The notes: generated by a model from the sequence alone, not told the origin. A stretch of DNA of 64,000 bases from Rhodothermales bacterium (GCA_965261255.1 CBDHCQ010000004.1:2104076-2168075), one strand, 5' to 3'; positions 1-64,000 are shown, numbered from the stretch's first letter. Made by a program: numbers and translations.

Positions 1-1117
1 GAAGGAGATTGATGAAACTGCCCAAGCTGTCGAACAGAAAAATGATCCTGAACCGGCTAGCGCAACAAGGCATGTCCTCTTCGAGGGAAACCTGGATCTT
101 GACTACCACGCCAGTGAACCGTCAGGCCCCCCGGTTGTCATGGTGGATGCCATTAACCATGCGCTTCATGAGGAAATGGCACGGGATGAGTCCATCCTGG
201 TGTATGGGGAAGATGTGGCGGGTGGTAAGGGCGGAGTCTTCACTGCCACACGCGGTCTAACCGAAAAGTTTGGAGAAAAACGGTGCTTTAACTCCCCCCT
301 GGCAGAAGCCTCTATCATCGGAACAGCAGTTGGCCTCAGTGCCGCCGGATATAAGCCCGTAGTAGAAATCCAGTTTGCCGACTATGTATGGCCGGCAATG
401 CAGCACCTGCGGAATCAGGTGCCCACGCTGCGTTACCGCTCTAATAATGCATGGTCCTGTCCGATGGTCATTCGTGTACCGTGCGGAGGCTATATCCACG
501 GCGGACCCTGTCATTCGCAGAATATTGAGAGCATTTTCGGCCATATGCCGGGATTTTGCATTGTAATGCCTTCTTCGGCCACAGATGCCAAAGGACTGCT
601 CAAGACTGCCATCCGAAGTGAGGACCCAATTATATTCCTCGAGCACAAAGCTTTGTATCGGGCGGCAAGTGCTAGAAGCCCTGAACCGGACGAAGACTAC
701 CTGATACCGCTGGGGAAGGCACGTACCGTTCGCGAAGGAACCGACTTGACAATCGTTACTTACGGCCTTATGGTGTACAAGTCCCTAATGGTTGCGAGAC
801 AGCTCTCACGAGAGAACCAGGTTTCTGTTGAGGTTATTGACCTTCGCACATTAGTGCCCCTGGACATTGAAGCCGTCCTAGCCTCCGTCCGCAAAACACA
901 CCGCCTACTGGTAGTACACGAGGATCATGAATTCCTTGGCTATGGCGGAGAGATCTGCGCCCAGATAGGTGACGTGGCGTTCAGAGATCTGGACGCGCCA
1001 GTCCGACGAGTTGGTGGAAAGTTCAGCTTCGTGCCCTTCGCAAGCCCATTGGAACAGGAAGTCCTCCCGCAAGATGAAGATATCCTGACGGCCGCCCGCT
1101 CACTCGTGGCCTGGTAG
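1..1117 (+). CDS. 2-oxoacid (branched-chain/pyruvate) dehydrogenase E1 component, beta (transketolase-like) part; 5'-partial and probably a fused alpha/beta E1
   Basis: ORF 140..1117 reads like an E1-beta subunit (FNSPLAEASIIGTAVG, VEIQFADY, IIFLEHKALY). The same frame is open from nt 2 with no stop (KEIDETAQAVEQKNDPEPASATRHVLFEG...), so the protein likely continues upstream of the window. Confidence 0.8.
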   Translation, partial: KEIDETAQAVEQKNDPEPASATRHVLFEGNLDLDYHASEPSGPPVVMVDAINHALHEEMARDESILVYGEDVAGGKGGVFTATRGLTEKFGEKRCFNSPLAEASIIGTAVGLSAAGYKPVVEIQFADYVWPAMQHLRNQVPTLRYRSNNAWSCPMVIRVPCGGYIHGGPCHSQNIESIFGHMPGFCIVMPSSATDAKGLLKTAIRSEDPIIFLEHKALYRAASARSPEPDEDYLIPLGKARTVREGTDLTIVTYGLMVYKSLMVARQLSRENQVSVEVIDLRTLVPLDIEAVLASVRKTHRLLVVHEDHEFLGYGGEICAQIGDVAFRDLDAPVRRVGGKFSFVPFASPLEQEVLPQDEDILTAARSLVAW

Positions 1118-1120
1118 CCT

Positions 1121-3571
1121 CTACTCCTCAAGAAACAGGTCCTGTACCCGTTCGGACTCTTCACCTGTCTCGTTATCCCGAACAACCAGGGTTAGCGTAT
1201 ATAGTCCCGTTTCCTGATCACTGGCGTCCAGTATCTGGTACAGATATTCTTCCGTTTGCGAGCCACTCCCCTTATAGCTTACAGATACCCCCTCTCTGTC
1301 CCGCCCGAAGATGCCCCTCACTAAACGGCGAACCCCACGGTCAGTGTTCTTGGGTTCCAGTGTAATCTCTACATCATAGTCTGTGCTTCCCTGAGCATTC
1401 AGGGCTAATCCGTAGATCTCGAAGTACAGATAAATGGGCCACTCAGCAGAATACACACTCCATGGTGCAGGCAGTATAGACAGATCTCTGCGAACGATTT
1501 CGGCGGCACCCCCAGGTATACCGTTTTCTGCCTGCTCGACAGAATAAGCAAGCATGATGTCACTCAAAATGACGCCAGGCTGATCAAAATCCGGCACCGT
1601 AATCTCCCGACGCTGAACAGCGACCGTTTGTCCGCTGGCGGTCTCAAATTCGACCGAGAGTTCATGTGTGCCTGACGGAACGCGCATCTGCTGCGTGTCA
1701 ACCCATAGATACTGTTCTGCAAACGACATCACCTGATTTGTAGGCAAACCATAAATATTTCGCGTGCGCTCAACCAGAACCTCCCTTTGATCATTTATGA
1801 GAAATGTCCCCGCACTCGCGTTCACCTCTATCATTTCGGCCGAGGGATCATAGGTAGATTCCAGCGGAATACCATAATTAACAAACAGCTCCGTTTGCTG
1901 TCCGTCTCCCTTGAATGAGCTAATCAAGAATGGCAGCTCAATCTGGCGACCTGGTGCCTCATATTCGTACCTCTGAGGAGTTTCGCGAATGATCTCTTTC
2001 GTGATGCGGATGTAGTCGTTTTCAAAACTGTTTACACGCGTCGCCGACTCCTCAGCCGACGGTGAGTACATGCGGTATTCACCGTTCCGGAACGGATCTT
2101 CAAATACAAAACGAAAATCCCCATATTCCCAGATGTTATAGGAATTCATTTCCTCAAATGCCTGACGGGCCGTTGAGTAAACATTGCCGAATGACTGGGT
2201 GCCGTCTACTGTGATCGGGGCTCCACTGATTGAATCATCGGCAGCAGAGGTCACAGAGTTGACCATAGCCCCCACAACCGCCTGACGGGCCGAAAAGATG
2301 CCATCTTCCTGAGGATGCAGAACAATATCCGAAATTGGCTTTCCGTACCGGATCAGAATCTGACCGCGCTCCGTCTCCCAGCCGCGCAGATCAAGCCCCT
2401 TGGAGCTGTATAGCAGATCCGCATACGTCAACCGGAAATAATGCTCCAGTTTACGTTCATTATAGGAGGTCAGGAATCTTGGGTCCTGACTGGCCCAATA
2501 TCGTGCTCGGTAGGCTACCGAATCGACTGCTTCCAGCTTTTTCTCATCCCGCGTCAGGAATAATCCCAAATCCTCATATGCGCGTCTCTCATTCCTGTCC
2601 ATGAACCCAAAGGCCGTCTCAAACGAGCGGTTAGCTGCGTCCATGTTGCCCATCTGATAGTTTGCCACTCCCAGATAACGCCAAAGATCAGGGTCTTCCG
2701 GGTAGAACCTGTACATCAGGTCTAGTGTGGACATGGCATCCTCATACTCTCCCTTGAGTACATATATCTGCATCATCTCGTCGTACACGCTGCGCCTCCG
2801 GGGATCGACATCAAGCGCCTTTTCCAGGTGCGCAATTGCACGCTGGTATGCCCTTTCGGCCCGCCTGCTAAGATCTAATACATCCACTCCTTGGGATCTT
2901 AACGTCTGTATATCAAACTGGTCACCCAAAAACACTTCATTCGGGTTGATGACCGGGTAATTGTTTAGATCGCCGGCAACCGAGCCGTCAATAAACTCAT
3001 CAAAGGTCGCCTCTCCCGGATCATCATAATTTGGTTCATCCGACTCCCGCCCGCTGCCTGCGTAGCCGTAGCTCACAGAGGGTAGCATAATCGCATTGCG
3101 ATACCGCCAAAAATCCCGGATATATACCCTCCCCAACTCCTCGTGTGCATGCGCATTGGATGGATCCACCTTGAGTATCTTGCGGGCTGTATCCAACCGA
3201 CGCGCCTCCCGCAAACGGTCCCCAAGAAGTCCCCAGGACCTCACTCTATATTGCTCCAAACGAGCGACTAGATACTCTACATTTTCCGGTTCAATCTCGA
3301 GCGCCTTCTCTAGCGTACGTCTGGCGCGACCTTCGTCGTACAGGGGAGTTTCAAAATAAACGCGGGAGAGCAGAAAATGCGCTTCAGCCAACTGCGGATT
3401 CTCCTGAGCAACCTGCCCAAAGACCTCCGCAGCGTCCTCATATCGCCCCTCTCTAAACGCCTGTCGGCCGGGCTCAAGTGGATCAGACTGTGCAAACACC
3501 TGCTGCGCCTCCAAGCCCAGCAGGCAAATTGCGATAAGCATCATCAACTGTTTCATGGTTATGGAAAACAA
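1121..3571 (-). CDS. Secreted TPR-repeat protein with a GWxTD-type domain
   Basis: 816-aa ORF with an N-terminal signal peptide (LLGLEAQQVFAQ). TPR-like helices sit in the N-terminal half. A GWETERGQILIRYGKP motif is typical of GWxTD-domain proteins. Confidence 0.6.
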   Translation of the reverse strand: MFSITMKQLMMLIAICLLGLEAQQVFAQSDPLEPGRQAFREGRYEDAAEVFGQVAQENPQLAEAHFLLSRVYFETPLYDEGRARRTLEKALEIEPENVEYLVARLEQYRVRSWGLLGDRLREARRLDTARKILKVDPSNAHAHEELGRVYIRDFWRYRNAIMLPSVSYGYAGSGRESDEPNYDDPGEATFDEFIDGSVAGDLNNYPVINPNEVFLGDQFDIQTLRSQGVDVLDLSRRAERAYQRAIAHLEKALDVDPRRRSVYDEMMQIYVLKGEYEDAMSTLDLMYRFYPEDPDLWRYLGVANYQMGNMDAANRSFETAFGFMDRNERRAYEDLGLFLTRDEKKLEAVDSVAYRARYWASQDPRFLTSYNERKLEHYFRLTYADLLYSSKGLDLRGWETERGQILIRYGKPISDIVLHPQEDGIFSARQAVVGAMVNSVTSAADDSISGAPITVDGTQSFGNVYSTARQAFEEMNSYNIWEYGDFRFVFEDPFRNGEYRMYSPSAEESATRVNSFENDYIRITKEIIRETPQRYEYEAPGRQIELPFLISSFKGDGQQTELFVNYGIPLESTYDPSAEMIEVNASAGTFLINDQREVLVERTRNIYGLPTNQVMSFAEQYLWVDTQQMRVPSGTHELSVEFETASGQTVAVQRREITVPDFDQPGVILSDIMLAYSVEQAENGIPGGAAEIVRRDLSILPAPWSVYSAEWPIYLYFEIYGLALNAQGSTDYDVEITLEPKNTDRGVRRLVRGIFGRDREGVSVSYKGSGSQTEEYLYQILDASDQETGLYTLTLVVRDNETGEESERVQDLFLEE

Positions 3572-3651
3572 TTTTAGACGGTAAAGTTCAGTACGAATAG
3601 ATGATCCTCAGGATCCATAAAATGTTCTACCGCAAGGATTATGCCGAGTAT

Positions 3652-4863
3652 TTACCAGACAATTCTGACAAACCTACGCTTACCAACCTTGACCAGAAAA
3701 GGCGCACGCGTGGTTACATCCAGTACAAGTCGACTGTCCGTAATACGCTGTCCGTCTATACTTACGGCTCCCTGCTGTACGAGCCTGCGGGCCGCACCAT
3801 TGGATGAGGTTAAACCAGATGAGGTCAAAAGGTTTAGAAGCCCAATCCGACCGTCTCCCTCTGGCTTGAATGAGGCTACCTCTTCCGGTATTTCCTTGCG
3901 GATAACCGTGCGCTCAAAATGCTCTCGTGCCTTTCCTGCTGCTTCAATCCCGTGATAAAAGCGCGTGATCGACAATGCTAACCGATGTTTTGCATCTCTG
4001 GGACTCTCAACGCACAGTTTGCGTATCTCCGGCAGTGTGTCCGTTTTTTCGTCACTCGCGAGTTCAAAATAGCGATAGATCAACGTATCCGGGATTGAAA
4101 GAATTTTACCGTACATGGTATCGGCTGGCTCTGCAAGTCCCACATAGTTGTCCAGTGACTTGGACATTTTCTCAACACCGTCCAATCCCTCCAAGATCGG
4201 GAGTGTAATGCAAACCTGGGGTTCCTGACCGACGCTTTTTTGCATAGTGCGCCCCATCAGTAAATTAAATTTCTGATCCGTGCCCCCCAATTCTATGTCT
4301 GCTTTTATTTCGACAGAATCCTGAGCCTGGGCCAATGGATACAAAAATTCATGTAGCCCAATGGGATCCCCTTTGGCATAGCGTCCAGCGAAATCATCCC
4401 GCTCAAGCATTCGGGCTACAGTCGATTTACCCGCCAGACGAACAACGTCCCCGAATGAAAGCTTACCCAGCCACTCAGAGTTGTATACAATGCGAATACG
4501 CTCGGAGTCTAGTATACGAGACGCCTGCTCAAAGTAAGTTTGGCCGTTACGACGTGTCTCTTCCAGTGAGAGTGCCGGGCGCATTTTCGAGCGACCACTC
4601 GCATCTCCGATCATCCCGGTAAAATCACCAACGATAAGAACCACCTCGTGCCCCAAGTCCTGGAATTGCCTGAGTTTGCGCAGCACTACAGAATGCCCCA
4701 GATGCAGATCCGGTCGGCTGGGATCACAGCCAAGCTTAACAACAAGCGGTTTGCCCGTGCGTGTTGCATGCAATAGTTTTGTGCGCAACTCTTCTTCTGG
4801 AATGATCTCCTCCACACCACGCTTCAGATGCAGAAGTTGGTCGTCTACCGGCAAAAAGTGCAT
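3652..4863 (-). CDS. tyrS: Tyrosine--tRNA ligase
   Basis: Class I signatures are present: HIGH-type DLHLGH and KMSKS (KMSKSLDNY). The C-terminus carries an S4-like domain. Length is 403 aa. Confidence 0.9.
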   Translation of the reverse strand: MHFLPVDDQLLHLKRGVEEIIPEEELRTKLLHATRTGKPLVVKLGCDPSRPDLHLGHSVVLRKLRQFQDLGHEVVLIVGDFTGMIGDASGRSKMRPALSLEETRRNGQTYFEQASRILDSERIRIVYNSEWLGKLSFGDVVRLAGKSTVARMLERDDFAGRYAKGDPIGLHEFLYPLAQAQDSVEIKADIELGGTDQKFNLLMGRTMQKSVGQEPQVCITLPILEGLDGVEKMSKSLDNYVGLAEPADTMYGKILSIPDTLIYRYFELASDEKTDTLPEIRKLCVESPRDAKHRLALSITRFYHGIEAAGKAREHFERTVIRKEIPEEVASFKPEGDGRIGLLNLLTSSGLTSSNGAARRLVQQGAVSIDGQRITDSRLVLDVTTRAPFLVKVGKRRFVRIVW

Positions 4864-4884
4864 ACTAAAATTCGGTTATCAGAT

Positions 4885-5340
4885 CTAATATTGCTTTAGC
4901 CTGCGTTCTAATTGACGTTTTGTATCCCGTTCAGCCATATCTGCCCGCTTATCAAAGAGCTGCTTACCCCGTGCTATTCCAATCTCAGCCTTAATCTTGC
5001 CATTTCTCAGATACAGTCTGAGGGGAATGAGCGTATTTCCTTTTTGCTCAACCGCCTTTTGCAATCGGGCAATTTCTCTACGGTGAAGAAGAAGTTTACG
5101 AGGGCGAACCGGGTCATGATTGTTCAAGTTTCCGTGTTTGTAATGAGAAATGTGGGCATCAACCAGGAACGCCTCTCCATTATCAATCCTGCACCATGCC
5201 TCCGCTAAGCTCACCCGACCAGCCCGAATTGACTTTACCTCAGTACCTACCAATACAAGCCCGGCTTCAAGGGTGTCAAGAATATGATACGATCGCCGTG
5301 CCCGACGATTACTTACCAGCGTCGAGTTCGCTTTTCCCAT
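4885..5340 (-). CDS. smpB: SsrA-binding protein SmpB
   Basis: 151 aa with typical SmpB sequence (NRRARRSYHILDTLEAGLVLVGTEVKS...LLLHRREI). Confidence 0.9.
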   Translation of the reverse strand: MGKANSTLVSNRRARRSYHILDTLEAGLVLVGTEVKSIRAGRVSLAEAWCRIDNGEAFLVDAHISHYKHGNLNNHDPVRPRKLLLHRREIARLQKAVEQKGNTLIPLRLYLRNGKIKAEIGIARGKQLFDKRADMAERDTKRQLERRLKQY

Positions 5341-5351
5341 CGCGTACTCCC

Positions 5352-6140
5352 CTATAGGTCAAGCTGCCTTGCATCCTGCCCCCACACTGGTATATCCTGA
5401 TGTCCGGCAACATCATTCGGCTCAAATATTGTCAATGGTACGAGATCCTCAGTGATACCGTAATAATACATGTACTCCCGGATTGCAGTCAGTCCGGCTA
5501 CGGTTACATCATCCAGGCGCAACCGCAGGCTTCCGCCAAAGAACTGGTCTGCATGCGACAATGAACGAGTTCCCCATTCGTGCGCAACATTTTCGGCCTC
5601 TTTGGTAAGTGTGGTCAACATCTCAACCATCGAGTCAGTTGCAGTTTCTTTCAGGCAGGCATACAAACCCCAAATCATCGGGTACTGCGAAAGTTCGTAC
5701 CACTCCTGTCCCAAATCCAGCGTAGCTGGATCGTCTGCCTGATCTAGCGAAGCCGCTCCGGTTAACAACTTGATGTCTGCTGTGCCGTTTGACGTCAACG
5801 TAATATCTCGTCCGTAGTGCTCTTTAAGTATCACTCTCGACATGAAAGCCTCCAAACCCTGCTCAGAAGTACATTCGAGTGTTTCCGCCTGCTGTAAATC
5901 CCGGCGTAAACGCATCCGTGCAAATGGATACCCCCATGAAGATACCGCCCCGCCCGGTACGATATCCAGTTCATCGGCGGCCAATGCTACCGTCACAGGT
6001 AAAAGAGCAACATCAACCTGCCGCTGACCCAACAACTCCACACAAACTGCTCCAGGTTGCCGTTCAGCGTCAATAGAGAGTGTCCTGGCCGCAAGCTCAA
6101 GACACTCAGTCGGTGGAAAATCCCAAAATGCCAACTGCAT
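5352..6140 (-). CDS. MqnA/MqnD-family (futalosine-pathway, periplasmic-binding-protein-fold) protein, tentative
   Basis: 262 aa with loose similarity to the chorismate dehydratase MqnA pattern (LLGQRQVDVALLPVTVAL...IVPGGAVSS). The call is from memory of the family only. Confidence 0.4.
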   Translation of the reverse strand: MQLAFWDFPPTECLELAARTLSIDAERQPGAVCVELLGQRQVDVALLPVTVALAADELDIVPGGAVSSWGYPFARMRLRRDLQQAETLECTSEQGLEAFMSRVILKEHYGRDITLTSNGTADIKLLTGAASLDQADDPATLDLGQEWYELSQYPMIWGLYACLKETATDSMVEMLTTLTKEAENVAHEWGTRSLSHADQFFGGSLRLRLDDVTVAGLTAIREYMYYYGITEDLVPLTIFEPNDVAGHQDIPVWGQDARQLDL

Positions 6141-6149
6141 CAGCAGTAC

Positions 6150-6509
6150 TCAGGAGTCGCGCATGCGCTCCTTGATACGAGCGGCCTTGCCACGCAAAGT
6201 GCGCAGATAATACAGCTTCGCACGACGCACCTTTCCACGGCGCTTGACCTCTACGCGTGCAATCCGCGGAGAATGGAACGGGAATATGCGCTCAACTCCT
6301 ACACCACCGGAAATTTTCCTGACAGTAAACGTCCTGTTGGCACCTCCCCCACGAATAGAAATTACCGCACCTTGAAAAACCTGTATGCGCTCCTTCTCAC
6401 CTTCAATCACACGCAGGTGTACAGCTATCGTATCCCCCGGTTCAAAGTCCGGTAGCGGGTTTTCGCGTAACTGGGTGGCTTCCACAATCTTCAATAAATT
6501 TTTAGCCAT
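6150..6509 (-). CDS. rplS: 50S ribosomal protein L19
   Basis: The conserved L19 sequence begins at [13 protein letters not shown] (ATG at 6509). The 202-aa track ORF extends upstream into trmD and is an artefact. Confidence 0.9.
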
Positions 6510-6528
6510 TGTTCTAAGGGTGTAACCT

Positions 6529-7215
6529 TCACGTTTTTTCTCGTGCGACGTACTGCTGCCAGAGATCCGGGCGCCGCTCCCGGGTACGCTGTTGTCGAAT
6601 CTCCTCACGCCACTCAGCAATGCTGCTGTGATTCCCGCTGCAAAGAACTTCTGGAACCTTAAGTCCTCGAAATGACGCCGGACGTGTATAAGTCGGAGCA
6701 CCAAGCAATCCATCCTGAAATGAATCTTCAAGCGCGGACTGGGCGTCTCCAAGAACACCCGGAATCAACCGGGCCACAGCATCAGCTACCAGAAGTGCAG
6801 GTAACTCGCCACCACTTAATACATAATCCCCGACCGATACCTCGCGTGTCACCAGCACTTCACGTACACGGTGATCTATCCCCTTGTAGTGCCCGGCAAT
6901 CAATACAATATGCTTCTTCAATGATAAAGAATTTGCCAACGCTTGTGTAAGGGGTTCACCATCCGGACTCAAATAGATAACTTCGTCTGGTGGATCACCG
7001 AGTGCTTCTATGCAGGTGAAGATGGGCTCGGGTTTGAGTACCATACCCGCTCCTCCTCCATAGGGATAATCATCAATCTGTTTGTGTTGTCCCTCGGCAT
7101 ACGAACCCAGGTCATGCACATGCAATGCGATCTTATCTTTCGCCCGACGAAGAACAGTTAAATCCACTGCTCTCTTGACATGGACTGGCAATGCTGTCAG
7201 AATATCAATGCGCAT
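6529..7215 (-). CDS. trmD: tRNA (guanine37-N1)-methyltransferase
   Basis: Begins MRIDILT and carries [16 protein letters not shown] and [11 protein letters not shown] motifs. It sits in the conserved rimM-trmD-rplS order. Confidence 0.9.
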
Positions 7216-7226
7216 GGGAACTCACC

Positions 7227-7769
7227 TCAGTCCAGTAAACCGTCTACCGGCCGAATGACGATACGTCCAATACTAGCATCCACAGTCATTACAAACTCCG
7301 GCACAGCCGGAATCAGGGCATCCTGTTTTCCGGGACGCTCAACTACATACATATCATAGCTTGGCGCATCCAGAATATCTTTCAGCCTTCCGACTGGCGC
7401 ACCATCATCCGTCACAACTTCGGCACCCACAAGGTCATGCAGGAAAAACTCTCCCGGCTGCAAGGGCGGTAAGTCCTCCAGTTGTGCGAACACCGGAAGC
7501 TTTCCGAGGGCCTGCACATCGTTCACCGTATGTATTCCTGAAAATCGCATCAGGGCTGTAATGCCACGCTTGGACGTTTGAAACCGGACGCTTTCCACCT
7601 CGTACGGAAGTGCCGTCTGCGGTGTTAGTCCGATCCATAATCGTTTAAGATTCAGTAACCGGTTTGGATCATCGGATTCAGGTACAACCTTACATTCGCC
7701 CTTAAGCCCGTGGGCTTTGGCGATCCGTCCGACTATCAGTAAGTTTTCCCACGAGGACGAATCCATCAA
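7227..7769 (-). CDS. rimM: 16S rRNA processing protein RimM
   Basis: Carries the GRIAKAHGLKGECKV motif and a PRC-barrel-like C-terminus. Synteny with rpsP and trmD supports the call. Confidence 0.85.
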   Translation of the reverse strand: MMDSSSWENLLIVGRIAKAHGLKGECKVVPESDDPNRLLNLKRLWIGLTPQTALPYEVESVRFQTSKRGITALMRFSGIHTVNDVQALGKLPVFAQLEDLPPLQPGEFFLHDLVGAEVVTDDGAPVGRLKDILDAPSYDMYVVERPGKQDALIPAVPEFVMTVDASIGRIVIRPVDGLLD

Positions 7770-7787
7770 AAAGTCAGTACTACCTGA

Positions 7788-8321
7788 CTAAGTCTCTTCG
7801 GCCTCTTCGGCCTCTTGAGCAGCTTGCTGGGCTTCGTCCTCCTGGCGAGCTTTTTCTTTCGCGGCAGCTTTCTCGGCTGCAGCTTTCTTCCGCTTTTCAA
7901 ACAATTCCGCCTCTTTCTTCACCGCCGCCTCAGTCTCAACAACAAGTGCCTTATGGCGCCGGTCAGCCGGAGTCGTTTTTGCCGTGGCGACCAACCTGTC
8001 CTCCCGGTGCTGCCGATGCGCAGCAACGGCTTCGGTGATAGCTTCTGATTCAACTCCCTTGCGCTCCAGATGCAATCCTAAAAGCACTCCCCGCCGACTC
8101 AGCAGATTACGGACGGTATTGGTCGGTTGAGCACCAACCTTTAGCCAGTGCTTTACGCGATCTTCTCTGAGTTCAACGCGTGAAGGCTCTTCCTGAGGAT
8201 AGTAACGTCCCAGGTCCTCTATGAATTTGCCATCTCGCGGTGCTCGCGAATCGGCGGCCACTACGGCCCAAATTGGTTTTTTCTTGCGCCCCATACGGCG
8301 CAATCTGATTTTGACTGCCAC
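7788..8321 (-). CDS. rpsP: 30S ribosomal protein S16 with a long K/A/E-rich C-terminal extension
   Basis: The N-terminus [35 protein letters not shown] is canonical S16. About 90 extra residues follow, rich in A, K and E. Confidence 0.9.
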
Positions 8322-8346
8322 GCTCTCGGTTCTAGTTTATTGATTG

Positions 8347-9708
8347 TTAACGCATTGCCGACTGCAGCAACGCGGATAAGTCTACTTTCTTGCCTTTTTT
8401 GCCCATAGTCCGCTGCATGCGCTTCATGAGCTTTCGCAACTGCCTGAACTGGCGCAGGAGTTGATTAATGTCTCTGACCGCCAAGCCACTCCCCTGTGCA
8501 ATACGACGCCTGCGACTACTGTCTATTGAGTCGGGATGTCTGCGTTCCCAGGGCGTCATACTCTGAATCGCAGCTTCTACCTTCATAATCTCCTGCTCCT
8601 CCGCTTCCATATTCATTGATTGCTTCCCCATCCCGGGAAGCATCCCTGCGACCTCCGACAGCGATCCCATGGATCTGACTTTCTGGAGCTGCTGATAATA
8701 GTCTTCGAGATCAAAGGTCGCTTTCCGTATTTTCCGACGCAGCGTCTCGGCCTGGGCCACATCGTATTGCTCCTGCGCCTTTTCGACGAGTGTCACCACA
8801 TCGCCCATCCTAAGGATGCGCCGTGCCATCCTGTCGGGGAAAAAGGGGAGCAGCTGATCAAGCTTCTCCCCGGTCGAAGCAAACTTTATGGGCTTATTAA
8901 CGACTGACCTTACAGACAATGCCGCGCCCCCACGCGCATCGCCATCCAACTTAGTCAATACTACGCCGTCAAAATTAAGGCGATTATTGAATTCCTTCGC
9001 AGTATTGACGGCATCCTGTCCTGTCATGCTGTCCACAACAAACAGGATCTCACTGGGCTGGGAAAGGCGCTTTATTTCTTCCACTTCAGCCATCATGCGC
9101 GCATCAACATGCATCCGACCCGCCGTATCAATAATCACAGTATCGCGCGCCTGCTTTCTGGCATATGCAACAGCTTCCTGAGCTACGCGCGGAGCGTCCT
9201 GAACCACAGTACCGTCGTCCGCTGTTATGCTGTATACAGGTACATCCGCCTCCTCTCCAAGCCGGTTCAGTTGATCTACAGCTGCCGGTCTATATACATC
9301 CGCCGCCGCCAGCATTGGAACACGTCCCTTGGATTGGAGGTGCAGGGCAAGTTTTGCGCTAAATGTCGTCTTACCTGATCCCTGGAGACCTGCGATCAGT
9401 ATAACTGCCGGAGGACTGCTTCCTAGGTTTATCTCAGCGGCATCTCCTCCCAGAAGCCGGACAAGCTCGTCATAAACGATCTTGACGATCATCTGTCCGG
9501 GTTCGACGGAGCGTAGGACCCGTTCACCGAGTGCCTTCTCCTGGACGCTGTTGGCAAAGGTACGGGCAATCTGGTAGTTCACGTCCGCTTCCAGAAGAGC
9601 ACGACGTATGCCCCGCATGGACTCCGCGACATTGGCCTCGGTAATACGGCCTCGGCCGGTAAGGTCCTTAATAACCCCTTCTAAGCGTTGGGAGAGATTC
9701 TCAAACAT
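8347..9708 (-). CDS. ffh: Signal recognition particle protein Ffh
   Basis: Carries an NG domain (GLQGSGKTT, DTAGR, TKLDGDARGG) and a Met-rich M domain. Confidence 0.95.
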   Translation of the reverse strand: MFENLSQRLEGVIKDLTGRGRITEANVAESMRGIRRALLEADVNYQIARTFANSVQEKALGERVLRSVEPGQMIVKIVYDELVRLLGGDAAEINLGSSPPAVILIAGLQGSGKTTFSAKLALHLQSKGRVPMLAAADVYRPAAVDQLNRLGEEADVPVYSITADDGTVVQDAPRVAQEAVAYARKQARDTVIIDTAGRMHVDARMMAEVEEIKRLSQPSEILFVVDSMTGQDAVNTAKEFNNRLNFDGVVLTKLDGDARGGAALSVRSVVNKPIKFASTGEKLDQLLPFFPDRMARRILRMGDVVTLVEKAQEQYDVAQAETLRRKIRKATFDLEDYYQQLQKVRSMGSLSEVAGMLPGMGKQSMNMEAEEQEIMKVEAAIQSMTPWERRHPDSIDSSRRRRIAQGSGLAVRDINQLLRQFRQLRKLMKRMQRTMGKKGKKVDLSALLQSAMR

Positions 9709-9852
9709 GAACGTTTTCTAACACTGAAAACTGGGTATCGCAGCAAATCTGCGAGAAACAGCACACGTTAACGACTTTATCGCGCACTTGATCATTTAAG
9801 CACGCTTATATGCTTGTTTTTCACATATTTTCCCTTGATCTGCACCCATTAA

Positions 9853-10437
9853 GTGATGGTACCCAGTAAATCCACACTGCGCAGCCAGTGTCGCACTGCT
9901 CGACAAAGCCTGACAGAGGAAGAATACCGCTCTGAATCCCGGCTGATTGTCGCACGGGCAACATCTCTACCACAATTATTAGAGGCACGAACTGTACTGT
10001 CGTACTGGCCAAAGATTGAAGCGCGTGAAATTGATATCCGCCCTCTCAATAGCTGGCTGCGAGCACGAGGAAATACTGTACTCTTACCCATCATTGAACC
10101 ATACTCGAAGCGCCCTCGTATGCATTGGGGGTGCTTTGATCATGAACGCGGCTTTGTAGCAAACCGCTGGGATATATCTGAGCCGGCAAGCCGTTCAGAT
10201 ATCCCCGCAGAAGACATTGATCTGGTCGTTGTTCCGGGTCTCGGGTTTGATCTCTCTGGACACCGGATTGGTTATGGTGGAGGATTCTATGACACACTGT
10301 TTGAGTATGTTGATTCGTTTAAGCTTGGCATGGTAATTGACGACTGTTTATTGAATCATCTTCCAGCTGATCCACACGATGTACCCGTTAACTGCGTAGT
10401 TACCGGCTCAAGAACGCTTACGCTCCACCGGCAATAA
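9853..10437 (+). CDS. 5-formyltetrahydrofolate cyclo-ligase
   Basis: 194 aa with VVPGLGFD...GHRIGYGGGFYD, characteristic of the MTHFS family. Confidence 0.8.
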   Translation: MMVPSKSTLRSQCRTARQSLTEEEYRSESRLIVARATSLPQLLEARTVLSYWPKIEAREIDIRPLNSWLRARGNTVLLPIIEPYSKRPRMHWGCFDHERGFVANRWDISEPASRSDIPAEDIDLVVVPGLGFDLSGHRIGYGGGFYDTLFEYVDSFKLGMVIDDCLLNHLPADPHDVPVNCVVTGSRTLTLHRQ

Positions 10438-11094
10438 ATGCGAACGAAAGCAAAAAAGGATTTCGATCTCCCGGATCTCAAAGAAGAGTCTGGGTATGGG
10501 AGCCTAGCCGAATCTGACCTCGAGGAATTATTTTTTGAAGAAACTACTCCAAAAACAGACGGTGTCATAAACCTGCCAACCATCGCAGGTGTAGGCCTGA
10601 TTGGCGTGGTTTTTCTGCATCTCCTGCAACAAATTGGACTTCTGCCAGGAAGTGGGCTTCAGGAAGCTTTTATAGTGTTCCCGCTTTTCGGGATCCTTTT
10701 GGTTCTGCTACTCGGTCTGATGCCCAGAAAACGAAAAAGACGCCGAAAACGAAGGCGTCACGCGGCAAAGAAAAAACGGGAATCCCGGCGGGAAAAACGA
10801 AAGGATCCCCAGCAGGAAAAGGAACCGCACAGTACAGAAGTGAACCTGAAGGCCAGCTCGCCACAATCACATACCGAAAAGTGGAGGCTCCCGGCCAAAT
10901 CGCGCGACAAGTGGATCGCTGGTGTGTGTGCAGGACTTGCTCCACACATCAATATGGAGGTTACTGTGCTGCGGCTGATTTTTATCCTGAGCACCTTCCT
11001 TACCGGAGGAACCCTCCCTCCAATAGCCTACCTCGTCTTAGCAATACTTATGCGCCCCCCAAATGATGCTGAAGAACCGGACGCTAAGCCATAG
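10438..11094 (+). CDS. PspC-domain membrane protein (acidic N-terminus, 2 TM, poly-basic linker, C-terminal PspC domain)
   Basis: The C-terminal sequence KWIAGVCAGLAPHINMEVTVLRLIFIL...YLVLAILMRPP is a PspC domain. The ATG directly follows the TAA of the upstream gene. Confidence 0.7.
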   Translation: MRTKAKKDFDLPDLKEESGYGSLAESDLEELFFEETTPKTDGVINLPTIAGVGLIGVVFLHLLQQIGLLPGSGLQEAFIVFPLFGILLVLLLGLMPRKRKRRRKRRRHAAKKKRESRREKRKDPQQEKEPHSTEVNLKASSPQSHTEKWRLPAKSRDKWIAGVCAGLAPHINMEVTVLRLIFILSTFLTGGTLPPIAYLVLAILMRPPNDAEEPDAKP

Positions 11095-11404
11095 AAACAA
11101 CTCAATGTCAATAGCATATTTCGTGCGGATGTATTACTTCCATTAACCCTGGGCAAAACGTCATCCATGCATATACTCAAGCGTACACGACAGACGTCAA
11201 TCACTGTATCAGTTGATCCCGTGAGTGCGAGCAACTCAGTTGCTGCTATGGATTGACCGAGAAAACAGATGTGTTGCCGAACATCCGATCTGAGGACACA
11301 GAAGCCGACACATGCAACCAAAATATTGCACGTGTCGTAATGCAAATTGGATGCCTTCAAATAAAACCGTTGCTGTACGCCCGATCAACAGCCCATAAAC
11401 GACG

Positions 11405-11599
11405 ATGAGTTACAAGCGTGGACGCCTAATCCGCTCGCAATCTAATAAAATGGTCGGAGGAGTCCTGTCCGGCCTTGCAAGACACTATGGCCTAGACCTA
11501 ACATGGCTACGCATAGGGGTTGTGCTAGCAAGTTTTGTCACATTCGGTACAGTTGTTCTTTGCTATATTGTGGCGATGTTTCTTATGCCAACAGAGTAG
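11405..11599 (+). CDS. Minimal PspC-domain protein (64 aa)
   Basis: KMVGGVLSGLARHYGLDLTWLRIGVVLASF...IVAMFLMP is a stand-alone PspC domain. Confidence 0.65.
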   Translation: MSYKRGRLIRSQSNKMVGGVLSGLARHYGLDLTWLRIGVVLASFVTFGTVVLCYIVAMFLMPTE

Positions 11600-12123
11600 T
11601 GACGACTAGATCCCACTTATCGGAACTGGAGTTGAGTACCCAGTCAAGTGATGCACTCGAAGAAATGTTCTTCGAGTCAGAGTCTCGCTCTGCGTCCAAG
11701 ATCAACTGGCACTTTGTTGGTGGTGGTACACTCCTGATCGGAATTTTTCTCTATCTACTTTCGGCGGTCGGTTTACTTGGGAATGGATTCGTGGATGCGT
11801 TAGGCCGTTTAACTCCCTTTGCGGCGATCTTTTTCATGGGCATTGCGGCAACCAGCGCCCTCCGCGCGAAGCGGACACGCCGTGTACGTACCGTTTCCTC
11901 CAGACACCTCGTTCGACCACGAAAGAAACGCTGGTTGTTTGGCGTTTGTCGTGGTTTGGCGAATCGCTTCGGGATACCCGTGGGGGTAACTCGATTGCTT
12001 TTCTTCGTAACTGCCATAGCTACCTCGGCTTTCGGGTTCGTGGGAATGGCATCAATAGCGTTGTACGTGATCTTGGCGCTCGCCATACCTGGTGAGGAGA
12101 GGAACCGTAGGGGCTCATCCTGA
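11599..12123 (+). CDS. PspC-domain membrane protein, paralogue of 10438..11094
   Basis: The C-terminal sequence KRWLFGVCRGLANRFGIPVGVTRLLFFV is a PspC domain, and the architecture matches the first paralogue. The start is uncertain. I place it at a GTG overlapping the upstream TAG by 1 nt, because the track ORF ATG at 11503 would overlap the preceding gene by 97 nt. Confidence 0.55.
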   Translation: MTTRSHLSELELSTQSSDALEEMFFESESRSASKINWHFVGGGTLLIGIFLYLLSAVGLLGNGFVDALGRLTPFAAIFFMGIAATSALRAKRTRRVRTVSSRHLVRPRKKRWLFGVCRGLANRFGIPVGVTRLLFFVTAIATSAFGFVGMASIALYVILALAIPGEERNRRGSS

Positions 12124-12637
12124 GGGACTGACACTTTCTCCGTGTCGCGTACCGACCAATCGCGCGATGGACAGGACCAACCTACCTGTGTGTGATTTGA
12201 TTCTTTTGGACGAAAATCATTCAGCGAAGAAGCATACTATCTCCCCGCACCCATTAAACTGAATTCAGGATGTGTTCGCCTACTGATACAACGACAAAGT
12301 CCTGAACAAGCATTGATTGCATCGTATTACCGCCTGGGCATGACAGCTCCACTCAATCTGGTATCCAGATAAATCGAACACCACTTTAGAACATCCTGAG
12401 CAGCGGCATTGATTGCATTGGTCGATTGCTTCATATGCTCCGTCAACTCAACCTCGTCGTACTTTTGAGCGAGTTCCAGACCTGTAAAGTGTCTGTTCTC
12501 ACAAAAGCGTCTTCCCAATATGCTACCGAGAAACTACCGTGCAACGGAATAAAACCTGGTTTGCTTACGTCTATCCTCCCGAAGTCACTATGCATATGTG
12601 CTGCCTATTCACAGTTAACTATTCCCAACAACAGTAA

Positions 12638-15505
12638 ATGCGAACCCTCGTAATCGCTGTTGCACTGTTTGCAACCGCACTTCCAACCCTAGCGCAGCAA
12701 AACGCCATTAACATTGTCTCTGGACGCGTTATTGATGAGGAAGCTGGCAACGCCCCGCTACCCGGCGTGACCGCCGTGATTGAAACTATTACGGACTCGC
12801 TCCTTGTTGCTGGCTCTACTTCCAATGCAGAGGGTTACTTCGCTATTGAAGTACGTGAACGCGGAGAGTACAGGCTGCGTCTCACCTTTGTTGGCTTCGT
12901 CCCCCACGAGCAATTGGTTACGTTAGACGGAGCATACAAAAGCCTTGGCACGATCTCTATGAAGCCTGACGTAATGCAGCTGGATGAAATGGTCGTAGAA
13001 GAGATGCAGGAGCGTATGATAATCCGCGGAGATACCACAATTTTCAATGCGGACGCCTATAAAGTAAACCCCGATGCCACAGCAGAGGACCTGGTGGCAA
13101 AGCTTCCTGGTATTGTCGTGCAGGACGGACAGGTTGAGGCTCAAGGCGAGCAAGTTCAGCGAGTAACTGTTGATGGACGAGAGTTTTTTGGCCAGGATCC
13201 CACAGCTGCTCTCCGAAACCTCCCCGCAGATGTGATCCAGAACGTTGAGGTGTTTGACACGGATAGCGATCAGGCTCAATTCACGGGATTTGATGATGGT
13301 AATTCGGAGAGAACGATCAACATCACTACGCGACGTGGCATGAGCAACGGCCAGTTCGGTCAAGTTTACGGTGGATACGGCGACGATCAGAGATATATCA
13401 CCGGAGGCAGCACAAACATATTTGATGGCGATCGACGTATTTCCATTATTGGTCTTTCCAATAATCTTAATCAGCAGAACTTTGCTTTCCAGGACTTACT
13501 GGGCTTGATGGGTAGTGGGGGCAGTCGGTTTGGAGGTCGGGGGGGAGGCGGTGGTCTTACGCGCGGAGGTGGTGGAGACAGAGGTGGACGTGGTAGAGGC
13601 GGCGGTGGGGGCTTTAATCCTCGAAACTTTCTCGTGGGAGCCCAAAGTGGTCTTAATCACACCACCTCTGCAGGGATCAACTACAGCGACGAGATCGGTA
13701 GCAATCTGCGTCTCAGTGCAAGCTACTTCTTTAATCGGGTTTCGAATGAGAACGATGCAATCCTTGATCGAGAACTGTTTCTGGCCAACGATCAATCTCA
13801 GTTCTATAACGAAGACACACAGTCAAGTGGTAAAAACTTCAACCACCGACTGAATGCACGGATTGACTACACAATCAACGAAAACAATTCGCTGACCATT
13901 CGACCGAGCCTCAGTTTCCAGAATAACACGTCTACCAGTCTTCAGTCGGGCATCAACTCACTGGCCACCGGAGCACTTCTGAACACGGTATACAATAACT
14001 ACATAACAGATAACCGAGGATTTACATCAAGTTCCAGCATCCTGTATCGACACCGATTCAGTAAACCAGGCAGAACAATCTCCGCAGATGCTCGGCTCGG
14101 TTTCAACAGCCGTGCAGGGGATGCCGACCAGGTTTCCATTACCGAATTCATGCAGGTCGGTCGACAGAGCCGAACAGCCAGCAGTGATTCAACCTATGAT
14201 CAGGAGGTCGATAACTCATCTGCTGGACAGTCATACTCAGTTCGATTTGCCTACACCGAACCCCTGGGCGAAGTTGGACAATTGCAGGTCACTTATAGAC
14301 CCTCATACAATCGCAATGTATCCGATCGCTCAGCGTACGTACTTGACTTGCGGACTGGACTGCACACAATCCTGGATCCCACGTTTTCAAGCCTGTTCGA
14401 CAACGATGTGGTTCAGCAGCGTGGTGGACTGTCCGTCCAACGGCGAATAGATGACCGTTACTCCATCCAGTTAGGCCTTGAAGTCCAAAACGAACGGCTT
14501 ATTGGTGACCAGACATATCCTGTCGATTTTCGGTTAGACCGTTCCTTCTTGAGCTTCCTGCCCGAGGCAGAAATCGAATTTGAGTTTGGAGAGGCCCTCG
14601 ATCTAGACATTGACTATCGTACGCGCACCAACACTCCGTCTGTCAGTCAACTGCAGGATGTAATTGATAATACCAATCCTCTTTTCCTCTCAAGTGGTAA
14701 CCCAGATCTTGAACCCAGCTATTCGCATACAATCAGTATCCGTGGGCGCCGTGGAGATCGGCGGGCGGGGCGAATGATGTTCGCATACGTGAGTTGGACC
14801 AAGGAAATAAATTCTATTGGTACTGCTTCCTTTCTGGCATCTCAGGATACGGTCGTCGCCGGGGGGCGAGTCCTTCTTCCCCAAGGCGCACAATACTCTG
14901 CCCCACTGAATCTTGATAATCCCAGTACCACAATTCGCTCATTTGTCGGATTGGGTACACCCATTCTCCTGCTCCGAAGTAACTTGAATTTCAGAGGTGG
15001 GGTCACCTACTCAAAAAGTCCCAGTGTTATCAATGGTGTCAACAATATGGGGACACAGTACAGTTTCAACGGCGGACTGACGCTCGGAAGCAATATCAGT
15101 GAGCGCCTAGATTTTACACTTACGTATAATGCTGCCTATACGATTGCCAACAACTCCTATTACTCTCCACTTGACGAGAACTTCTTTCGGCATGACACCG
15201 GCGTACGCTTTGTGTGGCTCCCAATTGGTGGTCTGGTAATTGAACACAGTCTGACCTACAATAACTACCTTGGCCTGGATGAGACACTCTATCCGACAAC
15301 CTTTATTGTCAATGCCGGGCTGGGGTACAAATTCATGCAGGCAGATGCGGCAGAGGTAAAACTACTCTTCGGTGATATTTTCAATCAGGAAACTGGGATC
15401 AACCGAAATATCACAGAGGCCTATGTCGAAGACAGTCAGACTCAGGTGCTCGGACGCTACATCCTGCTTAATCTGAGTTACCGCTTCCGCAATTTCGGTC
15501 TGTAG
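12638..15505 (+). CDS. Outer-membrane beta-barrel / TonB-dependent-receptor-like protein with an N-terminal CarboxypepD_reg domain
   Basis: It has a signal peptide, then SGRVIDEEAGNAPLPGVTAVI...GYFAIEV (a carboxypeptidase-regulatory-like fold). A plug-like region and a Gly/Arg-rich linker follow. The long barrel ends ...LSYRFRNFGL. Confidence 0.75.
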   Translation: MRTLVIAVALFATALPTLAQQNAINIVSGRVIDEEAGNAPLPGVTAVIETITDSLLVAGSTSNAEGYFAIEVRERGEYRLRLTFVGFVPHEQLVTLDGAYKSLGTISMKPDVMQLDEMVVEEMQERMIIRGDTTIFNADAYKVNPDATAEDLVAKLPGIVVQDGQVEAQGEQVQRVTVDGREFFGQDPTAALRNLPADVIQNVEVFDTDSDQAQFTGFDDGNSERTINITTRRGMSNGQFGQVYGGYGDDQRYITGGSTNIFDGDRRISIIGLSNNLNQQNFAFQDLLGLMGSGGSRFGGRGGGGGLTRGGGGDRGGRGRGGGGGFNPRNFLVGAQSGLNHTTSAGINYSDEIGSNLRLSASYFFNRVSNENDAILDRELFLANDQSQFYNEDTQSSGKNFNHRLNARIDYTINENNSLTIRPSLSFQNNTSTSLQSGINSLATGALLNTVYNNYITDNRGFTSSSSILYRHRFSKPGRTISADARLGFNSRAGDADQVSITEFMQVGRQSRTASSDSTYDQEVDNSSAGQSYSVRFAYTEPLGEVGQLQVTYRPSYNRNVSDRSAYVLDLRTGLHTILDPTFSSLFDNDVVQQRGGLSVQRRIDDRYSIQLGLEVQNERLIGDQTYPVDFRLDRSFLSFLPEAEIEFEFGEALDLDIDYRTRTNTPSVSQLQDVIDNTNPLFLSSGNPDLEPSYSHTISIRGRRGDRRAGRMMFAYVSWTKEINSIGTASFLASQDTVVAGGRVLLPQGAQYSAPLNLDNPSTTIRSFVGLGTPILLLRSNLNFRGGVTYSKSPSVINGVNNMGTQYSFNGGLTLGSNISERLDFTLTYNAAYTIANNSYYSPLDENFFRHDTGVRFVWLPIGGLVIEHSLTYNNYLGLDETLYPTTFIVNAGLGYKFMQADAAEVKLLFGDIFNQETGINRNITEAYVEDSQTQVLGRYILLNLSYRFRNFGL

Positions 15506-15695
15506 TTGACAGACCGCCTTTGCGAATACGAAATGCCGACTTTGAATGAACTGATCCAGTCCGATTGTAACTTCCGCTGGATTAACCCGGGACGTAGAAG
15601 CGTAGCCCCCTAAATTACATCTCCCTGATATCAGGCTTTCGCGAACCTCCGAACTGATAGAATGATCTTGCAAACGTGAGGGGCAGCTATCACGG

Positions 15696-16859
15696 TTACT
15701 CTTGCGGAGGAGGAGACGATCTCAATTGATTCTCCTCTACCGGTGACTTAAACTCATAGTCGACAGCTTCCGGCTCAGCAACCCAGTCAGCAACAAACAC
15801 ATTTGTGTCCCGAGTGGGTGTTCGGGTTACATTGCGGTTGGAGGAGAACAATAGTCTCTTTCCGTCAAAAGAGAACATTGGAAACGCGTCAAACGTGCTA
15901 GAATGTGTCACTTTTGTGGTCGCACCAGTAGCAATCTCCACCATGTAAATAGCAAACACAGGGCGTCCTCCACCTACGCTCTCGTAGTTTGAGGAATAGA
16001 TCACATGTTCTCCATCGGGATGAAAAAACGGAGACCAGTTTGCACCCGGTGCACTCGTAACCTGCTGCACATTTCCCCCGTCAATGTCAGCAACATAAAT
16101 ATCCAGTTCCCCGGGCTCTATCAAGCCCCGATCTAACAGTTCCCCATAGTTAAGTGCATCTTCGCCTACTGGGCGGCTTGCACGCCATACGATTCTCTTG
16201 GAGTCCCTGGAAAAGAATGCCCCGCCATCATACCCAATGGTACTGGTCAATTGTATGATTTCCCCGGTAGCGATTTCGTAACGCCACAAATCCAAATCCC
16301 CTGAGCGTGTGGATGTGAATACAATGAAGCGGCCATCCGGTGATACCGTAGCCTCCGCGTCGTAGCCTGGGCCACCGATCAGGAGTTCCGGGTTACTATA
16401 ATCAGATTCGGCTACATAAATATCAAACGAATCGTAGATCGCCCATACATAACGTTCCCCTGCTTCAGGTGGTGCGGGACATTCCAGCGATGTGGCATGT
16501 GTAGATGCATAAAGGACCCTCCCATCAGGCAGAAAATAACCGCAAGTCGTGCGCCCCTTTCCAGTCGATACAAGCGTATATTCACCTGGCACATCCGGGT
16601 CCATCACATACTGCTGATCGCACCCCTGGCTGTTGATTTGCGCCCAGTCGCTCTGAAAGATGACCCGTTGATCATCAAATGACCAGTAAGCCTCAGCATT
16701 ATTCCCTCCAAAAGTTAACTGGCGAATATTGCGCAGATGAAATTCACCCGCAAAACGGAGGGAGTCAGTGGTGGGATCGTAGTCTGCTCCTTCTTGATTC
16801 AAACCATCCGCCGTACCCGTAACAGCTTGGAGTAACAGTATTATCTGTAGCACGGTCAA
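15696..16859 (-). CDS. Secreted TolB-like WD40/PD40 beta-propeller protein
   Basis: It has a signal-like N-terminus and repeated PD40-type motifs (SPDGRFIVFTSTRSGDLDLW, FHPDGEHVIYSSN, FSFDGKRLLFSSNR). Confidence 0.6.
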   Translation of the reverse strand: MTVLQIILLLQAVTGTADGLNQEGADYDPTTDSLRFAGEFHLRNIRQLTFGGNNAEAYWSFDDQRVIFQSDWAQINSQGCDQQYVMDPDVPGEYTLVSTGKGRTTCGYFLPDGRVLYASTHATSLECPAPPEAGERYVWAIYDSFDIYVAESDYSNPELLIGGPGYDAEATVSPDGRFIVFTSTRSGDLDLWRYEIATGEIIQLTSTIGYDGGAFFSRDSKRIVWRASRPVGEDALNYGELLDRGLIEPGELDIYVADIDGGNVQQVTSAPGANWSPFFHPDGEHVIYSSNYESVGGGRPVFAIYMVEIATGATTKVTHSSTFDAFPMFSFDGKRLLFSSNRNVTRTPTRDTNVFVADWVAEPEAVDYEFKSPVEENQLRSSPPPQE

Positions 16860-17064
16860 AAACTGTCTTGAATTTTAGTAGCCAACACGTAATACGAAAA
16901 TTTTAATTCAAGCCTGGCATGCATAATCGGTTGGGGACGGGCTTAAACCAATGCTTATGCACTTGTTCCAACAGAATTGCCCGCAGTATACCCCTTCAGC
17001 GCAGCCTATTCCATCGTGACCTGGCCTACCCAGTTGGGCTTGGACGTAGCTCTGAAAATATCGT

Positions 17065-18189
17065 CTACGTGATTGCACCTCCACAACTGCTGCCTGCGCC
17101 GGCAGTACATCCGTAGCAATGGCGAGCCGTCCGTATTGAGTGCGACTGCCATATACTAAGATCGAAATCGGCTACATGTGGGTGTGGGATATCCATGCGC
17201 ATCTCGAGTTGTTGGTTAAAATCACAGTCATACAGATGCCCGTCCCAGCCTATTGACAGCACGTTACGACACATAAGCCCAGCAATCGTGGCTGGATTGA
17301 ATGCCTGTAATAATTTGCTGAGATAGGTGTCCACTTGATTGGTATCCATTAACCATTCCAGATACCGTGACATTGGTAAGTTGTTGAGTGTCAGCAGCCT
17401 GTCAAAACTAACATCATGGTTATGTGCAAGAGAAGTTTTCCACTCCCTCTCCAAGGAGGCCTGATTACCCACCAAATACGCCCCAACCGGGTTCGTCACA
17501 AGCGTGAGTTGTCGGTCTGGATCCCCGTAGCCGTATCCAACCGCATTCAATCGTCGCAGGGCTTTAATTGATTTTGCATAGGTACCATCCCCGCGCTGAG
17601 CATCAGTGCCGATCTTGCGGTGGTGCGGCAGAGAGCAGATAATCTCCACACCACGCTTTGCAAACCATTCCGGTAAATGCTCACAACGCCGCGTAAGCAG
17701 CACCGTAAGATTACATCGATCAAGAACACGAAGTCCTCTGCTGACACATGCCTCGACTAGGTACTCGAAATTCGGATTGAGTTCTGGAGCTCCGCCCGTG
17801 AGATCTACAACCTGGGCTCCTGAACGATCAATCGCTTGTAAACAAGCATCAACAGTCGCCCGATCCATGTTCTCCTCAGTTCGATCCGGGCCTGAATCTA
17901 CATGACAGTGCATGCAGGTCATATTGCAGAGCTTGCCAAGGTTGATCTGCACAATTTCCAGACGATCCGGTTTCAAACGGGGCCATCCTGAGGCGGCAAG
18001 GTCAAGCCCAAAACGACCACTGTTGGTCGGTCCTCCAGCAATATCTGCCGAATCAAGAACCCTTAGCTGCTCTTCGGGATGCACTAACGGAACAGCCCTG
18101 GACTTCAGCGAGGATGTTGCACGCGGACTCTGGGCAGCTAGTTGCGAAGATTCAATCGTGTCCAATGATATCATTCTCTTATGCTCCAC
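17065..18189 (-). CDS. arsS: Radical SAM/Cys-rich-domain protein, arsenosugar biosynthesis ArsS type
   Basis: Carries the CNMTCMHC (CxxxCxxC) radical-SAM cluster motif and a C-terminal CYGCTAGAGSSCGGA Cys-rich tail typical of this family. It is linked to arsM and to the CMD-like partner gene. Confidence 0.7.
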   Translation of the reverse strand: MEHKRMISLDTIESSQLAAQSPRATSSLKSRAVPLVHPEEQLRVLDSADIAGGPTNSGRFGLDLAASGWPRLKPDRLEIVQINLGKLCNMTCMHCHVDSGPDRTEENMDRATVDACLQAIDRSGAQVVDLTGGAPELNPNFEYLVEACVSRGLRVLDRCNLTVLLTRRCEHLPEWFAKRGVEIICSLPHHRKIGTDAQRGDGTYAKSIKALRRLNAVGYGYGDPDRQLTLVTNPVGAYLVGNQASLEREWKTSLAHNHDVSFDRLLTLNNLPMSRYLEWLMDTNQVDTYLSKLLQAFNPATIAGLMCRNVLSIGWDGHLYDCDFNQQLEMRMDIPHPHVADFDLSIWQSHSIRTARHCYGCTAGAGSSCGGAIT

Positions 18190-18199
18190 TCAATCTAAA

Positions 18200-18532
18200 T
18201 TACATCGTTACACGTTTTACCTGATCGAGCATCTGTACACCGTGTACCAGGGATGCTCCCCCTCTGATCGCCGTGGCTACATGGACGGCCTCGGTCATCT
18301 GCTCTAAATCTGACCCGGATTCCAGACATGCAGTGGTGTACGCATCTATACAGTATGGGCATTGAACCGTACTGGCAACTGCCAGGGCAATGAGCGCCTT
18401 TTCCCGAGTTGTTAATGCCCCCTCTGTGAATACACTGTCATAGTACTTAAAAAAAGCATCTGCCAATTCATTGCTGCCTTCAGCGATTTCTTTGAACCGC
18501 GGCAGATGCGAGCGATGATAATAGTGATCCAT
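18200..18532 (-). CDS. Carboxymuconolactone-decarboxylase (AhpD-like) family protein, arsenosugar-associated peroxidase-like type
   Basis: 110 aa with a CPYC (CxxC) motif in a CMD fold (ALIALAVASTVQCPYCIDAYT). It lies immediately upstream of arsS on the same strand. Confidence 0.65.
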   Translation of the reverse strand: MDHYYHRSHLPRFKEIAEGSNELADAFFKYYDSVFTEGALTTREKALIALAVASTVQCPYCIDAYTTACLESGSDLEQMTEAVHVATAIRGGASLVHGVQMLDQVKRVTM

Positions 18533-19390
18533 GATTAAGGAATGATCTACCTGGTTTTAGCGTGAATAAATCGCGTCCAAAGATGTCCTCGATTATTTCG
18601 CACAATCGCTAGAGAATACTGACTCCACAGTTCAATTTTTGAATGACCTTGCGGAGTCCCTCCTGCTTTTGTTACGAATCGCTTTGTTATTCAAGGGTAC
18701 AAATCAATTGTGTTTCCGTTCTGTTGACTTCCATTTCCTGACCGCGTACCTGATAAATCCCATCATTGAGATACTTGACCAATGACACGCTCATAAACTG
18801 GACCAGCATCTGAATAATACTCCTTTGCAGGGGTAATGCACGTCTTCCACGAATCCGTCTTGATCGCCTTTGATCTTCAGCTTTTAACCTCCAATAGGCC
18901 GTTCATCAAAGCTTTCTCACGAACTTACCCCAACCTTCGTTGATATCAAAAACTCCACTTGAGCCTTTTGATGTTGTAACTGAGGTCCTGCCGTCTTGGT
19001 ACGTCTTCCTCGCCGCCTGAATGGTACGTCCCGCCAGCGCATATGTTTAACGTGTAACTTTTGGCTATCAAGCTGTATACTATCTCAGATTCCGAGTTAA
19101 ACCGTACAGTGTGGCATCGTCAAGATTTTCATTCCAAATTCGACATTTTGGAGTGGCATAGGACAGAAACCTAGGGGTCTTGGTATATTTGTTCGTAATT
19201 TGGGCACCAAGAGTAACTGCACTACCAAACCTACAGGGTGATTTTCTTGCTGGTTCTGTTCTGTTATAGTTGCTGCAATAACAACCTCGCCAGCATCTTT
19301 TGCTACGATTCTACCCGGGGATTTAGCTAGCCCCCAACTAGAAACTTTGGGTCTACGGAATGAAAAAAGCGCACCGGGAATGTGGTGGGA

Positions 19391-19678
19391 CTATCCTGCG
19401 ATAAAGGTGCCGTAGGCAATGATGATTCCGATTATTCCAAAAATCCCGCCAATGATTCCGATCAGCCACCGCATGGATGTGTATTTGCTATCCAGAGCAT
19501 CCATCCTAGAAAGCATGATGTTCTTGAATGATGCGATTTCGGCGATTACGTTTGATCCTGCCATGGTATGAATAATTTCTGAAAGTTCATGGACTTCGTC
19601 TGGCGGCAATTTCTCTCCCTCCGTCAATCTGCGGAGTGAAGAAAACAGACGTGTGGTCTCTGGTCTCGTGTCAGACAT
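19391..19678 (-). CDS. Hypothetical small tail-anchored membrane protein
   Basis: 95-aa ORF with a helical N-terminal part and a strongly hydrophobic C-terminal TM segment (WLIGIIGGIFGIIGIIIAYGTFIAG). I recognise no family. It is isolated in an otherwise non-coding stretch. Confidence 0.35.
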   Translation of the reverse strand: MSDTRPETTRLFSSLRRLTEGEKLPPDEVHELSEIIHTMAGSNVIAEIASFKNIMLSRMDALDSKYTSMRWLIGIIGGIFGIIGIIIAYGTFIAG

Positions 19679-19931
19679 ACTACTTAATGAGTTCAGTTTG
19701 TCCAGAACGAGTCATGGGATCCTTTGTTGCTTACCGTTGGCGAGCATTTGGGCGTGATATCAGCAGTGTCACTGACGGTGCCCGCAATACCCAAGGAGTA
19801 GTAGGAATGATAGCGGTGGTGCCCCCGAAACGATAAGAACGCTCAATGCTGGAGCCACCCCCTGAACCACTGAGCGTGTTTGGTCGCGGTGCCTAAACCC
19901 GTGTAGGTGTCTATGCTGCTGCTGGAATGCC

Positions 19932-20675
19932 TTATGTGCCGGAATCATACGGTCGCCGACCGCGAATGGTAATACTGGCAAGTCCATCCTGCTCACTAAT
20001 AACTTCGAGAGACCGAAACTGGACCACTTCCAGTTCTCCAAGGCCCGCGGCAGCAATCAACTGCATGTAGGATTCCTTTTCCGCTGCTCCAGCAACACAA
20101 CCGGCCGCTTCTTCCGCCCTGCGCAAGAGTTCAGGGTCTGGACTGCCCACCGTTACAACATCTGATATTACAAAACGACCACCTGGACGAAGTACCCGGA
20201 AAATTTCAGCATAAGCTCGCGCCTTGTTAGGTACTAGGTTGATCGTGCAATTACTGATTACCACATCAATCGAGGAATCTTCAATCGGCAATTGTTCAAT
20301 GTCTCCCTGGAGAAAAATCACATTATCGGCCCCAATAGCTGCAGCATTTTTCTCTGCTCGTGCGACCATGGATGGAGTGAAGTCTACACCGATAATTTTC
20401 CCCTTTGCCCCCACTAGTGGCGCGGCTATCATGGCATCCAAGCCTGCACCGCTCCCTAGATCAAGTGCGGTTTCGCCAAACTGCAACTCCGCATGATCCA
20501 CTGGTGTGCCACAGCCCAAGCCTAAATCGGCATCTGCCTGGTAGCCGGCTTTATCCCGATAATCGGCCTGATCCACCATGCAGTAGCACGGATCCCTCTG
20601 CCCCCGTGCAATTGCATCGTACTTTTCTTGTACGGTCCCCTTCACCGCACAGCATGATTCAATAAGCTGGGACAT
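19932..20675 (-). CDS. arsM: Arsenite S-adenosylmethionine methyltransferase
   Basis: Carries GLGCGTP...LDLGSGAGLD...IGVDFTPSMV...DVVISNCTINLVPNK...LRPGGRFVISD plus N-terminal Cys pairs (SCCAV, PCYC). The likely start is MSQLIES (20675) rather than the track ATG at 20735. Confidence 0.75.
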   Translation of the reverse strand: MSQLIESCCAVKGTVQEKYDAIARGQRDPCYCMVDQADYRDKAGYQADADLGLGCGTPVDHAELQFGETALDLGSGAGLDAMIAAPLVGAKGKIIGVDFTPSMVARAEKNAAAIGADNVIFLQGDIEQLPIEDSSIDVVISNCTINLVPNKARAYAEIFRVLRPGGRFVISDVVTVGSPDPELLRRAEEAAGCVAGAAEKESYMQLIAAAGLGELEVVQFRSLEVISEQDGLASITIRGRRPYDSGT

Positions 20676-20764
20676 CACAGATTGTCGAACTTGAACGGCA
20701 TGTACTACCACAATAAACTGAACGTGTTCGTCCAAAGATTGACTCCCTAGAGTCTACACGAGAA

Positions 20765-22564
20765 TCATCCCTCTGTAACCAATGAGCCAACTGGCAACTG
20801 CTCCTGCTCACGATACTGCAACTCATAAAGCGTTTGATAGAGTCCACCGGCAGCAACGAGTTCATCGTGTGTGCCCTGCTCACGCAAAAGACCCTTATGC
20901 AGAACGAGAATAGAATCCGCGTAACGAATGGTAGATAGCCGATGTGCAACCACTAGAGAGGTCCGGCCCTGTAGAGTTCTCTCTAGTGCGCGCTGGATCA
21001 TCTGTTCCGTTTCTGTGTCAATACTTGATGTTGCTTCGTCGAGCACCAGAATATTCGGATCGTGTGCCAGAACCCGAGCAAACGACAGCAACTGCCTCTG
21101 ACCTTGTGAGAGCGACGATCCACGCTCACGTACATCATTATCGTACCCGTTCGGTAGTTGTTCAATAAATTTATCGGCGCCGACAGCTTCTGCGGCCTGT
21201 TTGACATTGTCAAATGTAATACCGGGGCTATCCAGCGCAATGTTGCGAGCTACCGATCCAGAAAAGAGAAATACATCCTGCTGTACTAGCCCTATACGCC
21301 AGCGGAGATACCTGAGCCGGAACGTACGAATGTCCTGACCATCCAGCAGAATGCGACCTTTCTGAATATCGTAAAATCGCATCAGTAGGCTGATGATCGT
21401 TGTTTTTCCACTGCCGGTCGCTCCTACGATTGCCACATCCTGCCCACGCCTGATCTTGAAAGAAACTCCCCGAAGCACCCAGTCTGGTGTGCCATCATCA
21501 TGGTTCTTGTAAGCAAACCAGACATTGTCGAAAACTATCTCTCCCTCCAGGCGATCCTGTGGAATCTGCTTCTCCACCTGTGGTAATGACTGATCATTAT
21601 CCAGGATATCAAAGATGCGCTCGGCCCCTGCCATAGCTCCCTGAAGCGTATTGAACTGCTCGGACAGATTACGAATAGGTTCAAAGAACTGTCGGCAATA
21701 CTGCACGAATGCAATGAGAATCCCAACAGTGATTGCACCGCTAAGTGCGCTTACCCCACCGGTCCAAAGCACAAATCCAATCGCTGTTGAGGCAATGATG
21801 TCTACTGCAGGCCAGAAGAGTGAATGAAAGAATACCGTCTTGAGCTGTGCAATTTGATGCTGATCATTTATTTTCTCAAAACGATTCATCTCCACCTTCT
21901 CCCGCCCAAAAAGCTGCACAATCTGCATCCCCGTAACATGCTCCTGCATGAAAGAATTCAGACGTGCTACCTGCTTCCGAGTTTCCCTGTATTGCCCACG
22001 TACATTGCGCTTGAACCATAAGGTTACAAGTAACATAAAGGGCATAACACATAGCGTTACAAGCGCCAGTACCCAGTTCAAACTGAACATAAAGGCTGCT
22101 ATAAATAACAGTTTGAACATATCGCCCATGATTACTACAACTCCCGCGGACAAGACATCTGCAAGTGCTTCGACATCTGAGGTCGTGCGCGTAATCAAGC
22201 GCCCGATTGGCGTCCGGTCAAAGAATGACAGAGATTGCTGCTGCACATGCCGAAATACGCGTACACGCACATCGTAAATAGCCTGCTGCCCTATCCACTG
22301 TGTGAAGTAAGCATTTACATAGCTCAGTGCCCCCTCCAGCGCAAGGACCCCTATCAATACGGTCATCAATATGACTAAGCCATCCAATTCTCCGGGTACG
22401 ATGTGATTGTCTATGGCCAGTTGGATTAACCATGGACGAAGTGGCCCCAGGAACGACACAAGCAGCACTAGGCAAAATGCTAGGATTACCCAATGCTTAT
22501 AGGGCATCAGGTATCCGATGATACGCCCGAGTAGCCGTCGATCCAAGCCCTTTTCCGTATTCAT
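20765..22564 (-). CDS. ABC exporter, fused permease/ATPase (type I exporter half-transporter)
   Basis: It has six TM helices and an NBD with Walker A GATGSGKTT, signature LSQGQRQ and Walker B ILVLDEATS. Confidence 0.9.
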   Translation of the reverse strand: MNTEKGLDRRLLGRIIGYLMPYKHWVILAFCLVLLVSFLGPLRPWLIQLAIDNHIVPGELDGLVILMTVLIGVLALEGALSYVNAYFTQWIGQQAIYDVRVRVFRHVQQQSLSFFDRTPIGRLITRTTSDVEALADVLSAGVVVIMGDMFKLLFIAAFMFSLNWVLALVTLCVMPFMLLVTLWFKRNVRGQYRETRKQVARLNSFMQEHVTGMQIVQLFGREKVEMNRFEKINDQHQIAQLKTVFFHSLFWPAVDIIASTAIGFVLWTGGVSALSGAITVGILIAFVQYCRQFFEPIRNLSEQFNTLQGAMAGAERIFDILDNDQSLPQVEKQIPQDRLEGEIVFDNVWFAYKNHDDGTPDWVLRGVSFKIRRGQDVAIVGATGSGKTTIISLLMRFYDIQKGRILLDGQDIRTFRLRYLRWRIGLVQQDVFLFSGSVARNIALDSPGITFDNVKQAAEAVGADKFIEQLPNGYDNDVRERGSSLSQGQRQLLSFARVLAHDPNILVLDEATSSIDTETEQMIQRALERTLQGRTSLVVAHRLSTIRYADSILVLHKGLLREQGTHDELVAAGGLYQTLYELQYREQEQLPVGSLVTEG

Positions 22565-23511
22565 CTGGCAATACCAGCTTCTTGCTTTGCGCGCACGGCC
22601 AAAACGTCGTACACATTGTATTCGCGCGCAATCGCTGAATCAGGGAAAATCACCCGTGCTTCCTCCTCAAGTACCGATAAATCCGAATATCGGGAGCTGA
22701 AATGGGTCAGCAGCAAATTCTTCACACCAGCCTCAATGGCCACTGAGGCCGCTCCAGCGGTGGTAGTATGGCCAGTAGACCAGGCGAGTGCTTCGTGTTC
22801 CTGGCTGAATGTGGCTTCGTGCAAAAGTAGGTTGGCCCCCTTCGCCAATTCAAGTCCTCCCGCACACGGGCGTGTATCTGTCACATACGCGAAAACTGAC
22901 TGCAACCGTGATGTGTCCTCCACCTCCTTCGGAGTTACTACCTGACCTCCCATTATCCGGACTGATTTACCCGTCGCTAGTGAGCGAAACTGCTCACTAT
23001 TGTTGATACCAAGCATTCGTGCCCGTTCAACGTCAATTTTTTTCTTCGGCCCATATTTAGTAACGCGATAACCTATACAGAATGCGCCATGATCAAGTGG
23101 TCGAGCGTTCACACGCAGCTGATTTTCTCTGTATACCTCCTCATGCTCAAAGCCCTCTTCGACTTTTACGTAATTGATCCGAAAACTGAGCGCCAACGGA
23201 GTAAGCCCCGGTATAGCACTCACGATGCTGGGGAGTTGCTCTGGCCCCACGATAGTTAACGAAGTGTCTCGACGTGCCAACGACATAGAGAATAGGAGTC
23301 CAAAAAGACCCATAAGATGATCTCCATGCAAATGCGAAATCAATATTGCTTTGATCCGGCTATGGCGTATCCCAGCTTTCTTCAGCCGAAACTGGGTTCC
23401 GTCCCCGCAATCAAACAGCAATACGCTTCCATCACTTCGCAATACATGTGCGGATAGGCCACGCTTCTTGACGAGCGTTGCAGAAGATGTCCCCAAAGGT
23501 ATCAGTTCCAT
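22561..23511 (-). CDS. rnz: Ribonuclease Z (metallo-beta-lactamase fold)
   Basis: Carries MELIPLGTSS, LLFDCGDGTQ and HLHGDH motifs. The likely start is MELIPLG (23511). The stop overlaps the downstream ABC gene start by 4 nt. Confidence 0.75.
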   Translation of the reverse strand: MELIPLGTSSATLVKKRGLSAHVLRSDGSVLLFDCGDGTQFRLKKAGIRHSRIKAILISHLHGDHLMGLFGLLFSMSLARRDTSLTIVGPEQLPSIVSAIPGLTPLALSFRINYVKVEEGFEHEEVYRENQLRVNARPLDHGAFCIGYRVTKYGPKKKIDVERARMLGINNSEQFRSLATGKSVRIMGGQVVTPKEVEDTSRLQSVFAYVTDTRPCAGGLELAKGANLLLHEATFSQEHEALAWSTGHTTTAGAASVAIEAGVKNLLLTHFSSRYSDLSVLEEEARVIFPDSAIAREYNVYDVLAVRAKQEAGIAR

Positions 23512-23515
23512 GTAC

Positions 23516-25318
23516 CTACTGAATTGCTTCAAGCCTGGCTTCAAGGAGTTGCCGCCGGTGCATCTGTGCGTAAAGCCCTTCCTGATCTACCAAGGATTCA
23601 TGCGTTCCACGCTCAACCAAGGAACCCTCATCCAGAACAAGAATCTGATCCAGATCCTGTATGCTAGAGATTCGATGACTCACCAGGATCATCGAATGCT
23701 GACCCTGCCTGCGACGTAAGTGTTCAAGAATCCGAGTCTCCGTATTTGCATCTACGCTGCTCAAGGCATCATCCATGATCAGTATTTTCGGTTCTCGAAT
23801 AAGAGCGCGCGCGATTGTGGTCCGCTGGGCTTGTCCGCCGGAAAGCGAAACCCCCCGTTCCCCTACTCCGCTGTTCAGCCCTTCGGAAAATTCCAGTACG
23901 GTCTCCAGCAACTCTGCCTCAAACGCCGCCTGTCGGATTTCTTCCTCTGATGCTCCGACAGTACCAAATGCGATGTTGTTGCCTATTGTACCACTGAATA
24001 GAAACACATCCTGAGCAACATAGCCAATACTTTCTCTGACTACACTGAGAGGCAGATCACGTAAATCCCTGCCATCAATCAGTATACGCCCCTCGGTTGG
24101 CTCAACCAAGCGAACAATCAACTCAATCAGCGTAGTCTTTCCCGCCCCGGTTCTTCCAACTATGGCCAAACTTGCTCCTGGACGCAATTCAAACGACACA
24201 TTTCGGAGAGCGTAGGGTAAGCCCTCCGCGTATCTGAACGACACGTTCTCAAACGTCACATGCCCTTGCAGCTTGGTAACTGAATAGTCCGTTCTGGAAC
24301 CGTCGGAAATGTCCGGCTCTTCGTCGAGTACCTCGTATATGCGTTCAGAGGAAGCGCTGGCACGCTGCATCATGGAAATCACCAAGCCAAACGCAGCGAT
24401 TGGCCAAGTCATGAGCCCCACGTAGATAATGTATTCCGCAATATTGCCAATCGTAATCACGCCTTCAGTAACTAGGCGTCCGCCCACCCAGACAACCATG
24501 ACCTGTGATAGACCAACGACAACAACAAAGATTGGCCGCCACGCCGCCTCTACACGTGCAAGTCCAAGCATTCGTGATTTGTAGAGCGTACTTTCTTCCT
24601 CAAAAGCTTCAGTCTCGGTTTTCTCCCGTGCGTAGGCTTTGACGAGCCGAATACCTGCGAGTGTCTCCTGAACGCGACTGGTAAGCTGTGCGTACTGGCG
24701 CTGGAGTGCTTCACTCCGCTTGTGTACATAGTGGGCAACGAGAAAGATTGCCACACCAAGTATTGACAACGGCATGAGTGCGTAGAGCGTCAGCGTCGGC
24801 GAGATAATAAGCATCGTAACGACGGCTACAATCACGATTACTAGCGCCCGCGTGGAATACATGATCGCCGGACCAATATAGCGGCGTACCTGCTCAATAT
24901 CACTCGTTGAACGTGTTATTACATCCCCGGTCTTCGTGCGATTGTAGAAACTGGCTGAAAGCTTCTGTAAATGGTCGTATAGTGTATTGCGCATATCAAA
25001 CTCGATATGACGCGAGGCTACGATCACAGTTTGCCGCATCAGAAACGAAAACAGGCCACTCACCAGGCTTAGGCCGATGATGATCAACCCAAAGATCAAC
25101 AGTGTCCAGAAAATCTCCCAATACAACGAATGCTGTAAAACTGTCCCCTGGAATTGTCGATACAGCACTTCAAAGCGAGGAATACTGTCTACTGCCTGTC
25201 GAACCACAACGGGTACAGCAATCGCGAAAATTGCTGAGATCATCGTAAACAGTAGGCCCGGTACGAACAGACGCCAATAGCGTATAAAATAGTGGTTTAA
25301 CCGGGCGAGCGAGTGCAT
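23516..25318 (-). CDS. ABC exporter, fused permease/ATPase (partner half-transporter)
   Basis: It has six TM helices and an NBD with GRTGAGKTT, LSGGQAQR and ILIMDDALS. Confidence 0.9.
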   Translation of the reverse strand: MHSLARLNHYFIRYWRLFVPGLLFTMISAIFAIAVPVVVRQAVDSIPRFEVLYRQFQGTVLQHSLYWEIFWTLLIFGLIIIGLSLVSGLFSFLMRQTVIVASRHIEFDMRNTLYDHLQKLSASFYNRTKTGDVITRSTSDIEQVRRYIGPAIMYSTRALVIVIVAVVTMLIISPTLTLYALMPLSILGVAIFLVAHYVHKRSEALQRQYAQLTSRVQETLAGIRLVKAYAREKTETEAFEEESTLYKSRMLGLARVEAAWRPIFVVVVGLSQVMVVWVGGRLVTEGVITIGNIAEYIIYVGLMTWPIAAFGLVISMMQRASASSERIYEVLDEEPDISDGSRTDYSVTKLQGHVTFENVSFRYAEGLPYALRNVSFELRPGASLAIVGRTGAGKTTLIELIVRLVEPTEGRILIDGRDLRDLPLSVVRESIGYVAQDVFLFSGTIGNNIAFGTVGASEEEIRQAAFEAELLETVLEFSEGLNSGVGERGVSLSGGQAQRTTIARALIREPKILIMDDALSSVDANTETRILEHLRRRQGQHSMILVSHRISSIQDLDQILVLDEGSLVERGTHESLVDQEGLYAQMHRRQLLEARLEAIQ

Positions 25319-25422
25319 TTTTATTTATCTCCTGAGCAGCGGCAAACGAAATTCAGCAATCTCGGATCCGCAAATCAACCATACACGTAACCCAATATAT
25401 ACGAAGATCACCGAATACACTC

Positions 25423-26316
25423 ATGAATACAAAACTGAAAAATATCCGCCTGATTGGAGTCCCAATGGATTTGGGCCAGGATCTGCGTGGGGTCGATGTA
25501 GGACCCAGTGCTCTTCGCTATACAGGGCTCGCGGAACGCCTGCGCCGGTTAGGACACCGAGTTGAAGACTGTGGCAATATTCCAACTGCACTGCAGACCT
25601 CGTTCTCGGTAAATGAGGACTATACAGAGGCCATCCGGGATGCCTGCGACCTGCTTTACACTGAAGTTTCCCGCACCGTTGCCGAAGGCTACTTTCCATT
25701 GGTAATGGGAGGAGATCATTCAATTGCTATCGGCAGTATAGGAGGGACAACACGCGATGCGCCAACGGGTGTAATCTGGATTGATGCCCACGCAGACTTA
25801 AACACCCCGACCTCCTCCCCCAGCGGAAATATTCACGGCATGTCTCTCGCAGTCCTTTGCGGATCAGGAGATGACCGGTTAGTCAACGTTGGCCACCCCG
25901 GCCCCAAGCTCCGCTTGGAAGACGTAGCCATCATTGCGCTGCGGGATATTGATGCAGAAGAACGCCGCGTTCTGCGTGAATCCGAATTGGGCATTTATAC
26001 CATGCGGGATATTGACGAGCGCGGGATCGGAGAAGTTACAAGGGAAGCACTCAACCAACTGAGAAACCATAACCGATTACATGTGAGCTTTGATGTAGAC
26101 AGCATTGATCCGCATTTTGCACCAGGTGTAGGGACGCCTGTAGAGGGTGGACTCAATCCACGCGAGGCACATCTGTTAATGGAACTCATTGCCGAGGATG
26201 GCCGCCTGGCCTCAGCCGAAGTTGTGGAAATCAACCCAATCATTGACGAGCACAACCGGACCGCTCAACTGGCAGCCGGACTCTTGACCTCACTGATGGG
26301 GAAAACCATACTATGA
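25423..26316 (+). CDS. rocF: Arginase
   Basis: Carries ureohydrolase Mn-site motifs GGDHSIAIGS, IWIDAHADLNTP...SGNIHGM, SFDVDSIDP and EVVEINP. Confidence 0.8.
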   Translation: MNTKLKNIRLIGVPMDLGQDLRGVDVGPSALRYTGLAERLRRLGHRVEDCGNIPTALQTSFSVNEDYTEAIRDACDLLYTEVSRTVAEGYFPLVMGGDHSIAIGSIGGTTRDAPTGVIWIDAHADLNTPTSSPSGNIHGMSLAVLCGSGDDRLVNVGHPGPKLRLEDVAIIALRDIDAEERRVLRESELGIYTMRDIDERGIGEVTREALNQLRNHNRLHVSFDVDSIDPHFAPGVGTPVEGGLNPREAHLLMELIAEDGRLASAEVVEINPIIDEHNRTAQLAAGLLTSLMGKTIL

Positions 26317-26423
26317 ATTCCTAGATGATAGCGCATCACTTGAAGCATAACAGTGCCGCCATGGTCAAATAATTTCTGATAATCCCCCGGCTCTGGTGCT
26401 TGTTATGTATCAGAACAAAATGC

Positions 26424-27056
26424 CTACCAACGCTCAGGCTTGTAAATCTCCGTATTGGGAATTGGATTGGGAAGCTGTGATTGCTTGAGTGCATTGTCTC
26501 GAATACGCCTGACGAAATCTGCATACTTTCTAAGCTGGGAGGAAGTATTGCGATATCCTGGGGTAACCACACCGATGCGAACTGAACCACGTTGCTTAAC
26601 CAAACGTAGTGCCTCAGCTATGTCGCTGTCGTTGGTGACCACTACTGCACAGTCATAAATCTCGCGCCAAGCATCGTTCAGAAGATGTACGGCAAGATTG
26701 ACGTCGGATCCCTTTTCTTCAGTCTTAATTACGCTGACCGTTTTTCGCTTCCGACTTGGTCGCGCTAGGGGCATCCGAACCTCGTGACTTAAAAAGTGCC
26801 CCAAATGAACTTCTACATTCGGTTGGTACATTTTCAAAGCGCGTAGATAAATATCCTGACGACGAGGCCCCTGTGGATTATTTGGCACGGCTGATACTTT
26901 TGCCGTAAAATACTTGACCTTCTGGATCTGGTGATGGGGCTGCAAAACTGTTCGAAATAAACGGGGCATGTCGAGCCACTTAAACCGTGTCCTCTTCAGG
27001 GATCCGTAGTAGAGGTTAAACCCATCTACGTAGATTGCAGTTTTCATGAATTTCAT
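26424..27056 (-). CDS. NYN (LabA/PIN-like) domain protein, putative RNase
   Basis: Carries TAIYVDGFNLYY near the N-terminus, EKGSDVNLAVHLL and VVVTNDSDIAEA, the acidic residues typical of NYN domains. Confidence 0.65.
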   Translation of the reverse strand: MKFMKTAIYVDGFNLYYGSLKRTRFKWLDMPRLFRTVLQPHHQIQKVKYFTAKVSAVPNNPQGPRRQDIYLRALKMYQPNVEVHLGHFLSHEVRMPLARPSRKRKTVSVIKTEEKGSDVNLAVHLLNDAWREIYDCAVVVTNDSDIAEALRLVKQRGSVRIGVVTPGYRNTSSQLRKYADFVRRIRDNALKQSQLPNPIPNTEIYKPERW

Positions 27057-27066
27057 ATAAAAAGCA

Positions 27067-27086
27067 AGGGCCTCCGAGGAGGCCCT
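27067..27086 (-). terminator. Rho-independent terminator-like hairpin (minus strand)
   Basis: AGGGCCTCC-GA-GGAGGCCCT is a perfect 9-bp GC-rich inverted repeat. On the minus strand it is followed by TTGCTTTTTAT. A second 7-bp hairpin (CCCTACG...CGTAGGG) lies at 27090..27111. Confidence 0.6.
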
Positions 27087-27329
27087 GCACCCTACGGTCG
27101 AAGGCGTAGGGGGGGTAAAGGTTTTGCGCGGAAATTACGTGCAGTAATCAACCACGCTGGGATGGTGTACGTACCTAATGCATGATTGTTCCCCGTCAAC
27201 TCGTTAATTTGCATCCCTGTAAGCCTTTGCACTTTAACCTTGCAAAGATAATCGTGACTTGGTTTTCATTTCAACTGTCTAACATCAACACGTATAGATT
27301 CAGTACGTCCTCGTTTCAAACCGCTGCAT

Positions 27330-27974
27330 TCAGGCCATCACATGTACGCCGCGGGTTACTGCCGCTTCGACAAATTCTTCTCGGCCGCCAACCTGTATTT
27401 TCATACCATCCTTGCCGCGCACCACAATTCGTACCCTGCATCCTGGCATTAAGCCGATACGCTCTAGCAAGTGGAGAAGCGCTGTATCCTCATCTGAGAC
27501 ATGGTGAATCACCAGGGCTTCGTCAACAGGAGCTTCTGAAAGTGCAATGGTTTCTGCACGGACCAGCCTTAGGTCCTGTGTAGGAATTGGATGTCCATGC
27601 GGATCATGTGTAGGATACCCCAACAGGGCATCAATCCGCTGTTCAAAATCCTCAGAGATATGATGCTCCAAGTGCTCCGCCTCCTCGTGCATTTTTTGCC
27701 ACGAGTAGCCCATAACTTCTTTCAGATAAGTCTCTAACAGGCGATGATGGCGAATGATTTCCAGCGCTATCTTTTCGCCTGCCGCGGTAAGCCTTACTCC
27801 TTTGTAAGATTCATGCACAACCAGCCGCATGCGATCCAGCCGCTTAATCATGCCCGTAACAGACGCCGCGGAAACTTTCATTGCGCGTGCAATATCAGTC
27901 GTGGCAACCACAGAAGACTCTTCCTGCAGTGTGAAGATTGCTTTCAAGTAATCCTGTACAGCTTGACTAAGCAT
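27330..27974 (-). CDS. DtxR/MntR-family metal-dependent transcriptional regulator with a C-terminal FeoA/SH3-like domain
   Basis: The N-terminal wHTH (QDYLKAIFTLQEE...ARAMKVSAASVTGMIKRL) and the metal-binding/dimerisation region (IIRHHRLLETYL) match the family. Confidence 0.85.
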   Translation of the reverse strand: MLSQAVQDYLKAIFTLQEESSVVATTDIARAMKVSAASVTGMIKRLDRMRLVVHESYKGVRLTAAGEKIALEIIRHHRLLETYLKEVMGYSWQKMHEEAEHLEHHISEDFEQRIDALLGYPTHDPHGHPIPTQDLRLVRAETIALSEAPVDEALVIHHVSDEDTALLHLLERIGLMPGCRVRIVVRGKDGMKIQVGGREEFVEAAVTRGVHVMA

Positions 27975-28333
27975 CAGTGCAATGCAACAGCAACATGTAA
28001 CGTGTAGAAATTATAGATCTGAAATCCACACCAAACTCCAATAAACACCAATTTCATGGGGTTTGCAAGAGACGCACCGGTCAAATCAAAAATAGACACC
28101 CCTCAATGATAGTAGACCGCCTTGGTTTACGGAACGAACGTAGGCAATAGTATAGGCAATGGTGAGAAACTTTATGTGTAAGGACCCAATCATGCTATCA
28201 AAGGCACACGCAATGCCCGGTACCTTGTCGGACCAGTATTGATGCCGATCTGAGCCATCAGACAGGCACGCCCTAAATCTTGGAAGTCTTGTTAGTCCGC
28301 GCATAAACCACGTTAGGCTGTAAAAATACGGTC

Positions 28334-29803
28334 CTATACTGTGGCCAGCTTCCACTTACCCCGCCTGAACAGTAGTACGCTCACGACTGCTAGCGTAGAG
28401 AACGATACGGTCATGGCAATAAAGACCCCCGTCGGCCCCAGCCCACCCAAGACTGAAAGCCCCCACGCCAATGGAATCTCCCAAGCCCAAAAGCAAAAGA
28501 AGTTCAGAATAGTCGGTGTCCATACAGCACCCGCGCCGTTGAAAGCGGCAGTTAAGACCATTCCGTAGCCATAGAATACAAAGCCAATTGACACTATCCG
28601 TAATCCTGTAATTGCCACTTCTGACGTAGCAGCGGTTCCTCCGAACAAGCCAACGATCGTGGGCGCAAAGGCTATGAAGAACACACTTATCACTCCCAGA
28701 AAGATGAAATTGATTTTGCAGGCGATCCACGCGGAGCGTTCAGCACGTGCAGGATTTCCCGCACCCAGGTTCTGCCCCACCATGGTAGCTGCTGCATTAG
28801 AGAGTCCCCAGGCAGGCAGTATTGCAAAAAGTATGATCCGAATCGCAATAACGTAGCCCGCCAGCGCTTCAGCTCCCGAAATTGCCGTGACCCGAATCAG
28901 TCCGATCCAGCTGGCGCTGGCGATGAATATTTGTAGCATGCCGGTAGCCGAAAGACGTACCAGGCGCACCATGACCCCGAACTGGATCCATAAATGTGCA
29001 AGGCGGATCCGTATTTTTTCGCTGCGGCGAAGCAGCACGTAAACCTGGACAAGAACAGCTGTTCCACGACCAATCGTAGTTGCTATCGCCGCTCCCTGTA
29101 CGCCCATCTCTGGAAAGGGCCCAATCCCAAAAATGAGAAGAGGATCCAGAATGATATTGAGCCCGTTGGCTATCCAGAGTACGCGCATTGCAATCGCTGC
29201 ATCGCCCGCCCCACGAAAAGCAGCGTTTTGCAGAAAAAGCAATAGAATAACCGCATTACCTGCGAGCATTACCCGGGTGTAAGGAAGCCCAATGGCGATC
29301 GTGGCCTCATCCGCCCCCATGATCTGCAGGATTTCGGGTGCGAAAATAACGCCTGGAATTGCGAACCCGATTGCCAATAGCAGCCCCAGCAGGATCGCTT
29401 GACCCGTCGCTCGGGAGGCCCCTTCTGGATCGTCTTCGCCGATCCGGCGTGCTACCATAGCCGTAACCCCAATACTGAGCCCCAACGCCACTGTATAGAT
29501 TAAACTCAGTACTGATTCGGTAAGTGCAACCCCCGCCATCGCCGCATCTCCAAGCTTCGAAACGAAAAAGATATCAACGACTGCGAAAAGCGACTCCATC
29601 ACCATTTCCAGCACCATTGGAATGGCCAGGAGAATGACTGCGCGTCGGATCGGCCCTTTGGTTGGATCGCCTCCGGTCCCCCTCACGGCGTGAACAAAGA
29701 CATTCCACCAGCTTTCGGTGGGCTGCCGCTCCGAAGAAGTAGGTGAAGCAGGGTTCACCTGGCTGTGGGGTTGACCGACTTCTTCCATGAGGTATTTGGC
29801 CAA
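28334..29803 (-). CDS. MATE-family efflux transporter
   Basis: 489 aa with 12 predicted TM helices and a typical MATE N-terminus (ILLAIPMVLEMVMESLFAVVDIFFVSKLG). Confidence 0.85.
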   Translation of the reverse strand: MAKYLMEEVGQPHSQVNPASPTSSERQPTESWWNVFVHAVRGTGGDPTKGPIRRAVILLAIPMVLEMVMESLFAVVDIFFVSKLGDAAMAGVALTESVLSLIYTVALGLSIGVTAMVARRIGEDDPEGASRATGQAILLGLLLAIGFAIPGVIFAPEILQIMGADEATIAIGLPYTRVMLAGNAVILLLFLQNAAFRGAGDAAIAMRVLWIANGLNIILDPLLIFGIGPFPEMGVQGAAIATTIGRGTAVLVQVYVLLRRSEKIRIRLAHLWIQFGVMVRLVRLSATGMLQIFIASASWIGLIRVTAISGAEALAGYVIAIRIILFAILPAWGLSNAAATMVGQNLGAGNPARAERSAWIACKINFIFLGVISVFFIAFAPTIVGLFGGTAATSEVAITGLRIVSIGFVFYGYGMVLTAAFNGAGAVWTPTILNFFCFWAWEIPLAWGLSVLGGLGPTGVFIAMTVSFSTLAVVSVLLFRRGKWKLATV

Positions 29804-30146
29804 TCAATTGCTCCTAGGCAAAAGCACATTGAAAAGAATTCACCAAGGATCAACTTACATGTGTTGCGGCATCGCGTGAGCTAAAGCGGAATAAGTCATT
29901 CCCCTGCGCCAAAAGAATCCCATCAAAACCGACAGATTGCAACCCGCGCCGAGCAAATACTGTAATGACAGTGATCTGTTCGTATCCGACTGCACAATCA
30001 GATAAGTCGGGAATATTGTGCTCCAGTTCGGATCCTGGCCCTGTTATATGTTACCATGCTCTATGAGCCTTGCGATCCTTAAACTACCAGAGAGCATCCA
30101 GGCCATGAAGTACGAGCACTCTTGCCCCTCCTCCAATCCAGCTTAC

Positions 30147-30872
30147 ATGAACAATCTCCTCGAAATTCTTACCACGCAGGATGGCAGTCGAACACTATAC
30201 AGTAGGCAGTACCAACAATCCTTCCGTTCGGTGCATGGTGCCCTAACGGAGGCTCGTCATGTGTTTCTCGAGGGCTCGGGAACAGAAGAACTCCTTAAAT
30301 CACAACAGGAGGTCCGTGTTTTGGAGATCGGATTCGGTGCTGGCCTCAACTGGCTGATTACCGCCTTAGCCGCTCGTCAACATCGTACGCGCCTAACCTA
30401 CACCGCGTGGGATAAGCAGATACCAAGTGCTGGATTATTGTCTCAGTTAGATTATGGCGACCTCATCGGAGCCCCCGCGCTGGCGACCACGATAGAAGAA
30501 TGGCGGAGGACTTTCGTCAGCGACGTACCCGATGGCACGTACAACCTGCCATACGAGCACGACAGCACACTCCAACTGTGCATTGGTGAAGCAACTGAAG
30601 CGATTCTTCCCGACCGCTTCTACGACAGTGTATACCTTGATGCTTTCGATCCAGGAGCTAACCCAGAACTTTGGGTCCCCGAATTCTTCGGGCAGTTATA
30701 CAAAGCGCTCCGTGATGGCGGCTGCCTTGCAACCTATTCAGTAGCCGGACATGTTCGACGTGCACTCACTTCATGTGGATTCTCCGTTGTTCGCCGGCCT
30801 GGTCCGCCTGGCAAACGGCAAGTGCTTGCAGCATGGAAGCACGAAACTGCAGGATTCAGGTCGGATCGGTAA
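30147..30872 (+). CDS. MnmC-like tRNA (mnm5s2U34) methyltransferase domain protein (DUF752-type)
   Basis: Carries TQDGSRTLYS, VLEIGFGAGLN and YLDAFDPGANPELW...LATYSVAGHVRRAL. The start is ambiguous: in-frame ATGs occur at 30018, 30105 and 30147. Confidence 0.65.
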   Translation: MNNLLEILTTQDGSRTLYSRQYQQSFRSVHGALTEARHVFLEGSGTEELLKSQQEVRVLEIGFGAGLNWLITALAARQHRTRLTYTAWDKQIPSAGLLSQLDYGDLIGAPALATTIEEWRRTFVSDVPDGTYNLPYEHDSTLQLCIGEATEAILPDRFYDSVYLDAFDPGANPELWVPEFFGQLYKALRDGGCLATYSVAGHVRRALTSCGFSVVRRPGPPGKRQVLAAWKHETAGFRSDR

Positions 30873-31281
30873 TTCTGAGAGATCCATCCCTGGTCAATTC
30901 GGCATGCCGACCGTCCTCGAGTGTCTCGAACTCCTTCGCCCGTATGGCCAATACAGGAATGGGCTTTTGATAAAGCTCGTCCGCCACCACGGAGGCGAGT
31001 ACCAAGAATGTATCTGTCTCGCTGGTAATGAGCGCCGCAGGCGCGGTACCCCTGCGGACCGCCTCGAGCAATACCGCAGTGGTAGTGCTTGAACCTCGCG
31101 AAGCCGGAATTGCCAAGATACATCCGGCTGCAATCTTTCCTGCCAACGGATGCCTCCGGTCAATTATTTCGCCGGTAAACTGGCTATACCCTCCCCAAAA
31201 ACTAAGCGGCACACTGCCGACCAGAAGGGGACCTGAGGCCACTCCTTCCATCAGAACCTTGCCGTGTATCACGCGTCCCAT
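30856..31281 (-). CDS. Aconitase X swivel-domain protein (DUF126), small subunit
   Basis: Carries GKVLMEGVASGPLLV...LSFWGG...GEIIDRRHPLAGK...AIPASRGSS. The likely start MGRVIHG (31281) overlaps the large-subunit stop. Confidence 0.7.
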   Translation of the reverse strand: MGRVIHGKVLMEGVASGPLLVGSVPLSFWGGYSQFTGEIIDRRHPLAGKIAAGCILAIPASRGSSTTTAVLLEAVRRGTAPAALITSETDTFLVLASVVADELYQKPIPVLAIRAKEFETLEDGRHAELTRDGSLRITDPT

Positions 31282-32537
31282 AGCGTAGCATCGGTCTCTA
31301 TACGCCCCGATATTGCAGAGCGGACACAATCCTCGAGCGAACCATAGACAACATGCGTCCCCAACAGGCCCGGTGCATAGTAGGCATACTTAGCGGAATT
31401 CGTCATCAATGTATTGATTGAGTCGGGCAACATTGGACTGGTCAGGATACATGTGTCTACAGTTACCGTACCACCAAATTGAGTTATAGGCTCTAAATGG
31501 CCCGCCTTGTCCGCAAGTGCACGCACGATCCGGCTTGCCGTAACTAGAAACTGCACCCGATCATACTTGCGCTTCCCCGCCACAAGACTAGACAGTGCCG
31601 CAAATTCCCCCAACGAAAAATGTGGGCTGCCTAAGGCCACCATATCCAGTAAATCCCCGTCTGCCGTAGTCAATTCGTTACGCGCGGCCCGTAGCTTTTC
31701 CATCGTTATATCAAGTTTGCGCACGGGTTGTATGCCATCAAATGCCACGTTCATAGTAGGGGCTTCGGGAGTTATTCCAATGGCATGGTAGAGGGCCGTA
31801 GCCCCGGAAGAGGCCATTGCCGCCCCTAAAGCTTTCAGGTTATCCTCACCGGGATGTACCTCAAACCCTTCTATAACTGGTACCTGTATCCCGGCATCAA
31901 CACCGATAAGATGCCCCAAAACTCCGTAGAAGCTGTCGTCCTCCTGAAGACTAGCCGGCACATTCTTCAAACTATAAAGCAGTTGCCCCCGGCGGTTCTC
32001 TGCCAGATGCAATCCCGCTGCGGGGGCCCGTCCAGTTATCGCTGCACATATATCCAATAGATCAGGATAACGCGCCGTCCGCGCACCCAAAACTGAGTTA
32101 ATAAATACGACAGCACTGGATTCGCCCCAGGCCACCTGCTGCCCCATCACTGGACGCACGCTCTCCTGGTACGGAGCACAAGTCCATGTGGGCTTACACC
32201 CCATGGACTTATAGGCTGCCATCTGCCGTATAGATTTTTCGGCCCAGTCGGCAGGTACTGCCCACTGCCTCCAGCCATGCTCATCCACACCACTTACATT
32301 GAGAGTCGTAGGTACAACCACACGCGCGTCCCAGTTAGACAGACGCTCAGCGTACTCAAGCGTCGCATCACCCTGAAAGAGTGAGCTGTCAATGTGCGCG
32401 GCAGTGATATCCAAGAATTCCCGGCCTCCAAAAACCGGCAGCATACGTGCAAGGATTCGCATGGCCATCTGCCTCGCTTTGCCGCGTTCACCATGCAAAT
32501 CCGCATTGTCGCTTGGAGTAAGGTTCATGGAGGGCAT
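31269..32537 (-). CDS. Aconitase X catalytic-domain protein (DUF521), large subunit
   Basis: 422 aa with an N-terminus typical of DUF521 (LHGERGKARQMAMRILARM...ITAAHIDS). It is paired with the DUF126 gene. Confidence 0.7.
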   Translation of the reverse strand: MPSMNLTPSDNADLHGERGKARQMAMRILARMLPVFGGREFLDITAAHIDSSLFQGDATLEYAERLSNWDARVVVPTTLNVSGVDEHGWRQWAVPADWAEKSIRQMAAYKSMGCKPTWTCAPYQESVRPVMGQQVAWGESSAVVFINSVLGARTARYPDLLDICAAITGRAPAAGLHLAENRRGQLLYSLKNVPASLQEDDSFYGVLGHLIGVDAGIQVPVIEGFEVHPGEDNLKALGAAMASSGATALYHAIGITPEAPTMNVAFDGIQPVRKLDITMEKLRAARNELTTADGDLLDMVALGSPHFSLGEFAALSSLVAGKRKYDRVQFLVTASRIVRALADKAGHLEPITQFGGTVTVDTCILTSPMLPDSINTLMTNSAKYAYYAPGLLGTHVVYGSLEDCVRSAISGRIETDATLWDA

Positions 32538-33253
32538 TCGCCAAGGTTACATGGCCTTTATTACACAAAATTCCGCTGTTCTTACCCGTGGGTAATTATG
32601 CGGATTTTTCAAACTGAGGCTGTTACACAAAGCTATCGAATTTAAGGGATTAGTGCGATCTCAGTTTGTAGCTTGGTTGCATGCCTGGTCATTCAAAGCC
32701 CGTACCGACCAGATGAGTTTTAGTCAACATAAGATTGATGCATCTACTGCAAAGCGGTCCTTTTTGCGGATGCACTTACCAGTACCCTGCCCTTGCAAAT
32801 TGATCTGGATATACGTCTTACACTCATCGCCAGTACATTCTACCTAGCCTCAGAACAGTGACTGGACCCCCGGTATCAAACGGCGAAAACCAAGCCGTCT
32901 ACGACAAATTCGTCAATGCGCCCGCCACGATCATCACCTAGTATGACCAAATCGTTGTAGGCCTCACTCGACAAGCACGTAACACATGATTTTGTGCACT
33001 GATTATGCCGGTTCCCAAGGCCTTGCCCCTGGACGCATGATCGAAACCTCATCATAGAATACGTCTAAATCCACATGCCTCTGGTACGCGAACCCTCCGC
33101 AAAAAACGTGGTTAGCTATTCGGGCTAGAACCGCTACGTCAATAGGTAAAACCAGAGGATGTAAGGAAGGCTTATGCCTTCCCGATGAGCTGTTTCAGGT
33201 AGCGGCAACAGAGGACTCGCGCCCAAAATCTTCGCAATAACCGGAATTGACGC

Positions 33254-34474
33254 ATGAAGCATTCCTCTCAAAAATTTGGATGCCTTATTTCAATAGTCTC
33301 CGCTTCATTCGTACCTCACGAGGCCTGTCAGCCAGTTCGTCCGGTGAGACTCTGGTTTATGCTTGGTTGTGCGGTGATTCTGTGCTGCAATGTATTGGCA
33401 TTCGCCAATTGGGCGGACCAAGTATCCGGTACTGCCAATCCATCCCAAATTGAATTGGTCAAAGTGCTGACCATCGGTGACGAAGCACGCGAGAACGATG
33501 TAATCTTTGGAGAGATAAGCGGCCTCGTTGCGGTTGATAGCAGAGGCCGCATTTTCGTGGGCGAGGAACAGGATCCGCAGATTTACGCCTTCACACCTGA
33601 GGGGGACTTGATCAAATCCATTGGCCAACGGGGCGAAGGCCCAGGTGAGTTTTCACTCCTTGTTGACGTACGGATCGGCCCCGGCGACACGCTTTATGCA
33701 TTTGATGTCAGGCAGCGGCGGATTTCGGCCTTTGATCCATCCCTATTAGATTTTTCCCACTCCTTCGCGGTGGCAGAAGATACAGACAGCCGTCCAGCCA
33801 GGGACCTGATCGGCGTGATTAAAGCAGGCTTTGTTGTGACGTACGAGGATTTACCGTGGCCGGGTACAGAGTTCACAACGGAACGCTACAAGTACGCGAG
33901 GATCGTAAGCTGGCAAGGGCAGGCTGCGAATAAATCAATCGTGCGCGTCCCCTCGTCCGAATATATGATGGTACGGATGGGGAGCCGATTCTTGGGAGCA
34001 GCCATGCCATATCCGCGTGACCCGGTACTGTACATGGGTCCAAACGAATACGTTTACTCGGGCTCAACAGAAGCAATTGCCATTTCCGTGACAGCCGCCA
34101 ACGGTGTGCCACGCGAAACCGTCACGCATACGCTTGAATCGATACCGATCACAGATAGCGAACTGGAGAAATGGCTGGAACCTCTTTCTGAGGAAACATC
34201 CAGATTGGTTCGGAATTCCGACCTCCGTCAGACTAAGCCTGCGTACTCCGCTTTTGTAGTAGATGACAGCGGCAGGATTTGGGTTAGACCCACGCAGACA
34301 GACCCCGAAGCCACGGACGCCGAATGGATAGTTCTTGACATCCAGAGCCGCGTAGTCGGCAGAGTAGTGTTGCCTTCTTCCGTCAACCTCCAGGTAATTG
34401 CTGCGAGACGAGCTTACGCCGTGGACGAAGGTAACACCGGTGTTACCCTGGCAGTCTACGAGATAGTCGAGTAG
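33254..34474 (+). CDS. Secreted 6-bladed beta-propeller (NHL/TolB-like) protein
   Basis: Carries GQRGEGPGEF motifs and repeated beta-strand blades. The more likely start is MLGCAVILCC (about 33359), which gives a signal peptide. Confidence 0.5.
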   Translation: MKHSSQKFGCLISIVSASFVPHEACQPVRPVRLWFMLGCAVILCCNVLAFANWADQVSGTANPSQIELVKVLTIGDEARENDVIFGEISGLVAVDSRGRIFVGEEQDPQIYAFTPEGDLIKSIGQRGEGPGEFSLLVDVRIGPGDTLYAFDVRQRRISAFDPSLLDFSHSFAVAEDTDSRPARDLIGVIKAGFVVTYEDLPWPGTEFTTERYKYARIVSWQGQAANKSIVRVPSSEYMMVRMGSRFLGAAMPYPRDPVLYMGPNEYVYSGSTEAIAISVTAANGVPRETVTHTLESIPITDSELEKWLEPLSEETSRLVRNSDLRQTKPAYSAFVVDDSGRIWVRPTQTDPEATDAEWIVLDIQSRVVGRVVLPSSVNLQVIAARRAYAVDEGNTGVTLAVYEIVE

Positions 34475-34689
34475 AGACGTACCCAGCAATATCGAGCTAT
34501 TGAGCTTGGCCTACATAGTTTATGTCGGTAACTCCGTGAGTCATTGGTTAATAGACACTTAGCGTTCATTCTGGTAGTCGGATTGAGAGCGCTCTTGCCG
34601 GATAGGAGCGTGTAGAAGAGCCCACGAGGCCCTAATCACGCCCTCAGCTCATACGCAAAGTGTCCACCTCCAACGTTCGATTGGCAGCA

Positions 34690-35210
34690 TGATCATTGAA
34701 AAGATCCCGATTAATTCCTAGACCGCGACGATGCCTGTGCGCATCTGCATGTCCTGCAGTACCTCTTCGTGAACCCGAAAACAAGAAAGAAACTGGTCGG
34801 CTTTCCGTACAAGCCCAAAACGCACAAAGACCGTGGGCTTTTGGGCATGGACTAGTAGTGCATCCTAGCCTTGGTAGGCCTGAAGCAGGCTATCATATGC
34901 GAATCTGACCGCCTCGAATTTCTGGCCAATGAAGTGCAGATCCTGCACAGATGATAGATCACGGTATGGATGGCGTGCGATATATCCGACAAACAATCTG
35001 GAACAACGTGCAGCGCGTTCGCCGACATCTCTGGCGGAGGTCAACCAACCGGCAGTGGGGTGCGGCCGCATGGTGGTCGGCAATGAGAGACAACTCACGT
35101 GCCGACCGTTGCGACTCGAAAGCGGATCAGACCAATGTGCACTATCCTACCGATCTGTATCTGCTGCGGGACTTGACGCCGTGTCCCGCTCGTGAATACA
35201 TCTAAAGGGC
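34690..35210 (+). pseudogene. Decayed, truncated IS4/IS5-superfamily (IS1182/ISNCY-like) DDE transposase fragment
   Basis: Pieces are spread over three frames and broken by stops: ...KTHKDRGLLGMD*, LVGLKQAIICESDRLEFLANEVQ, and ...RADRCDSKADQTNVHYPTDLYLLRD. The last resembles the first catalytic-Asp region (DST..v..nI.YPTD..LL) of this superfamily. The rest of the enzyme is missing. Confidence 0.45.
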
Positions 35211-35245
35211 TGTAGAACATGAACCGCAGAAGGGAGAAACTTCTG

Positions 35246-38200
35246 TCAGAAGATCTCCCATCCTTTGAGCCACTCGTTGTCGGCTGCATAGTCCATGGGC
35301 GTCTTGCCGTACCGGTCAAGCGCGTTGGGATCGGCGCCCAAGTCCAACAGAACCGGAAACAGGACCGGGTTCCGCAGGGCGGCCAGATGAAGCGGAGTCC
35401 ATCCAGATCTGGCACGTGCATTTACGTCAGCTCCGGCCCGCACGAGCAATTCCAATACTGCCGGGTCAGGGCTTGCGTATACAGCCCAGTAGAGCGGGGG
35501 TGCACTAGGTCCATAGGTATGGTCCAAGTCACCGCGAGCGTTTACATCAGCCCCGCCTGCAATGAGCGCGGCGACTACCTCAGCGTCGCCGCGTTCCATG
35601 ACGGCTTCGTGCAAGGGCGTCCGGATTCCCGTGTACTTCGTCAACGTAATGGCTCCTCGCCAAGGGGTGGCCCCACGAACCATTGACGACGCCGCCACCA
35701 TGCTCCTGCGATCCGACCAAACTTCGTCATTGGCTCCCTGTGCGTTCACCTCAGCCCCGGCCGCTAGGAGCGCTTTTACAATTTCGGGATTTCTGTTCTT
35801 GGCTGCCGCTTCGTGCAGCGGGGTTCTGCCGCCTGGAAGCGGAGCATTCACCTCGCCGCCTCGGCTCACAAGAGCTGCGATAACCGCCGGATTTGAATTG
35901 TAGGCCGCTGCATCGTGGAGCGGCATTCGCCAACTGGTAGCTACTGCATTCACGTTGGCTCCGGCATCCAGCAACGCGAGGACGATTGCAGGATGTTCAT
36001 TGCGCGCAGCCTCATGCAACGGCGTGACATCCCATTTGTAGGGAGTACTGCCGTACCGCTGGGCCGGTCCGGTTGCCCAAGCTTGCACGTCGGCACCAGC
36101 CGCAACCAATTCAGCAATCACGGCGGATTCGGTATTGTCGCGGGCGGCGTAATGCAGAGGCGTGTAGTTGTCCTCGTTACGTGCGTTGACGTCTAAGTCG
36201 GCACCTACGAGCAGAGTGATCACCGTAGGATCCCTAGTCCACGCGGCAGCCACGTGAAGCGGAGTCGAATCGGCCTCGTACGATACCAGCTGCCCCGAGT
36301 GGTTTCTTACCTGGTTATACTGAACCTCGGCTTTAACCTCCGCACCGGATTCAATGCAACGGGCTACGATTTCGGCTGTTGCATAGCGAAAGAACACGGG
36401 ACTGGGCCATTTTGCGCAGCTCGCCGGGTCGGCCATCGTGCCCGAACTGTCCACCAGCGATGGATCGGCCTCCAGTTCCAGCAACTGGGCAACAGCAGTG
36501 GGATTTTTCTCCCGTACCGCCACATGCAACGGCGTCCCGCCGTTTTCGTCGCGTGCGTTTACGTCAGCTCCAGCGTGTACCAGAAACTGAATCATAGCGG
36601 GATGCCCCGAGCGACCTGACGCCGAATGCAATGGTGTACCGCCCGAGTTCTGGCGCGCATTTACATCAGCACCGCCTTCTACTAGCACCGTGGCCGTGGC
36701 GCGGTTGTCAAAGTGTGCTCCCGCGGCAACGTGCAGTGGCGTGGTGCCCGCTCGGTCACGCGCGTTCACCTCCGCACCGCCCTCCAGCAAGGCCGTCGCG
36801 GCATCCGGCAACGCAAGCGATCTGCTTGTACCTTTCGCTACGTGATGCAGAGGCGTTGATCCATCCCAACCACGCACGTCGGCGTCTGCTCCGGCTCCGA
36901 GCAACACCGCTATAGCGTCCGGGAGAAAATGATGATTCCAGTCCCGTTCATACACCAGGGTACGCAACGGCGTCTCCCCCCTGCCGTTCTTGGAATTGAA
37001 CCATATTCCAGCCGCACGGCACTCTTTGAGCCGGGCAACCGGAGCGACCGCGAACAAATCATAGTTTACCCAATCACACACCGGAAATTTTGGCGGTTCC
37101 ATCGCTACGACCTCCGGTTCTGGGAGTGCTCCCAGTTCCAGAAGCTTGTGCACGAGCTGGATATTTCCGCGCCTTGAAGCACTTTCAAGCGCAGTCTCGC
37201 CCTGATCGTTGCGCGCGTCCATGTCTGCTCCAGCATAAACTAATATGGCAACTGTCGCTGTGTCACGATCGGACGCCGCTAAACCCTCGAACTCAACCTC
37301 CGCTTTAAGCTCCGGCGGTGTGTTGAAGGCACGGGGCACGGGCCACCACCCTGACCTCATGCTCGCACCCACACGGTGCAATGGCGTATCACCGCCCTCG
37401 GCCCGTGCGTTTACGTCCGCACCTGCGTCCAGTAGCGCATGTACGATGTTTAGGTTTATCCTGGCGGATGCAAGATGCAACGGAGTGGTGCCCAAAGTGT
37501 CCCGAGAATTGACCTGCGCACCGCTAGCCAGCAGGATGTGAATTTGCGAGAGTGCTTTACCGCGACGAGCCAACAGGTGAAGCGGAGTTTCGCCGCTTGC
37601 CGCAGACGCATTTACGTCCGCGCCAGCCTCAATCAGCGCGTGCATCATGGGGCCTGTGGCCCTGGACCCATACTGCGCAGCAATGTGTAGTGGACTCCTT
37701 CCATTCACGTCCCGCGCGTTGGGATCTGCCCCCCGTTCCAGCAACCAGGCAACGGGCTCCTCATGGCTTGATTGCATTGCAGCATGGAGCGGCGTCTGAT
37801 TCGACACGTTGAGCGCATTCACATCCGCACCGGCTTCCAAGAATAACTCGGCGATGGAATTACGCTTGCTATGGACTACCCAGTGCAATGGGGTATTGCC
37901 GTCTCTGTCCCGAGCGCCCACATCCGCTCCGGCTTCAAGAAGTACCCGGGCAAAATCGTACTTATTATTCGATATCGTCCGGTGCAGCGGGGTTGCGCCG
38001 AGTTCGTCCTTCGCTTCTATGTCTGCACCCGCCTCCAGCAACAAAGCCGCAGCCGTGATATCGCCCCGGTTTGCCATTCGGTGTAGCGGCGTCATCTTGC
38101 GATGATCCAGCACGTTTGGATTCGCCCCTGCCTCCAACAGCAATGCCAGCGCGCCGTGGTACGGCTGCCGCGACCAGTCCCCAAGCATCAGATTCAGAGG

Positions 38201-46689: not shown

Positions 46690-49449
46690 TCAAGGCATTA
46701 TGGTAATTGAGTAACTGGTCAGATCCTCGGCGTATAGACCCTGGTAGGTCTGTCCATCGATCGTAAGATCATAGGGTCCCGCATCGGGCAGCCCCTCGAT
46801 CCGAATCTCCACCGGATAGGGCTCCTCATACGGCGAGGGCAGTTCGGACATCAACTTTGCGATGTCAATGGTGAGAGAGCGACCTTCCAGGTCATAGCCC
46901 TCAATGGCCAGTCCATCCACGCCTACGGCTATATCACGAGCGACATCAATGTAAACGCCTCCCAACTGTTTCAGCACATCTGCTGCGGCCATGAGACCGC
47001 CCACCTCTGCCCAACTTGGCCCTGAACGTAGTGGGGTCTGGGGAAAGCCTTCATGGTCAATATTCTCCGGCCCCAGTCCGAAGGGAAACGTGGGTGCATT
47101 GTAGATTCCGTTGGCCGTATGGCGGGGGTGCGTAACCAGCGTCAGGGATGAGCGGGCCGCCGCGACGCCGCGTTCAATGAGATCCTGGCGACCGGTCAGC
47201 AGTCCCAGACGTACCAGAATCCCCGCGAATCGGTGATCCCGCTGGTCAAGCCATTCAGCATCTCCAATCTGTGACGTGAAACCGCCAAACGGATAGGCCG
47301 TGATGATATAATGCGGCGCCCAAACCGTCTGGAGCAGCACTGCGTAGTCCGCAACCGCCTCCGCTGCATCCAGGTATAGGGGATCTCCGGTTGTTTCATA
47401 CATCGAAACGAAGCCCTCCAGCGCCCATGACATGGCCATAGCATTGCGTGGCGGCTGCCCAGTCCGATCATCGTGGAAGGTCTCGGCCTTCACCGCGCAT
47501 GAGTAAAGTGCCTCGAAGTCAACCCAACGCTGCGTAGGCAGCACTTCCGTAATGAGAAATCCTGCTGCTCGCCTGGCCGCGTCCAGGTAAAGGGTATCTT
47601 TCGTTGCACGAAAAAGCTCACTGAGCACCCATACATTCGCCCCTCCTTCCGCATTCCACCGCATGGACAACCGTGGCTCCATGTTGACATCAAACCAAGA
47701 GGGCACCGAGCCGTCGGGGGCCATTTGTTCTACCAAAAAATCCCCAAATCGCTGCGCAAACGCCAGAATGCGCGGGTCTTCCCGGCCGAGATGATAGAAT
47801 TCCATCAGGTAGCCGACCGTAACAGCTGCCGCGGCCGTGTGGTAATCCGAGGTCTCCCAGTCCCAGTAGTTGCGTGTCTCATTCGGATTGTAATCCTCCC
47901 CGGGAAAGCGCCAGAGGCTGCGCTGCCAGGACTTTTTGTCCAGGTCATACAGGGACGGAAACATCCCCTGATTCTGCGGGGCATCCAGAACCAAGTTGAT
48001 TATCCGGTCGACCTTCGCCCCGAATGATGCATCAGACAATGTCTCCCCCCAGTAGGATAACCCCATCGCATCGGCGACATTGTTCCACCAAGCTGTGATG
48101 TAGGTCAGATGAAACCATTGGGGCGCTGTCAATCGAAACATGCCCATGTCCTGCCCATCCGTTTCCCACTCCTGCCAGGACGTCCATGCCTGTGGCCCGT
48201 CCGAGGATCTCTGGACCATTATCGGCTGAGTGTCCTCGACTTCCACCGTATATCCCTTGTAGTCAAAGCTCGCCGGATAGAGGGCTCTGGCATATTCGGC
48301 AAATGGAAGTGCCTGGGGGCGTGGCCTCCGAAAATAGTGCTGACCATAGTGTTCCCACAGGAATTGGGAAACGCGCTGATAGCCGCGGTGTGCCGGTGCA
48401 TCGGAAGCCAGGAGGAGATCCATGCCGTACTGCAACTCATTGCCGGAAAGGGTGCGCACAAACGTGCCTCCGGCATTAACATGGCGCCAGTACACATGCT
48501 GCTCCGCTATTACGTCCATCAGGCCGTAGGCCAACAGGGGTTGACTGGTCATCCCTGAGACCAGCTCCAGATCCAGCACGGCTGGCAATGTTATTCTGGA
48601 CGAGTCAATCGGCACTCCAAAAATCCAACGATGCTTCTGGGGGCGGGCCCGTTCTGCATAGACCCTGTGCTCATTAATCAGATTCAGATCCGGTACAATG
48701 GCGGCAACCTGTCCGCCGGTTTGCACCATTACTGTCGGCGCAAAAAAGACACGGTCAGCAATGACATCACCGGGAGAACGCTTGTATGCGGGCGCATGAC
48801 TGAATTCCGGGGTACCTGCTTCTGCAAATGCGATTGGGGAAAGCAGATATTCCAATTGTGGCGGATCACCCTTTAGCTCAGCCCGCACATTAATCTGCAC
48901 CGAAGCCGCACCGCTGCGCAGCGTCAACGATTGCTCTATATTTGCGATTGATGTGCTTCCCGACAGCGTCACAGTTACCTGATCTTCGTCCTGCCCCGCA
49001 ATTTCAAACGTACTAAGCACCTCCGGGACGATAATTCGGTAGTCATCCGCCACTTCGAGCGCCCGACCGTGCTCATTGGACCGATCCAAATACAGCTCTG
49101 TCGTGTTCACAGGTCGCGGGGATGGCGGCCTGAAGGCCTCTGCCACCTCCACCCAAATCCCGTCCCTGGCGGCAAAAAAGTGCTGACTGACTCCAAATTC
49201 ATCTTTCTCAATGACCACCCTGACCTGCCGGTTGGAGAATTCCAAGCCGTTTGCTGTGTGATGTACATTGACCTGTGCCGATGACCCTGTAGCCAAGATG
49301 GTCATCCACAGTAGGACTATGGCGCAGCGCGCGGGGGCACAGATCCTGGCGGTATTAGCACGAAGGATGGCGGAGAGATTAGGCGCGTGGGCAGCCTTGG
49401 CAGGTCTGCCACGCGAGCTGATCAAGGGTACTGTAGTGTTAGTTGTCAT
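46690..49449 (-). CDS. Large secreted protein with an (alpha/alpha)6-toroid-like C-terminal region; putative glycoside hydrolase/lyase of unassigned family
   Basis: 919 aa with a hydrophobic N-terminal segment. The C-terminal half is rich in W/Y-containing helical hairpins (GANVWVLSELFRATKDTLYLDAARRAA..., WALEGFVSMYETTGDPLYLDAAEAVADYA). The context is sulfatases and fucP. Confidence 0.4.
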   Translation of the reverse strand: MTTNTTVPLISSRGRPAKAAHAPNLSAILRANTARICAPARCAIVLLWMTILATGSSAQVNVHHTANGLEFSNRQVRVVIEKDEFGVSQHFFAARDGIWVEVAEAFRPPSPRPVNTTELYLDRSNEHGRALEVADDYRIIVPEVLSTFEIAGQDEDQVTVTLSGSTSIANIEQSLTLRSGAASVQINVRAELKGDPPQLEYLLSPIAFAEAGTPEFSHAPAYKRSPGDVIADRVFFAPTVMVQTGGQVAAIVPDLNLINEHRVYAERARPQKHRWIFGVPIDSSRITLPAVLDLELVSGMTSQPLLAYGLMDVIAEQHVYWRHVNAGGTFVRTLSGNELQYGMDLLLASDAPAHRGYQRVSQFLWEHYGQHYFRRPRPQALPFAEYARALYPASFDYKGYTVEVEDTQPIMVQRSSDGPQAWTSWQEWETDGQDMGMFRLTAPQWFHLTYITAWWNNVADAMGLSYWGETLSDASFGAKVDRIINLVLDAPQNQGMFPSLYDLDKKSWQRSLWRFPGEDYNPNETRNYWDWETSDYHTAAAAVTVGYLMEFYHLGREDPRILAFAQRFGDFLVEQMAPDGSVPSWFDVNMEPRLSMRWNAEGGANVWVLSELFRATKDTLYLDAARRAAGFLITEVLPTQRWVDFEALYSCAVKAETFHDDRTGQPPRNAMAMSWALEGFVSMYETTGDPLYLDAAEAVADYAVLLQTVWAPHYIITAYPFGGFTSQIGDAEWLDQRDHRFAGILVRLGLLTGRQDLIERGVAAARSSLTLVTHPRHTANGIYNAPTFPFGLGPENIDHEGFPQTPLRSGPSWAEVGGLMAAADVLKQLGGVYIDVARDIAVGVDGLAIEGYDLEGRSLTIDIAKLMSELPSPYEEPYPVEIRIEGLPDAGPYDLTIDGQTYQGLYAEDLTSYSITIMP

Positions 49450-49503
49450 TGTCCTCTTTAGTCTTACCTGACCGATAGTTGGCTTTTCACTCTTTGAATG
49501 GGC

Positions 49504-50997
49504 CTATTCTTTTGGGAGATTTCGACCCATTGCCTGGTGATCCTGCTGCGAACGCAGGTGCCGCAGACTCCGGCGATCGTCCATCAAGTGCACGATCGGC
49601 AGTTGATCCGTCCCGGTCTTATCCCATGAGCCCAGCTCGGCTCGAGCACGCGCAGCCTCTGCCATTAATCGTGCCACTATTTCAGGATGGGCGGAAGCGA
49701 GATCCTGAGTTTCTCCGGGGTCCGCTTGCAAGTCATACAGCAGCGGTTGTTCAAGTTCGCGAAGCCCCGACTCCCACCAGACTAGCATCTGCGAACTGCG
49801 AGGGAGGTGCAGCTTCCAGCGACCCTCGCGGACTGCCTGCAGGTTCACACCGTTGTAGTAGTAGAATACGCGATTGTCTATCCCTTGAATCCCTTCTCCG
49901 AATAGAAGAGGGGACAAATCTCTGCCATCCACTTTGCGATCGGTAGGCAGAGCGGCCGCGGCAAGACTGGAAACTGTAGGCAGCAGGTCCATAGCATTGA
50001 CCATCGCGTCGCTTACGGTTCCCGCGTCAATACGACCAGGCCAGCGCATAATGCAGGGCACACGCATACCCCCTTCAAATGTGGTTCCCTTCCCGCCTCT
50101 GAAAGGCCCGCTAGAACCGTTGGGCCCAGGTCCGTTGTCTGATGTGAAAATCACCAGTGTATCGGCTGCCAGGCCGGATTCATCAAGCGCGTCCAGGATC
50201 TGGCCGGCACTCCAGTCTATCTCCTCAACCATGTCACCGTACACGCCACCAGGCGATTGTCCTGCGAATCTTGGATTGGGCATCCAAGGAGCATGGGCAC
50301 GCGTGTGCGACAGGTATAGCAGGAACGGGTGGCGACGATCCGCCAGCATAAACTCGACCGCTCGTTGCGTAAAGTGCTCCGTGATCGTAGTTAAATGGGC
50401 ATCTGGATCCACCACTTCATCGTTTTCCAGCAATGGCGTAGAGCCATCTGGGCTTGAATTGCCGACCATGCCGTAGAACAGGTCAAATCCGTGCCGGGTG
50501 GGATGAAATTCCGATTGCGCAGTGAACCCTTCATGCGTCTTAAAGTCAAAGTCTCGCGGAATGCCCAGGTGCCATTTGCCGACGCAGGCCGTCCTGTAGC
50601 CTTGAGCTCTGACCAGTTCGGCCACGGTCACTTCACTTTCCTGAAGCCCCAGATCGCTGTAGACCCCGCCCACCGCGAACGGTACCCCGCATCGCGAGGG
50701 ATACCGCCCTGTCAACAATGAGGCACGTGAGGGACTGCAAACCGAACAAAGGGAACGGTAATCGGTGAATCGAATGCCTTCTGCAGCGATGCGATCCAGA
50801 TAGGGCGTTCTGATCGTTTCGGATCCATAGCAGCCAAGGTCACCGTATCCCAGATCATCGGCAAAGATGAGGACTATATTGGGACCCTTAGCATTCGAAT
50901 TCCGACAGCCGGCTCCATGGATGGCCGCAGCAAAAGTGGTCAGCAGGATGAATTCCCGCCTTGTCAAAGCAACATTTCCAGGAGAGGACTGCATCAT
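49504..50997 (-). CDS. Cys-type arylsulfatase (formylglycine-dependent), Tat signal
   Basis: Carries CSPSRASLLTGRYP (the CxPxR FGly motif), IVLIFADDLGYGD, and a TRREFIL twin-arginine N-terminus. Confidence 0.9.
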   Translation of the reverse strand: MMQSSPGNVALTRREFILLTTFAAAIHGAGCRNSNAKGPNIVLIFADDLGYGDLGCYGSETIRTPYLDRIAAEGIRFTDYRSLCSVCSPSRASLLTGRYPSRCGVPFAVGGVYSDLGLQESEVTVAELVRAQGYRTACVGKWHLGIPRDFDFKTHEGFTAQSEFHPTRHGFDLFYGMVGNSSPDGSTPLLENDEVVDPDAHLTTITEHFTQRAVEFMLADRRHPFLLYLSHTRAHAPWMPNPRFAGQSPGGVYGDMVEEIDWSAGQILDALDESGLAADTLVIFTSDNGPGPNGSSGPFRGGKGTTFEGGMRVPCIMRWPGRIDAGTVSDAMVNAMDLLPTVSSLAAAALPTDRKVDGRDLSPLLFGEGIQGIDNRVFYYYNGVNLQAVREGRWKLHLPRSSQMLVWWESGLRELEQPLLYDLQADPGETQDLASAHPEIVARLMAEAARARAELGSWDKTGTDQLPIVHLMDDRRSLRHLRSQQDHQAMGRNLPKE

Positions 50998-51599
50998 TCG
51001 CCGGACTCTTTCAAGTGTGCATCCAATAACTCCACGATGTGGTCGTGGCCGTAGTGCATTGCCAGTTCCTTCGGGGTCAGGCCACCTCCCGGATTAGCCT
51101 TCGCATCCGCCCCGGCCAAAAGAAGGGCCTCAGCGAGCGCGTGGCTGCCGCTGAATGCCGCCCAATGCAAGGGGGTCCATTGTTGAGCACCATTGGCTGT
51201 TCTGAGATCTGCACCCGCAGTAATCAGTAGTCGGCCCGTGCCTTCTTGGCCTTTCATGGCGGCTCGCATAAGTGGTGTCCATCCGTCAATGCCTTCCGCC
51301 TCAACATTGGCGCCCCACTCCAGGAGCAACGATGTAATCGCCTCGTGGCCAAGTTTAGCAGCACGGTGCAGTGGGGTCCAGCTAGCAGCCCCGACCTGTT
51401 CTAGCTCCGCTCCAGCCTCCAATAGTATCTGCACCATGGTGCTGTCACCTGTTGCTGCGGCACGGTGCAACGGCGCCCAATCGCCGTATATGCCATTTAT
51501 GTCGGCTCCTGCAGCCAGGGCCGCTTGAACAGCCGTCAGGTCACCTGCCTCAATGGCGCGATGCAAATCACTGGTCGACTGCTGTATGGCCCTGTTCAT
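50994..51599 (-). CDS. Cytoplasmic ankyrin-repeat protein (about 5 repeats) embedded between two sulfatase genes
   Basis: 201 aa with no signal peptide and repeated WTPLHRAA...LLL..GA motifs. The stop overlaps the downstream sulfatase ATG (ATGA). The start lies 3 nt after the upstream sulfatase stop. Confidence 0.85.
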   Translation of the reverse strand: MNRAIQQSTSDLHRAIEAGDLTAVQAALAAGADINGIYGDWAPLHRAAATGDSTMVQILLEAGAELEQVGAASWTPLHRAAKLGHEAITSLLLEWGANVEAEGIDGWTPLMRAAMKGQEGTGRLLITAGADLRTANGAQQWTPLHWAAFSGSHALAEALLLAGADAKANPGGGLTPKELAMHYGHDHIVELLDAHLKESGE

Positions 51600-51602
51600 T
51601 TA

Positions 51603-53210
51603 CTATTCAAATACTTGGTCAGGGTGATCCATATACCACTTCCATTCAAGCTGCTCGCGTGCGTCAAGTGTGTCTTCGCGACTCAGCAGCTGGAAGCGGT
51701 ACTTTCGAAAAGCGCGCATATCCTCCTGCATGGCGCTAGACGTCGCTTCCCAGTGCGGACTGCCCAGCCATTCGTGGGGTACTGGGTAGTCAGGATGGGC
51801 TGATCCGGTGGGCCGAACACCTCGGCCAGGCTGGCCGTAGTCACCGAGTTCAGCACGTGCTTCTTCCGCCAATGCTGACAGGCGGACCACAATATCTGGA
51901 TACTGGGCGGCCACATTCCTAGTCTCACCTGGATCCTCGTGCAGATTGTAGAGCTCCGGCTGTTCCATAATGGTCGTATTGACCGCAAGCCACGGTGCAC
52001 ATTCACCGTAGATGCCCTCGCGCGACTCTGGGCGCGCTAGGTGCAGCTTCCATTCCCCCGCCCGCAGGGCCTGCAGCCAGGTCCCGGCGTAGTAGTAGTA
52101 CACTTCGTGCGGACTCTTTGCTTCCGCAGATGCCTGCATCAGAGGCCACAGGCTTTTGCCATCTATGGCGCGGTCTTGTGGCACGGAAGCGCCTGACAGG
52201 TCTGCGATTGTCGGCATGATATCCATGACGGTGACCAACTCACTACAGATTGCGCCAGCCGGGATATTGTTGGGCCATCGCATGATGCAGGGCACACGCA
52301 CGCCCCCTTCCCATGTGGTCAGTTTGCCACCTCGGAGTGGTTCCGCCGAGCCAGACTGATCTTGGAAGCCCAGCCATGGCCCGTTGTCCGAGGTATAAAT
52401 GACCAAGGTGCGCTCGTCCAGGCCCAGCGACTGCAAGTGATCCAGAATCAGCCCCGTACACCAGTCAATCTCTTCCACCGCATCTCCGTATAGCCCGGCA
52501 TCGGAAACACCTTGGAACTCCTTGCCGGGATATATGGGGATATGCGGCATCGGATGCGCCAAATAAAGCAGAAACGGCTGATGCTGACTGCGCTCAATAA
52601 ACTGCATGGCTTCACGGGTGAAGTCCTGCGTGAACTGGAAATGGTTGGGACGTTCAGTGATCTTTCGATCGTTGTAATAAAGCGGCACTGCAAAATTTTC
52701 GAATGGCTGTGTGCCATTAACGATGCGGATTCCATAGAAATAGTCAAAGCCCTGGCGATTTGGAGCGAATTTATCGTCCTGGCCCAAGTGCCATTTGCCT
52801 ATGCAGGCGGTGGAATAGCCCAATGGCTTGAGCATATCCGCAATCGTAATCTCGTCGGGGCTGAGCCCGAAGGGGGCATCGTACAAATGTACATCGGGCA
52901 CGCCGACCCGTACAGGGTAGCTTCCGGTAAGCAGCGCCGCACGCGAGGGACTACAGATCGGACTCACATAAAAGTCCGTAAAGCGCATGCCTTCGGCCGC
53001 CATACGATCAATGCGCGGGGTCCGAATATTGGGCGATCCATAGATACCTAGGTCATTGTAGCCCTGGTCGTCAGTAAAGATGATCACGAAATTCGGCAAC
53101 TGCCCACGCGCCGCCCGGCAGGCGGGTAGCCCTCCGGCCATTCCGAACAACGCCGCTGCTTGACCCACCACCTGCAGGAATTGGCGTCGATGCCAGGATC
53201 CACGCTCCAT
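51603..53210 (-). CDS. Cys-type arylsulfatase with a C-terminal extension, Tat signal
   Basis: Carries CSPSRAALLTGSYP, FVIIFTDDQGYND and an HRRQFLQ twin-arginine motif. The start is set at MERGSWHRRQF (53210); the track ATG at 53297 would add 29 residues. Confidence 0.9.
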   Translation of the reverse strand: MERGSWHRRQFLQVVGQAAALFGMAGGLPACRAARGQLPNFVIIFTDDQGYNDLGIYGSPNIRTPRIDRMAAEGMRFTDFYVSPICSPSRAALLTGSYPVRVGVPDVHLYDAPFGLSPDEITIADMLKPLGYSTACIGKWHLGQDDKFAPNRQGFDYFYGIRIVNGTQPFENFAVPLYYNDRKITERPNHFQFTQDFTREAMQFIERSQHQPFLLYLAHPMPHIPIYPGKEFQGVSDAGLYGDAVEEIDWCTGLILDHLQSLGLDERTLVIYTSDNGPWLGFQDQSGSAEPLRGGKLTTWEGGVRVPCIMRWPNNIPAGAICSELVTVMDIMPTIADLSGASVPQDRAIDGKSLWPLMQASAEAKSPHEVYYYYAGTWLQALRAGEWKLHLARPESREGIYGECAPWLAVNTTIMEQPELYNLHEDPGETRNVAAQYPDIVVRLSALAEEARAELGDYGQPGRGVRPTGSAHPDYPVPHEWLGSPHWEATSSAMQEDMRAFRKYRFQLLSREDTLDAREQLEWKWYMDHPDQVFE

Positions 53211-53302
53211 ACCGGCTTCAGTCCTGCCTTGAGGGCCCGGTTTGGGGCAATAGGTGCCGGGAAAGCGCATTAGGCCGCTAATATCTGCAACGCCCAAATA
53301 GT

Positions 53303-54349
53303 CTATAGCCCGAATGCCACGGAGACGACATGCACCGACCCAAGCAGGCCAAATTCCCAGAATGCGTACCCCAGATTGAGCGTATAGTCACTGAGGCCTA
53401 CATTGACACCGCTGCCCAGAGTAAATCCTTCCTCGTCGTAATTGAAGCGGTACCCGCCACGGATCGACAACAGGTCGCGAAAGGTGTACTCTGTCCCGAA
53501 GTTCACCTTCTCGGGGCCATCATTGGGGTGTACAAACTCTGCAGCTATCGTCAAGTGATGCAGACCGCCGGCATCGCCTTCAATTAGGTCATAGGCCGCA
53601 CCAAAGCTGAAATTGACCGGCATACGGATATCGGCTGGTTCGTACCCGATGCGCTCGTCAAAGGAAGCAATCTGCGTATCGGGACCGATGTTGCGACCTA
53701 CCATAGTGACGCGCAGACTTCGAATGCCCGTATGGAACACCGTGCCGATGTCCACTGCCCAGGCGCCGACAGTTGCGTCGTCCAGGGTTTCTGAAATGTA
53801 TTTGATGTTGACGCCGAAATGTAACTGCTCTGTCACCCTGCGGGCGTAGCTGACCCCCACGGCAAGGTCCCGAGCAGTCACGGTTCCCAGATTCGTAAGC
53901 ACCTCCGAGCGTCCGGTGGGAATGTCATCCAGTAGGATCGGCCTGTTTTCGGTACGCGGCATGTCGCCGTAGTCCAAAAACAGCAGGTTTACACCGATAA
54001 TGCCGATTCCCTCAAAGTTCCGGGCAGCAGCCGCGCTGTAGTAATTGATGTCGGCAATCCAGCGCACGTTTGTGAGTCCGATGTCAAGACCGGTTACATC
54101 CACCAGCGAGGCAGGATTAGTGAGCGACGATGCCGCATCGCCACGCCCCAGTGATGAGATGACTCCGCCCATTCCTGCTTGGCGTGCGTTGGTGGGCAGT
54201 TTAAGGAACTGGAATCCCGACTGCCCTACGCGGTTGAAGTCTGAAGGAGGAAGCCCAGTACCAGGGTCCGGGGTGAATTGAGCATACACGGGGGCCAGGC
54301 TGGCGGTCAAGAAAGCCAAGCAGGCCAATAGGAAAGTCAGTCGCTTCAT
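53303..54349 (-). CDS. PorV/PorQ-family outer-membrane beta-barrel protein
   Basis: After a signal peptide (MKRLTFLLACLAFLTASLAPVYAQ) comes GQSGFQFLKLPTNARQAGMGGV...NPASL, characteristic of the PorV/PorQ family. The start is set at MKRL. Confidence 0.6.
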   Translation of the reverse strand: MKRLTFLLACLAFLTASLAPVYAQFTPDPGTGLPPSDFNRVGQSGFQFLKLPTNARQAGMGGVISSLGRGDAASSLTNPASLVDVTGLDIGLTNVRWIADINYYSAAAARNFEGIGIIGVNLLFLDYGDMPRTENRPILLDDIPTGRSEVLTNLGTVTARDLAVGVSYARRVTEQLHFGVNIKYISETLDDATVGAWAVDIGTVFHTGIRSLRVTMVGRNIGPDTQIASFDERIGYEPADIRMPVNFSFGAAYDLIEGDAGGLHHLTIAAEFVHPNDGPEKVNFGTEYTFRDLLSIRGGYRFNYDEEGFTLGSGVNVGLSDYTLNLGYAFWEFGLLGSVHVVSVAFGL

Positions 54350-54390
54350 GAGATTACTCGGTAAGTGGGTGCGGGCAGGATTAATTACCA

Positions 54391-56367
54391 TCATTTGACG
54401 ATCAGGAACTTGCCTATGCTTGACTCTCCTTCATGTCCTTGCACATGCGATTCGATATGGTAGATATAAACACCCGGTTGAACGTTTTGGAAGAAGCGCG
54501 TCAGAAGGTAATCCCCGTGCATAGCCGAGCCCCAGGCCTCTTCTCCGAAGCCATCGTTGTGCTCAATGGTGCGCACGAGCTCCCCGGCAACAGTGTAAAT
54601 GCGTATGGTGCATTGACCAGGGATGTTCAGAAAGCTGATTCGCTTCTCCTCTGATGGATCAGAAAGCCCGCTAACCTGACGGAACGGATTCGGGATCACA
54701 AGTACCTCGGACAGATCGTTGCTCGGTGCCGGCTTGGCCGCCAGAGCGTGGAACGTATAGGCGGTGAATCCGCTTTCATTACCATCCAAATCGTAAGAGG
54801 TAACCCAATGACGGTACGGAATTCCTGGCTCGGCAGGAAGGCGGAAGGTCACCTTCCCCCCGGCGGTAAGCTCCTCCGCTTCAGCGCGTGCCAGGTCAGC
54901 GGCTTCGATCCATGGTCCTTCAATCCTTGACTCAGACCGGTATACTTTGTATCCAGCAAAGTCATTGGTGCCCGTGATGGGATCCCGGTAGCCGGGAGGT
55001 ACTGCTGTCCAGGTAAGCTCAAACCCCTGTGTACCCAGTTCTGTGTCAACGTAGAGTTCAACCTGCAACTCGTCGTCATTGCTGGCAAACGGAGCATCGC
55101 CGACCGTTGGAGGCGGAAACGCGGAGATGCCCTCATTCCAGTTGCCTGTCCGTCTGAATCCGTCTACAATATCCAGCGCCGCCTGCCAATTCGCCTTCAG
55201 ATTGACCAGTCCCTGCGACAGATAGTTTTGGGTGGCATTGAGGCCCCCTAGCTCACTGACATTGCGGTCCATTTCGCCAAGGGCAACTACACGAATGAGC
55301 TCTACTGAATCTCCAGGCGCAATATCATAGGGTCCGATCCCCAGGTTGAACGAAGGCACACGTTCATACAGGTTTCCATCTATGGTGCCGCCAGCTGTAT
55401 TGGCGTCCCGCCAGCTCATGCGGGCCTGCTGGGCCGTCATGCGGGTAAAGACGTACGTCGGATCCTGATTGGTTGGCTGCCAGAACTCTTCATCAGGTGC
55501 TCCGGGGTTCTCATTCAGGATGCGGTGGAAAATGCCCTGATAAACCATCGTCTCACCATGCTTATTGGGCGTGACATAGACAATGTTGTCCGTGAAGAGC
55601 TGCGGAGAGTACAGGCGGCGGTCAATCGAATTCTGGATTGTGATATTGCCGGGATCACCACGGTCACCGGTCTGATCGCCCGGGGAAATATCATAGGCCA
55701 CCGGCGTCTGGTTGGGCGGCATTGAGGTGTCGTCATAGAACACGAAATTGCCCTGCTCCATGCGAAAATTGCTGAACCCCGGATCCCACAGGTATTCGTC
55801 GTCAAAGGACACGCTGTACGGGATGCCCAGGCTAATATTGATGCCGTAAGCGACGCTGTAGTACCAGTTGGTGATCTGCTCGCTGCTCTGGTTGGTAAAC
55901 ACCTCCCGATGGATAATAAAGTCGTCATATTTCGGCAGACTCCACACCATTCGCTTGCGCGAAACTGTCAGGGGAATGACCGGGACTTCAGACCCGGATG
56001 GGTCCACAGACGTGACGGTCTCATACGAGTATTCTTCGGCCTCAGTCAGGCTTTCTACAAAATTGTAGTTCTTTACCTGCGTGTGATGGACGATGTTGAA
56101 GCCTGGCCAGCCACCGGTAACATGCTGCGTGCCATCCACTTCGCCCGCCCAGTAGCTGAGGTTATTGAACCAATTGGATGGCGCTTCGAAATAGCCGGGA
56201 TACGAGGCCAGCCAGATCGGCGGGTTGGGTATCGATTCACTGATGACCGTCCAGAACTTGCCCCGCGTAAAGGTGTGATCAGTGCTGCTTTGGCCAGTGA
56301 CCGCTGTGCAGGGCAGAACCAAGATCAGGACTGCGACCAGGGTGCTGTGAATTGTATGGGATTTCAT
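54391..56367 (-). CDS. Secreted hypothetical protein with an Fn3-like module and a C-terminal FlgD-Ig/T9SS-CTD-like beta-sandwich
   Basis: It has a signal peptide and YKVYRSE...GPW (Fn3-like). The C-terminal roughly 100 aa read IPNPFR...ISFLNIPGQCTIRIYTVAGELVRTIEH...GVYIYHIES...GKFLIVK, the pattern of T9SS type-A sorting / FlgD-Ig domains. Confidence 0.5.
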   Translation of the reverse strand: MKSHTIHSTLVAVLILVLPCTAVTGQSSTDHTFTRGKFWTVISESIPNPPIWLASYPGYFEAPSNWFNNLSYWAGEVDGTQHVTGGWPGFNIVHHTQVKNYNFVESLTEAEEYSYETVTSVDPSGSEVPVIPLTVSRKRMVWSLPKYDDFIIHREVFTNQSSEQITNWYYSVAYGINISLGIPYSVSFDDEYLWDPGFSNFRMEQGNFVFYDDTSMPPNQTPVAYDISPGDQTGDRGDPGNITIQNSIDRRLYSPQLFTDNIVYVTPNKHGETMVYQGIFHRILNENPGAPDEEFWQPTNQDPTYVFTRMTAQQARMSWRDANTAGGTIDGNLYERVPSFNLGIGPYDIAPGDSVELIRVVALGEMDRNVSELGGLNATQNYLSQGLVNLKANWQAALDIVDGFRRTGNWNEGISAFPPPTVGDAPFASNDDELQVELYVDTELGTQGFELTWTAVPPGYRDPITGTNDFAGYKVYRSESRIEGPWIEAADLARAEAEELTAGGKVTFRLPAEPGIPYRHWVTSYDLDGNESGFTAYTFHALAAKPAPSNDLSEVLVIPNPFRQVSGLSDPSEEKRISFLNIPGQCTIRIYTVAGELVRTIEHNDGFGEEAWGSAMHGDYLLTRFFQNVQPGVYIYHIESHVQGHEGESSIGKFLIVK

Positions 56368-56417
56368 CTGTTCAGACTCTTTCAGTTTATTGGTTGACTA
56401 CATGATTCCGGGCACCC

Positions 56418-64000: not shown

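Follow-up and report, generated by a model that had tools for sequence, protein, structure and literature searches.

A small ankyrin-repeat gene in the genome of a Rhodothermales bacterium from a sponge-associated genus is a dedicated, conserved and selected companion of sulfatase genes, and no chance neighbour. The gene (ANK201) lies between two sulfatase genes, SulfA upstream and SulfB downstream, in the 64,000-nucleotide stretch of DNA analyzed here, hereafter the window. That an ankyrin gene should be the tightly coupled middle gene of a sulfatase operon had been called unusual in the first-pass annotation of the window, and indeed we found no published description of this ankyrin-sulfatase pairing in the literature searched; it is apparently undescribed. 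Because relatives of ANK201 bear export signals, the protein probably acts with the sulfatase outside the cytoplasm. We propose, with a little less than even confidence, that it is an accessory subunit of the SulfB lineage, ancestrally extracytoplasmic, and that its signal-less form is carried by the Tat system. The features of the window to which we refer are the following:

53303..62761, minus strand: co-directional locus, part upstream of SulfA (Pfam and synteny)
60158-62761, minus strand: GH116 lipoprotein (Pfam)
56418-59498, minus strand: TonB-dependent receptor (Pfam)
54391-56367, minus strand: protein of no assigned family, 658 aa (Pfam search)
53303-54394, minus strand: protein of no assigned family, 363 aa (Pfam search)
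51603..53270, minus strand: SulfA, S1 Cys-type sulfatase, 555 aa from the ATG at 53270 (PF00884, 4e-63)
51597..51605, minus strand: junction of SulfA stop and ANK start, TAG-TAA-ATG, in frame, 3-nt gap (sequence)
50994..51599, minus strand: ANK201, six-repeat ankyrin protein, 201 aa (only Ank models matched in Pfam)
50994..50997, minus strand: overlap of ANK stop and SulfB start, ATGA (sequence)
49504..50997, minus strand: SulfB, S1 Cys-type sulfatase, 497 aa (PF00884, 4e-60)
43663..49449, minus strand: same locus, part downstream of SulfB (Pfam and synteny)
46690-49449, minus strand: protein of no assigned family, 919 aa (Pfam search)
45397-46632, minus strand: DUF6786 protein (Pfam)
43663-44985, minus strand: MFS permease (Pfam)
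35246-41485: giant exported ankyrin protein, 2,079 aa, Sec, Trp in 1 of 31 repeats

The sequence agrees with the initial description of the ankyrin gene and of its two junctions. On inspection, ANK201 contains neither a signal peptide nor any Cys; the hydropathy maximum of its N-terminus over 12 residues is 1.5, versus 2.4-3.2 in signal-bearing proteins, and since in-frame stops lie immediately 5' of the ATG, a longer N-terminus is ruled out. The SulfA stop codon TAG (51603-51605) is followed by TAA and then by the ANK start codon (51597-51599), and the ANK TGA overlaps the ATG of SulfB. Genus relatives have TAG-TCA-ATG or TAG-ATA-ATG at the first junction and other lineages a gap of 6-48 nt, while the ATGA overlap is kept in the genus and in locus L058; in the other signal-less lineages the two genes overlap by 8 nt or are separated by 3 nt. 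One boundary had to be revised: the upstream sulfatase had been taken to extend to 53210, but the Met at that position is not conserved and the genus-conserved start is the ATG at 53270 (other possible starts being 53210 and a TTG at 53297). The synteny of the part upstream of SulfA holds in all close relatives as well as in L049, L058 and L140, and from its GH116, DUF6786, TonB receptor and sulfatase genes the locus is predicted to be glycan-degrading.

The conservation of the sulfatase-ANK-sulfatase order in relatives had been set beforehand as a test of the first-pass interpretation, and the order is present in 8 of the 24 species of the genus. The arrangement is in register base for base in seven other species, which places it far beyond chance, and the order also occurs in several remoter lineages, in which the identity of ANK falls to 52-75%. 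SulfB directly follows ANK in all 23 loci where ANK is orthologous and the DNA downstream of it can be seen, at ANK identities of 35-100% (the window, L035-L041, L049-L052, L054-L061, L139, L140 and L141). No sulfatase lies within 6 kb at any of the 75 metagenome loci whose ANK relatives are generic (below 47% identity), nor at any of nine distant genome matches. Upstream of ANK, three lineages have another sulfatase gene, not orthologous to that of the window, or the sulfatase is missing: in G430 and L141 the gene in this position is no SulfA orthologue, and L060 and L061 have the ANK-SulfB pair with no upstream sulfatase. The constant partner is therefore SulfB, and not the sandwich of two sulfatases; SulfA orthologues are confined to the clade in which ANK is signal-less.

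The ANK orthogroup is single-copy, and its reading frame is uninterrupted at all of the signal-less loci examined, the most divergent of which are 52% identical. With a dN/dS of 0.20 (0.11-0.15 for the neighboring genes), the gene is under purifying selection. Its 33 residues that are invariant across 35-100% identity include W74, W107, R112, W141, H145 and W146, and in ANK201 the invariant positions form a ladder (W41/W74/W107/W141 with R46/R79/R112) completed by an H145-W146 motif. All four Trp of the ladder are present in every ANK orthologue among the matches of one search, and in one further match (P0049). In the AlphaFold2 (AF2) model of the L054 orthologue, six helix pairs have pLDDT values above 90.

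Both flanking sulfatases carry the C-x-P-x-R motif reported at first (CSPSRA[AS]LLTG) together with their PF00884 matches. They are about 50% identical, SulfA having a C-terminal extension of ∼70 aa, and the solved structures nearest to them by sequence are steryl-sulfatase, arylsulfatase A and GalNAc-6-sulfatase. The leader of SulfB has the twin-arginine (RR) motif TRREFIL and ends in a lipobox-like GAGC, and that of SulfA has HRRQFLQ and ends in LPAC. SulfB furthermore ends in a conserved basic tail (HLMDDRRSLRHLRSQQDHQ); RR motif and tail are found in every listed homologue of at least 65% identity, the tail of P0125 having one K-for-R change. The claim of twin-arginine N-termini stands as far as the motifs are concerned, which are kept in SulfA and SulfB across every signal-less lineage, and orthologues meet the TIGR01409 cut-off (L049 with 20.8 and 16.8 bits, G430 with 20.2, L061 with 16.9). 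However, the window's own leaders fall below the TIGR01409 and PF10518 thresholds, so that the label "Tat" rests for them on the RR motif and on orthology. TatC is encoded in the genome. An RR leader occurs in just three of its 23 sulfatase ORFs, namely SulfA, SulfB and a third; the remaining ones have Sec-type leaders, mostly lipoprotein signals.

The orthologues of ANK201 in three basal lineages (G430/L060/L053, L061 and L141) bear Sec or lipoprotein signal peptides of their own: that of G430/L060 reads MEKTQRIREVRFVAAMLVTCMLLAALA, and those of L061 and L141 are lipoprotein signals ending in FLMTAC and LLLLSC. Hydropathy maxima are accordingly 2.55-3.16 in the exported orthologues versus 0.6-1.5 in the signal-less forms. 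These basal orthologues would thus meet the sulfatase solely outside the cytoplasm. In L141, found on plankton contigs, all three proteins are of Sec type, and there is no RR motif in the leader of the SulfB-like sulfatase. All loci with a signal-less ANK group in one clade of the SulfB tree (support 85/97), outside which L061 and (L060, G430) branch; the loss of the ANK signal is derived and a single event. Signal-less ANK is seen only where both neighbors carry twin-arginine leaders; given one loss, this association amounts to one evolutionary event.

We therefore favor the following scenario, tentatively. ANK201 would be a dedicated protein partner, or accessory subunit, of SulfB-type sulfatases in a glycan-degrading locus. 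The ancestral protein, with a Sec or lipoprotein signal of its own, would have been exported and, whether in the periplasm or at the outer membrane, have encountered the sulfatase, binding it probably through its concave face, which bears the invariant Trp/Arg ladder. In the window's clade, ANK lost this signal once and came to be tightly coupled between two twin-arginine sulfatases, and the signal-less ANK may now bind the folded sulfatase in the cytoplasm and cross the membrane by Tat as a "hitchhiker". Since the signal is lost only between two neighbors with RR leaders, hitchhiking is the most economical, if unproven, reading of its export. We infer the physical binding of ANK to SulfB as well, and the effect on the enzyme might be stabilizing, activating, anchoring or substrate-presenting. 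In L054 the two proteins form a natural read-through fusion, for which AF2 gave two folded domains with a mean pLDDT of 90.8 and a pTM of 0.72, about the value expected from two undocked domains (an earlier run on a shallow alignment gave a pTM of 0.51).

All natural Tat hitchhikers that we know of are redox-cofactor enzymes. As in hydrogenase-2 (HybO/HybC), DmsAB and PaoABC, the signal-less gene adjoins a partner with an RR leader, with which it is presumably co-synthesized, and its relatives appear to work outside the cytoplasm. In the known natural cases, however, a redox enzyme receives its cofactor in the cytoplasm, whereas the putative carrier here is a hydrolase without redox cofactor, with a repeat-protein scaffold as passenger. 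In PaoABC, a natural hitchhiker heteromer, several signal-less subunits ride one leader (PMC4273604), and in an engineered E. coli hitchhiker selection a Tat signal on a DARPin leads to co-export of the bound partner (PMC6478843). A likeness for the accessory role is katB-ankB, where a small ankyrin accessory is encoded in an enzyme operon and AnkB of Pseudomonas aeruginosa is reported as periplasmic (the latter from the title of Howell et al., 2000; both as cited in PMC12754779); Myxococcota also have katB-ankB and katA-ankA operons. In both systems a small ankyrin gene shares its operon with one enzyme gene; the signal-bearing ANK orthologues are, like AnkB, predicted to reside outside the cytoplasm. 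AnkB is needed for optimal activity of its enzyme. The partner of AnkB is however a catalase and not a sulfatase, the window's ANK is signal-less and lies between two enzymes, and the sequence likeness considered is that of generic ankyrin repeats.

Sulfatases are usually regarded as single-chain enzymes with the formylglycine maturase as their sole helper. If true, a conserved ankyrin partner would be an unrecognized subunit in one sulfatase lineage, found in glycan-degrading loci of marine and host-associated bacteria, and would be relevant to the expression and assay of such sulfatases. If Tat carries the signal-less ANK, hitchhiking would extend past redox enzymes, and the family would offer a natural series for the study of export-route swaps, from own signal through signal loss to a ride on the partner. 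It is possible, though we hold this with more doubt than the general proposal, that these are natural Tat hitchhiker pairs lacking a redox cofactor, SulfB enzymes consisting of an S1 catalytic chain and an ankyrin chain with a Trp/Arg groove. As a bolder extension, the bound ANK may keep the sulfatase competent for formylglycine formation by an exported formylglycine-generating enzyme (FGE) after transport. The window indeed holds no FGE or anaerobic maturase (anSME) gene, as had been noted; a search elsewhere in the genome located two FGE genes, about 1.4 and 1.9 Mb from the locus and both with lipoprotein signals, and no anSME. The FGEs of the genus are exported only, by lipoprotein signals, and no anSME was found in the genus either. 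This puts in doubt whether sulfatases with RR leaders fold fully before export, and counts against hitchhiking.

The first-pass annotation had instead suggested that ANK201 may be a cytoplasmic escort of the TorD/DmsD kind. The signal-less ANK of this clade might indeed stay in the cytoplasm as chaperone, holdase or inhibitor of folded, Tat-bound sulfatases. It might keep their signal peptide or active site covered up to the time of export and be freed at the translocase. The missing signal and the impossibility of a longer N-terminus would fit, as would the tight coupling of both ANK junctions throughout the signal-less lineages, the RR leaders of both neighbors in a genome whose other sulfatases are nearly all Sec-type, and the purifying selection that persisted after signal loss; like TorD, DmsD and NapD, ANK201 is a small signal-less protein in the operon of its putative Tat substrate. 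Yet three basal lineages export orthologues with the same invariant residues on the binding face, and the escort thus requires a change of function on an unchanged surface. The exported orthologues and the Sec-type partner in L141 imply that Tat proofreading cannot be the function of the family. Unlike TorD, DmsD and NapD, ANK is made entirely of ankyrin repeats and its substrate has no redox cofactor. No similarity to the three was found by Pfam profile search, the Pfam and NCBIfam matches were all ankyrin-repeat models or ankyrin regions of larger proteins, with no family of redox enzyme maturation proteins (REMPs) among them, and nearly all PDB sequence matches were to DARPins or further ankyrin-repeat proteins, and none was to a REMP. 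A REMP-class Tat chaperone is therefore not supported as the function of the family. The further suggestion that ANK recruits the maturase fits poorly with a genus that has no cytoplasmic maturase to coordinate with. On balance, a cytoplasmic role confined to the signal-less clade seems unlikely to us.

Still somewhat less probable is that an extracytoplasmic ANK binds the sulfated glycan rather than the enzyme, as a carbohydrate-binding or -presenting module in trans. Its Trp would stack on sugar rings and its Arg contact sulfate, and ANK and SulfB would be encoded side by side because they have a substrate in common, without forming a protein complex. The W/R ladder running through consecutive repeats invites this idea, as do the lipoprotein forms of ANK in L061 and L141 and the constantly glycan-degrading surroundings of the ANK loci (GH116, GH172, DUF6786 or SASA esterase nearby). 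But we know of no ankyrin repeat with the role of a carbohydrate-binding module; that ANK strictly adjoins one sulfatase orthogroup, when other genes of the locus vary, points to the enzyme itself; and the signal-less ANK would still require a carrier out of the cytoplasm.

We consider it improbable that ANK201 is a stranded remnant, cut off by a rearrangement from its signal-coding 5' end and kept in the cytoplasm by operon inertia with little or no function. It does evolve faster than its neighbors (85-97% versus 92-98% identity within the genus, and 52-61% versus about 62-77% for the sulfatases in the deeper comparison), and its dN/dS is the highest of the operon. This value nevertheless denotes clear purifying selection, and the intact frames, the invariant ladder and the start/stop coupling have all been kept.

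Least credible, and very improbable in our view, is the eukaryote-like protein that the first-pass annotation had offered as an alternative, by which ANK would serve a sponge symbiont in host interaction and lie in a sulfatase operon by happenstance: although the genome falls within a clade of Rhodothermales MAGs, many from sponges according to isolate names, and the sponge-microbiome literature names both ankyrin proteins and sulfatases (PMC5735121), the signal-less ANK201 belongs to a single-copy orthogroup invariably next to SulfB, generic ankyrin genes never adjoin sulfatases, and orthologues also occur on 34%-GC contigs in records labelled, by name, as marine or Tara Oceans metagenomes. 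A secreted, host-restricted eukaryote-like effector is thus poorly supported, and we would caution that ankyrin genes of sponge symbionts are not all host-directed effectors. The repeat type and the host-associated genome are shared with the ankyrin "eukaryotic-like proteins" of sponge symbionts, of which the giant Sec-exported protein about 8 kb from ANK is an example; its binding face differs from that of ANK201, with Trp in a single repeat.

The ankyrin protein of 201 residues (ANK201) and its two sulfatase neighbours (upstream, SulfA; downstream, SulfB) are encoded by three open reading frames packed without spacers:

51603-53270, minus strand: SulfA; start at ATG 53270, conserved in the genus
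50994-51599, minus strand: ANK201; only ankyrin models matched
49504-50997, minus strand: SulfB; match to PF00884

The junctions described in the first-pass annotation are present (TAG-TAA-ATG between SulfA and ANK, ATGA between ANK and SulfB), and so are the CSPSRA[AS]LLTG and twin-arginine (RR) motifs that it had read in both neighbours; SulfA and SulfB each match PF00884 and carry a lipobox-like Cys after the RR motif. SulfA had been started at 53210, but that ATG is not conserved among relatives, and the genus start is ATG 53270 (start region, 53210-53297), from which the n-region before the RR motif is unusually long (26 aa) and Pro/Gly-rich. ANK201 indeed has no signal peptide, as in-frame stops before its ATG bar an upstream extension and its N-terminus is not hydrophobic (12-residue Kyte-Doolittle maximum of 1.5, located in the first repeat helix). 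A scan found no promoter-like or terminator-like site on the minus strand inside 49504-53300, site counts across the region being at chance level. SulfA and ANK share a frame in the genus (L035-L040) and in the loci L049, L050, L052 and L055, with 1-2 stop codons and 0-15 sense codons between them, and in L054, L060 and the genome G430 one stop interrupts a frame shared by ANK and SulfB. A programmed SulfA-ANK read-through fusion was rejected, since the two genes lie in different frames in L051, L054 and L056 and the arrangement is thus not conserved.

The sulfatase-ANK-sulfatase order first seen in the window is kept in seven relatives with exactly the same junction spacing. ANK orthologues (85-98% identity) occur in 8 of the 24 species of the genus, the same eight that hold orthologues of SulfA and SulfB (at least 92% identity; the G018 contig ends inside ANK, with SulfA out of view), and the remaining species have only sulfatase paralogues, at no more than about 51% identity. 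The locus is therefore acquired or lost as one unit. ANK changes faster than the flanking genes (dN/dS of 0.20 versus 0.11-0.15), yet is clearly constrained. Beyond the genus, the order SulfA-ANK-SulfB is found at 52-75% ANK identity (L049-L052, L054-L056, L058, L140), with both sulfatases RR-led and junctions that vary between an overlap of 8 nt and a spacer of 48 nt. Among metagenome contigs, a pattern scan retrieved 80 loci encoding ANK relatives: a SulfB orthologue lies directly downstream in all five with an ANK identity of at least 50%, and no sulfatase lies within 6 kb in any of the 75 with an identity below 47%. Nor was a sulfatase found near ANK at nine distant genome matches, and the best 150 matches of the orthogroup profile against 1.84 billion representatives were giant multi-ANK proteins only.

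The same core occurs with ANK proteins that bear a signal. In G430, a complete genome from another family of the same taxonomic order, the genes run SulfA'(RR)-ANK-SulfB(RR), followed by the maturase anSME, and the ANK N-terminus reads MEKTQRIREVRFVAAMLVTCMLLAALA followed by IQD. L060 and L053 belong to the G430 lineage but have lost the upstream sulfatase: ahead of the signal-bearing ANK of L053, a sulfatase remnant (L053:447-560; the loci L060 and L139 are syntenic) consists of an RR leader (MERRTFLRLTGAGTT...), a frameshift and then PNIVLI. As this remnant corresponds to the complete SulfA' gene of G430, the deletion in that lineage removed the upstream sulfatase and spared ANK-SulfB. L061 (41% GC) encodes a GH172, a SASA esterase, ANK with a lipoprotein signal (...FLMTAC) and SulfB(RR), and L141-L143 (34% GC, records labelled marine or Tara Oceans metagenomes) encode, in turn, a GH172, the sulfatase SulfX and ANK, both with lipoprotein signals (...LLLLSC in ANK), a Sec-led, SulfB-like sulfatase that lacks an RR motif, and a GH116. 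In neither G430 nor L141 is the upstream sulfatase a SulfA orthologue, which leaves SulfB as the constant neighbour of ANK. N-terminal hydropathy maxima are 2.55-3.16 in signal-bearing ANKs, a range matching the genome's exported giant ANK and formylglycine-generating maturases (FGEs), versus 0.6-1.5 in signal-less ones. The ANK tree is unresolved, the protein being short and repetitive, and polarity was therefore read from the SulfB tree, where the signal-bearing-ANK lineages fall outside a supported clade (85/97) containing every signal-less-ANK locus. This topology indicates that the ANK signal was lost once and that the loss is derived; judged from these sequences, the family is ancestrally exported.

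The host genome (3.7 Mb) has as nearest relatives MAGs labelled Rhodothermales or Rhodothermaceae, and many related MAGs are sponge-derived by their isolate names. It encodes TatC and about 23 sulfatase ORFs, with RR leaders only on SulfA, SulfB and C4:19218-20579; the remaining sulfatases have Sec-type leaders, mostly lipoprotein signals. The proposal that the window sulfatases carry Tat leaders holds in part: the RR motifs are there and the orthologous leaders in L049, G430 and L061 score above the Tat HMM thresholds, but both window leaders score below them. No maturase had been seen in the window, and both FGE-family genes of the genome do lie outside it (G000 C4:237985-238848 and C4:748275-749258), each with a lipoprotein signal peptide, as have their orthologues in G001 and G016. 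No anSME was found in this genome, nor in any of the 11 genomes examined of the genus and family. In G430, a cytoplasmic anSME directly follows SulfB (518 bits on TIGR03942), the PF03781 matches of that genome are not FGE-like in appearance, and its ANK is signal-bearing. The maturase type (exported FGE in the genus versus anSME in G430) may be linked with ANK signal loss, an anecdotal association with one lineage per side. We also observed a mismatch, in that the FGEs of the genus are all exported, yet three Cys-type sulfatases have RR leaders, which imply folding before export.

ANK presents a conserved face. In the comparison of all lineages (35-100% identity), 33 positions never vary, including W74, W107, R112, W141, H145 and W146, and W41, R46 and R79 are nearly invariant. 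The Trp residues of this ladder on consecutive repeats are placed just before the TPLH motif, a position that we take to be on the concave, target-contacting face, as in designed ankyrin repeat proteins. Trp occupies it in 37% of the retrieved ANK matches, a set biased by word matching, and four in a row occur in all orthologues and in just one other retrieved match (P0049). The giant ANK of the same window (35246-41485; 2,079 aa, Sec signal MKPLILVTALGLLYASPAASQ) has Trp in 1 of its 31 repeats and no Trp/Arg ladder, and is a different kind of ankyrin protein. It lies about 10-15 kb from the locus in G016, G021 and G022; a derivation of ANK201 from its gene was rejected, given an identity of about 40% and the missing ladder. 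One further ankyrin gene completes the genome's set (G000 C4:1946345-1947211, a 288-aa ORF); it has no obvious signal and no sulfatase nearby.

In AF2 models, an orthologous ANK has six repeats at pLDDT >90. For the pair, the natural ANK-SulfB fusion of L054 was modelled with the intervening TAG read as Q: with a 27-row alignment the sulfatase was unfolded (pTM 0.51), and a deep alignment of the sulfatase gave confident models of both domains at a pTM of 0.72 (no PAE), about what would be expected of undocked domains. The SulfB C-terminus (49504-49640) is a basic tail of about 35 aa, ELGSW...HLMDDRRSLRHLRSQQDHQ..G, which ranks among the best-conserved SulfB segments in the comparison of all lineages and is modelled with a pLDDT of only about 63-66. 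Among the matches listed, SulfB homologues at 65% identity or above all combine an RR leader with a tail [DN]DRRxLRHLRxQQ, in which P0125 has K in place of one R; the group after these (53-58% identity) consists mostly of Sec-type proteins, and its sole context-checked member, P0140, adjoins a GH116 and a DUF6786 and no ANK gene. A role of the tail as an ANK-specific docking peptide is not supported, a related tail, about 35 aa longer, being found in the ANK-less sister group (P0140 type).

In the best reading, ANK serves SulfB as a dedicated partner outside the cytoplasm. For the signal-less clade, two options agree with the evidence. In one, ANK would keep the same job by being exported as the passenger of a Tat-dependent sulfatase, so that no change of function is needed. 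Such hitchhiking fits the tight gene coupling and a signal loss seen only between RR-leader sulfatases, and precedents make it mechanistically plausible: engineered Tat hitchhiker selections have employed DARPins (PMC6478843), and natural hitchhiker heteromers such as PaoABC exist (PMC4273604). Heteromers of this kind are the nearest mechanistic analogue. The nearest functional analogue of the pair is KatB-AnkB, where the ankyrin is likewise accessory to an enzyme, there a catalase, and, as summarised in one later paper, is required for its optimal activity (Howell 2000, as cited in PMC12754779). Literature searches (ankyrin with sulfatase; sulfatase with twin-arginine and formylglycine) returned no ankyrin-sulfatase pair. 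The second option for the signal-less clade is that ANK took on a cytoplasmic role. As the function of the family, the TorD-like cytoplasmic Tat proofreading chaperone initially proposed is ruled out by exported orthologues with the same conserved face and by one all-Sec trio. The other initial suggestion, a eukaryote-like protein of host-associated bacteria, and with it a host-directed effector, is argued against by the strict single-copy adjacency to SulfB and by the occurrence in contigs labelled marine plankton metagenomes.

The triad sits within one co-directional locus, in the order GH116 lipoprotein, TonB-dependent receptor, two unknowns, SulfA, ANK, SulfB, a 919-aa unknown, DUF6786 and MFS permease. 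The combination of GH116, DUF6786 and a SulfB-clade sulfatase turns up repeatedly in Rhodothermales contigs and also in one contig labelled Bacteroidales (window 45397-46632 and 60158-62761; L049, L140, L144). GH116 and a SulfB-like sulfatase are found together once more in L141, a plankton contig, and both L061 and L141 encode a GH172. These recurrences suggest a conserved, uncharacterised glycan-desulfating and -degrading module.
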